Shown piece after piece: positions 1 to 64,000 of a stretch of 64,000 bases of DNA. This DNA is from Hydrolagus colliei (lineage: Eukaryota). A program made the position numbers and the translations under genes. Within the stretch, counting starts at the first letter, position 1; every line of letters starts with the position of its first letter. The notes beneath the pieces were generated by a model that had not been told where the DNA came from, ran no database searches, and saw nothing but the letters and a program-made list of their open reading frames with translations. The DNA lies in assembly GCA_035084275.1 (NCBI GenBank), contig CM068753.1, forward strand, positions 15,934,001 to 15,998,000, written 5' to 3'.

Positions 1-544
1 CAAAAAGATGTCAGTAATATATTTGTTCAATTATCTGTACAGCTAATTGACTGCATAATGCTTGAAACAGGCTGCCTTTACACAATGATATAATAATGCC
101 TGTTCTCCACAGCAATGATTAACACCACTGGTAATTATACTCTGCTGCCAGGATAAGCACAACAAATAAAGTCCACATTTGTATATCAGTTCTGACTGCT
201 TGAGTACACTCCATACTTATCAAAGTGCATTGCATTACATGATTATTAGCATGTGTACAAACACAGCTATTATGCAATGCAAGATGTCACAAATATGTAC
301 TGCACAACATTGAAAACACTTTCTAAATCATCTTTCCTATCTTCTTGAAATCAGCCTACAAATCAAAAATACTAATAGTGCAGCTCTAATTAGATTTACT
401 CCCTCCCCATGAAACAAAAAACACTACAACTGTAAATTTTCTCTCGTCAATCTTAAAGCTTTGGATATCCAACAAGGCTTATCCTTAAGCTAAACTAAAG
501 TGGATTCTAAAGTAGCTTTAAAAGTAAAATTAAAATTCCCCTGA

Positions 545-825
545 TGCTGAGTCAGTTTGCAGTAGTGATCAGCAGAGCTGTACAGATCAGGAAGGTCCTA
601 GATTGCAGCCTGGTCCATGTTGAGTTATCTTATCTCAGCTAGCAAGACACTAGGAGTATGATAATTGGCCTTAGCATTCTGCATAGGGAACAAGGGGAAA
701 ATTCCATCAGGACCCCTGATCCCTGGAGCAGATGAATGTGGAGACAGGCTCAGGCTAGGCTGAAACGCCCTTCGTGCTTGAATAGCTTGACGATGCTCCA
801 TTAAGTCACATACGTGAAAAATGAA
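545..825 (+). mobile_element. Old SINE-like repeat fragment
   Basis: Degenerate tRNA-like head (cagatcaggaaggtcctagattgcagcctggtc) and GC-richer body. Family and boundaries are uncertain. Confidence 0.35.
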
Positions 826-3564
826 CACAGGCGGGTTACCAGAAAACAACCAACACACATGAAACTGAACCCTAGCACAAGAAAAAATGAGTCAAGTGCA
901 TTTGGGAGAGGAAACAGAAGGAAGAAAATAAATTGGCTGAAAAAATTGGCAAGCAAAAATATTTTTTCACTTTTCGCATCTCATCCATTTACATTAATTA
1001 CGACGTTCATGGTCTTTTTAATGAAGATGACGGAATCAGCAGTTATTGCATGGAGTTTAGTTAATGCAGGTTTTACTCATGGGAGGCAATAGCAAAGGTT
1101 GTGGGAGTTGGCAAATATGTATTGGGAGTATTCCGAATGCAAAACCGAGGAGTAGGTGATGAACTACCTCCTTACCATGAAAAATACTCCTGTTTACTCA
1201 TAAACTTACCTTAACAGGCAGAAAATTCCAGCACTCAAGACCGACCTTGTTTTTATTTCTGTTTGATGCCTGACAAATATTCTGTATTTTGGTTTACTTT
1301 TGCTGTAGTGCATCTTCTTGGTGGAAATACAGGGTATTGGTTATAAGCAGCAGAGTGCTTTTGATACTGATATAATGGAAACAAATGCAAAATTAGTCTC
1401 CGTGTATTTGCACCAAAAATCGTTGCTATCCTATTAGATTTGTTTAGTAGTTTTGTATGCTTTAAATGCTACATATTTTACCATCAGTACACTGCTGTAA
1501 TGTTTTAGTATTTTCAAATTGCGATCGTTACATTGAAGGAATGCAGTACTAGACTAGTGAAATTAATTAATCCATTTAGCTTGCATGATTCTTCTTAACT
1601 GCAGTACACTATATACCACGTAGTTTAAAGGTGCCATTTTTGAAAATCGACCCATGTGAGTACCGAATCTGGAAATTTTCAAATAAATTTTTTTCAACCA
1701 TGTTTATTAAATTGATGCTCTTGAACTAAAGAGAATATTTTTAATTTTTTTAATAAAAAGAGAAGTGATACATTTTAAATTTCACAGACGGTATCCCATG
1801 TTGGGAATGACCTGCATATAAAACCTGGCTGCTGTCTAATTTGCAGTGCATTTTCTGACATATTTCAGTATTTAGTGAAAAAAGAACAACCGTTATTATA
1901 ACATCTTAAAGGGCCTGACTGAAAATATGTCATTAGGTTTACTGAACCATTAAGAAATCATGGTGTCCTGCAGTATCCCCACCATATCCTTATTGTGTGC
2001 CTCAAATCTTGAAATGTATTATTAGAGTGCTGGAATGTGACAAGGAGAATGTCGCCCAAGCCAACAAAAGAGAAACTGCATTTTACAAAAAAAATACATT
2101 TTTTTTAAAATCATGGGATTTTTTTGAATTAATTTATGAATCTGTAATCATGACGGTGAAAGCAAAAAGGTGCGTATCTTTGATATTTACATTTACAAAA
2201 CTGCTCAAAATAATCTAGATCAGTTTCTCATTAGAGCTTCAGTCCCCACAAAACACTCTTGCAGCTAGTATCTGAAAATGGATAGCTGCCATCAATCATT
2301 GTCATTTCTTCTTTTCACTTCTCCAGCTGAGGTTGACTAGTGTCATTGTTTGTTATTGTCCAAAACAGATCTTCATTCTTTTAATGTCAAAGAGATATGA
2401 CATGTGCGCATTTACCAGAGGACTGTGATGGAAAGTCACCTTTTCCATGTCTGACATCTCATTGTGAACTTCCTGCAAGAAATTTTAATAATTTGCTCGA
2501 TATATAATTAATTGTCTCGGTATATGCTGCTAACATGACCAAGAATACTTTGGTTGAGATATTTTACGTTAACTTAAATTAATATTTATTCAGATCGATT
2601 GTAATTTAAAGTCTTCTTCCAGTACCACATTTTTCTTCTAACTCATAATTCAGCCTTTTTAAAAAAAAGTTTTTAAAGATATGTTTACGATTTTTTCAAA
2701 CACAGTAAGGTTTTGTTTTGTTTGAAAGGGCAGATAACACTCATATTACTGTGACTCATTAAACAGATTGACCCATTTTTGCAATGATATTAAATTCATT
2801 ACAGTTTAAAGGCTTCCTTTTTTAAAAATGCCTAAAAAGTACATTGATTCTAGCATGTGCCATGGTGCACTCCACTTGCACTTCATCTAAAATTGCGATG
2901 AGATACTTAAATATATCTGCAAGTAAATTATGGTTTGTTACACAAATTAGAATTTCTGAATATTACTTAACAATATAAAGCCAGAAATTGTATGGATTTT
3001 GAAAAAAATCATAATGTGCGAAGAAATTAATAGTTCCACTTACCACTATGTAGAGGTGTTGTATTAAGTTTGAGTAACTAGTTATTTGCACATTTTTATT
3101 AAACCCATCGGCTATGAATACTTGTGATGAAGCCAAGTCTCCTGTGGGTTTTATAGCTAAACAGTGTTAGTCAGATGTCACTCACTAAAAATGGTAATTT
3201 TTTAGTTATAAAGACATTAAAATTGAACATTGTATATTAGGCACATTTGTCAGTGAAAGGCTATGATTATTGATTTTGAATAGGCTAAATATTTGTTATG
3301 AATAACTGAATACTATAAAAAATTCTAACTACCTGTAGTTGTTTTCTGTAGATGGAAAGTAAACCTTTACACATTTCTTTATATTTATCTTATAGGCAAA
3401 CAATTCCCCAGAATTTACCTTTCTGCATTTTTGCATCATAACAACAAAACAACTTATTTTAGTTTTATTGCCGATTGTTGTGCATTAAGAAATGTTCTCT
3501 GCTAGTCTTCAATTCTACGTTATAATTCCAAGTTTCTCGCTCTAATGATTCCTCAAAAAAAACA

Positions 3565-3718
3565 ATAATAAAAATTTGTCATTTCAATCCACGACTGTTT
3601 GTGGGACACTGCTGTGCGCAATTGGCTGCCACAATTCGCCCACATATATACAGTCAATTCACTTTACAGTATATTCTGTGAAGCACTTTGAGACGTCGGT
3701 AAGATGTGAAAAGCGCTA
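3565..3718 (+). mobile_element. SINE 3' half
   Basis: Near-identical to 4675-4855 and to the reverse complement of 37601-37780. Confidence 0.8.
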
Positions 3719-4674
3719 AATACGAGGGGTCGTGAAAATGACAAAGGAGCATATGGTACCCAAAGGGTTAACATTAACATTAATAACTGCCTACCACCAG
3801 TGGGATTATCATTTTAGTACTGAATAGCACAAGTAAAATATCAGTGATCAGTGCTACCTGATTCCAATCGCACAGTAAACTCAGGAAACTACTACATGAC
3901 TAAATGTGTCCGACACAATAATGTTTGTGGAACTAAACATCTTTGACCCATACTTTGACTGGTGCAGGAAGGCTGTCATTAGAAAAGAAACATGTTTTTT
4001 TGGAGGGTGAGAGTGCATTTTTTGGCAATACCAGTGCTTCGATCTAGTACAGTAATGAAGCACTGACAATGTAGTATTAGGAAAGTGCATTATTGTCCAT
4101 GTCAAAATGAAAAAAATGCATCAGAAATGTTTTGGAATAAACGCACTTCAATTAAAACAAAGTTCAAACAGTTGGTATTTAAACAACCGGTTTACCTTTC
4201 TGTGTCACAAATAGTTGTGCATTTTGATCAAATAATCAGTTTAACACCTTCTCAGTTAGTCTTTTGATATTTCAATTTTGCAACAATCTTGTTATGTTAA
4301 TGCAAACGTATCTGAAATGTCTAAATCTATTCATTTCCAACACATCTTCGATTGGTGAGGGAGTTAGTGTTAATGCTAAGTAGTTTTCTGCATTTTATTC
4401 ACAAATTTAATTTGTCATTCAAATCAAAATCATGGGCCTTAATGATTGATCAACACTGATGCGTTTTGCAAGTTTTCCCTATTTTGGAAATGTGACATAA
4501 CACTTATGCCAACATTTTCAGATAAAAGTGACCAATTTGGAAACCATTGATCATATGAGTTCAGATTAAAATGATTTAAACTGTCTCTTAGATTATGCTT
4601 ATTTTATCATAACATTTTGTTCTAAATTTACAGGATTAACCCATTTTAAACTCATTTTTGTTTAATTGAAAAAA

Positions 4675-4855
4675 TAATAAATTGGTCATTTCAATCCATG
4701 ACTGTTTATGGGGCACTGCTGTGTGCAATTGGCTTGCCAGTTTCGACCATGAATATCCAGTCAATTCACTTTACAGTATATTCTGTGAAGCGCTTTGAGA
4801 CATTTAGATGACGTGAAAAGTGCTATATCTAATGCAAGGATTATTATTATTATTA
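4675..4855 (+). mobile_element. SINE 3' half with (ATT)n tail
   Basis: Ends ...gctatatctaatgcaaggattattattattatt. Repeated elsewhere in the window. Confidence 0.85.
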
Positions 4856-6732
4856 TGATTGATTTAACCTAAGCAGTACTTCATTATGATTTGATTTTCC
4901 ATGAACAGAATATTCTCACAGTCCCGGACATTAATGACACTTGTCAAAACTCATTTATTACGTTTATCACATAAACATTAATACTTTGAGAATTTTGCAA
5001 ATGACACTGTGGCCTGTATAAAAACCAAATTCTAAGGCCACACAAAACAGTGGTAAGAAACAATAAGAAAGAATTATCCCTTATTTGAGTTAGGATCTCA
5101 GGAAAGCCCACATAATGGGAAGATAACTGTACTTAACAAGCAGTTGAATAATACATACAGAACAATGCAAGTAACTAGGGTGCATCTGACCACACCTAGA
5201 ATGGCTTATGTTTTTGTTTCTTTGGCTGATTACAGTATTTTAGCTACGCATGATGAGATTAATTAGTTAGTCCTTAGGTGGTTGAGCCTACAGGCTTTGG
5301 TATGAAAGAAAAGCATGAATGCTCTTACTCCATTAATTCATACTAAATGGCAGAATGCAACTCTTGCTGTGCCAGTCTTTTTTGTCTTTTTGCTTAACAG
5401 TCAGATATAATAGTGCCAGACTGCTTTCCTTCATGAAATCATTTTTAATCTGCAATGAAGTATTGTATATAATTTCATTGCATTCTATTAACCATCTATG
5501 AGTTTGCCTTCGTAGCCAAACTCATTTGGGCTATAAAGAATGATTATGTTTTCCTGATTTCATTGCTACCATTAACTTGGTTTGAAAAGATTATATCATT
5601 TTGCATATTGAAAATATACAAAATAATGTACGTGTATTTAAAATAACTGTTAGCATTACTTCCTTTTGTTCTAATCATTTTATTGTGTTCTCTTGCTCCA
5701 GCACAAGTTAGGCCCTCTATCTGTGCAATTCAACTCAGTCCAGATTGAGGAACGGCCCGGTTTGGCCTAGCCCATCCCACCAATTCCTCCACGGATGCTG
5801 TCAGTGCAATACCTTAACCAATCCACCAAGAGGTGCACTTCAGCACCCTGGAAAACACAGGCGCTCAGGAACCCACCCGCACAATTGCCATCACTAAATG
5901 CCTGAGTTTGCTTCTTCTTCTGGATCACCAGTTTCTTTGGGGTGTTATTATCTATTTCTAAATAATCAGTTTGAGAAAAGAAAAAATATAACAGTTTGCA
6001 TTTATATTGCGCCTTCACGTGGGGTTGCGTCTCGGAACGCTGGGATGCTACCCGACATATTGTCCGACATAATTAATTTATTGCCATTATTTGGGATCTC
6101 AGACAAAGCAACCTTTTAGTTTGTTTTCAGTCTTAGCTTTTACACTGGCAGATCATTTTAAGATGAATTGTCTTGTGAAACAAATCTGATTCCTTTTACT
6201 GTACTTGCATAGAATTAAACCCTTTTTTTTAATCGACACAACTTCACGAAATTAAAATTTGGCATAAAAGCTTTTGTGGCTTAAATGAGCTACTGAATAG
6301 ACTAAAAGTTCAGCTGTCGTATCAATTGGCTGTATTTGTTTCCATGGTACCTACAGCAAACAAATCCTTAAATAAAATGAACTAGTGTTATTACATTCTG
6401 TGGAATGGCAGAATCTATTATGAAACAATATGATGCAGGAAGAAATAAACAATGAATCGGTTGCAAGAACAGTACGTTACTAGTTATAGGGGGTTGGATA
6501 GTATGCAATATATTTGATATTTCTGTGACATTGTAATTCAATACCTTGCCCCATAGTGACAGAATCCATTGCATGAGTTTTTTTTTGCAAAGCAAGATGG
6601 CAAAGTTGAATTGAGGCAGAGTAGTTAGGGGTCACTAATCCTGAGGAGCTTGCTCAGTCTGTGTGCTGAGTCCAAAGCTTTGTGGTGTTGCTCTAACGTG
6701 TGTGTTTTTCTGTATATGTGCCTGGCTAACAG

Positions 6733-6869
6733 ATGCAGACAGAGCACAGAAGCACGGGATGGATGAATTTATCTCTGCCAATCCTTGTGTTTTTGACCAC
6801 GCTACGCTCTTTGAGATACTACAGAGGCTGACTCTGGATCACAGACTTAATGATTCCTACTCCTGTCTG
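6733..6869 (+). CDS. CADPS: CADPS exon, (Y)[45 protein letters not shown]; phase 1-0; GC donor
   Basis: AG at 6731-6732. Translation matches recalled CAPS1 sequence. Ends CTG|GCAAGT, in frame with the next exon (GWFSPGQV). Confidence 0.95.
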
Positions 6870-7429
6870 GCAAGTACCCTGCTCAATAACCTATTCGCAA
6901 AAGTCGAGCAAGTACATTGAGGAGGTAGTGCTGTCATTTTGTTTGCTAAGTAAATAAAAAAAGAGGAAAAACAAAAAAATCGGAATTAATATCTAGACCA
7001 GTTAAAATATGTTAAAATAAAGTTAAAATATGTTTTTACATCCAAGTCAATGTTTCTCCTCCTTGAAGATTTCACCTTTATTGTGCAACATTTAATAGAC
7101 AGTTAATAGACTATGCAACCCGTCAATGTGAATCTCAGTTGAACCCAATTCTAAGTGTGATCCAAACTTTCTGTTTCTGGTCACCCTGCATTATAAATGG
7201 AGCATCTTTCCCAGGCTTCCACATCCCCCAACTTACTGCTTCTTCAAATGGTTCTGTAACGTGAATGCAGCATTAAATTGTATTGGAACTAATTTTGGAA
7301 TTCCAGTTCAAATGGCATGCCACAGTATATTTGTTTTCTTGATTATTGAGAGGTTTATTGTATCATATCATGCTTTCTCCATCCATGCGCAAAACTGTAT
7401 TTGAGAGATTTTGATTTTGTGTTGTTTAG

Positions 7430-7617
7430 GGCTGGTTTAGTCCAGGCCAAGTGTTTGTGCTGGATGAATACTGTGCACGCTACGGAACTAGAGGCTGTCA
7501 CAGACATCTCTGCTACCTCAACGATTTGCTTGAAAGAGCAGAAAATGGAGCAATGATTGACCCAACCCTGCTTCACTACAGCTTTGCCTTCTGTGCTTCT
7601 CATGTACATGGCAACAG
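7430..7617 (+). CDS. CADPS: CADPS exon, [30 protein letters not shown]...FCASHVHGN(R); phase 0-2
   Basis: tttag|GGCTGG acceptor, AACAG|gtagaa donor, 188 nt, conserved CAPS peptide. Confidence 0.96.
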
Positions 7618-8604
7618 GTAGAATTCAATAACAACCTAATTTGAGACTATAGCGACACAGTGGACCAAACAAACCTTTCTTGTTCAGTGGTTCTGGCACA
7701 GGTCAGATAAACAGATAGATTCCAATGCCTTCTCATATTAGACAAACCCACAATGAAGCCTTTCTGACCTTTATCCATTTCACAATGGCACAGAAAATGA
7801 TCTTAGAGTAACAATAGCCTTTAATTTATTACTAAGTAATGAAGTAGAATTGCAACTGAAGCAAATAGAGGGACTTGTATCACAAATCAAGCTGAAACAG
7901 ACTCAAAATAAATGAGGAATGGTTTCATTCAGGGGGTGTGCAGTCCCAGCTTACATAGCTACTGTCCCTTCTGGAAAATTAGCAGTCTAGGTCTCCAGAA
8001 AGATCATTTACTCTGATATCTCAGATGCTGCATTATGTTTCATTTATTTATTAGTAATTTCGTGATTGTATGGATGACTGCAATATACTCTCAAAATGAG
8101 AGAAATTAGAAAGTTAACCAAAGATTGGGTTACATATTTTCTATGCTGTCTGCTTTATGTTGAGATATGATGTTTTTAAATGATATAGTGTATTAGATTT
8201 CAAGGTAGGTTGCCCCATAGAGTTTAATGTAAAATAATTAATACACACTCCCATAATGTTGCTCAATATTGCAGTTAGTATTTATACTGGAATATGCAGA
8301 AAAATAGTCTTTATGAAGAATCCCCACCAGTTTGATTTGTGTTCCCATTCATCCTTGGCTTTATGTGAATTGATGCATATAGGCACATGGGTTCAGTATA
8401 CTTTGATTTTTTTTCAATTAATTTCCTTTTGATTTTGTTGCATTTTAATGTAACTGGGACTTTCATTTAAGAAATCCTTTTTCTTCCTTCCACTGATTTA
8501 TTCTTTTTTCATGTTTACTTCTTTGTTGCACTGCTGTTTTTTTTCTTTCTTTCACGCTTTCTTGGTTCTGTTTTTCGTTTTCTACATCACGACTGTCTTT
8601 AAAG

Positions 8605-8772
8605 AGAGAAAGTTGCATTACTGGGGGCACAGCCAAGTGTAGATGGCGAGGGGGACAAATCAGCCAGTCCCTCAGCCAATGAGCCAGAGAGTGACTCTAA
8701 AAAGGACAAAAAGGAGTCTAGAAAAGGTTCTAGAAAGGACTCCAAGTTGCAACCAAAAGCTGAACCGAAAAG
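8605..8772 (+). CDS. CADPS: CADPS cassette exon (168 nt, phase 2-2), charged/low-complexity EKVALLGAQPSVDGEGDKSASPSANEPESDSKKDKKESRKGSRKDSKLQPKAEPK(R)
   Basis: Long pyrimidine tract, ctttaaag acceptor, strong AAG|gtaagt donor, open and frame-preserving. Resembles the K/E-rich insert I recall in some CAPS1 isoforms at this position. Confidence 0.85.
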
Positions 8773-11700
8773 GTAAGTGTACGGTGTGAGAAGCTGGTGG
8801 CTTAAAATAATTAAGAAAGGCTAAACATCATGTCCTAAATTGGGTAGAAAATATTAGCAGATCTAAGCAGATCTCTGACTACAAGGTTGGCCAGTGACCT
8901 CTCTCCAGGCCAAAAATAAAGCATGGAAGATGCCTAGGTTGACTTAGCCGCTAAGTTTCACCCTACTTTGAGGCAATTGCCTCATTTATATTGCACTCCT
9001 TCTGATAACCAACCCAAGTTCTCAAAGTGGATATAGGCTAGTTGCAAGGCGAATTCATATCCTACCAATGCATGTCAGGATAGCTATGGACTATTTACAT
9101 ATTCATTTAATAATGTAGATTAATAGGACTTTGCTGGTTAATGAACGATAACTTAACAGTAATCGCAGAGAAGTACAATTTGGGCTAAGGAAGACCTCAG
9201 TACTGAATAAATTATGATATTCCTGAAATAACCCAACAAGTAATAGAATAACCGACAAATCTGCCTGATTTTAGCTGAATTATGTGTATGAATGACTATC
9301 ATATACCTGCTTTTCTTCTCCTACCCAAGCAATCATGGTGATCAGCACTTCCCTGTGGAAGGGTTTGCTTAAACAATGAGCTGAATTTAGCAATCATATA
9401 CAAAGCTTAACATTCTTTTTAGAAAATCGTTCATGAAGCCCTCTATAATTATCAGAGAACACTGCAAACAACATTTCATGAATGAAGAATCAAAGAATGG
9501 AATAACATATTGACAAAAGACAACGGTGTTAAAAAAAAGTCTTAAACCACGAAATGGTCAATAGACTATTCAACTTGTACCTGAATTATTCCCTTGGTGT
9601 AATATGTTTGGTAAACTGCAGTGACGTTATACTTAAATATGCAATGTAGTCATAACATCCCTACAAAGCAATATGGTAAATTGAATTAGAGATCAGAATT
9701 TACCAATTATAATAAAGCTTTATAATAATATAGTAATCATTTAAAATTACCTTTCACACCTGCTGATAATCAGAGTACCGAAAGTTTTTATTCAATACAT
9801 TTGACGGTTTCTCTTGAAAAATGAATGCAGGCATTGATATTGAAATAAACAGGGTCAAATGTAGGTCTAACTGCATGTAGATTTTAATATGTGCTAGGGA
9901 TAGACGATATATTTTCATGTGGTGGAGTTGCAGTAAGTTGTCTGTTTGTATTGTGTTATTATTGGGTCAGACAGTGAGACAACAGTAGCTTGCAGTCAGT
10001 CAGAGAGTAGAGAGCAAATGTGATTCAAATGTTACAGGACAGCCTGAAGGTCAAGACTGACAGAATGACAAGCTGTCACCAAGAAGAAACTAACTAGCTT
10101 GCGTTCTAGGTTCCAGTACACTGAAATGGTCTTGCTGGCTGATCAATGTCAATGTAGAGAGTAACAAAGGTTTCCCTACACAAAATATATGCACATATTA
10201 TCTTTAACCCTTACAGCACATTTCTAAGTGCTTCACCTAAGCATTATTAAAAAATGAATATTTGTTATGGTGGAGGGGTAGGATGAGAAATAATAGAAAA
10301 TATTGTTACCATGAAGTGCAAAGATTATTATTCAAGGGTCAGTAAATGCTGACTAAGGTGCTGCTTTAACAGATTATTCTCGTAGTTGATTGTAGATCAC
10401 CTTATCTGATTTTTATGACATACTCTCCTCAGACAATGTATATAATACACCTACCTCTTCATACAAATTTATACAAAAATTAGGTATTACTCGTTGTAAA
10501 GTTGGGATTTGGTTTTTCATCATTGTTACTTTAAACATGACAAACCAGGATTCAATTAATTAGTAACATATCCCATTTCGTACAATTAAACAAAACTACA
10601 ACTGTGCACGCCCAGACATATTAATGTAAACTAATATTACCATGGGAGATCCACTAATGTATGAAAAGCTATAAAAAGCTGTTTAGTGATGGTCTGATTA
10701 ATTGTACATTTTTGACAAAAGGCATTGGAAATATTATTATTTCTGACATGGCCCGAGATAGAGACTGTGAGGAGAGTGAAGCTGACAGAACTGGTGCTAA
10801 CCACTGTGACAAAGACTTGAAAAGCAACCAACATGACATCTTTCCTATCACGCTGCCGAAAATGTCATCTTTGTGAACGACAGTGAGAAAATGGTTTGCC
10901 GAAATTTTGAAAGGTAGAGTCGAAAGACGCTCGTCATGTCAGATGTAATATAGTCCGCAGCTGTTTGAGAAAGGAAATCCTAGTGGCCATGACGGGTTTC
11001 AGTTGGCAGGCCCTCCAAGACATCGGAACCACTCCAAAATTGGCTACAGTTGACCTGTGGATTGTACTACTCTTATGGTCAAATGCTAGGTGCCCAACAC
11101 TGGCCCAGCTACAAAATTACAAGCAATTAGTAATTCTACTTTCATTTAAAAATAAGTGCTTAGATTTTAATAATTCTAATAGCCTGAATAAAACACAAAA
11201 ACTAATATAGATTCCATGAATATGCCAATTCCTTTTACTGTACTTCTCATCCTACACTTTGCCCCTATTTACCGTGGTATGAAAATATCAGCCTCCCACT
11301 GTCTTAAGAGAGAAAATCCAGCATAGTCTGTGTGTTAGCCTTACCCTGGCTACAAATATAATTTCACTTTCTTTACTGATATGTTCATTTTACACCCCGT
11401 TTCAGGTACATGAATGGTGTATAAAGTAAATATGTTTAGAAGGGTTTCCATTGCAAATTCAGATTGAGTTTATATTCACATGTGCTCCAGACACTGTATT
11501 GTGTTTCCAATGTGCAAGGCCCTTTTTTTAAGAACACCTTGTCATTAATACCTGAGCAAGCATTTAATGATCCTCAGCAGATTATATCATAAAAAGCTTG
11601 AGCTTTGAGAACAGGTTTAATTCAATGAATTAAAATCCACAGGACTTGCTATTGTACCCACACTGCCTTGATCACAAGATACTTCACATGGCACTTTTAA

Positions 11701-12901
11701 TAGCAGAGACCTGTTTTCAGGGCCTTAAGAAACATCACATTTTATGCATCATTATTTGGGATTTATTTAGGCAAATAGATCTGTACATCATTCAAAGATA
11801 TTTTTCTATTAACACATTAATTAAATTAATACTGCATTCTGAAAGCAAGCTTGTTATAACAATCCTTCCTAGTGTAAATGCAGAAAAAAGAACTTGTTAA
11901 GCTGCAGAGTAGGATTTCATTTGGGAGAGTTTGCCGCATTAGCAGCTTTCTATCTTATTGGTCACTGCAGCATGACAGTATAGATTGTAATTTCTGAGCC
12001 TAAGGTCACAATTGATGCTTCAAAATGAAGAGAAATAAAGATGACCAATTAACCCCTGACAGGAGGTTTATTATAGGTTCTGTAATCCCTTATCATGCCT
12101 TTGTGTTACCAAACAGTCTGGTGCTGAGGATTTGCACAGCTTAGAGTGTACATTGAAGGAGGCCTAGGGAAAAGGACTGTTTATTCTATTCACAGTCTCC
12201 TCACACTACAGAAAGGCAGACTGAGCTAGTGAAGACTGGGTAGTGAAATACAAATCCCTTTGCTTTTGACTGAACAAGCTGGTAATGTTGTTTGTCTGGG
12301 CCGTTGCTTCATTTTGTGAAAGGATTAGGTCGGCCTCTTTCCCTCTTATTATGGATTATTGCCTGGTGTAAATATTCAGGGACTATCCATATTGTTAAGC
12401 TTGAAGTTGTGAAATAATAAGGAAATGCTTATTTGTGCAGGACAGAATTTGTACTTCTTGTTCTCCTTTATAAAACACACTTCATCTAAAACTTAAGCCA
12501 TATGGGAATGCCCTGGGAAAACCACCCTTCTTGTCATTTTAATGGTACGTTGCAAGCTTCCTAAGTAGAAGAGGTCAAAAAGTGGCACTAAGTGTTCAAC
12601 AGGAAGAGATTTGGAATTGTGTAGTGAAGAATTGATCTGAAAAACATTCAGCTTGTCATCTTTCAAGCCTGTAAATAAGAAGCATAAGGTGAAAAGCAGG
12701 TATTTTTTACTTTCACCTTTTAGCTGCACAAACACTTTTTTTTAATTGAATGAGGATGTAGTACAGAATCTCATTGGATGCTTGTTAAACATACACACAA
12801 AGCTGCTAGTTTATATGCACCAGTACAACTGTATTAAGATGATTATTATTGTGGCTACAGGTGGCTGTAACATGGTGGCAGTTTAAGAGGAAACAATGGG
12901 A

Positions 12902-12956
12902 TCATAGAATTTTACAGCATAAAAGGAGGCCATTCAGCCCATCGTGTCTGTGCCGG
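12902..12956 (-). mobile_element. CR1 3'-terminal fragment
   Basis: Reverse complement matches the 3'UTR and ATTCTATG tail of the CR1 at 51007-51062. Confidence 0.8.
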
Positions 12957-13352
12957 GACAGGTGGGACAGGTGTCCACAGGGGGAGCTCATGGTTTTACG
13001 TTAACACTCATTTATCATCAAAGAACGCTCTTTCGATAGTCAGAAAACAATGAGTTACTTTACAGGCTAAATTCACTCTTACGTTTCCATGATTTCACCT
13101 TCCTTCCAAAGTGACCACTTATCCCTTTCACACTGCCAGAAGCACCAAATATAAAAACAAATATAGATTCACTTGTTGCTAAACAGAATTTTGTCCCTGT
13201 AATCATAAGCATAGTTTGACATCATTTTTTGTAGAAATTCTGCAAAAGCTCTACATATCCAATGACAGAAATAGCCGCAGAGAATATTGAGCATTCAGTA
13301 ATTATTTAAAATTTGCCAATCTTGTTTGCAAATGTGGTTCTTTGTTGCCCAG

Positions 13353-13454
13353 GCCTGATGGAATAGGAACAGTGACGGTGGAAGAAAAGGAACGCTTTGA
13401 GGAAATCAAGGAAAGACTACGCTTACTCCTTGAGAATCAGATCACTCATTTTAG
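13353..13454 (+). CDS. CADPS: CADPS exon, [33 protein letters not shown](R); phase 2-2
   Basis: cccag acceptor, TAG|gtaagc donor, conserved peptide. Confidence 0.96.
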
Positions 13455-14204
13455 GTAAGCTGAGATGGTGACTCAAGCTAGATATGCATTGCTCAATACA
13501 GGTAGTATGGAGTCATTTTATTTAGCTGGGAATAAACCAGACCCCAGAATGTCTGCCAGAATCAGCCAGTTTGATCTAATAGTTCACTCAGCTATGTATG
13601 ACTTTCAAAATGGCAACAGCTACCTACTATTCTGCCAACACTACAAGTTTACCTTAAGATCTACCTCTTTGACCTCGCTTTTGGTTATCTTTTACCCCAC
13701 CCATACACACTCCTCAGATTCCATCCTCAGAATGATGTGTATCATCATGTATCAGAGGTTATTGGAAGATTTTAATCTAATCAGGAGGCTTCGATGATTG
13801 TAATAAAAGTCAAGTGATTTCTGTCCAACATCAGAATTTTCAAGGGGTTAATACCCTGAGATCACTCTTGTGTCTCTGCTATACTTTAAGATACAGCCAG
13901 AAGGGGCAAGTTTGATCTGGGTTTTATAGTTTTCTGAGGTGAGCTTTATGTTCACTGTGGAGCTAGGTGTTCCCTGTAGCTACCAAGGTTCCTTCCAATT
14001 ATCTTTTGATTCCAACCAAGTCAAGCAGAGTATTTGACTTGGCTGGATCATGCCATTATGGGGTGAAAACTGTTAGCGTGATCACACCACATCACATATT
14101 TTACCTCTTTGTTACAGAATCCCTATCTTGGTATAATTTCCAAACATTTTAGGTAACTGTGTACAGGAACAGAGGAATTTTAAACTCATTAGTATTTCAT
14201 AGAT

Positions 14205-14610
14205 ATCATCCTAGCTCAGTTGGTAGCAATCTTGTCTTTGAGTCAGAAGGTTGTGAGGTCTTGTCCCAGGCCAATACTCTGACCTCACTTGGTCTATGCT
14301 GACAATCCAGTGCAGTGTTGCAGGTACACTGCTATTGTTGGAGGTGCCATCCTGGATGACATTAAACCAGGGTCCCATGTTTAGGTGGAGGTCAAAGAGA
14401 AGGGAATTTCTCCTGGTGATCTGACCACAAATCCCCACCAGATACAATTGGTCATTCACTTCATTGCTGGTTGTGGGTCATTGTGGTGTGGAAATTATCT
14501 GCCGTATTTGCCTACAAATATGCAATCGCTACACTTTATATAGTAAAATGCTGTGAGGCATCCTTTGGTCCTGAAAGGCGTGATATCAAATGCAAGGATT
14601 ATTATTATTA
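14205..14610 (+). mobile_element. Deu-domain SINE (SacSINE1/AmnSINE1-like) with tRNA head and (ATT)n tail
   Basis: A-box-like tagctcagttggtagc head, gaggtgccatc..gatgacattaaaccagggtccc Deu-like core, tail aaatgcaaggattattatt. Confidence 0.65.
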
Positions 14611-15366
14611 CTAATAATGTATGATTGCAAAAGCTACACAAATAAATAAGGAGAATCTCTTCTTGTTACAGCAGGAAGTAATCCAAAAGCACTTCCTGTG
14701 CCAAGCTGGGATGAAGATGGGCAAAACAGCATCCACCTCATGTCCAAAAAATACTTGGGAATCAGCACTGCAAACACTGACACCAGCAGCTTCACTAGTC
14801 AGAATTGACTGTGATATTTTTCTTCAGATTCCTTCAATTGACGATTGGCTTATGCGCTATTCTGTGCTGCTTCCCCCTAACTGACAGCTATATGCCTCTG
14901 GGAACCACTTTTTTTCCCAGCTGCCTGACTGTCCTTCCCTTCTCTCAACCCAGTGATTGATGTCATATGGAATAGCTGATAGTTTTTAAGACATACTGAA
15001 CCTGCATAACATTTTTATTGCAGATCACTGAGACCAGGCACCATTTTATTATTCGAGTATTGCGATGCATTTCAATTGCCCACCACCTTGCTTAAGTGCG
15101 TCCACTCGTGAGAAGAGTTAAGCGATTAAGTAATGTAATATATAAATGTCCTTTCTCTCCATTCATTGTAATAGGGGTTCACTTCTCCTTCAAGTATAAG
15201 TGGATACAAGAAGTTAACTATTCTTGCACTTTGCTGCCTTGGGTAGCCTGAACTTTACAGGAGCCCTGTAAGATAAATCAAGCTACATTGATGCTTAAAA
15301 GAGGAATTAACACCCAGTTTAAAAAGATGCAATAACGGACACAAACGCAAATGCCGCATGCTTTCT

Positions 15367-15520
15367 TAATAATCCTTGCATTTAGTTTTGCATTTTATCA
15401 CATTATCGAGGTCTTGGGATCTTCAGTGTTCACCTAAAAAAGCAGATGGGACATCGATGCAACATCTCACCTGAAGGAGATGAGACAATGTAGCACACCC
15501 CCAGCACTATACTGGGAGGT
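15367..15520 (-). mobile_element. Degenerate Deu-type SINE fragment
   Basis: Reverse tail taataatccttgcattt, then a Deu-like core in reverse. Confidence 0.5.
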
Positions 15521-15725
15521 ATACTGAGAGCAAGAACTCTAAGAGAAGCAAATCTAATTATTTGTACAAATTTGTGCAGTTACATTTCACTCTAATATTA
15601 TGAACTGGATGGAATCCAGAGCACCAGCAGCCACTGATTCCAAAATATGCCACAATATCTTCATATGTCATGAGCAATTTTTATTACTATGTCTTCCCAA
15701 CTAACAAAATTGATTTTGCCGACAG

Positions 15726-15789
15726 GTACTGCTTTCCTTTTGGACGTCCTGAGGGTGCACTAAAGGCTACCTTGTCGCTCTTGGAAAGG
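15726..15789 (+). CDS. CADPS: CADPS exon, [21 protein letters not shown]; phase 2-0
   Basis: gacag acceptor, AGG|gtgagt donor, invariant CAPS motif. Confidence 0.96.
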
Positions 15790-15907
15790 GTGAGTAATTA
15801 AAGTTTTGCCGAAAGAAGTTCAAACATCAGCAGCATTTTACCATTATTGGACTCTGCAATTACTATTGCATTGTTCAAATTCTTAATTTCCACAAGTATA
15901 AAATATG

Positions 15908-15998
15908 ATAATAATAATAATCCTTGCATTTGATATAGTGCTTTACACATCTTCTAGACTTCACAGAATATGCAGTAAAGTGACTTGACTGTATATTT
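15908..15998 (-). mobile_element. SINE 3' tail fragment
   Basis: ataataataataatccttgcatttgatatagtgct...ttcacagaata, same family as 37601-37967. Confidence 0.75.
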
Positions 15999-16390
15999 GA
16001 GGCTTTCAGAAAAGCCTCAGAATTTTAGTAAAAGGTATAGGAAATATAGGTTACAATAGAAAAATGCTTGGATCAGGAACCAAAACAGGATCTGAATGAT
16101 GAGAGCAAACAGATTAGCAGAATAGCCTATTTTCCTATGTATTTACATGGGATTAAAATTGTGAGTGAAACGCATAGCTTTGTTTGATGGTCAGTTAGTG
16201 CATAGCACTGTCAAATTGCAGGAGGGAAGTCCAGTCAAGGCATGAGGACTGGAATTAGAAATCGTACTGTAGTGCAATCCCTCCCAATTGTAAGAATGTA
16301 TATTTGCAGTGATATCTTTATCACCATGTTTGCCTCTAACTTGCACATGTGCAGTTTGGTAGTTGTGGATTGCTTCTAATGTTTGCTTGT

Positions 16391-16550
16391 GGAGTCCTGT
16401 AGCTCAGTGGTTAGAGCACTCGCCTTACAAGTCAGAGACCTGGGTTCATTTCCATGCTGGACGAAACCTTGGCCAAGTTTTCTTATTCCACACGCCTGAT
16501 AATAATCCCTAAAAAAAAATTGGTCATTTCAATTCTCAACCATTTGTGAA
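16391..16550 (+). mobile_element. tRNA-derived SINE, 5' part with internal deletion
   Basis: GGAGTCCTGTAGCTCAGTGGTTAGAGC (A box)...GGTTCATTTCC (B box). Same head as the 37967 and 53229 copies. Confidence 0.85.
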
Positions 16551-17065
16551 TACAAGCACACAAAAACACGATTGGACTCGCGACAAGGCACTTGATTCTC
16601 ACTCTTAACTGCACTCCAGCTGCCCTTCGGGGAAAAATTGCTAGTCTCAGTTTGTGGATTAGAGGACAGTGCAAGCTAGGCAGGGATGGCACCCTTCCCA
16701 CATTGCTCAAGTGTACCTACTGGCAGCTATGCCAAATGGAGTCATTGATAGCATGTGTGGAAATGTCTGTAGGCTGGGCTGTCCCAACCAACTGGAATGG
16801 ACAGCATAAATTCAGTTTGGAGGGATAGGGAGAAATTGCAGTGATAAAGTATAAAATATAACACGTCATCACCAGTAATGTGATTTTCACAACCTCAAGA
16901 ACTTGCTACTTTACGATGTCACAGGTTGCATATTTTCTAAAGTGGCAGCAAAGTACTGGGCAGTGATTAGAAAGTCGAGTGAGCAGATTACTTAATTCAC
17001 TTACTCATGGCACTCATGGTAATAGCAATGCTGTTTGTTTGCAGGGGTGCTGGAAGGGACAAATT

Positions 17066-17592
17066 AACAACAACACCAAATTATATTTGTAAAGCGCCTT
17101 TCACATCGGGAGGATGTCCCGTCAGGACGTAAGCATGTGGGGGGGGGGGCAGGATTGGGATGAGGAAGGGCAGAGACATAGGAGAGTGACTGAAGGCAAA
17201 GAGGAAGGTTTTGAAGGAGGCAAGGGAGTGAGCAAGTTGAAGGGATTGGGGAATGCAGTTCCAAAGCATAGGGGCAGAGAGGCTGAAAGCTCGGCCGCCG
17301 ATGGTAGGGCGGGTCGGGCGGGAGACACGGAACGGGCCAGAGCCTGCTGAACAGAGTAGGGTCAACAGGTCAGAGAAATACACGGGGCAAGGTCATGGAG
17401 AGCCTTGAAAGTGAGGACAAGGATCTTGAATTCAATCCTTGAAGGAATGGGGAACCATTGGAACCGGGCGAGGGTGGGGTTGATGGGGTCGTGGAGCCTG
17501 GTGAAGGAGAGAACACGAGGTGCAGAGTTTTATATGATCTGCAGCTTGTGGAGGGAAGAGTTGTGGAGGCCAACAAGGAGGGAGTTGCCATA
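17066..17592 (-). mobile_element. L2-type LINE 3' fragment
   Basis: Minus-strand peptide GGRAFSLSAPMLWNCIPQSL typical of L2 ORF2 C-termini, with (TTG)n tail. Confidence 0.85.
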
Positions 17593-17772
17593 GATAAGTT
17601 ACTGAATTAAGTTTCTGGTTGCATTATTATAATAATACAGCCAGATAATGTGTATGAGTCAATGCATTACCATAGTTTACAGCAGTAAAAGTATTCTTTT
17701 GATAAAATGATAGTCAGTTAGGAATGATACATGCAGAAGTATGACGCGCTACCAATTTTCGTGGTTATAAAG

Positions 17773-17896
17773 GTGTTGATGAAGGACATAGTAACTCCGG
17801 TTCCTCAAGAAGACGTCAAAATTGTCATTCGCAAATGCCTGGAGAAAGCTGCTCTAATAAATTATACTCGTCTTTCTGAATATGCCAAAATTGAAG
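17773..17896 (+). CDS. CADPS: CADPS exon, [41 protein letters not shown]; phase 0-1
   Basis: ataaag acceptor, AAG|gtaagt donor. Peptide visible in ORF 17731..17937. Confidence 0.96.
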
Positions 17897-19206
17897 GTAA
17901 GTACAAGAATGTTTTTCTTTGTGCTTCAGCAAATTAATCTCTTGGAGATGGATATTTCGTTAAAAAAAAAGGTTTATATATAATTCTGTATTCATATGTT
18001 TTTAGGCCTTCAAGTTCCAAAAGTAATGTATAATAATGTGAATTTATTTGTGATCTTCTTGGTGATTTACTACTGCTAAAGTATTGTCCTGTTACTTTAT
18101 CATTGCTGCTGACTTGACTTTGAAGCTTAGTCTCAGGCTGAAATGTTAGTAGGCAAGGGTTTAAGTTTTCCTTTACTGTAAGTAAATAAATGTCCCAAAT
18201 TTCTGAATGACCTAAGAACTGGAACCATAACTGGAACCACAAAATGGCAATGTTGGTGATGGCAGGTAATGGAGACCTTTAGTGTTAATGAATGTTTTTG
18301 TTGAGAAACAATGATATATTTAGAGCAGCATTTCAACTTTCAATGAACATAGATTCCAGCTATATGATGTGAATCCCTGCAAGTAATGTGACTTTTAACA
18401 ATTCAGTGTTTTGATTGCGATCCGTAAAGAAAATGTTATTACCATAACCAAAATCTACAGTACATCACAGTGGTCCTGCATTTAAACAATATTTGCATCA
18501 TCATTTCGCAGTTATCAAAAGAAAGTTTTTCTATATTGCCATAAGAGTTGAAATGGTTTCCAAGACACTGTTGTATAAATGTTGAGCTTCCGTGTCCTAC
18601 AAAAGGGTTAGAAGAAAGAACTGCTGCATTACACTTACTGCTACTTGGCTTGATGGCTTCAATTCAAGGATGGTCGGAAGGACATATATACATGGCATGA
18701 TGGTATCCTCTACTGGAGTGCCAAAGATTGACATCACAGGGTACCGCAATGAGAATTTGATTCCTCTTTCCACTCGCCCCCAACAACCTCCCCCTCCCTC
18801 ACTCCAACTCCACTAGGTTCCTGATTTCAGCCATGCTGCTGTGGGGAGGTAATAAGAAGAGAACAGACACCTCCTCCACCACTTGCCCACACTTCCTCGC
18901 TGGTCAACCATTCTCTCAGGCAGGCATGATGAATAGTCTGGAGACCAAACAAGTGGGAGAGGGAAGAAATAGAAACATAGATAGAACAAAAAACATAGAA
19001 TCACTTAAACACTTCCTAATTCAAACCTGTGTAATATCTATCTAAACCACAATGATTTGTCAAAGCTTCTCTTTCAGTCAGATTGTCAATGTTTTGAGTT
19101 TTCAAAGATTTTTGACTTTCCATTCAACATGTTTTTCTGAATGCATATGAAGATTGGGTGTTTGGGAATTTGTAACTTTTTTTCTTCTTTTAAAGCAAGA
19201 TAAGAT

Positions 19207-19276
19207 AACAACAACAACAACAACAATTTACATTTATATAGCGCCTTTCACGTCGGGAGGACGTCCCAAGGCGCTA
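19207..19276 (-). mobile_element. Ultra-short L2 3' tail
   Basis: (AAC)n-tttacatttatatagcgcctttcacgtcgggaggacgtccc, matches 17066-17120. Confidence 0.75.
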
Positions 19277-20347
19277 ATATAGTGGCATTCGATCATTGCT
19301 AACTGTGCTCTTTACACACACATGTACTTTTGATTGATTCACAAATGCCTCTTGAATAATGGACGATGCTTATAGTTATTTTTAAAGGTTGAGCAGAATG
19401 ATCTCCTCACCCCAGTGTGTAAACCACACAGGCCCACTACTTGTGCTGGTCATTCACTAGATGCTTATGTGTTAAAATGAGTACCACAACATCATTATTA
19501 GTGAACAGACATGACACATCAGTACCAGTAGTGAACCACAGCATGTCAGCGTTGCAGTGAACTCTTTTTTAAGAATAATTAATCAAGCAATCAGCAGGCA
19601 ACTACCATCCTACCTTGTTGGAAACATCTCTTGTTCAATGAGATGCTGTGTGGACAACTAGTCTTAAATTAGTCTGATGTATAAATATTTTGGTAGACAA
19701 CAGTGTTCTTCCTTTTTTCTGGGATTTCCCTTCATGCAGTCAACTGTCAATTGTGGACTTGATTTATGTGGTCAGAATTGTTTGGAAACAAATAAAGCAG
19801 GTTAAGAATTGAGCAATCATAGGCAATTTGCAGCAGCATATCGGAAACAGCGGAAAAGTTAGAGGTTTTTATTTATTTGATATTAAGTTAGGGTTTCAAG
19901 TGTTTTGTTTATTAAGGTCTTGTCAATTATACAAAGCTGTGGATGATGTCCGTTAACTAACATCTTTTTATTGTTTGGAAACATTAGATTCTAACATAGC
20001 GGGTGATATCTGCAGTTGACTGCAAGTTTTAGGCAGAGCTGAGTGCAGTTCTAGTAAGCTTGAGCACATGATAAGTATGTGTAAGTAAAAATGCATTCAA
20101 TTCCAGTGTAGATCCCTTAGTATTTGATTATTCTCCCTTTTGTGCCTCACTCAATTCTTTCTGGTCCTGTTAATGTACCCTCTTCTGCACTGTGACTTTT
20201 AGGTCTGGGAATACTTTGAAGCAAACAAACTCTTTTTTCCAGCTCCTTGTGCAGAGAAGTAATCCATTCCTCACTACCTGCTCCTTTCTGCTTCTCTCCT
20301 TCCTTTTTTTACACTGACCTTGTCACTTTTTTATATTCCTAAAAAAG

Positions 20348-20509
20348 TGGCTGAAGAAGCACTCAGTAGCCAGCATGCAGGGATTGTGGTCTCAGCCAGC
20401 CAGCCAGCATTCACCAACTGCATGTATCAGGCTTCCTTACATGGGCATAGTCCAGTCTGTGTTTTCATTGAAAATCTTGAAACCAGGCCTGAAAGGCAAA
20501 AGTATATCA
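20348..20509 (+). CDS. CADPS: Candidate unannotated CADPS cassette exon (162 nt, phase 1-1)
   Basis: CTGAC branch-like motif and pyrimidine tract, AAG acceptor, open in the gene's frame, CA|gtatgt donor at the correct phase. I do not recognise the peptide. Confidence 0.35.
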
Positions 20510-21088
20510 GTATGTACCCTTTGCAATTATTTAGTTGTTGATAATGCAAAGATTTTAAAAACGAATCAAATTGACTGCAGCTAACATCCGCTGACATGTA
20601 TCATTTTATTTTCAATTAATCACAATATACTTGATTTGAAGAACTTACCCAAACACAGCTCAATAATATAATAATAGTGAACAAATTATGGAAACAGCAA
20701 ACTGTGGTGAAAGTGCTGAGGACTGTGCCTATGAAGGAATACCTGAGAGTGGTGTGGATACTAAAAGCTTCTGCATTTAGTATCTTGGAGCCTAGATCAA
20801 TCAAATTCTGTTTTCCTTTTATTCATTATGTTTTGCCATCAACAGATTACAAAAATCTGAAGCAATTTGTCAGAATCATGGTCACAGCTTCTTTTGTGAC
20901 TCATGGGCATGCTGAATGGTTAAACCTCAATTACCCACAAATTCAAAATACCTTTTTTCCTGCTGTCCTGTATCCCAAATTACACCAGAGCTTTTTTTTT
21001 TCTTTCTGACCTAATATAATTTTCCTCTGATCTATGATCTTTTTCCTTCTGACCTAAGCTTCTTGCATGCCCAAATCCTCTTTTATAG

Positions 21089-21157
21089 GGAAAAAGAGAG
21101 AAATGTATGAGCATCCTGTCTTCTGCTTGGCCTCTCAAGTGATGGATTTAACCATTC
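21089..21157 (+). CDS. CADPS: CADPS cassette exon (69 nt, phase 1-1), (G)KKREMYEHPVFCLASQVMDLTI
   Basis: ttttatag acceptor, TTC|gtgagt donor. Peptide recognised from CAPS isoforms. Confidence 0.92.
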
Positions 21158-22037
21158 GTGAGTACTTACCACCTCCTTTCCGCACTGTTTCTTGCTCTTT
21201 CTGTTGACATGACTTAAAGCCAATCGACACCAGCCCCTGTGATCAACCCCACTCTTGCACTTTACGTCCCTCCTGCCTTCTTTGTCTGTTGCTTCTGTTT
21301 GTGATCTCAAATTGTTTGACTTTCAGCCTGCTGTTTTTGACCTAAACCAGGTTTTTTTTTAAAACATATACATAGCCCATTGTTTGTTGATGAACTCAAA
21401 ATATCTGTAAATTTTTTAAGTTATTATTATTGTCTGTGACTTGAATGCATTTTTACTTTGCTTCTATGTATTCCTGAGTTGTAAAGCACTTGTGACTGGT
21501 ACACTGTACAAAGCCAGGACCCACATAAGCAAACCAATCGTACACAACTGGCAATGAGAAATGGGTTGTTTCTTCTCTGTGGACAAAGACATTCTGTAGA
21601 TTTGTGTGGATACCTTAACCTTAGTCTGTCCTGTCTGTGACTAATTAAACAAATGTAATCATATACATACATGTTTTCTTTTACATACTTTAACCCTTTT
21701 CCAGTTTTAAGCACCTGATGGATCATCTGCGTTCTCAACATTTTAGGATTCTATGATATGCTTCTATCTTGAACTCATTGCTTGCTTTCATCTCCGAATG
21801 TGTAATTGCTGACTGTCCATCTCTGTGGTGCACCTCTGTTGCCCTTTGCTCGGAAGGCTCCTATAGTAGTATTCATTCCCATTCAGGGTAGTGGGAGGCA
21901 ATGGGCAAATTCTTTGGAGGTCATTGGTGCCACACGACTAGGGTGTAGCTTTTGGTTCACTTGCTCATTAATCCTGCATATTTGTCTTGTTTTTCTCTCT
22001 CTCTCTTTCTCTCCTCGTTGCTCTCTCTTTCCTATAG

Positions 22038-22055
22038 AGAATCAAAAGGATCCAG
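22038..22055 (+). CDS. CADPS: CADPS 18-nt microexon (E/Q)NQKDP; phase 1-1
   Basis: Long CT-rich tract, cctatag acceptor, CAG|gtgaac donor. Matches the ENQKDA peptide recalled for mammalian CAPS1. Confidence 0.9.
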
Positions 22056-23034
22056 GTGAACTATTGTATTCTACATATTAATGTAGTAGGGCTATATCAT
22101 TAGATTATTTCCATCGTTTAAAATTACATTTGAGTAGCCTAGCTCCTTCTGAGGTGCTCTTCAGTAGGCTCAATTAATATTTAATGAGTCTCTGGGGTAG
22201 AGACCCTTAAGGAGTTAATTTGTGCTGTCTGTAGATGGCGTGGAACACAATTAGCATTTATCTAGATTCAGAGATGCACATTCAGGAATCTGAATTGCTT
22301 TTGCAAGTTGAATCATCTTCAAAGTTGCCATGTGTGGGGGAGTGGAAAACTGATAATGGATATGTATCAATGAAAGCGACAATAGCCTTGTCAATTATAT
22401 TGACTTTCAATTTGATACCTGAGATTTACTGCTGATAATATAAATGTTACAATGGCCACGCATTAAACAAACAAAATGTTACTGTTGAGATCAGTGGAAG
22501 CATAAAATGCATGAACATTTATAGTTAATGCATCCAACAAACTCATATGTTGCCTCTTAGTATTTTTTAAAAAATCCAGTGTCTTTATGCTGCATGTTTG
22601 TTCATTTTAACTCTCTTTATCTGAATAAATGCTGAGAACTATAAACTGAAACTTACCTCTGGAGAGGGTACAACTTGCAGCTTCATTTATTTTAATATAG
22701 TTCACCACTGAATGGATTTATAGTGGACAAATCTTGGTGTAGTTACATGTACAATAAAATGACCCACCTGTACTAGAAAAGCAGTTGCAATAGAGTTTTG
22801 TTTCAGTTTTGTTACATTTACTGATATTAGTTGTTTTTAAGGTTATTGTACAGCGTGTATTATAACATCTGAGCCGAGGAAATTGTTTCCACTTATTGTG
22901 GACTTAGTGTATTCAAATGCCATTTAAACTAAGAAAGACCTTTTATAGCCTCATAACGAATTTTTCTATCAGTTGTATATGATTCTTTATCGGTATATAA
23001 AAATTAGATAGGAAACACACTTTTATACCATGGA

Positions 23035-23215
23035 ATTAGTGAGATCTCAACTGCCTGTTCATTTGGACATTAAAGATCCTATCACATTTGAAAAGAGAAG
23101 GGAGTTTCTAGTGTCCTGGCCACGAATCCCCCAAACAAAACAAATTGGGCGGTTACCTCATGGCTGTTTGTGAGACATTGCTGTTGCATATTGTCTGCCA
23201 CGTTCACCTTCAAAT
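23035..23215 (+). mobile_element. Deu-domain SINE core fragment
   Basis: ggacattaaagatcc...gaaaagagaagggagtt..tgtcctggcca...gctgtttgtgagacattgctg resembles the Deu domain. Confidence 0.55.
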
Positions 23216-25864
23216 ACATAGTTCCTACACTTAACACTAAAATTCCCGTGAAGCCGTTTTTTATTTCAGGGTGGTTTGAGGATTATTATTTAGTTATAGA
23301 CTTCCTGCATATAGTTAAAAGCGCTCTAGTCTTCCGGATTCATAGCTTTGTAATTATGACTACTGTCCCTGCCCCCATGCACCCCTCTTGTGATTCAACA
23401 CAGAGATCAATGTGGATACTGAAAAATAAATAATGGCAGGTGAAAGGATAGTTGAAAACTCCATTGCTTTTAAAATTCTGTATGATTATTTTAAACATGC
23501 ATTATTAAAACTGCCTTGAATCACAATTCTAAAAATTATATTATTTAGTTTGTTGTTGTAACAAAAGAGTTGTTGAAATGTATCAATGTAGAAATAGGAA
23601 TGTAAAAGGTCTAAAGAGGAAAAACATCAGAACTATGTTCATAAACCCAGAAACTGTTCTGCATAACATAGGGCTAGCATAAAAGAGGATCATTAAAAAT
23701 ATTGTCTACATTAATGGTTTTATAAAAATAAAGCAAAATACTTAATTCTAACAGAGCAATGGAAAACATACTTATCCAGCACTGTGAATCCACTTTGGGA
23801 TCTCTACCTAACTTGAAAGTTGCAATAGAAATGTAAAATCTATTGCATTGAATCCGTGATAGTGCATTAATATAGGCTCAGATTCTGATTGTCAGTCTAT
23901 ACAAACAAACAGTGGCATTGGTGTTGCTTTTTAATGTGATGTTATAATAATAATATATATCCTTAATATATCAGGGTTCACTGCCTGACAGTTTCAGGTG
24001 TGATGTTGTCACTCTTTAAATTACCCATCAAATTGAAACTTCATTGTAATCTAATTCAGTGGAAGAAAGATAGATATTGTGAATTTAGAACATGCAGACC
24101 ACTATTAGAATCCATTTATAATCCCGATGGGAGATTTCTGTTTCCTCAGAGGCTCAGATGTTATGTTACAATGATCGACAATAAGGCGAGGGAGCTTCCA
24201 CCTTGGTCTTATTTCACAATGCATGTGAATTACTGTATCTCTAAAATGTGTTAAATCAGGTATTTTGGTAAAAACACACTTAGATTCTTGGACAGTACAC
24301 TGTTAGTTAAACAACCTTGGTATTGATATGAGAACTCGTTACTTTCAATGACGCCAGCTGGGTTGCTTGCAAATCATGGGCCAATTGGAGAAAATGCATC
24401 TCGCCTCTTGGAGTAAAATTCTTGACTTTGAAATACCATAATATCACAGTAAAATGCAACAACAAGTAGAATTTATACAGTGCCTTTCACATCGGGAGGA
24501 TTTCCCAAATTTTCTGTGCGGTGATATTCTCATATGTCTTCTCAGTATTGACACCTTCATGACCTTTGCCACAACTTTAGTTCTAATCTTTTTTTACATC
24601 ATTGAGTACTTTGTAAACATACACAGTATTTGATCATTTGTGAAAGAATTTGATATGATTTTAATTTTCAATGCATCCTCAGCCAGCTACCTATTTATCT
24701 CTTATTTAAAGTAAGTCAAATAACATTTGCTAGAAAGACTCCAAGATACTAAATGCATACAATTTTAGTCACAATTTTAGTATTTGTATTTCATTAAATC
24801 CACAATATATCATATCAATGATACTTTTAGGCTACTTAAAGCAATTAAATGTGGATAATAAATCTAAATGCATTTATTCTTCAAGGTACTTCAACTGTAT
24901 TTAGTTACTGGAATCTTTTTAAAAAATGTTTTAAAAAAATTCAAAATTATTTGGATGGCCTTCCAAACTATCCTGATCAGAGAACTTTAATTGACTCACA
25001 AACACCCAATACACACCCACCAGGGCACTGAACAAAGGAAAGGCAGAAGAGAAAAGAGATGGGAATTTCTCCCAGTAGCCAATAGCCTGACTAAGAGAAA
25101 AATTTGTGATTCACTTCATGGTTGTTTTGCTTGCTTACAAAATACACAATCACCACATATTACAGTAAATCCAGGCAATTGCTTTGAGACACACTCCTGA
25201 CATATTTTGGTGGGTCAACCGGGTGTGTGACACATGCAGAAACACATCCCTGTGCTGAAAGAGTATCCAAACCAAGCTACGATTTCCATGCATCCCAATG
25301 AAATCTCATTGAAATTCCAGAGATAGATTGTGGGAATGCCCCCAATGTGCAAAGCTAGCCCTCCTGGCATGAAAGGGGCTAATACCAAATGAAAGATTAT
25401 AAATCACAACACCTGATTTAACACCGATTTAATGATTGTTTTCTGAGGCGGAGTAATGTTCTGAATTTTTAGTTCCTACGCCATTTCATTTGTAAACTTT
25501 GATAGTTTCTATAAAGAAAAAAACCGTATAGTCGAGTATTTGGGTGAGTTGTACTTTTTTATTTAACTGCGATTTTAAAATAACGTCTACAAAAACAGAG
25601 AATCTGGTGGCTTGCAGCACAGTCTCGGATTATATTAATACGAGTTTCATGGTTCTGCTGTGCTTAAAATATCTGCTATACGGTGTACTGCTGAGATCTT
25701 TGGAAACATCCTGATATGGCTGTCATTAGCAGTTACAAGAGTACTCTCTTGAAGTGTCATAACTCTGTGTGTTTATTTCATTACAAGTTCTTGTTACTTG
25801 TACCATTGTCCATTCAGTCATATGCCTGCTTACTTTTACTATCTCTCTCACTCATGCATGGCAG

Positions 25865-25966
25865 CACGACGATCTTGGCCTAAACCTCCGCCTGCACCTC
25901 CACCCATACAAACGCAGCAAAACATTCTTAATCAGAGACTCAGAGGCATGCCTAAGCAAACACCAA
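25865..25966 (+). CDS. CADPS: CADPS proline-rich cassette exon (102 nt, phase 1-1), (A)RRSWPKPPPAPPPIQTQQNILNQRLRGMPKQTP(K)
   Basis: Pyrimidine tract then ggcag acceptor, CAA|gtactg donor, frame-preserving, GC-richer than its flanks. Confidence 0.75.
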
Positions 25967-26818
25967 GTACTGTAATAGCTTTTCATTTGGGTTTATTTGA
26001 TTTTTATATATTTTTTATATTCCCTTTTTTGTTTTACACTGGTTGTGCTAACGTGAACTATACAGAAATGTATAGCAGAGTAGAATCTACTGCTAGAATC
26101 TGCTGTTTAATTTTTACAATCAGTCGAATTATGAATTTAGTTGGTAGAAAATTAGTCAGTACTGTCACCTTGTTTGTTCGGTGCACAGAGCGTTGTCCAA
26201 TATAAATGTCAGCACAAACTAACAGTGTTGCTGCATAATGTGTTGCATGTTGAGTTTAAATTGCATTTACTGAATAATGTTTTGTTGCAAGGTGATAGCG
26301 TTTTGGCGGTATTCACTGCTCCAGTTAGCTTTCTGTTGATTGGTGCAACGGTCCTTTCTTCACACAGTGCCTTTTGCCAGAGAATCTCATTTAATATCTG
26401 GGAAAAATGTGGACTCTTTTTAATGAAGCTTTGCAACACTATTCTTAAAAAAAGAGTATGTCCAAGAGAACATTAAGAATTTACAGAGATTTGAAACATC
26501 ACAGAGATTTGACTACTTCTGCCTCATAGTAATACAAACTACAGTAGTTACAACTCAGAATAATCGGTTGATTTTTTTAAAAAAGATGCAGAGCGGGATC
26601 TCTCCCAAGCACTACAAACTAGATCAATTCTACCTGGAGCATTGCACATCTTTTGTAAACTGAAAATACCTGTCTGTATATTCAGCCTCTTTTATGTAGA
26701 TAGATATAATAATTGTTTTGTGTAAAAATAAAAGCATGGATTTTAAATTGAAGTGTCACTTAAGGGAAGTCTTGTTTGTACAAGATTAAATTACTTATTT
26801 TAATACCATTTACAACAG

Positions 26819-26925
26819 AAAATGTAGGACGTTTAGTCTCCCCTGGCAAAAAACTGGAAGATACAATTCGTCTTGCTGAATTGGTTATTGAGGTACTACA
26901 GCAAAATGAAGAGCATCACGCAGAG
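26819..26925 (+). CDS. CADPS: CADPS exon, [35 protein letters not shown]; phase 1-0
   Basis: caacag acceptor, GAG|gtgagt donor, conserved peptide. Confidence 0.96.
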
Positions 26926-27220
26926 GTGAGTGTTGCTGTCTTCGTAATTTCTCCTCAGTGACTAGTTTGTGTGGTTTGATGCCATTTTAAGACTGCTGGT
27001 TTTAATATGCTGCCAAAATGCTACTGAATTCTTCAAAGACCCACAAACGCATTTTAAAAAATCTTTCCTTCAAGTTCTTCAATCATATCTGAGTCAGAGC
27101 AGAGTATTAAATTCTAAATTCTAAGATGTTTTAACATTAATTTCCATTGTTGGTAATTAAAGTGTTCATTTTGAGGAGTATGGTCTACTCACCACAGCAG
27201 TGTAACATTAGAGAAATTGC

Positions 27221-27286
27221 CTATTAATTGAACCCTATTCATTTCAACAGAATGAGGCTATTAATTGAGGCCCATTCATTTCAACA
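27221..27286. repeat. Short imperfect direct duplication (about 29 bp)
   Basis: ctattaattga..cc.attcatttcaaca occurs twice. Confidence 0.7.
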
Positions 27287-28487
27287 ACCTTTGTACAATG
27301 TACAGTGTCACAGGCATCTTCCAATGTATTTAGTCTTCTGAGGAAAGTGAAGAAAAAGAGCAGAAACTTCCAAGGGGATGCAGCCACAGTGAAATTTCTC
27401 CCTGTCCCTTTAGGGTCACATCTTTGACAAGAGTTGAAGCTGTAAGTTATAGGTTTCTCTTACAACGAGTGCACAACCTTTAAGTTCTTTAAAAAATAAC
27501 AGCATTGAAAAGAGTTACTCAACCTCTGGTGCCACTCCCATTGCAATAATAGACTATTATAAAATCTTTCCACATTTGCTGCCTCCCCCATTCCCTCCAA
27601 TCAAATTGTCCCTTCAATATTTCTCATCAAAGTTGTCACCAAGCCGTCACTTTTTAAATTAAATTTGGATTGGCTTCCTCTCTAACATACTGGGAACTGA
27701 TTAGAATTCAATTGACTTCACTGCCCAAGGTCTTGGGCTGTGAAATAGTTAGACAGCAATATTAATGAGAAATACAACGTTGTTGACCGGCAATAATGTT
27801 AAATTGAACAATGCTAACAATGGAGAATCTGTACTAGTTCCTGTAAGATGCCCTTGTTTATCAAAGTGAAATGTATTCTAATCAGATAAACTAATCATTT
27901 TATACAATGAGTTTACAGCTTTTCTGTGTATCATTTAATTCATTAGTTTTTGGGGGGAAATTGGGTATTTACTCCACATTGGCACTTATTTAAGACAAAT
28001 ACACTAATTTGTTAAATCTTTAGCTCGTCTGTGAATGTTCTTTGGATTGCAATATTGCCACATTTAATCATAAATTCCATAAAATGGCCTTTTTCCCCAA
28101 AACAGATTTGTTCAATCATATAGACAGTTACAGTTAGTCAAGTTTGCACTGGACAACTTTCATTTAGTCATTTTTCCATCTTTTTTTTAAAATGGTGTAT
28201 TTCGTCAATTCGCTTTCTTTTAAATAAATGTTTAAATGTAGCTCCATTTCCCAGTGTTGCTTTTTTTTTACTGTTTATTTGTCTTACATTTCTATGTGTA
28301 TATTTAACTTTATAAAGAAAATTGTTAACCTGAAGAAAGGAGTGTAATAGATTTATAATACTGCAGTATTAAATCCATAGTGCCAATGTATGATATAGTA
28401 CAAAGATAATGGGCCAGTCACAACTAATGCTTGATTTGCATATTCAAATTTCCTCCTTACTGTTCAATCAATCTTGGAACCCTGCAG

Positions 28488-28496
28488 GGAAAAGAG
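28488..28496 (+). CDS. CADPS: CADPS 9-nt microexon GKE; phase 0-0
   Basis: cctgcag|GGAAAAGAG|gtatgt. Gives HHAE-GKE-AFAWW, a junction recalled from CAPS isoforms. Confidence 0.85.
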
Positions 28497-29272
28497 GTAT
28501 GTGACTAATCTGAATGAAATGAGTCACCTCCCGTCATGTCTCGTGCATGCCCTAAAGATACCATCTTTCCTAATGGGATTTTACCTAGGTCCTTCCTACT
28601 CTTTACTCTTGTTCCAAACACTAATACCAACTGCAGACAGTGCTTTTAAAGATGTTCTTTGCAATGAGTGGCGTAAATGATTTGCTTGGGCTGGCTTGAC
28701 AGCCTCTGCATGTACTACTGGATGATATATCAAGCACTACAGTTGCATCCTACCACCATCCTCCACCCTCTTGGAATCTTCCCTGAATCTAGTTATGTCT
28801 GTTTAGATCTGTTGTCTTTTGCGTTACATTTCCGTTGTATAACGCAAAAAGTAGTTTAAAAAAGTCTGTGTGCCTCCTCTAACTGATGCTTTGTCAAAAC
28901 ATCTCTGCCCAGGTGTGGAATTAACAATGTCACTCCATACTTTTTTATATGTATAAAAATGCTTTACATATAGTTGTGATGTTTCTGACATTATGAACGT
29001 GAATTGCATGCTCATCATGCAAGTCACACTATCATTGCAAGATTATAGATGTGTTTAAATAGTGAAGTGGATGAAGAGGTAAGTGACTCAAACACTGCGA
29101 CCCATAGCGACTCCCTGTGTATTGTTTGTGTTTAGTCTGTAGAGCTTTCAATTTAAACACATTGCTCAGACCTCCTTTAGTCGGTGTGCAGCACTTGTCA
29201 CTGGTGTCAAAGTGCCACAGTGGGATTTTTAGTTGTTAGAATTTGTGTTTAAATTGGTGTCTTTATCATATG

Positions 29273-29321
29273 CAAGTCACCAAAACTAGCACACCAAAAC
29301 AAGTCACCAAAACTAGCACAC
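29273..29321. repeat. 22-bp direct duplication
   Basis: caagtcaccaaaactagcacac at 29273-29294 and 29300-29321. Confidence 0.8.
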
Positions 29322-29551
29322 ATACAGTATTTATAATTATAAAATCATAACAAAAGTTGGCTGGTTTGAGCATAGATTTATGACATCCCACAGATCACAA
29401 ACACTTCGACCTGAAAAGACTGTTCTTTCTGAGAACAAGTCATAATGTGTTAGAAAGATTTTCATTTTCGAGGTGGCATCAAGTGCTTCCATGAGTTAAA
29501 GAACAAGGAAGTTAGTCATTCATATCTAGTTGAGAGAACAGGAAATTATCA

Positions 29552-29692
29552 GCCAGGGTTCAATTGGTAGCATATTTGTCTATGTGTCAGTTGGTTGTAG
29601 GTCCAAGCTGCACTTTGGGACTCGAGCTGAAAGTTTAGGCATTTGCTTCAGTGCTGCGCAGTCAGAACTGAAGCCCTTTGGGTGAGATGTTT
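29552..29692 (+). mobile_element. Degenerate Deu-type SINE 5' fragment
   Basis: Similar to the head at 14205-14360 (ttggtagca..ttgtct.tg.gtcag..ggttgt). Confidence 0.5.
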
Positions 29693-32600
29693 CCCCAGTC
29701 AGTCATACACATTGCTCTAGGCATTTCACTGCAGGCTTCTGCTGGTGCTGTTCCATGATTGGTCACTAGGGGGTGCAGGAGAGTGGCATTGTGATCTGCC
29801 TCCAGTTTTGCCTCCAGTCTGACTAACCAGCCCGCGGTGTGATGCTGGACAGGACATGGGGCTCATGGAGCAGGGAGTTTGATGATCACGGCACAAACCT
29901 GCCTCCAGCCCTCGTGTGTTTTTAAAAACAACCAGGAAAATCCTGTATTTTATATGGTTAATGTGTTGACGCAGAAATTATTTCATGGCTAGCAGTCGTT
30001 CGTTCTATTTATGCCTCAGTCTGGACATTTCTCTTGGCAATGAATCCACCTAGATTCTTAAATAGGTTTTGCCTAATGAGAATAATGACTGCCAGGAGAG
30101 ATTATTTTCAAGGTTATGGGCATGTTCACCACAGTGAGGTGTTACCGATGAAGGAAGCTATGGGTAATCTGGGCCTGAATTAGCTATAGTTTATCAAATG
30201 TTTGTGACTGTGCTAATCATGCCACAGAGCCGAATGACGTAGATAGCCTCATCTCCCACACAGCTGCAGTCCTGAGCAGAGACATTTATAGAGGCTCCTG
30301 AGAAAGCTGCTACATGGGGTGAGGCCTTTCTGCCCTCATCATTGTTACCAGCCCTGACACGCCCATGTTCCATACTTGAAAATTGCACAGAACACGCTTA
30401 GTTACCGCAGTGAGGTTCTGACCTCAGCCATGGTGAGGGGCTTGCCCGGAGAGGAGGGAGGGAGTGCAGGAATGTCGCCTCACATGGACTGCCACAGAGC
30501 AACATTAGCGGAGGCCTAAGAGCGTGTCATGTGTCTGCTATCTGTCGCCTGGTGCGGGGGGTAATCAGGCAATATGGAGACCGTACCAAAAGACGTCAGA
30601 TCACATGGTAGGATCCTGAGTACCACCGGTGTGCCCTGCTTGGCTACAGCTATTACTTTCTTCCTCATGAATCACTTACAGGTCTAATTCCGTTAATGCT
30701 TCAAATTATTTCACAAAAGATAAGGAAAGTGCCCAAAGTTTAACTTCTTAAATCTCAGTTTTAATAAGGTTACTTGCATCAAAACATATTTTAAAAATCT
30801 GTGCTGAAGGGTACAAAATACTATACACTGTCCACTGAAAAGGATTTAGAAGGGTTATTATCTTAGAAACACAATGGAAAGACCAATTATCCAGTGCCCC
30901 AGCTCATTTGTATTAAATCCTGTGAAGACATTCCTGTTATAAGCATATGAACATTCTCTGGGTTGAGGTATTCAAGAAGAGCAGTTTTTTTTGTGAAATA
31001 GGTTGCAATTGAATAGGACGTTTCTCCCAGTGAGGACAATAGGGTAACTTTGAATCGGCAAAACTGACAAGAATGTGAGTTTGTAAAAGGCTTTTGATCA
31101 GACCTTAATTACAAGGAAGATCCCTAACACAGTTAAACTGTGTCCAGCTTGCTGACACAGATCCTTGCTTCAGTTGTTCACTTGCTCTGAATAGGCTCAT
31201 TTATAAAGCTTGCACTGAGAAATTCTCTCCCATAAGATCTGACTGTTTTGAAGTAACATCCCCACTAAGGAATATGTCTTTCAGTTAATGCTCCTGCATT
31301 CTTCAAAGAGTTTCAAAGTTTACTGGGGTTATAAATTGTGAAAAGTTAAAATGTTGTCATCTCTGTTCTAACTACTCGGGAGACCTTTGGCATTTATATA
31401 TACTTTGCAATTGATATTTCTGCAGATTAATTGGTGCTAAACCACAGTTAATATTCAAAGATGTTTTGCATTTGCAATGGAAACGACTTCCTCAAAGAGT
31501 CGGAGTTGACATTTAGAGAAGGGAAAAAGCCAGGACTCCCAAGTGTCATTATGACCAAATAGTAGAACAACATTTTCACAACACAAATAGCACAGATGTG
31601 ATATCATGAGCAAAGGGCTTCATGTATAGCTTTTCAATAGTGACGTCACGTATTTAATTCCGATGTCTAAGTGTGGTCTGTGAAGGGAACAGAAAGTGTA
31701 AATAGCTGCTTAACAACTATTGTTTACCACCTATGAACTTTACAGATACATTTTCCATGGTTATCAAAAGTTGGAGTAAACCAATTAAAAGGCAAAGCAG
31801 CCATTGGCACTATTGTTAAACAGTATATGCCAGAGAGAGTGCAAAGGTTGTATAGTCAGACTTGTGTACATCACGGGTAGTCAAACTTCCATTGAATGAA
31901 CATAGCTTCCATAAAGTGGTACGTCATGGTGGAGCTGGAACATTTTTGGCACCAAAAGATTGACACAGTAATTTGACCCTCCATTGCTCAAGACAGAGGC
32001 AGTCCTGCTGCCCAATTGTAAGACCTGTGAGAGCAACAGGCTGTTTAGGTCTGCAAGGAGCCTAGGGGCTCTCTTAATGCTGAGCTTGAAGTTATAATTC
32101 TTCGAAAGCAGTTCGTTAGTGTTCACCATATGTTAAACGTAAGTTTTGTTGGAAAACGTTACCAGTCTGTTTCTTCCAGCATCTTGCCCGTCATCCCGTT
32201 CCCATTGTCTTCACCCCATAATCAGATCCCCCTGTACTAATCCTGCCATTGCCTACCCCATATCTGCCCCACCGTCCCTTCCTGCTGCACCCATCTCATT
32301 ATCCTTTCCATTTGTCCTACCTACCAATCCAAAGCATCCAAACCACCGCAGTAGGTTTGAGGAAAGATTGTGAGATGGACATCACCCATACTGGAAGGGG
32401 CAGGAGGAGGGGACAGAACAGGATGAGAAGCAAGAAGAGAATTAAGAATAGGATATCAGTAAGAGGTCTCCTCCCTGCAGGTGCAGAATTTAGACTGGTT
32501 CCCCCCAATGGCCTAGCCAAGATTCAACAACCATTAAATGGGATCACTGGGTTATTATTAATAATTTTGCATACAGCACCGTTGGATCCATGGATATGAA

Positions 32601-33973
32601 TGTCAATCTTGATATAGTAGGCAGACGCACATTTGACTTGTGCAAACAAATGTAAAATAAGGGTGTTTTCAAGTGCAGGGTACTTTTAAAATGCCTGCTC
32701 GCTGTCGATTGCAGAATATCTCAGCGAAAAATGAGCTGCTATTAAATGTAAAGTTCCTCCTCATATTTGGATACCGCAGCTGCCACCAAGCAATCGCTGT
32801 TCGGTTTGTTGAAGGCAGATGGTGACCCAATGGTGCCACCCGTCAGTGCGACATGTCACAGACTGGGAGACCCAGGTTTGGTTCCCAGCCCTTGGCTGAC
32901 ATTTGCACTTGGATTTTGCCCAGCTGCCGAGTTGTCAGTGTTAGCTGGGTCATTGGCCGCAGCAATGAGTCATTGCACTAAGGATTGGTTAACGATTGCA
33001 CATTCGCTTGTAATTCAGAAACCTCTATCAACAACATTACCAAAATCTGCGGAAATACTTCAGTCGCCCATCTGCCCCCTCAGATGAATTCCAGGGCATG
33101 TAGCCTTAGGAGACTACAAAAGGAAATAAAAAGGGGCATGATACAGTATTTTAAAAATTGCAAAATAAATTGTAACCAAAAATTGTAACTAATAAAATTT
33201 ATATTGCATATTGCATTTAACTAACTGTTGAATAGCAGCACAATATGAGAATTTTTCAAAAGAAAATTATAGTTTCTATGTGAAATGAGACCGGCAATAA
33301 ATCACCTCAGAGTTACTGAATGAGGTTCCATTGCTGGCTCCACTCATATTGCATGTTACCAGCCAGCAACAGGTACATGACAAACATGCATGTATTTTCA
33401 ACACATTCACATCTCAGCCATCCAGGATGTGAATGTAACTCCTTGGACCCCATCAGAAGCCTGCTTAACGGGCTGAAAAGCATGCACAAGTGAACTGGCT
33501 GCATGAATTTCTGCTGGGAGTCCCAATAGGAAATAGCCAATTAACCCAAAAAACATTGCCCTGTAGAAAGTTGGTAAATGGCATGACTTCAGTGAGTTAT
33601 TGTTAAGAGAACAGCAAAATAATCAGACCACTGACCATCATTTGGTTTATTTGATATCAATGTGTTGCCAGAGTTCAAATGATTGTGATCTCTTGTGTAG
33701 TACAAAGGTTGGGAAAGCAGACATCGACTTAACTTCCCCCCCTGAAAAAGAATTGGATTGAGAAAGAGACTTACCATAGTTCTTCTGTTCATCATACAGT
33801 ACCTCTGTTATTTCAGGTGCTCTTTTCTTTACAATAACTCGAATGGTTTCCATAATATGAATATCTGCCCTATAGAGCTGCACCTAAACCAGTTTACTGC
33901 AGACCTTTCTAAAGTGGTTGAGATTATTTAACTATTGTATTTATTCTTTTTCTTGCGGCTTTCTCTCTCGAAG

Positions 33974-34130
33974 GCCTTTGCTTGGTGGTCAGATTTGATG
34001 GTTGAACACGCAGAGACCTTTCTGTCACTATTTGCAGTCGACATGGACACAGCTTTGGAAACGCAGCCCCCGGACACATGGGACAGCTTCCCCCTATTTC
34101 AGCTGCTCAATGATTTCCTGAGGAGTGACT
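33974..34130 (+). CDS. CADPS: CADPS exon, [52 protein letters not shown]; phase 0-1
   Basis: tcgaag acceptor, ACT|gtatgt donor, conserved peptide. Confidence 0.96.
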
Positions 34131-34476
34131 GTATGTATTTTTGTTTAAAAATATATGTACATATTGGTGATTTACAATAAGTTCTCGTTATTACTACAAC
34201 TCTTCATTATTGAATCTCACACTTTAACAATCTATATGGAATAGGATTTAAGGATAAACTTTGTCACAGTAGATGGAGTTGTTTCACTTGTGTTCAATTG
34301 CTCTTAGAGTGTAATATGTTGTACAGAGTGTTTGATTATCCTCAGCTGTTGTTCAATGTCCATCTTACTATTAAGTTCCGTTGTCACTCTAATGAAATTA
34401 CTATCATTGCACTAAATCTTGCAACCACCATTTGAAATCTTAGTTCTGATATGATCGCAATAATTCTCAATTTTAG

Positions 34477-34618
34477 ATAATCTCATGAATGGAAAATTCC
34501 ACAAACACCTTCAAGATGTCTTCGCTCCTCTTGTGGTTAGATATGTCGACTTGATGGAGTCATCAATTGCACAGTCAATTCACAGGGGCTTTGAGCGTGA
34601 ATCGTGGGAGCCTGTAAA
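34477..34618 (+). CDS. CADPS: CADPS exon (MHD1/MUN), (Y)[46 protein letters not shown]; phase 1-2
   Basis: ttttag acceptor, AAA|gtaagg donor, conserved peptide. Confidence 0.96.
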
Positions 34619-35562
34619 GTAAGGATATCTCCTTTGATATACTTTGAGTTTGGATGCAGATGGATGAAGATATACCCGAATGGCGAGTCGGTTCATTGCC
34701 AATGCTGCAGCCTGTGTGCAAGTGATTTTTTAATTCTATTTGAGTAATCAGATGGGCTTCAGATTAGGCCTATGAATGCAATATTAAATGACCAACAGTT
34801 GATGTAAAGGAAACAATCATAATGTCAGTTTGCGCTATTTTTTTTGCTTGGTTTTTTTCTTTGTGGATCTGGATACAATTAGTCTCAATAAATTGATTTA
34901 CAAGGCCCACTGTAAAAGCACCACTTTCCCCCCAGACTTTTGTTCCGGTTTCCCTTCTGTCATTGTGCAGAAACAAACTGTGACTGAGGCTACAGAGTGC
35001 CACTTATTGTCATGGAGTCCAGCACAACTGGAAACAATCCGGTCTTAACTCACACGTTTGATCCTAATCAAAATGCAGTCCAACATGATTGAAAATTGGT
35101 CAATTCAAATTCCACAATCACTGAAAGCAATATATAAATCTATCGGTGCATAAGGGAGCTGTGCTTCCTTTGCAGGAAATTTCAGTATTAAATTTGTTCT
35201 GATAAAAGAGGATATGTTTTGAAGGAAAGATCTCCCAAGGGCTACTTGCAAACTTAAAGATGAAGTGGATTTCGATAGAACCTTGAGTTTTCCTTTAAAT
35301 ATTTCACCCAATTCATAGCAACATCTTGACCAATTCATTTTTCCTTGAAACTTCACTTAGTAAACTGAACTAAACACAATGGAATATCAATTGAGAATGT
35401 GATGGGTGATGTCCACAAGTTACTTTAGATGTCAGCTAAGCAGTCAGTTACACTGAAAATACTGAGCGCTGTGGACTTATCCAGTGAATAGCTGTTGCGT
35501 GCAGAGTTATGAGGTTACAGATTATATCCCAACCTGGTCTCACCTGGAACTGGGGTGGTAAT

Positions 35563-35786
35563 CAGTAGAAGCCCGTTTATCCGTGACCCAATTAACCAGA
35601 TTCCTCGACTCCCCCCCCTCCCAGCAATAGCGAGCATGCTCAATTCGCGCATGTGCGCAATGGGTGCTCGTGCACACTTATGAAACTTTTCAGCAACTTG
35701 CTGCCCGATTATCGAGCACAGTCAGTTAGTCGACACCCCCCCGCCCTCGCCCCCCCGGAGCGTGCCGGATAAACGGGCTTTTACTG
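35563..35786. mobile_element. Tc1/pogo (Tigger-like) MITE
   Basis: TIRs CAGTAGAAGCCCGTTTATCCG / CGGATAAACGGGCTTTTACTG (20/21 match), TA on the right flank. Confidence 0.85.
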
Positions 35787-36157
35787 TATTAACATCTAGA
35801 AGCATAGAAACAGGAGTAGGCCATGTTAGACTGCATTTTGATTAGGATCAACCATGTGAGTTAAGCCTGCTCTGCACTTCAGGTTGATCTGTACCTCAAC
35901 TCCAATTACCTGCCCTTGCCCGTATTCTCGATACCCTGACCTAACAAATATCTATTCATCTATCTTGAAAATGTGAATGAATTCAGCATCCACAGCCTTT
36001 TGGGGCAGCGAGTTCCAGATTTCCTCTACCCTTTGCATGAGAAACGACCTCCTGTTTTCACTCATAAATGGTCCTAGCTCTAATTTTAAGATTATACACT
36101 GTTGTTTTGGACTCTCCCACCTTAGGAAATCTGTATCTATCCTATTGAATCCTGTTA

Positions 36158-36373
36158 CAGTGAAAGCCCGTTTATCTGGCACTCTAGGGACCTGGCCAAT
36201 GTCGGTTAAAGTGCCTGCTGGATATTTGGCCAAAAACGGCAAAATAAAAACATTTTTTTTTTAAATGCATTTTTCTGGAAAAATTTCGGTTAATCAAATG
36301 CGGACCTTTTTTTTGCAATGCCGGTTATATGGAAGTTACGGTTGATCGGGTGCCAGATAAATGGGCTTTTATG
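36158..36373. mobile_element. Tc1/pogo-like MITE nested in CR1
   Basis: TA|CAGTGAAAGCCCGTTTATCTGGCAC ... GTGCCAGATAAATGGGCTTTTATG. Same TIR family as 35563-35786. Confidence 0.82.
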
Positions 36374-37071
36374 TTTAAAAAAAAACCTCAATCAGATCAC
36401 CGCCCCAACCTTCTGAACTCAAGGGGATAGAGACCAAGTTTATGCAACCTGTCCTCATAATTGTTACCCTTGAAATCCTGTTATCATTCTGGTGAATCTA
36501 TGCTGCACCCCTTCCTGAGATACGGTGTCCAAAACTGAATACAATCTCCAGATGGGATCTGACCAAGACTATACAGTTGAAGCAAATTTCTCTCCTTTAT
36601 ATTACAGCCTGTTGAGATAAAGGCCAATGTCCCATTAGCCTTTTTGATACCTTTCGGATCTGTGAGCTTGTTTTTAATGATTTGTGTATGTGGACACCTA
36701 AATTCCTTTGCCTCATTTCTTAGTTTCTTACCATTTAAAAAAAATTCTGTTTTGCTATTTTTGGATCCATAGTAGATGATGTCAAACTTCTTCACATTAA
36801 ATTCCATCTGCCCCAATTTTGTCCACTTACTTAATCTGTCTAAATTGCTTTGTAACTTTCAACTCCCATTCTAAACAATTCATGGTGCCTTCTAACTTTG
36901 TGTAATCTGCAAATTCTGATATAAAACTCTCTATTCGTTCATCCACATCATTTATAGATATGGTAAAAAGCTGAGGCCCAAGTACAGCCCCTTGGGGGAA
37001 CACTACCTGTCACATCCTGCCAATCAGAGAACATTGCTTTTATCCCTACTCTGAGTTTTTTGCCTCCCAAC

Positions 37072-37448
37072 TAGGGTCCACCGATATGGAAATTTTCCGA
37101 TATTGATATATCGGTGGGCTCATATCGATATATACCAATATATCGATATCGCCGGGTATTTTTGTACTGCGCATGCGCGCGCATTCGGAGGTATGCACGC
37201 ATTCCGTGCTCTAGGCCAAGGAGGTTTGCAATGCCGGCGACAAGGTAAGTTGAAAAAGTTCGCACTATACCGATATAACCCATATATCGATATATCGACG
37301 GACACGATATACCGATATTTGCGATATATCGATTTTTTAAAATATAAATTTTTTCGATATACCGATATATTCAAATTTCCAATATCAGCATATCGATATG
37401 AAAAATTATACCGATATAACCGATATATCGATATATCGCTGGACACTA
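37072..37448. mobile_element. Non-autonomous hAT element nested in CR1
   Basis: Perfect 8-bp TSD CTCCCAAC (37064-37071 and 37449-37456), TIRs TAGGGTCCACCGATAT / ATATCGCTGGACACTA (14/16), many CGATAT/ATATCG subterminal repeats. Confidence 0.92.
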
Positions 37449-37600
37449 CTCCCAACCAATTTCCAAACCATGTCACAAGGTTGCCTACAATACCATGTGC
37501 ATTCATTTTTGCTAATAGCCTTATGCAGAACCTTATCAAATACCTTTCACTGTCACGCTAAGATGACACGTCTATAGTTACTTGGTTTCTCCCTCCCTTA

Positions 37601-37967
37601 AATAATAATAATCCTTGCATTTGATATAGCTCCTTATCATACCTTTGAGACAACTCAAAGTGCTTCACAGAATATATTGTAAAGTGAATTGACTGTATAT
37701 TTTGTGGGCGATAAACAGCAGCCAATTACGCACAGCATTTTCCCACAAACAGTTATGGATTGAATGACCAATTTATTATTTTTAAAAGAATTATTAACCA
37801 AGGAAAAGCAAACCGCCAATTGAATAACAATCGGGTTCCTACTCACTGCTAGGTAAACAGTGGTGTGTGGAATAAGGAAATTTACCTAGACTTTCACTCT
37901 GCTGGAAATCAAACCCAGGTCTCTCGCTTGTGAAGCGAGAGCTCTAACCACTGAGCTACAGGACTCT
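37601..37967 (-). mobile_element. Full-length tRNA-derived SINE with (ATT)n tail, nested in CR1
   Basis: Reverse complement begins AGAGTCCTGTAGCTCAGTGGTTAGAGC and ends aaatgcaaggattattattatt. Confidence 0.9.
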
Positions 37968-38857
37968 ACGATCTTTGTCTATCTTTAATCCCATTATTTT
38001 TTCCATACCATTTTTAAATTTACATTAAATATATATTTAGTACTCCTTTAGCTTATTATTAGCTGCCCTTGTACCACTGGTACTTTGTCCTTTTCCTCCA
38101 TTGTGAAAGTGTAAGCGAGGTATTAATTCAACAAGCCTGCCATTTCCTTATTGTCCACTACAGTTTCACCTGCATCTGTCTTTAATGGGACCACATTCCC
38201 CTTTACCACTCTCTTTCTCTTAATATATTTATAAAAACGTTCACTGTTGCCCTTGATATTCTTTTCACCCTAGGGACGAGAAACAATCATCTATTCAGTG
38301 ACACCTGCAGCAGATGTGTGGGGGTGTGGTTCTTGGCCTCAGCAATTCTTGTTCCCCCCCCAACAACAACAACAACAACTTTGATTTATATAGCGCCCTC
38401 CATGCCGGATGGCGTCTCAGAGCGCTCCCACTCTCTCCACATTCGAATAGCTTACCAACTAATGATGATAGGTTGGACTTGGACAACAATGTGCCTGACT
38501 ATCAAGTGCATTCCCAAGAAAAGAGAAAAAGAAATCAAACTAAGACAGCAGACGAAAGAGGAGACTTTTCTCATTGAGAGAGTAAACAATGAAAGTTAAT
38601 TGTCCTGTGTCTCTTCACCAGACAGAAGCAAAACAATGATAACAAATTTCCTTAAAAAATCTAAAACTACAGTAGTCACAGATTTTCACTGTGTTACACA
38701 GAGTGATTTGCCCACAAATACTGTGTTTCACTGAGATGCTCTGATACATTCGATTGTATCAAATGTACAATCAATTAACTTTATAGTACATTCCCTGAAG
38801 CCCTTGAGATGTCTCAAATAAGTGATAATGTGCAAGGATTATTATTTATCCAGCCTG

Positions 38858-39215
38858 TAAACAGGCCATTCAGCCCAACAAGTATATGGTGGAGTTTAAG
38901 CTCCCCACTGGTCCCCAGCTATTCCCTTCTCCAATTCCCTTCTATCCTTTCTCACTCACATGTGCATCAAGCTCTCTCTTAAATACATTGATGCTATTTG
39001 CTTGAGCTGTAGCTTTGAGCAGTGAGGTTTATATTCTCACAACCGTCTCTGCATAAAGATGTTCCTCCTAAACTCTCTATTAGATCTACCTACTAACTAT
39101 CATATTAATGCCCTCTCATTTTATACTCACCAACAAGTGGAAGCAACCTATCAACTTCCACCTTATCGAATCCTTTCATTATCTTAAATACATCTAGCAG
39201 ACCCAATCATCTCAA
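38858..39215 (-). mobile_element. Old CR1 3' fragment
   Basis: aacaggccattcagccca 3'UTR motif and ORF2 C-terminal remnants (ttctcacaacc, ttatcgaatcctttcattatctt). Confidence 0.65.
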
Positions 39216-39514
39216 TGAGAGAGAGAAACTGTGCCACAACCCATTACACAACCATCAACAATTAGACAGAATAGTGCTTTCTCATTATAAACGCAGTGTG
39301 TGCTTGAATGACAACTAACTTCCTTTTCAGAGAATAATGCAATTTGAGAAATGGTAATACTGTACCCAGAATGTCATTTTGAGTATCTTTTGCTTGTCTG
39401 CAGATTTTGATTTGTATTTTACTAAACACCATCAGTAGTGTATATACAGTTCTTTGCAAACTTATACGACTGCAATTTAATCATTTTTTAAAAAGCCAGC
39501 TGTTCAATGCATAT

Positions 39515-40948
39515 TGTAATGTTATTTAATACAAAACACAATGTAGAATCACTCAGTCCTTTAATTCCAACTTTACAAATCAACCTCCTTCAAATCCGCC
39601 CTGTCACTTTCCCAGAATCCTTTGATCCTTGCATCATTCATATTCAATTGCCACTTAGGTTCTTAAAGGCATACGCAACATCTTCCTTCTTTTAGTTTTT
39701 TCTCTTTTTATTTCAATCTTGTTCTATCACTCTTTGTGGTCTTTTTATTTCTCTTCCACATCTGGTTGTTCTCATTGTTTCTGCCACTCTTTGTTCTTCC
39801 TTCTGCTTTTCCTTTTTCTCCTATATTTTCTTTATTGTTCTGTGTTTGATCTCCCATTATGTTCATCTTTCCCTTTTCATCTTTTACCCAGTAGGATCTG
39901 GGATTCTTATCTTTCCTCTAATTTCACATTCTCAATTCCTTTTAATATTCCATTTTTACTATATCAAATTTTGAACAGAATAGAGATAGAAGTGATGAAC
40001 TGTTTACATTTTTCCTTTGTTATACACTGTTAGTTTACCTTTCCCTGCTTCCATTTTTTCCTTATTTGGTTCCTGCCCTTGTTTCTTCCAATTTCTTTTG
40101 GGGTTTTTTACGACTTTTTTCATTGCTTCTGGTACTATCCTTAATGGTACTCTCTTCTAATCATATTGCATACTCTCTTTCATTAATCCTCTCTTTTCGA
40201 ACACCGGTTATATTGTACTTCCATTTTGTCTGTCTTCCTTAGTTCAGTTTCCTCTTAATCTACTATATTTTATGCCAACTACGATCTGGTCATGAATCAT
40301 TTTGTCTCTTAATGTTTCGTAGTTGCAATTTTTACTTAAGGATCTCAGTACCACACAGTACTGATTGAGTGATTCTGTAGGTCCCTGCTAGCTTGTTGTA
40401 AACTTAAATTGGACAATTATCATACTATTTTTTCCACAACATCTTTCTCTCATAATATTCATTGTCTCATTCAATGGCATGTCAACCCCTCTTTCCGGGG
40501 TTGCAAATTACCCTTGTTTCCTTGCCTGCTACATTCAAAAATATCACAGACTGCTGTTCCTGTGGCAGTTTCATTATGTTTGCTGCTAGTCCAAAAATGT
40601 TAAAGTCTCTTTTAAACCATTGCCAACTGTGCCTTAAACTTCCAATGAACTTCAGTGGTCTTGGTATCTGCACATATTGTGGTACGGCATTTAATTCTGT
40701 TTCTCTCTGCGTTTTGTTTTTGAATCCATATTCCCTTTCATAGTCAGTTTCACTCCAGGCTCCGTTTTAGCTTCTGACACCATGTAATGTTATTTAATCC
40801 AAACCACAATGTAGGATCACTCAGTCCATTAATTCCAATTTTGAAAAACAACCTCTTCCAAATCTACTCAGTCACTTTCCCAGAATCATTTCATCCTTGC
40901 ATTATCCATATTCAATTGCCACTCAGGTCCTTAAAGCCATATGCAATA
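39515..40948 (-). mobile_element. Internally deleted Ty3/Gypsy LTR retrotransposon (LTRs 39515-39680 and 40783-40948)
   Basis: Two ungapped 166-bp direct repeats with TG...CA ends, PBS TGGTGTCAGAAG (reverse of 40771-40782), PPT (reverse of 39681-39693), gag remnants, near-TSD CATAT/CCTAT. Confidence 0.9.
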
Positions 40949-43224
40949 CCTATTGCGTTTGTGATATTTAGCTGACAGTCACCTTACTGCACAATCTTAC
41001 TTCCTCTAAGAATTCAGTAATCTCCAGAGTTCTTGATTGTCATGTAATAATTATTCTCTTGACATTACATATGACAAATACACCTTGTTTCAACTGTGTA
41101 TTTGCCTTCTACATTATAAATTCAAGATAAAGCGGTATTTGGGTTTCACATTAATTGTGTATAAATACATTTTTCAGTTAACTGCATCCATTATGTGAAC
41201 TGAATGCTAGCAATGGTTTCATGCTACCAACAGATGGCACAAGTATGACTAATTGTATTTATGGCATCCTCACATTTAAAAGCATACATGCAAATTGCAA
41301 GTATGAATATAATTCTGATTGCATCATTAAGTAATAAATGTTAAGCAATGCTTGCAACACTTTGAATTTGAAGCACTCAAGCTTCTTTGCAATCTCTGTA
41401 TTAGGTTAAGAGTTTAAAAGTCCAGTATAATTGTTTAGTCAAAGTGGTAGAGCTACAAATTAATATGAAATAAAGGAACTGAGGCCCTTATGTGATGTAA
41501 TGTTCTACAAGCTTGTTATAACAAACATTGAATTGTTCTGATATTGGCTATTGCCAATGTAGTGGTACATTTATATTATGATCAGTCTTTGCATTAAAAT
41601 ATACTTTTTAATTGAGTTGTGGATGGAAAACAGAACAACATAATTGCCTGGAATTTAGATGCAGCACTTACTGGATTTATTTTGTTTGTTTTTGACTTAT
41701 TGTCTGTCATTCCTTGACTCATTAGGTAGAGCTGCTCAAGATCAACCAGTAGATTGTCTCAGATGATAACTGTTTGTCTCATTTGTCTCTAATACTCTCC
41801 CATCAGAGACATGGAGAATGTTTCTAGTCTGCGTGGTGTCTATTTGAATGGCAGATGTAGCTTCACTATGGATTCCAGCAAACTCACAGTTAGTGGTGGC
41901 TGGAATCAGAGGGGAATCAGCTGTGTGGAATGTCCTCTCCTTAGCATTTCTCCTAGTAATAATTACACATACTGATCATTCAGGGGCAATGCACCAGAAC
42001 ATTTTTTAAAAAATTTAGTTGATTGAGTTAGTTGCTTCTTTTTGTAATAAAAAAATAGCTGAACATATATTCCCTTATTAAAATGTAATTCATTATTTCC
42101 TACACTTAACAGTGAATCCAGTGAAATGCAAGTTTTATTTTAAAGTGTAGCAACACCTATGCCAGGTAATAAATGCATAATAACTTCAGTTATTGGAATA
42201 AAAAGCTTTCACTCCTTGGTTGCATTTACAGTGTTTAGGAATATTACAATTGAAATAGTTACTGAAAAGATTACTATTGTTCATTCATGCTAGTTAGTTA
42301 CTACTCGGCACACATTTCCTTTTTCGTGTATCTGGCAGATTGATTCTTGCTTGATGATAACAATGATTTTATTGTTTCGTTTTTAAAGTTACAACAACAA
42401 TTTGCATTTATATTGCACCCTTCATACAGGATAGCATGTCAGAAACCTGTCTAGTTAGGTTACAGGTAAGAACAATTGGTAACATTGCTGAGGTTGTAAT
42501 CATTTTATTTTCATACACTTCTAAAGTTACAAATATTTAGCTTTGCAATCATTTTATTACTTTGTGCAAACATGTTTGCAGTTTTAAGTGTTTTTAAGAC
42601 ATTATTATATCAGTTCCAAACTATGCAACCTAATTGCAGTTGTCAGATTGCGTGCAACTCTGTGGCAAAATACATTGCCATTTGTCTGAATTTGCAATAA
42701 TGATTATGAAATAATCCCTTGTAAAGATACACATTTGACTGGAATCCTAGAGTCTTTCTTTACACCTCTGTACAACTTCTTTACCACATAAGGTAATCTA
42801 TAGTAGTTGATTTCACCTTTCAACACAGCTTTGCAACTCCTTTGGGTTAGAATCTGATGAGGGAATATTTCAATGTTACAAATGATATAAAATAGCATCT
42901 TTCATGCCTCAAGCTGTGTCTCTTTTTTCTGTCAGTAATCTATTGATTTGCTTCTGAGCGCCTGGAAGTGTGAGATTCTGTTCTTATTTCCTCTAACTTT
43001 GCTTATTTCTGTCTGTTGGAACAATCAGAAAATCCACAGCAAGTTCACATCTCGTGTTTGCGTGAAACGTAACTGTTTTTCCTGTTTAGTTTTTTTGTTT
43101 CATTTTTTATTGCTGTGAATTTTTTGGCGGTTTTGCAGATTTATTTAGAACTGTCATGTGCTTCCACATCTGCATCTACATTGTCACTGTTATGGTATTT
43201 TCTTTCTGTCTGTTTCTTCCACAG

Positions 43225-43359
43225 GAGTTTAACAAGTAATCTGCCCAATGTGAATCTACCAAATGTGAATCTCCCCAAAGTACCAAATCTACCAGTTAAC
43301 CTCCCACAAATGCCTAGCTTTTCTGCTTCATCATGGATCGCTGCTATATATGACTCTGA
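43225..43359 (+). CDS. CADPS: CADPS cassette exon (135 nt, phase 2-2), [44 protein letters not shown](D)
   Basis: ccacag acceptor, TGA|gtgtgt donor. CAPS1-type NLP-repeat insert. Confidence 0.93.
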
Positions 43360-45830
43360 GTGTGTATTCGATACACGTTAGATCTGAAATTGTCACCTAC
43401 AGTAACCTGGCATGAATTTGTCTTGGATTTACTTGTTTTTCCTATTATAAATTCTCGTAAGAAATCAAACCAAAACTATCATTCATCCACCAAGGGGGTT
43501 CCTCTTCAGATATTTTGAGAGAAACATTTGATGCCAAGCTTTGCTTTTAAAATCAGCAACTTTCATTTATAAAAGCATTTTTACCCAAGTACATCTTGAA
43601 TGGGCATATTTTAAAATTTCTGGAACAATATGAAATAATATATTTGTAGTTTAGGTATCTTCAATCCTGGGTTGAAATCTCTCACTGTATTTTTTTTTCA
43701 TCCTCTGTTTATCATATGTATACTGCACTATAGATAACATGAAAAAACTTATTAAATTGGATAAAACCTTTGAGGAGCCACAATACATCTCTTCCCTGCT
43801 ATTTGAGCTGTACTACTTTGTACTTAATGAAGGAGTCTATTTGTTTGAATTCAGTAACTTCACTTTGTTCATTGAACATAGCTAGCAGTTTAATTATATA
43901 GTTAATTACATCATTGCTCCTGTAAGTTTGGTCAGTCTTGAGCAACTGGATAAAAGCATAAAAGTTTTTCAGTTTTAGTTTTCAAACTTCAACAATAACA
44001 ACAACAAAATTTACACTTGTATAGTGCCTTTCATGTCAGGAGGACGTGCCAAGACGCTGGATAGCCATTGTTTCATCCAATCCATCTAAAATTTCTTTTT
44101 TAAATCCTGATTTTAATTACTCAAAAGAAAAAAAACATTAAATCCAAGTGTAAAGAATTTAACTTTGTGCATATTTATCAATTTAAATGTGTTTAAGCTG
44201 CTCTGTTTAAATTGAAATTTCAATGGTAGGTGGTGGAATAAATCCCCCAAAAAAGGAAAATAATTTTCATGCCAGGTTGACTATATGGAAGACTAGTTTA
44301 GGAAGCATTTGAAAATGGAAAGCATGGAGACCTAAAGAGCTTTTCCATTTTCTTCTTTTTGCATGCTGTGTGATAGCTTGGAAAGATAATGAATCAATGC
44401 ATAATAGCAAAGCAAGATCGACAACCATATTCTAATTCTGTCATAGTACACCCTACTCTCAACACATGGCCCCCAGTCTTGACACTAACATAAAAATCCC
44501 TGAAATTCCTTGAGCTGCATTGTGTTGGGACATTCACTGTGGTATGTACCTCATTATAACGTGTAAAATGCTTGGCTCCCAAGGACTGTATTATAATAAG
44601 GATCAAGTGTACTTTTTATAGCATTTTAGAGCAATCAGGCTGGTAACACATACAACTTGTCACTCTTGGTTGTATGGTTATGTTCTTGGTTCTGCAGAAT
44701 ACCGTCATTGTGCTGTGATGTGACGTACGTAGATATATGTATTGTCAAAATTAACGAGCTGTCATGGATTGTGAAATGCTTGATTCTATATCTTTCCAAA
44801 GGAACCCATTTTTTTTTCTGTAATCAATGAATTCTTCGTAACCGTGACCTATGTGAACAAAAAATACGGGTCCCTCGATAAACAAACCTTTCTACCTGTC
44901 AGCACAGCATTCCCACGAGGTGGGGGTTACCTTGGCATGTTGGGATATGGTCTCACCCTACGGTAGCTTTCTCCTGGCTCTGAAGCATTCGTTACTTCAG
45001 TGCAGCTGGCATCCATCATGTTGGAAACACAGACTGCCATATGTTGTTTCTGGAGATGATGCCAGCAGTAGTGGTAATGCATGGTGTGTACAACATCTAA
45101 AAAAAAAAGTACAGTGCCTAGCATTAGTGGTTCGCGAGGATGGATTTCATGAGAAAAGAAAATAAATAAAATTTCACAGTGAGGCCAAGGTTGCTGGAAT
45201 TCTGAACCCATGGGTATTTTTCATCAACGACTACTTCTTTTAATAGTCTATCCTACATATTTCCGGCTGCCCAAGGGCATTTTGCGGAGATGGTATTAAG
45301 ATACTTCAAGGTGGATTAAGTTGTTAACCCCAAAACATTAACCACTATTGGCAGAGCAACCTAAATTGTTAATGCTCAACCTGGAGGGTCTAATCCTAAA
45401 CCTAATAGGCAAACCCTCGCCCACCACTAAGGCCCCCAACCCCAGAGCAAGTTTGTCTTGGTTTCTGAGAGAAATGTTTTTGAAGCATGCATGAAACCAC
45501 AATGTAATATTAACCACACCCACCCAAATGGTTGAGATCCCAGGCTAACTTTTACCATACACTTTTTCTGTAAACTGATTTGAACTTGAGTAATTTCTAA
45601 ATCCGCATGCAGTTAGATGGATTGTTAAATGTTCAATATTGTTGTAAAATGGCACTAGAAAACACATGAGGTGTATGATAAAAAAAATCCAAGTTCTGAC
45701 TGTTGGGATCTTATTTCTAAAATCCTTCCTCTGCTTTAGACTGCTGTGCACTCCAGGCATTGAGCTAGTATATATTATTTGAAAAGTGACTTAAGGCTGT
45801 TTCTGACTAGTGTTTCCCCTGTTCTTTCAG

Positions 45831-45986
45831 CAATGGCTCAGCAACCTCAGAAGATCTATTTTGGAAGTTAGATGCCCTGCAGACATTTATTAGAGATCTA
45901 CATTGGCCAGAAGAGGAGTTTGCAAAACATCTGGAGCAAAGACTCAAGCTCATGTCCAGTGACATGATTGAATCATGTGTTAAAAG
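45831..45986 (+). CDS. CADPS: CADPS exon, [51 protein letters not shown](R); phase 2-2
   Basis: tttcag acceptor, AAG|gttaga donor, conserved peptide. Confidence 0.96.
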
Positions 45987-46780
45987 GTTAGATGTTCTAC
46001 AGAACAAAGTGTAAACAAACCAAACGAGTACTTGTATGAGAACATAATCCCTATTTAGTGGATTACCTAGAAGATTTAATTATAGCTCACGATTGCCAAT
46101 TTAGAAAGAAAGGAACCTTTGCTCTATTGCGTTGGCATGCTTGACATGCCACGTCAATCAATCACTGCCAATAATGTATTATACTTGATTTGAAAGCACA
46201 GGATCTGAATTGGATATTGCATAGGAATGTCTCTGTAAACACTGTAATAGATGTGAAGTATTACACTGGATTCCCAGTTGCATTCTCCGTAACACAAAAG
46301 CCATTGCTACGCATCGTAATAAGCAGGAACATACAGTAAGTTTTCTAGTATTAAAGGTACTAGTTTGTATAAACTACCAATGTATGTAACACTCAATTCC
46401 AGTGATTTATGTGTCTGAGTAGATATCTGGAGCCATTTGTAATTGCTTTATTTTCCATAACTCTCTAACCACAAGAGTCACCATTTCCTTCTTCACCTCT
46501 TATCTCTCCCGCCTCAGCTTGGATGAGCAGTATAAAGTGCTTTGAGATGTTCTCCTGATGTGAAAGGCACAACAGAACTATAAATTGTGTTACAATTCTA
46601 TTCTATAATATTAATAAGTAGTCTTTGTCTTTCCTGAAACATACTTTGAAATCAATTGTTTACATAATTTGTAATTCATGAAGAATGAATGCTCTCTCCA
46701 ATATTTGTACACTTTTGGCTGGCCTTTGGCACTGTTTATCATTTTAGATTTTAAAAACAATTAAATTTTCCTTCCGACAG

Positions 46781-46928
46781 AACAAGGGTTGCATTTGAAG
46801 CCAAGCTGCAGAAGACAAGCAGGTCAACAGATTTTCGTGTCCCACAGTCAATATGCACCATGTTTAATGTGATGGTTGATGCCAAGTCACAGTCCACAAA
46901 GCTTTGCAGCATGGAAATGGGCCAGGAA
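46781..46928 (+). CDS. CADPS: CADPS exon, [49 protein letters not shown]; phase 2-0
   Basis: cgacag acceptor, GAA|gtaagt donor, conserved peptide. Confidence 0.96.
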
Positions 46929-47633
46929 GTAAGTTAACACTTTTTCATGAAAATAAATTGTGCCAGTCGAAAGCTTAATAATACAAATCTGATTCACTGC
47001 AACACACCATGGTTAAGATAAACCTTTTATAAACAAAATAATTATCTAAAACACACTCTATGGCTGTGACCAGGATTAGTTATAGTTGCTTCATTCTTTA
47101 AACAATAAGTATATACTAATACTGGCCAGCTAACCCTTTGAATACTGAATGTCACTGCAGGTTTTGAAATGTGATTTTTTTTTGTGGTTACAGAATATCT
47201 GAACAGATATATTTTCTCTACATCTCCACTGTTGGATATTATACATACAATATAAATACAGGAAATATCCACAACTAACTTCTGAGCAGTTTTTTAACAA
47301 AGGAACAACTTACTGTAGTGTTTAAATTTCATTCAGTAATCAAAGATTTAAATTCAGGTAGCTTAAATTCAGGTAGCAAATGCAACTAGTGCTGACGTAG
47401 CATGTATTTGCTTGGATATATCTTCCTTTTGCCTGTTCATTCCTTCATGTTTTTGTATAATTTTGCATTGCATATTGTAATCATATTTATTTCAGTAATT
47501 TTTTTCTCCAATAATCCTGTCCTTGGTATGTTTTTTTTTACAGATTTATTTTAAATATGTTTTACCATTACCATGTTCTTCTTCCTATCTCTCGCATCTT
47601 TCTCCTTATTTCTTTTTCTCAATCACCTGAAAG

Positions 47634-47648
47634 TTTTCTAAAGAATGG
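47634..47648 (+). CDS. CADPS: CADPS 15-nt microexon FSKEW; phase 0-0
   Basis: Long pyrimidine tract, tgaaag|TTTTCTAAAGAATGG|gtaagt. Matches the FAKEW insert recalled for CAPS1 isoforms. Confidence 0.88.
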
Positions 47649-47909
47649 GTAAGTGAGGTTAAAATTATAATTTATGCTATAATTTATTTATTAACAAAAA
47701 CTGAAAGATCATTGTTTATATGGAAACTAAAGTATGATTAAATTGCTGCTATTATGAAGCCTGGCACTACAGATTAATGAGTTGGATACTACGAAGAGGA
47801 ATATGTTGGGATGGGGAAGTCAGGAGCATCGGCAATGGGAGCAGAATTAGGACATAGCAGTTTCTTAAGTAGAGATTTGTTATAACACTGGTGTTTGGGA
47901 GTGGGCAGT

Positions 47910-48072
47910 GTCCATAAGATCCTCTGGGGGATGGGGAGCCAATGGAGCCGGCGAGGGTGGGAGTGATGTGGTCGCAGAGCTTAGTGCGGGAGAGAACACG
48001 AGGTTTGGATGATCTGCAACTTGTGAAGGGAAGAGCCGGGTAGGCCAATGAGGAGGGAGTTTCCATAGTCAA
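47910..48072 (-). mobile_element. L2-type LINE fragment
   Basis: Remnants DYGNSLLIGLP..LHKLQIIQ and HITPTLA, homologous to 17440-17592. Confidence 0.8.
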
Positions 48073-48733
48073 GCCATACACATACATATGGAAAGCCAGT
48101 CAGCTTGCTGTATGCCCACCTGGTTTTCCATGCGATAAAAAAAAGTGAGCAGAAAATGTGCAGAAAGTGGCAATAGCAGTGAACTGACCACATGAAGGTT
48201 GGCCGTGTGTTCTCATGTGTGAGAATCCAACCAAGTTTTGACATAAGCTGCCCAGCTTTATGCACTCATTTGCATAGTTCAAAAAGTCAGGGTGCACACT
48301 GCAGTAAACGAACAAAGCATTAAAACAGGGTTGCATCGCAGTTAGAAATTGTTCCATAGCTGAGTAAAACTGTGAGACTTTCTTATAGATCTAGTTAAAA
48401 AATAGAGCAGTTTTCCCTACATATGTGAAATATGTTTGTTTTAACAACAGTGAAAACACTTGAAAAAACCGTCAATCCCAAGATATGCAAAATTACAAAT
48501 TCTTGCTGCACTTATATTAAATGGCAGCACCTCCCTCTTAAACATGCACCTGTCAGCTCAGAACAGCATCCTTTGCTGTGTTACACTGCTCATAACTAAT
48601 ATTACAGTAGTTTGTTAATTTACATTTTAAAAACCCACTTAAGAAATGCACATAAATCAAATTACATTACTGTATAATAAATGTTCTAAAGTCTCTGACA
48701 ATTTCTATCAGTTATTTATTTAGTAGAATAGTA

Positions 48734-51084
48734 GAATGCTGGATCTAGTTTTGGGAAATGAGGTAGGGCAAGTTCAACAGGTTTCTGTAGGTGAGCATCT
48801 AGGGAATAGTGACCACAATATCGTTAGATTCAGAATAATTATGGAAAGGGATAAGGAACGATCACAGGTGAGGACACTCAACTGGAAAAGGGCTAATTTC
48901 AATGAGTTGAGGTGGGACCTAGCCAAGGTGGATTGGAAAGAAAAATTGGCAGGTAAGACAACTAACGAGCAGTGGGCAGCGTTCAAAGAGGAGATAGTTC
49001 AGGCACAGGTCAAAAGCATTCCCACAAAGGTGAAATGTAAGGCATCCAAACCTCCCTGGATGACTAAGGAAATCGGGGCCAAAATCAAACAAAAAAAAGA
49101 GGCTTATGATACGTGTCAGGCTCAAAATTCAGAAGGGAACCAAGCAGAATATAGGAAGTGTAGGATAGAACTAAAAAAGGAAGTTAGAGGGGCAAAGAGA
49201 CTGCATGAAAAACAATTAGCGAGTAAGATTAAGGGGAACCCTAAGGTTTTTTACCAACATATTAAGAGTAAAAGGTTGGTCAAGGAGAGGGTGGGGCCAA
49301 TTAGGGACCTAGGAGGAAATCTCATTGTGGAGGCAGAGGGCATGGCTGATGTACTGAATGAGTACTTCGCCTCTGTCTTCACAAAAGAAAATGATACAGC
49401 CAATGCCATGGTATTAGAGGAGAGGGTAGGAGAAATGGATAGAATAATTATAACCAGAGAGGAAGTGCTAAAAAGGTTGACGTCGCTCAAGGTGGATAAG
49501 TCACCTGGTCCGGATGGGATGCACCCTAGGTTACTAAGTGAGGCACGGGAGCAAATAGCAGGGACTCTGGCCACGATCTTTCAATCTTCCTTGGACACAG
49601 GGGTCGTGCCAGAGGACTGGAGGATAGCTAATGTTACTCCCTTGTATAAAAAGGGGCAGAAGGACAAGCCTGGTAACTACAGACCAGTCAGTCTAACGTC
49701 GGTAGTGGGCAAAATTCTAGAGTCCATAATCAGGGACAAGGTAGATCTTCACTTAGAAAGATATAGGCTAATAAAGGACAGTCAACATGGATTTGTTAAA
49801 GGCAAATCTTGCCTTACAAATCTGATAGAATTTTTTGATGAGGTAACGGAATGGGTGGATAATGGTAGCGCAGTTGATGTAGTTTACATGGACTTTCAAA
49901 AGGCATTTGACAAAGTGCCACATGAGAGACTTATTAAGAAATTAAAGGCCCATGGCGTAAAAGGGACAGTGGCAGCGTGGATCCACAACTGGCTGCGAGA
50001 CAGAAAGCAGAGAGTTGTAGTGAGCGGCTGTTTTTCAGATTGGAGGGAAGTGAGCAGTGGTGTGCCACAGGGATCGGTTTTGGGACCATTGCTGTTTGTA
50101 ATCTACATCAATGATCTGGACTTGGGTGTACGGAGTACAGTTTCCAAGTTTGCAGATGACACTAAGTTAGGGAGAATAGTAAACAGCGAGGAGGATAGTA
50201 GCCATCTGCAAGAGGATATAGACAAATTGGTAAAGTGGGCAGACACATGGCAGATGAAGTTTAATGCAGAGAAGTGTGAGGTGATGCATTTTGGGAGAAG
50301 AAATGAAGGGAGGCAATATAGGCTAGATAGTAAAATTTTAAATGGTGTGAAGGAACAGAGAGACCTGGGGATTTGTGTTAGTGACTCGTTGAAGGTGGCA
50401 GGACAGGTAGACAAGGCTGTTAAGAAGGCATATGGGATACTAGGCTTTATAAATAGGGGTATAGAGTACAAAAGTCAGGAAGTGCTGACTAACCTCTATA
50501 GGACTTTGGTGAGGCCTCAGCTGGAATACTGTGTTCAATTCTGGTCACCACACTACAGAAAGGATGTGAAGGCATTGGAAAGGGTACAACGAAGATTTAC
50601 TAGGATGGTGCCAGGATTGAGGGACTTCAGCTATGAGGAGAGGCTAGATAGGCTAGGGTTATTCTCTCTGGAGCAGAGAAGATTGAGGGGAGACCTAATA
50701 GAGGTTTATAAGATCATGAGGGGTTTCGACAGGGCAAATAGAGAAAAACTATTTCCACTCGTGGGTGAATCTGTGACTCGTGGTCACAGATTTAAAATAG
50801 TTTCAAGGCGCAGTAGAGGGGAGCTGAGGAGAAATTTTTTCACTCAGCGAGTTGTTCGAATCTGGAATGCATTGCCTGAAAAGGTGGTGGAGGCTGATTC
50901 GATAACAACTTTTAAAAGGGAATTAGATCTTTATTTAGGAAGAACGGGTCTATTAGGCTATGGGGAGCGGGCAGGGCAATGGGATTGAATCGCTCTTTTC
51001 AAAGAGCCGGCACAGACTAGATGGGCCGAATGGCCTCCTTTTGTGCCGTAAAATTCTATGATTCTATGATTCTATGATTCTATG
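48734..51084 (+). mobile_element. Young 5'-truncated CR1 LINE with 3'UTR and (ATTCTATG)4 tail
   Basis: Uninterrupted ORF2 fragment, short 3'UTR, four perfect 8-bp repeats at 51053-51084. Confidence 0.97.
48736..50988 (+). CDS. CR1 ORF2 fragment (end of APE endonuclease plus complete RT domain), 750 aa
   Basis: Motifs LDLVL..SDH, KSPGPDG, NYRPVSLTS, QHGF, DFQKAFD, GVPQGSVLGP and KFADD. The N-terminus is missing, so translation is doubtful. Confidence 0.9.
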   Translation: MLDLVLGNEVGQVQQVSVGEHLGNSDHNIVRFRIIMERDKERSQVRTLNWKRANFNELRWDLAKVDWKEKLAGKTTNEQWAAFKEEIVQAQVKSIPTKVKCKASKPPWMTKEIGAKIKQKKEAYDTCQAQNSEGNQAEYRKCRIELKKEVRGAKRLHEKQLASKIKGNPKVFYQHIKSKRLVKERVGPIRDLGGNLIVEAEGMADVLNEYFASVFTKENDTANAMVLEERVGEMDRIIITREEVLKRLTSLKVDKSPGPDGMHPRLLSEAREQIAGTLATIFQSSLDTGVVPEDWRIANVTPLYKKGQKDKPGNYRPVSLTSVVGKILESIIRDKVDLHLERYRLIKDSQHGFVKGKSCLTNLIEFFDEVTEWVDNGSAVDVVYMDFQKAFDKVPHERLIKKLKAHGVKGTVAAWIHNWLRDRKQRVVVSGCFSDWREVSSGVPQGSVLGPLLFVIYINDLDLGVRSTVSKFADDTKLGRIVNSEEDSSHLQEDIDKLVKWADTWQMKFNAEKCEVMHFGRRNEGRQYRLDSKILNGVKEQRDLGICVSDSLKVAGQVDKAVKKAYGILGFINRGIEYKSQEVLTNLYRTLVRPQLEYCVQFWSPHYRKDVKALERVQRRFTRMVPGLRDFSYEERLDRLGLFSLEQRRLRGDLIEVYKIMRGFDRANREKLFPLVGESVTRGHRFKIVSRRSRGELRRNFFTQRVVRIWNALPEKVVEADSITTFKRELDLYLGRTGLLGYGERAGQWD

Positions 51085-52066
51085 AATATATTAATATAAT
51101 GCATATATTAAATTATCACTGCTATATTGTCTGCCAGTTGAAAATACCGGTACATGTTATAGTCTGATGGAATGTAATTCCTGCAATGAACAGTGTGTAT
51201 CCAGGAATCTACAATGTGACAGTATTTTTGCCTTTCTAATATGAATCTTCCACTTATTCTTGATGAAAGGTTTATTTATGAATTGTTTACATGCAATTCT
51301 GAATCCTAGAAATAGGAATGAATAGACTGCTGAGGTGCAGTTTCTGGACTAAAATGTGTAGTTTTAAAGCTTTTCATTTCACATTTGCCAAAATGTCCAA
51401 AGAATTTATCAAACGTGCTTCGTGTTTAAGCAGGCCAACAGGTGACCTGGCACCAGACCAAAACTGATACCATTCTCTAACCGGGCAGAAGGAAGGGCAT
51501 GAATGAAATCTGATTTGGTTCCTGACTCCCCTTTGCTCTTGTGTGTGAGGAAATGCTTACCTCTTGGTACCTCCTCCTGATAGTCTCATCAAAATTGGGA
51601 ATTCTGTAAGGGAGTAAAAAATTAGATCCACATTCATTCACTTCCAGCTAGAGAATGATACAAGTGGCTAGACTAGAATTCTTTTAGCCGTTTGTCTCAT
51701 TCAGTTTTAAATAAATTCAACAATTCTTATACAACACAGACCCAGACAAGGGTGTTCGCAATCGATGAGCACAACATTCACAACCTTTTTTGTGAAATCA
51801 TAATGCGATGTCCCACTAGTTCATGTTTATTTACATCTAAAACCTCCGAAATAAACACTCAAAATTGCACATACAGCAATAAATCCTCCCACAAATATAG
51901 TATACTGTAACTGGTACTCAATCGGCTCCCAAAATACACAGCTTCCAAAGAGAATGCTGCGTACATTTGAAAAAAAAGAAATTCAGGCTTCACTTGTATG
52001 GCCAAAAGTGAGTTGCGTACCACGTTTTGCCCATGTTTTGCCCATGTGCCTTTCTGTTTTTTTCAG

Positions 52067-52141
52067 CGGCAATACCATTCGAAAATTGATGAGTTGATTG
52101 AAGATACAGTGAAAGAAATGATCACTCTCATGGTTGCAAAG
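52067..52141 (+). CDS. CADPS: CADPS exon, [25 protein letters not shown]; phase 0-0
   Basis: tttcag acceptor, AAG|gtacag donor, conserved peptide. Confidence 0.95.
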
Positions 52142-52809
52142 GTACAGTGCAGAATAACAACAAGCAGGACCTGGGATTTGTTGAGTCCAGACTTCAATTT
52201 TGCTTTTTTCTTCAGAGTCTGACTGTATCAGAAACCCAGATGTTTTAAATATGTGATTGCAAAGAATGGGGCTTATAGGTCAACCGTGTCAAAATGTATT
52301 ATACAGTACCTTGTTCTCTTGCTTTTTTCCAGAAAAAATGTTTGGTAGGTATCATTACTGAGTAATTATAATAATAATCGTTGCATTTGATTTAGCACTT
52401 ATCACATTTTTTAGACATTTCATGGTTCGGATTTTTGTCAGTATTATTTATTGCATGTCATTTACCTGATGCTGACTACACAACTACTACATTGCAGTGT
52501 TAATGAACCCCTTTCAGAGAGTTGATGATGAATTAAAAAATCACTTCACAGGACTTTTTTCCCTGTCATTTTAAATCATTTATAGATAATTGCTTAGACA
52601 GAGACAATGAGCTAACATAATTAATCAAAGGTAATATTAAAGGAAGTTTCTTAAATCTCTGAATGTTGTGCAAGAGCTAGATTGATGCCCAGAACCTGGA
52701 ATATATATCTCATCAATCAATAGCCATCTATTTAAGCAATGAAGGGCAAAACTGATAATATTTTAACAGCAAATAATTTCATTTGTCTCCCATTCTTTTC
52801 TTCTGTTAG

Positions 52810-52893
52810 TTTGTCACTATTTTGGAAGGGGTACTGTCCAAACTATCAAGATACGATGAAGGGACTCTCTTCTCTTCCTTTCTGTCCTTCACA
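52810..52893 (+). CDS. CADPS: CADPS exon, [28 protein letters not shown]; phase 0-0
   Basis: tgttag acceptor, ACA|gtaaga donor, conserved peptide. Confidence 0.95.
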
Positions 52894-53019
52894 GTAAGAA
52901 TTTTTTTAATGTTAATTTGCGTATCTTATTCATGTTATGCAATATGATGCCCTGTATGTCAACAGATTTAATATAGTTTGACAATATACCTTTATAATAG
53001 AGTTATAATGAAAATATAT

Positions 53020-53229
53020 GATAATAATTCTTGCATTTGATATAGCACTTTAAATATCTTCTAGACTTCTCAAAGCGCTTCACAGAATAGACTGTAAAGT
53101 GAATTGACTATATTTGTTGGCGAAACCTGTGGGGTAAAGAAACTTGCCCAAAGTTTTGCCCTGCTGGGACTTGAACCCAGGTGTCTCGCTTGCATGTTGA
53201 GTGCTCCAACCACTGAGCTACAGGACTCC
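53020..53229 (-). mobile_element. tRNA-derived SINE with internal deletion
   Basis: Head and tail match 37601-37967, about 160 bp of the middle is absent. Confidence 0.85.
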
Positions 53230-53317
53230 GCAATATCCCAATAACCAATATGGAAGTTATGCATGTTACATTTTTCTGGATATAGAACATCTCTTTCAAT
53301 GAGCATAATTTTTTTTA

Positions 53318-53900
53318 AAAAATTACATTTGTACAATGCCTTTCACTTCGGAAGTAAGTCCCAAAGTGCTAGAACGTCAGGGATTTGGACCAGAGCTGGA
53401 AGTTGTCAGCAGGGGATTCAGATTGGGAGGGAGGGTTGGAGGACAGAGAGGGTAGGAGTAGGAGAGTGCCCAAAGACACTGTCAAAAAGGAAGGTCTTGA
53501 GACATACCTTGAAGGAGGCAAAGGAGGGAGCAAGGGACCGCAGGTCTTAATTCTCCAAGGGTGAGGGCAGATAACCTCAAAGCTCGACCCTCGAAGTTGG
53601 GGAGAGCCAGAAACAGGGGCCATGGAGCAGGCTGGAGCCCCCCTAAGCGGAGGACACGGGCAGGTTGACATAAGGTTTGCAGGTCACAGAGGTAGGAGGG
53701 GGCATGGAGGGCCTTGAAAGCGAGGATGAGAATTTTTAGTTCTATCCTCTGAGGGATGGGGAGCCAATGGAGCCAGGCAAAGGTAGGGTTGATGGAGTCA
53801 TGGAGCCTGGTGTAGGAGATGATACAAGTTGCAGAGTTCTGGATGATCTGCAGCTTTTGGAGGGAAGAGTTGAGAGGGCTGACAAGCAGGGAGTTGGCAT
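53318..53900 (-). mobile_element. L2-type LINE 3' fragment
   Basis: Collinear with 17066-17592 (gccttgaaag.gagga..ag.at, gatctgcagctt.tggagggaagagttg). Confidence 0.82.
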
Positions 53901-54076
53901 TAGGAAATGCTCCTAGTTATGGTTCGCAGTATAGTTTTGCAGTTTAACAAATTGTGTAAAGCTAAAAATGTTGCTTAATTATATTTTCAGCATGTTACCA
54001 CAAGGATCCTTTGCTATCAGTTAGTTCAATTGATTACATTTGTAATTGTGTCCTCTTTTGCTATCTTGCCTTAAAG

Positions 54077-54109
54077 GTGAAAGCAGCTTCAAAGTACGTG
54101 GATGTACCT
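54077..54109 (+). CDS. CADPS: CADPS 33-nt exon, VKAASKYVDVP; phase 0-0
   Basis: ttaaag acceptor, CCT|gtaagt donor, conserved peptide. Confidence 0.94.
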
Positions 54110-54254
54110 GTAAGTCCAACTATTATTCTGTCACTTTGTTTTGTCCGCTTACGTAATCATATATATACGCGTCAAATTCTTGAATTTAAAAAATAAGCAA
54201 ACTTTGAAACCGAAGAAATCCATTTTTGAAATTCACAAGTATTTTACCCTCACA

Positions 54255-54900
54255 AGATCAGTCCAGCTGAAATAGGTCCTTTGGCCCATCATCTCATCCT
54301 TCCAGAATAGTCACTTTATAGATCTCCCATCATAGCAGCAAGCTTCTTACACAAGTACAGCATCCTGGCCTCAAACACCTTTACTGGTAACTGGTCCAGT
54401 CGTTGATGACCCTCTGAATAAAGAAATGCTTCCTGGTGTCTATCTGAAACTGCCCGTTGTTACCCTAAATAGGTGTCCTCTTGTTCTGCTGCGGTGGCAA
54501 ATCTGAAAGTATTATTTTTGTTTTCCTTTTTCAATCTCATCTAAACCTTATACTGTATACCTCTACAATGTTCCCTCTGAAACATCAGTTTTCAGGGTTT
54601 GTAACATGTTCAGTTGTTGCTCATAACCTCAATCAAAGGGGTTGGTTGTCATCGCTCTTCCTCAACATTGTCTCGAGGATGAAGTCAATTTGGTGCAGAT
54701 ATCAGCAATACTGCAGGTGTGGCCTGAGCAGAGCAATGACTTCATAAAGGCATTCTCACATACAATTTGAGCATTACTTCTGGGGATTTGAACTCAACTC
54801 ATTAGGCCACATAGTTGAGTATCCAGTTTGCCTTGTTTATTACTGTTTTGACATGGTGAGCAATGAGTCAAATAACACCCTAGGTCTCTTTCAGCTTCCT
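54255..54900 (-). mobile_element. Old CR1-like fragment
   Basis: Degenerate ORF2 C-terminal signatures (ccctctgaataaagaaatgcttcct, aatactgcaggtgtggcctgagcagagc). Boundaries approximate. Confidence 0.55.
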
Positions 54901-55264
54901 TCCCCCTTGGCAAGTTTCACCTAATCAAAGTGTGTCGAAGTAAGAAATCATGTCATTTGAAGTGTGTGAATGTTTGCTAGGAGTGTAATATTACCGTTAA
55001 TATGTCACAGTAACTTTGAAGATCGAGTGACAGAGAATACTAATGAAGCCAACTAATTTGATTTAAATCTCCACCATTGTGTAGTGATTTACTCTGTCCT
55101 TAAGGCGTTCAAATTAATGCATGTTTATAGGAGACAAAAACTTGTCTCCTAATTAAAAATATTGAATATAACTTGCATTTAAATCAAATGCAAGAATTTT
55201 TATTATATCTAAATAATAGGTGCATTGCAAAGTGTAACCTTTCATCTCCATTTCAAATTCTCAA

Positions 55265-55620
55265 GGTTAGGAGGTTGATGAGTGATCTGATCGATATGTA
55301 GTAAATTATGAAAGGATTTGACAGACTGAATAGTGAACAACTGTTTTCTCTGGTGATAGAATTGAGGAATAGAGGCCATAATAATAATAATAATCATTGT
55401 ATTTGATAAAATGTCTTATCACATCTTTGAGAAATTTCAAAGTATTTCACAGAATAATAATAATTCTTGCATTTGATATAGAGCCTTGTCATATTGTCAA
55501 GACATCTGAAAGAGCTTCACAGGGTACACTGCAAATTGGAGTGACTGTATATCTTGTGGAGGAAATATTTAATAGGCAGTTTTTTCCATTAACAGATAAT
55601 CCTTGTTTGATTTTAGAAAC
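55265..55620. mobile_element. CR1 fragment (+, about 55265-55380) followed by stacked SINE tails (mostly -)
   Basis: RRL..DLI...KIMKGFDRL-like remnant, then repeated aataat..ttgcatttgatata motifs. Confidence 0.6.
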
Positions 55621-57254
55621 ATGATTATAACACAGCTACAATGCTATACAAGTGTGGTGTGTTTCATTCGCAAAAAAATTAGTGAAAATAATGGTCCCTT
55701 GAGCATGCAGTGCATCCATTCACAGCATATTTGGCCTCTCCACCAGCGCTATAATATAAGCCAAGAGCCTCTGGGTGTACAGTACTTACCATCTTATCCC
55801 AATGAGAATTTCCAGCCCATCTCCGAAAGCAGAACCAGTAAAGCAAATTAAATAAAGTGGGGTGGGTTGAGTCATCAATACGCCAACAACAACAACTTGC
55901 ATTTATATAGTGCCCCTCACGGTGGATAGCTCCCCAGAACTCTTATACCAATGCACCAGACAGGCCAGCATTGGTTTCAGCATTGCCGTCCTATCTGGAA
56001 CTTTGCCCGGAATTTGTGGCGTGTAAAAAAAAAAAGTCAAGAGACACATGTGCATCTTCACACATACCAATTTGTGCCTTTGGATTCCAACGGATTACAA
56101 GCACCAGCAGTCTCAGAGAATCACAAACCAGTTCTGTTCTGAGTCTGTCAGTTAAATGCAGGACAAGCTGTTTCTCAGTCTTTATTCATTAGGTTTTCTT
56201 CAGATAACTGAAATTAATTTTAGTCAGGAAGTCCAAACAATGAGTTGGGGAAATATTTTATGTTTTCTCTGTCACTGGTTTGGTATTTTAATGGAAATAT
56301 AAGAAAACAAATCAAAATTAGATTCTATTTCAGGAAGTTTTTTTTTACTGCCATTAGAAATAATTGAGCTGGATATTGTGAATCTAGGAGCTGTAAAATG
56401 CTTTAAGGAGTAGCACAACACTAATGATATATTTTCACCTGATACATTCCCTCGTCATAGAAAGAGCAGGTAGAATGTAAAATGTCATGTTCAAGAGAGA
56501 TAATATCATGTGTCTTAGTCTATAATTGTTTATAAAATCCTTGCAGGTTCTTTCCTCCCTACTTCTTTTCCAAATTGTACTTATTTGTACCCAGGAAATA
56601 AAAGAGAAGTGTTAACTAAATGTAATTTACAGTGACTGACCATCCAGAATTGGTACCTTATGGTTGTAAGTACTTCTGATTAACAAATATCAATTCACAG
56701 CAGTTGCTTACTAGTGTGTATATTTGAGTGGTAAAGTCTGCATTTGAATGTCAGCATTTTTAAACCAGGTATATTACATTCTGATAATGAGTTTGTGCAA
56801 TTATTTCTTCCATTAGAGGGTTACTAACCTTATGAGGCTGCCACTTATTGCATGAGGAGATCGTTCCTCATCTCCTGCTGACTAGCTTTGTTATATCCTT
56901 GTTCAGTGGACATATACACCTTGCAAATCTGTCAGACCTAATGAAAAATAATTCTCAGTAATTATAAATACAAAGCATTTTATTAATCTATTTAAGGACT
57001 TCTTATAACCATATCTCTCCCAGTTTAGAACAGAAAGGCTTCAGTCATCACAGTGCATAATGTAGCAAAGTACAATCCTTCATTTCTACAAACAGTCATT
57101 TTACAAGAACATTCAGCTGAAAGTACACAAGACATAATAAGATAAGCCTTGGTTTATACACATACACTAATCATCTGTGTTGTCTGTGTCTCACGTTGGA
57201 TTGATTGTAATTCTGGGTATACCATACTTTGAAATGATGTTGAGAGATTAACTG

Positions 57255-57918
57255 CAACTTCCTCCCCCACATCCGGTCCCTCACCAGCACCACCTTCGTC
57301 CATCTCCGCCATATTGCCCGTCTCCACCAATATCTCACCCCAAAAGCTGCCGAAACCCAGGTCCGTGCCTTTGTCACCCCTTGGCTGGACTATTCCAAGG
57401 CCCTCCTCGCTCATCTCCCCTCCACCACCATTCATAAAATCCAGCTCATATAGAACTCCACCTGCATTCTCACCCAAGCCAAACTTCGCTCCCCAATTCC
57501 GCAGTCCTCACCAGACTTCACTGGCTCCCTGTCACAGAGCAGATCGATTTCAAGATCCTCACTCTTGTATTTAAATCCCTCCATTCCTCTGCACCCCCCT
57601 ACCTCTCTAACCTCCTCTCTCCTCACAGCAGTATCTGCTGCCTTCGCTCAACTGGGTCTGGCCTCCTCCTTGTCCCTCGAATCTTCCTCTGTCACCATCA
57701 GAGGCCATGCTTTCAGCCACTATGCCCCGAAACTCTGGAATTCCTTCACCTCACCCCTCCTTTTCCATCTTCAGGTCGCACCTGAAAACCTTTCTGTTCA
57801 ACCACACCTTCAGTCACCTTCCCCCTCCCCTCCCCCTGGCTTGGCTCCATTATTGTGAAGCTATCTGAGACACCGTCTGGCATAGAGGGTGCTATATAAA
57901 TGCAAGTAGTTGTTGTTG
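57255..57918 (+). mobile_element. L2-type LINE 3' fragment with (TTG)n tail
   Basis: Remnants RLDYS, LHWLPV and GHAFSHYAPKLWNS, ends gctatataaatgcaagtagttgttgttg. Confidence 0.85.
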
Positions 57919-58608
57919 TGCATGTAAAATGAGATGATTACACTCACTGACTTCCAAAGCCTCTGCTAACAACAACAAAATGACACTTGTATAGCACCTT
58001 TCATATGAGGAGCACGTCCTGCTAGGATCACATCTTACCCAAGTCAAAGGCCCCAAATTCCCTTAGCTTGGTAGGACCATTTTGCTTTTAAATTTTAGTT
58101 TTTGCAGCAATACTGTAAATTTCTAAAACTTTGTCTTAACTTGAAAGCCCAGTTCTTTTTGAGAGCTGCAGAACAATGTCTTACAAAATAAGAGTGAATT
58201 TAAGCATTTACTACAATTCTGTGCAATCCTAAAATGCTATGGCAAACTGTCTTCCATCTAAGAATGGGTGAAATTTCAAGCCCCTAGAGCTCAAGGTGCC
58301 CCTGAACCTATTGCAAAGTCCAACCTAAACACTTTCCCAAATAATATCAATTGGGATAGCACCTTGTTGTAATGTCCTCTTAACACTCTTGATATACGTA
58401 TCTGTGTGTAATGGATTTGTAATTCAACATTATTTCTATGTTATACAAAGACCTGAGAAAGAATATAATCTTTACCTTTTTTGGTTTATTAGGAATAAAT
58501 TATTGTGCACTATTCAACTCGCCATGTATTCAAGAGAATGATTACAGACTCTGCAAATGCAAACCAATGTGATGTATAATTCTCCCTTTCTTTGTCTTTG
58601 CTTAACAG

Positions 58609-58716
58609 AAACCTGGGATGGATGTGGCAGATGCCTACGTGACCTTTGTGCGACAGAGTCAGGATATCCTGCGTGACAAGGTCAATGAGGAGATGTATAT
58701 AGAAAGGTTATTTGAT
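58609..58716 (+). CDS. CADPS: CADPS exon, [36 protein letters not shown]; phase 0-0
   Basis: taacag acceptor, GAT|gtaagt donor. Residues DVADAYVTF and IERLFD favour CADPS over CADPS2. Confidence 0.96.
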
Positions 58717-60647
58717 GTAAGTAAATGCCTTCTCCTCCTTGCTCGCCATGGAGGAGATTGTTCAAAATGTGACAATACGTAAGACAGAGGGATAAGTCAC
58801 ATTTTGAGAAATTCAGTGACCGTTGAGATCTTTTCTGTCCCTCTGACTCAGGCTCCTCTCTGCCTTTCTCTGTTCTGACTCTGCACTGTAGTCTACCATG
58901 TATGTTGCGTCAGCTCCTGGTCTGTCTGCATGTAACTTCTGGCGCAGTGCTTTCTTATCAGGAGGTTTTGTAGCTCACGTCCATGAGCAACTTTTGTAGG
59001 AGATGGAACAGGATTCTCTCTGAGAGCACCTGGAGCCTATATGACATATAACAATAATGTACTTAAATACCTTGTTTTGCTTGCTGGAACTACAGTATTA
59101 GGTACAAAAAAAAGAAATCTGCTTTTGTATTCTTGTATCATCTACGAATAGCATGTGAATGATGTGAAACTAGTTGTCTCTGGAGCACTGTTCATATAGG
59201 TATAGATCTTTACATTTAATAAAATGTAAAAAAAATATATAGTTATCACATTTAGAAGAGGTAAACTGTGGCAAGAACTTTAGCAAAGTTACCTGCTTTG
59301 AAACTGTGGCATTAATCTTGTTAAAACAACACTGACCAAATCGTCAATTGAATTAAGTTTTTGCAGTGAATTTAGTCAGCAGACCAATAGACGATGTTTA
59401 TAACTTTGTCTTTCATACTGTTTGGTATCGCAGTGCTTTTGTGTCGTTCTGTGGTTTGCAGTGTGCACATTGATGTGCTTTTTTTATAATCCATTGTTAA
59501 AGCTATTCTATTGATTAGTGCTTAACTAGTTGCTAAGTTGTTTTTCAAACAGTGTCTTCACATCACTTAAAGGTAGTCCTGTAGTGTGGTGTTATATGAT
59601 TAAAGCAGTTTATTTTCAATACTTTAATTAAACTTTTAAGGTTTCTACTTGCAGTGCATCGTTTCTGAATATCTCACGCAAGGCTTTCTACACTAGTCTA
59701 ATCTTTTATCTTGCTTTCATCATTGCTATGTCAATCGTCCAGTTTCCATAAAAAAACTTTCTGTCTTTTATTCCTTTCTGATTGCCTTCCATCTCTATCT
59801 TTTTCTTTGATCTGTTTTCCAACTAAAATGAAACTTATCTCTCATATCCAATGTTTTGTCACATTGCAGCCAGTGGCATGATTTCGAGTCAAATAATCTT
59901 CCTGTGTACATCTACTAGCGTGACCCACATCTTACAAGAATGTTTCACACATGCATAAAGTGTGATGGGAAGGCAAGAGCAGGGTGGTCCTCAAAGCTCT
60001 ATGCATGTATTTTCTAACAGGGAGTTTCAAATTTGTAAGAAATGGGAAAATTTTCATCCATTTAGTAGGCATTGAAGACACAGTCAATCCAACTGACTTT
60101 TCATTTGTCACTGAAATCAACAAATGTTGCTTTGAATGTTGTAACTGCCAACAATTCGATTTAGAAATGGTTGCTATGTTGGTTGCATCCAATGTCTAAT
60201 CCTTTTGTCATTTTGTGCAGTTTATTTGCTGTAGATTTCTCTACTGCATTTTTCTTTTTATTTCCGGGGGCATTTCCCTCTATTGCCATCTGCCAACAGG
60301 CCAGATTTGGTCTAAATTTGAAGGTGATCAACTCTACAGTGTAAGCTTAGCACTGTCAGACACACAATGACTTGACTGAGGCCCGGTGAAACCCATTCAA
60401 CAAGTGTAGCCTCGTTCAAACTGGTCGGCCTGGGATTTAATGGTAACTTCACTGCTTGGAAGTTCATAAATCTGTTGCAGCCTTTCGTGTTGCATTTTGT
60501 ATTTGTGACTTTGTCTATGCTGTTGCCTTGAATTGCAGAATCCCTAGCATCTGAACGATTATGGCAGGAGCCAAGATCTCAACCTTGAAGCATGTACAGC
60601 AGATGTGCAATGAGTACACCAAACATTATGAGTTGGCCAAGAAAGTA

Positions 60648-60742
60648 TACAGTCAATCTACTTTACAGTATATACTGTGAAGTGCTCTGATGTGTCTTGA
60701 TGACATCATGAGGCTCTATATCAAAAGCCTGGGTTGCTATTA
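60648..60742 (+). mobile_element. SINE 3' fragment
   Basis: tacagtcaatctactttacagtatatactgtgaagtgctctga matches the SINE tail family. Confidence 0.65.
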
Positions 60743-62118
60743 CAAAATGCTGAAATGCCAAGCAAAGCCTCCAGTAATGTTTATGTTCTCCATTGTTCAT
60801 CTATTTTGTTAAACCTTATGGCCTGCAAATTTTAAATATCCAAATACTTTTTGGATATTGCTTATTGTGTTTTGGTGCATTTGTATATATTTAAAAATGC
60901 AATATCTGAAACCCAGGCAAACCAATAGAACAAGGTAACCAAGATGCCATTCAAAAATGAAGGTTATTATAATATACTATATTAATAAGAGTATTCAATG
61001 ACAGGTGCTTTGTTCAAAACTGTTCAATTGAAAGGGATGCCTGAGTGAATCACATTTTGGTGAAGGAAAATGTATTCAGTGAAGATTCATTGAAAGTGTT
61101 CTCTCGGCTGTCTGTTTCTGATTTGAAGCATAGCCAAAGGAAAAAATATATTTTAATGATATTTATTTTATTGCACATTTTTTTTAGCAGTTTGGGGATA
61201 TGTGAAAGTAAATATAAAATCACGTAGTAGTCTTGAAAGTATAAAATTCTGTACCAGCACAGTTGACTTCTAATGATGTGGTGACATTTCAGTTTTTTTT
61301 TAAATCATCTGATCTTAGTTGATTTATACAGAGGTCAAGACGAAAGATGTCCTGGTAACAGTATATGTTCTCCATGTAAAGCAATTCAGAGCATGTAAAT
61401 ATCAGTGGTTTGGGTGAGTAACAGTGTTAGTAAAATACAATTTATATTTGTGAGTAAAATTTTTATTTGATTTATTTTCTGTGGGTTTCAAAACCTTTGC
61501 CACCTGCCTTCATTTGTGAATGGAAGAATTGGACATGTTATGGTCCTAGACATTCCTAATTAAGCAAAAAACTGAATTGCTTTGAATATAAAATAAATTG
61601 GTTAGAATGCATTTGACGGTAACTGCCTTGTTGGTGCATTGGTTAGACCTTATGGAGCTCATTGGTCTGAATCCCTCCTGAGGCTGCTGTAACAAGGAGG
61701 ATAAATTGGCCCTGGCCTTCTTATAGTCTTGATTCTGGCCCCTGTTTAGCACCTTTTACTGGTTATGGATGAGTGTGGTAGCCGGGTAGGCAGAGTTCAG
61801 GTTTAGTTATTGACACTCACTGCCAAGGCTTGCACAATGGTCTTTTGGGCAAACGCCCGGAGGAGAATTCATGGCCCAGAACAAGGAGCCTGGAAACCCA
61901 GAACAGAATCATATAACAATGTGAAGAAAACATTTTGGAGACACTTAAATATGCTTTTAAAAAATTTAAATCATTTGGTTTGGGTGTAAATTAATTTTGA
62001 AATTCGTGTGTAATTACAGTATTCTGCATTTCCTCTTTTAGTTTCCTTTCTTCTTCCCACCACCGCCACTCCAGCATTTTACCTTTTGTTATTTACCCTC
62101 TCTGTTTTCCACTTTTAG

Positions 62119-62166
62119 ATAAGAATGGATGATGTTAGTTCTGTCATGTACCTGAGAATATTTGAG
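62119..62166 (+). CDS. CADPS: CADPS cassette exon (48 nt, phase 0-0), IRMDDVSSVMYLRIFE
   Basis: Long pyrimidine tract, ttttag acceptor, GAG|gtaaag donor, open and frame-preserving. Confidence 0.75.
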
Positions 62167-63535
62167 GTAAAGCTTTGGGAACTACAAAGTTTTTAAATTG
62201 CCAAGCATAACTTTCATCACACTGCTGTTTTTATTTTCATTGAAGTTCATGTTTTGAAAATGGATGTTTAGGTAAACTGCATTAGACTGCTATATGAAAT
62301 TGTGCTGTTCAGATATCTGTGCTCCTTAGACATTATGTAGCTCATAATATTAGTTTCCATTTTACTTTAATCGCCTATGGCAATAATACAAAGTGACCCA
62401 AGTCATTTTTAGAAAAAAGTTCACACCCCATATCTTCCTTTCATTATTGTAGGCTGGCCACAGAAATTGCATTTATTCATATGCATTGCTGTCAAAATAG
62501 GTCAGTGATTTAATTGGTTTTGATGGTATTTTGGTAAACGTGAATTCGGTTGTTTATTTAAAATTAGCTAATTATCTTTTTAAAATGGCATAATCCCCCC
62601 CCCCTCCCCCCCAAAAAAAAGAATGGAGCTTGATTCAGATATTGAAACAATGTGACCAAGTCCAGCATATTCTTCGGTCTCTAATACCTAACCTGTTGGG
62701 GTAACTCAGTACAAAATTGGAAGAAATATTGCCCCACCAACGTTTTGTGATAATTGAGATATCTGATTACTAAAGTTCTGGATTTTCAAGCGGTCATCAG
62801 AGGCCCATTTTGAAATGTGTACAGTTACAATACTTTCAAAAGTTGACTTGTATAAAGTGGTATTAGTTCTACTGTGTTTGATAATAGTGTTCATGTAGTA
62901 ATTCAGTATTGTGGTAGTGTTTGTTGGATGAAAATAACATAACTTGCAGTGAGTGACATAATCAAAACTGTAAAGCCTGTAAGTACCGCAGCTTTTTTAA
63001 ACAAAATGTTTATTTCATGATTGCATCAGAACTATATTCGGAATTCTTAAAGCTTTCCACTCCGCCGTTTGTCCTTCAAGTTCATGAGGAATTTATTTAA
63101 ACATTATTTACCCATTTGGTTTTTCTATAAATGCAAAAGATTGAAACAGTTTTTACATAAAAATATGAAAAGTGAAATATGTCTTGATTAAAAATGTTTT
63201 AATAGAAATGTTTTGTTAGTAACCTACTTTGTGATTTGTGGCAGTCTTGCAGATTGTGTTGGAACTAAAAGCAGAGCCTTGCTATTGACCTGAGGAGGAA
63301 CCAGTTCAGTGAAACTCAGTGAATAAGTACTTAGCTGAGCAATGTAAAAGTCAGGACGATTCTGAGACAATGGCGGGTACTGATTGTAATGGTCACAAAA
63401 TCCTCAATGTGTAATTCATGAAATTGTCACAATCAATCAAGAATTATTATAACTACAGATGTTGTTCCTGGGAGAAACTAACTGTTGCCTCACTGAATGA
63501 AGCCTGCTATCACTTCACAAATACCAAAGAGTTCC

Positions 63536-63730
63536 AGAATTATAGAAATTTCCAGCACAAAAGGAAGCCATTCAGCCCATCGTGTCTGTGCCACTGCTAT
63601 CTACATTATCACCCTTTTCCATCTCTCTCTCTCTCCTTGTATAGCTTAATCAAGTGCTTAATTGCTTCCTTTTTGAATGGTGCTTTGAATCAGTAGCTTT
63701 CCTCAGGTTTTCATATGCAAGCAGTCGAGA
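63536..63730 (-). mobile_element. CR1 3' fragment
   Basis: cagcacaaaaggaagccattcagcccatcgtgtctgtgcc is the reverse of the CR1 3'UTR. Confidence 0.7.
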
Positions 63731-63961
63731 GCTGCCACACAGCTCAGCTTTAAAATCCCAGTTCACACAGTTTACTTGCTTTCTTCCTCATTGCATTCCT
63801 TGGATAATGTATCAGAACCCAGTGTCTCAGAGTATGGCTGTTGTACTATGATGCATTCAAGATGTTTCAATGTTAAAGGTAGTATCTCAGTTGTAAAGAT
63901 TATTATTATTTTGGGCATAACCGCTTTAGATTTGGTCCACAAAGGTTGCTTATGTGTATAC

Positions 63962-64000
63962 TGGTGTCCGGCAATATATCGATATATCAGTTATATCGGT
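63962..64000. mobile_element. End of a second copy of the hAT element (inverted, runs off the window)
   Basis: tggtgtccggcaatatatcgatatatcagttatatcgg matches the reverse complement of 37411-37448 with 4 mismatches. Confidence 0.82.

Follow-up and report, generated by a model that had tools for sequence, protein, structure and literature searches.

The CADPS locus

The window, i.e. the whole stretch of 64,000 nucleotides analysed here, contains most of the CADPS (CAPS1) gene on the + strand. The Callorhinchus milii CADPS protein, used as a tblastn query, matched 16 exon-sized segments of the window and of the genome next to it, and the closest full-length protein is elephant-shark CADPS. The exon of main interest, at 58609-58716, is 100% identical to residues 1209-1244 of C. 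milii CADPS over 36 aa (tblastn), which confirms the assignment of the gene to CAPS1 made in a preliminary description of this DNA; Pfam MUN gives a weak match to this exon, under the cut-off (E 0.0027). Downstream lies an intron of 20,720 nt, followed by two exons past the window end (extended positions 79437 and 82438). This order is that of mouse CADPS exons 27-29 as given in the relevant passages of bioRxiv 10.1101/178202. For the last exon, CADPS isoforms of C. milii lead the full-coverage matches, with 98% over 100% of the query (best 120 of 5789 matches). These matches point to a holocephalan or another cartilaginous fish. A paralogous exon, which we take as CADPS2, is found on another contig (C13:28435985-28436089) and carries an Asp at the position of the edited Glu. 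A short CADPS exon of ~10 codons, at about 54080-54110, was missed by tblastn and was located via a motif match to C. milii CADPS.

The features discussed below are the following, with the evidence in brackets:

58609..58716, + strand: third-from-last coding exon of CADPS, MUN/C-terminal region, 36 codons (tblastn)
58680..58716, + strand: exonic 5' arm of the predicted duplex, with 58691-58702 and 58704-58716 firmly paired and 58680-58689 ambiguous (folds)
58687..58689, + strand: Glu codon with A58688, orthologous to the adenosine recoded E/G in mammals and zebrafish, editing here being predicted (peptides, zebrafish spacing, alignment)
58717..58724, + strand: 5' splice site in a weakly paired, predicted 8x8 internal loop, +29 to +36 from A58688 (folds)
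58725..58805, + strand: intronic 5' arm, with predicted helices 58725-29 (paired with 59875-79), 58766-75 (59856-65), 58777-80 (59851-54), 58787-97 (59833-43) and 58800-05 (59825-30) (folds, shuffles)
58826..58969, + strand: intron stretch of 144 nt conserved in organism G, ~91% (alignment)
59037..59075, + strand: blocks formerly proposed to dock on the exon, present and predicted to be unpaired with it (block check, pairing probabilities)
59825..59879, + strand: 3' arm of the predicted intron-intron extension (folds; within a stretch that organism G conserves)
59888..59925, + strand: predicted editing-complementary sequence (ECS), 13 bp, an A:C mismatch and 12 bp against the exon, with U59916 opposite A58688 in one model (scan, shuffles, human geometry)

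The codon orthologous to the edited site

The known recoding site of CAPS1 (CADPS) is numbered E1252G/E1250G in mouse/human. The synthetic CAPS1 peptides quoted in the published text are VNEEMYIER and VNGEMYIER; A58688 is therefore the correct base, and the choice of the Glu codon 58687-58689 in the preliminary description was right. According to passages of bioRxiv 10.1101/178202, editing of CAPS1 is reported in human, mouse, rat and zebrafish, and not in fly or worm; the human site is described as edited at about 20-24% in the excerpts concerned. Zebrafish has two edited genes, and the cadps rows of Buchumenski 2021 (PMC8096273) list edits at -9 (K/R), 0 (E/G, 62%), +3 (E/G, 23%) and +9 (Y/C) for cadpsa, and at 0 (34%) and +22 (synonymous Leu) for cadpsb. 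The offsets -9, 0, +3, +9 and +22 all fall on adenosines in the chimaera exon, at the edge or inside of the exon arm predicted here. The E/G site is orthologous in the two species, editing being measured in zebrafish and predicted here. As cadpsa and cadpsb are edited, the CAPS1 edit was already known to be older than the bony-fish/tetrapod split. A58703, which belongs to the Glu codon at the A:C mismatch, was also considered as the edited residue, and is ruled out by the published peptides together with the zebrafish spacing.

No zebrafish ECS is given in the passages and rows of PMC8096273 used here, and PMC12295206 and PMC10984384 add nothing further on structure in the passages used. Among the titles and abstract starts listed by our search, which covered few subscription journals, none reports CADPS editing or an ECS in cartilaginous fish. 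In its available text, a shark editing study testing NEIL1 and KCNA1 mentions CADPS 0 times. For sharks, excerpts of the literature describe conserved codons without editing for NEIL1 or KCNA1, and published tests on NEIL1, KCNA1 and GRIA2 with negative or mixed outcomes. Parts of bioRxiv 10.1101/2022.11.10.515815, PMC8659423, PMC10713624 and PMC9638939 were also drawn on.

Local stems downstream of the exon

The preliminary description had placed an editing structure in the start of the intron (58717-59075), described as GC-richer than the rest and full of complementary blocks, and had proposed that a multibranch fold of this region attaches to the exon on either side of the codon. The five block pairs cited are all present, two of them relying on G-U pairs and one on a bulge. 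The GC content is indeed higher (0.443 vs 0.360 for the in-window intron, equalled in 4 of 99 windows there), but it is ordinary over the whole 20,720-nt intron, whose mean is 0.382 and where 13% of 408 windows reach 0.443. The abundance of complementary blocks near the exon is at chance level. The fold of 58717-59075 has a z of -0.98, with 15 of 100 shuffles equally good, and the comparison with shuffles that had been suggested for 58600-59150 gives a z of -1.04 (14 of 100 equal or better). Watson-Crick stems of at least 7 bp number 5, vs a shuffle mean of 3.6, and stems of at least 10 bp including G-U number 6 vs 2.7, which is borderline; the stem counts made in this region are matched by 31% (the 7-bp stems), 24% and 5% (the 10-bp stems) of 200 shuffles. 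Exact 7-bp complements to the exon number 2 in 359 nt, vs 0.82 expected (20% of 1000 shuffles).

The docking itself is contradicted by the folds: the docking stems have a probability of 0.001 or less in three of three windows, the short one included. The 58785/58845 hairpin has a probability of 0.95 in the short window and of 0.004 in folds that take in 59825-59843, since its 5' strand then finds its partner there. The block 58785-58794 is thus part of the predicted structure, but with 59833-59843 as its partner and not 58836-58845. For the other two intron stems (58850-58856/59032-59038 and 58869-58876/59005-59012) the probability is 0.002-0.12.

A predicted distal exon-intron duplex

In mouse, the ECS lies ~1.5 kb into the same intron, where it was proven by disrupting and compensatory mutations (passages of bioRxiv 10.1101/178202). 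The whole chimaera intron was therefore scanned for partners of the exon. For the exon 3' half together with the splice site, the best partner in the 20.7-kb intron is 59874-59946 (-50.9; mean -25.4, SD 5.1), and with the whole exon as query the best downstream partner likewise starts at 59874. A narrow query of 44 nt places 60478-60521 at the top (-37.5) and the predicted ECS second (-32.4). This other candidate was rejected: it is best for the narrow query only, scores lower with longer queries, and 60421-60513 is replaced in organism A; long folds excluded 60478-60521.

The core duplex (58691-58716/59888-59913) comprises 25 bp between segments ~1.2 kb apart, with a predicted energy of -38.7 kcal/mol. 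It is composed of a helix of 12 bp (58691-58702/59902-59913), an A:C mismatch (A58703/C59901) and a helix of 13 bp (58704-58716/59888-59900), and both helices have a pairing probability of 0.98-0.99 in three long windows. Against the next 3 kb, 58680-58716 gives the same -38.7 kcal/mol, vs -23.9 +/- 2.1 for block-shuffled 3-kb introns, none of 341 shuffles being as good. When the same was done for 16 approximate CADPS exon ends (12 shuffles each), this exon end had a z of -5.8, one other a z of -3.4, and the remaining 14 lay between -1.0 and +1.8. The CADPS2-like paralogous exon has no partner better than chance in the next 3 kb (-24.9). The general idea of an intronic ADAR structure thus appears sound, as judged from the predicted distal duplex. 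In a genome search 59810-59940 and 58760-59080 match only themselves, and a search of 58745-61000 against Rfam gave no match at E up to 1.

The exon end with the z of -3.4 is a pyrimidine-rich one upstream (52860-52892), which pairs with a purine-rich, repeat-like intron segment at 53436-53472 (-48.4, 12 shuffles); this match is probably one of low complexity.

Beyond the core, folds of 1.3-2.0 kb predict five intron-intron helices, listed above with their partners, at a pairing probability of about 0.9 or more, and of 0.94-0.99 in the three long windows. Core and extension together make a predicted rod of about 63 bp. Taken alone, the intronic arm is equalled by 3 of 247 shuffles, the arm 58760-58810 having been chosen after the fold was seen. 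The candidate base for editing is itself less firmly placed: the A58688:U59916 pair has a probability of 0.61, 0.26 or 0.02 depending on the folding window, and A58688 is taken by an exon-internal hairpin at 0.46-0.94 when the exon 5' half is included.

An alternative three-way junction was also seen, in which 58620-58634 pairs with 59918-59932 and an exon hairpin, 58635-58649/58676-58689, holds the edited base. Such a junction could compete with the editable form.

Comparison with known CAPS1 structures

Table S11 of Pinto 2014 (PMC4053846) gives, in the rows used, predicted complementary regions with no gene names or sequence. One row falls 1470 nt downstream of the site in human CADPS and describes a block of 25 nt, with the predicted opposite base coming 3 nt after it (BED reading; PMC4053846); this row is tied to CADPS by coordinate alone and is itself a prediction. 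In the chimaera, the block 59889-59913 likewise has 25 nt and is followed at 3 nt by U59916, which lies 1228 nt from the site. The human predicted ECS and the element found here thus share the same duplex geometry (25-nt block, +3 opposite base), which is a match of geometry and not of sequence. The exon (third from last), the Glu codon and the position of the partner in the next intron are also those of mouse/human CAPS1, at 1.2 kb here vs 1.47-1.5 kb. The element here belongs to a likely holocephalan and not to a bony vertebrate. While a small hairpin is the description given for mouse, ~38 more intron-intron bp are predicted here; a mammalian extension may already be published. Another difference is that editing of mammalian CAPS1 is experimentally known, whereas here it is predicted from genomic DNA. 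By description, as found in passages of PMC10404624, the class of downstream-intron ECS (GluA2 Q/R, 5-HT2C) likewise consists of exon-intron duplexes which need unspliced RNA and nuclear ADAR1 p110/ADAR2.

Conservation in relatives

Four of 22 listed sequencing runs were compared over 58761-60560. The alignment of organism A runs from 59159 to 60420 and contains 107 substitutions and 35 gap letters; among the gaps listed none falls in 59750-60010. Run X20 gave 2 reads at 58761-59003 and run X7 none; neither was counted as evidence. For organism G, the contig gives just two aligned segments, 58826-58969 (13 substitutions, 1 gap) and 59820-59917 (8 substitutions over 98 nt, 92% identity), the second of which spans the whole predicted 3' arm. 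As the flank in organism G is similar but below the 80% cut, the edge of this island is partly a threshold effect. Seven loose letters after 59917 in organism G were not counted; they presumably adjoin an Illumina adapter.

Seven differences are listed in organism G within 59820-59917. Five are in predicted loops, one changes an A-U into a G-U pair, and one is at a helix end. This bias towards loops lends the structure modest support, with a hypergeometric P of 0.047 for the 7 listed differences and of 0.020-0.093 with the eighth, for one low-depth contig and the 3' arm alone. No compensatory double change was visible, as coverage in the relatives is limited to the 3' arm. At 59851, a paired position of the 3' arm, the organism G contig, which is possibly RNA-derived, has an A-to-G change that may be a species difference or editing.

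The other conserved stretch, 58826-58969, has no stable fold (z -0.04). Its pairing with the exon 5' half was considered and is at chance level, 56 of 228 shuffles being as good. It contains many pyrimidine and UG tracts, acceptor-like AG sites and a TGCATG, which we take to be the Rbfox motif; it may be a splicing-regulatory element.

Proposed mechanism and alternatives

On the basis of these folds, we think it probable that 59825-59925 folds onto the final part of the CAPS1 exon and the initial 90 bases of the intron as a rod of ~63 bp, which would likely let nuclear ADARs edit A58688 before splicing. The rod would form once Pol II has passed 59925; nuclear ADAR1 p110 or ADAR2 would then bind the helices 3' of the site and deaminate A58688 (Glu to Gly), and splicing would afterwards remove the intronic guide. 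This sequence of events is modelled on the mouse experiments and on the downstream-intron ECS class as described in parts of PMC10404624. The genome contains genes with the deaminase domain, with 19 PF02137 matches at 5 loci, in which individual ADARs are not distinguished. Two further points are speculative. In the model with U59916, G58687 would face A59917, and this G:A pair might favour editing in a 5'-GA context; G:A pairs are reported, in the portion of the literature used, to speed editing at 5'-GA sites. The splice-site loop (+29 to +36) would be near the ADAR offsets reported there to boost editing, 26 nt for ADAR2 and 35 nt for ADAR1, and could have the same effect. We infer that the duplex would form in vivo, that it is probably homologous to the mammalian ECS (a geometry match between unaligned sequences) and that, by analogy with mammals and zebrafish, A58688 would be edited in this species.

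Three other explanations were weighed. The local multibranch fold within 58717-59075, supposed to dock beside the codon and guide editing, is hardly credible: its blocks exist, its 58785/58845 hairpin forms when 550 nt are folded alone, the conserved stretch 58826-58969 is within the region and stems of at least 10 bp are borderline enriched (5% of shuffles), yet docking is negligible in every window, the docking duplex scores -20.9 vs -40.1 for the distal core and the z is about -1. Moreover, the proven mouse element is ~1.5 kb away, and the organism G alignment falls below 80% after 58969, ahead of the docking blocks. It is also quite improbable, if slightly less so, that the distal complementarity arose by neutral coincidence or is a decayed inverted duplicate of the junction between exon and intron. 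Covariation was not seen, and another exon end reaches a z of -3.4 through its pyrimidine/purine-rich match, but none of 341 shuffles is as good as the real intron, block length and offset are those of the human prediction, organism G conserves the stretch, most of its differences lying in loops, and there is no such complement in the paralogue.

The most serious competitor, although still an unlikely one, is that the distal duplex is real and conserved while A58688 is edited little or never, the rod serving mainly the splicing of the exon or the editing of A58691 or A58703 (opposite C59901). A58688 sits where the end of the rod frays, follows a G and is captured by the exon hairpin in some windows, and the rod surrounds the 5' splice site. 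A58703, for its part, is in an A:C mismatch, a classic editing context. Shark tissues are also described, in excerpts of the literature, as without editing at some conserved codons. However, in the predicted human structure the site likewise lies at the end of the duplex and is nevertheless edited at the level quoted above from published excerpts, the orthologous A of zebrafish is edited at 34-62%, and the cadps rows of the zebrafish table contain no +15 site, as editing of A58703 would give (PMC8096273). The editing of A58688 within the distal duplex is thus the reading that we prefer.

Age of the recoding

The known CAPS1 ECS most likely has its orthologue in the element 59888-59925, to which a predicted intronic extension is joined. 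In the preliminary description, recoding was suggested to date back to early jawed vertebrates. The part of this claim that reaches bony vertebrates stands, as editing in zebrafish is published; the step to cartilaginous fish is probably right as far as can be judged by inference, and, zebrafish editing being already published, it is this bony-to-cartilaginous step alone which would be new. A broader scenario is more tentative and in our view somewhat doubtful: that both the CAPS1 recoding and its ECS were present in the last common ancestor of jawed vertebrates, and that the chimaera rod of ~63 bp loops out the 5' splice site at an ADAR offset and so couples editing to splicing of the 20.7-kb intron. 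If true, the presence in a cartilaginous fish of an ECS of the human type would push CAPS1 recoding back to the ancestor of jawed vertebrates, a node earlier than the zebrafish data imply, and recoding sites common to vertebrates are few. Since both this edit and this type of element are known, the surprise is modest. The intronic extension is a feature to seek in mammals, and exact coordinates are now given for testing CAPS1 editing.

Upstream of the exon, at about 57885-57920 and 57968-58003, two short and loosely inverted stretches were observed, which we assume to resemble the tail of cartilaginous-fish SINE/LINE elements.
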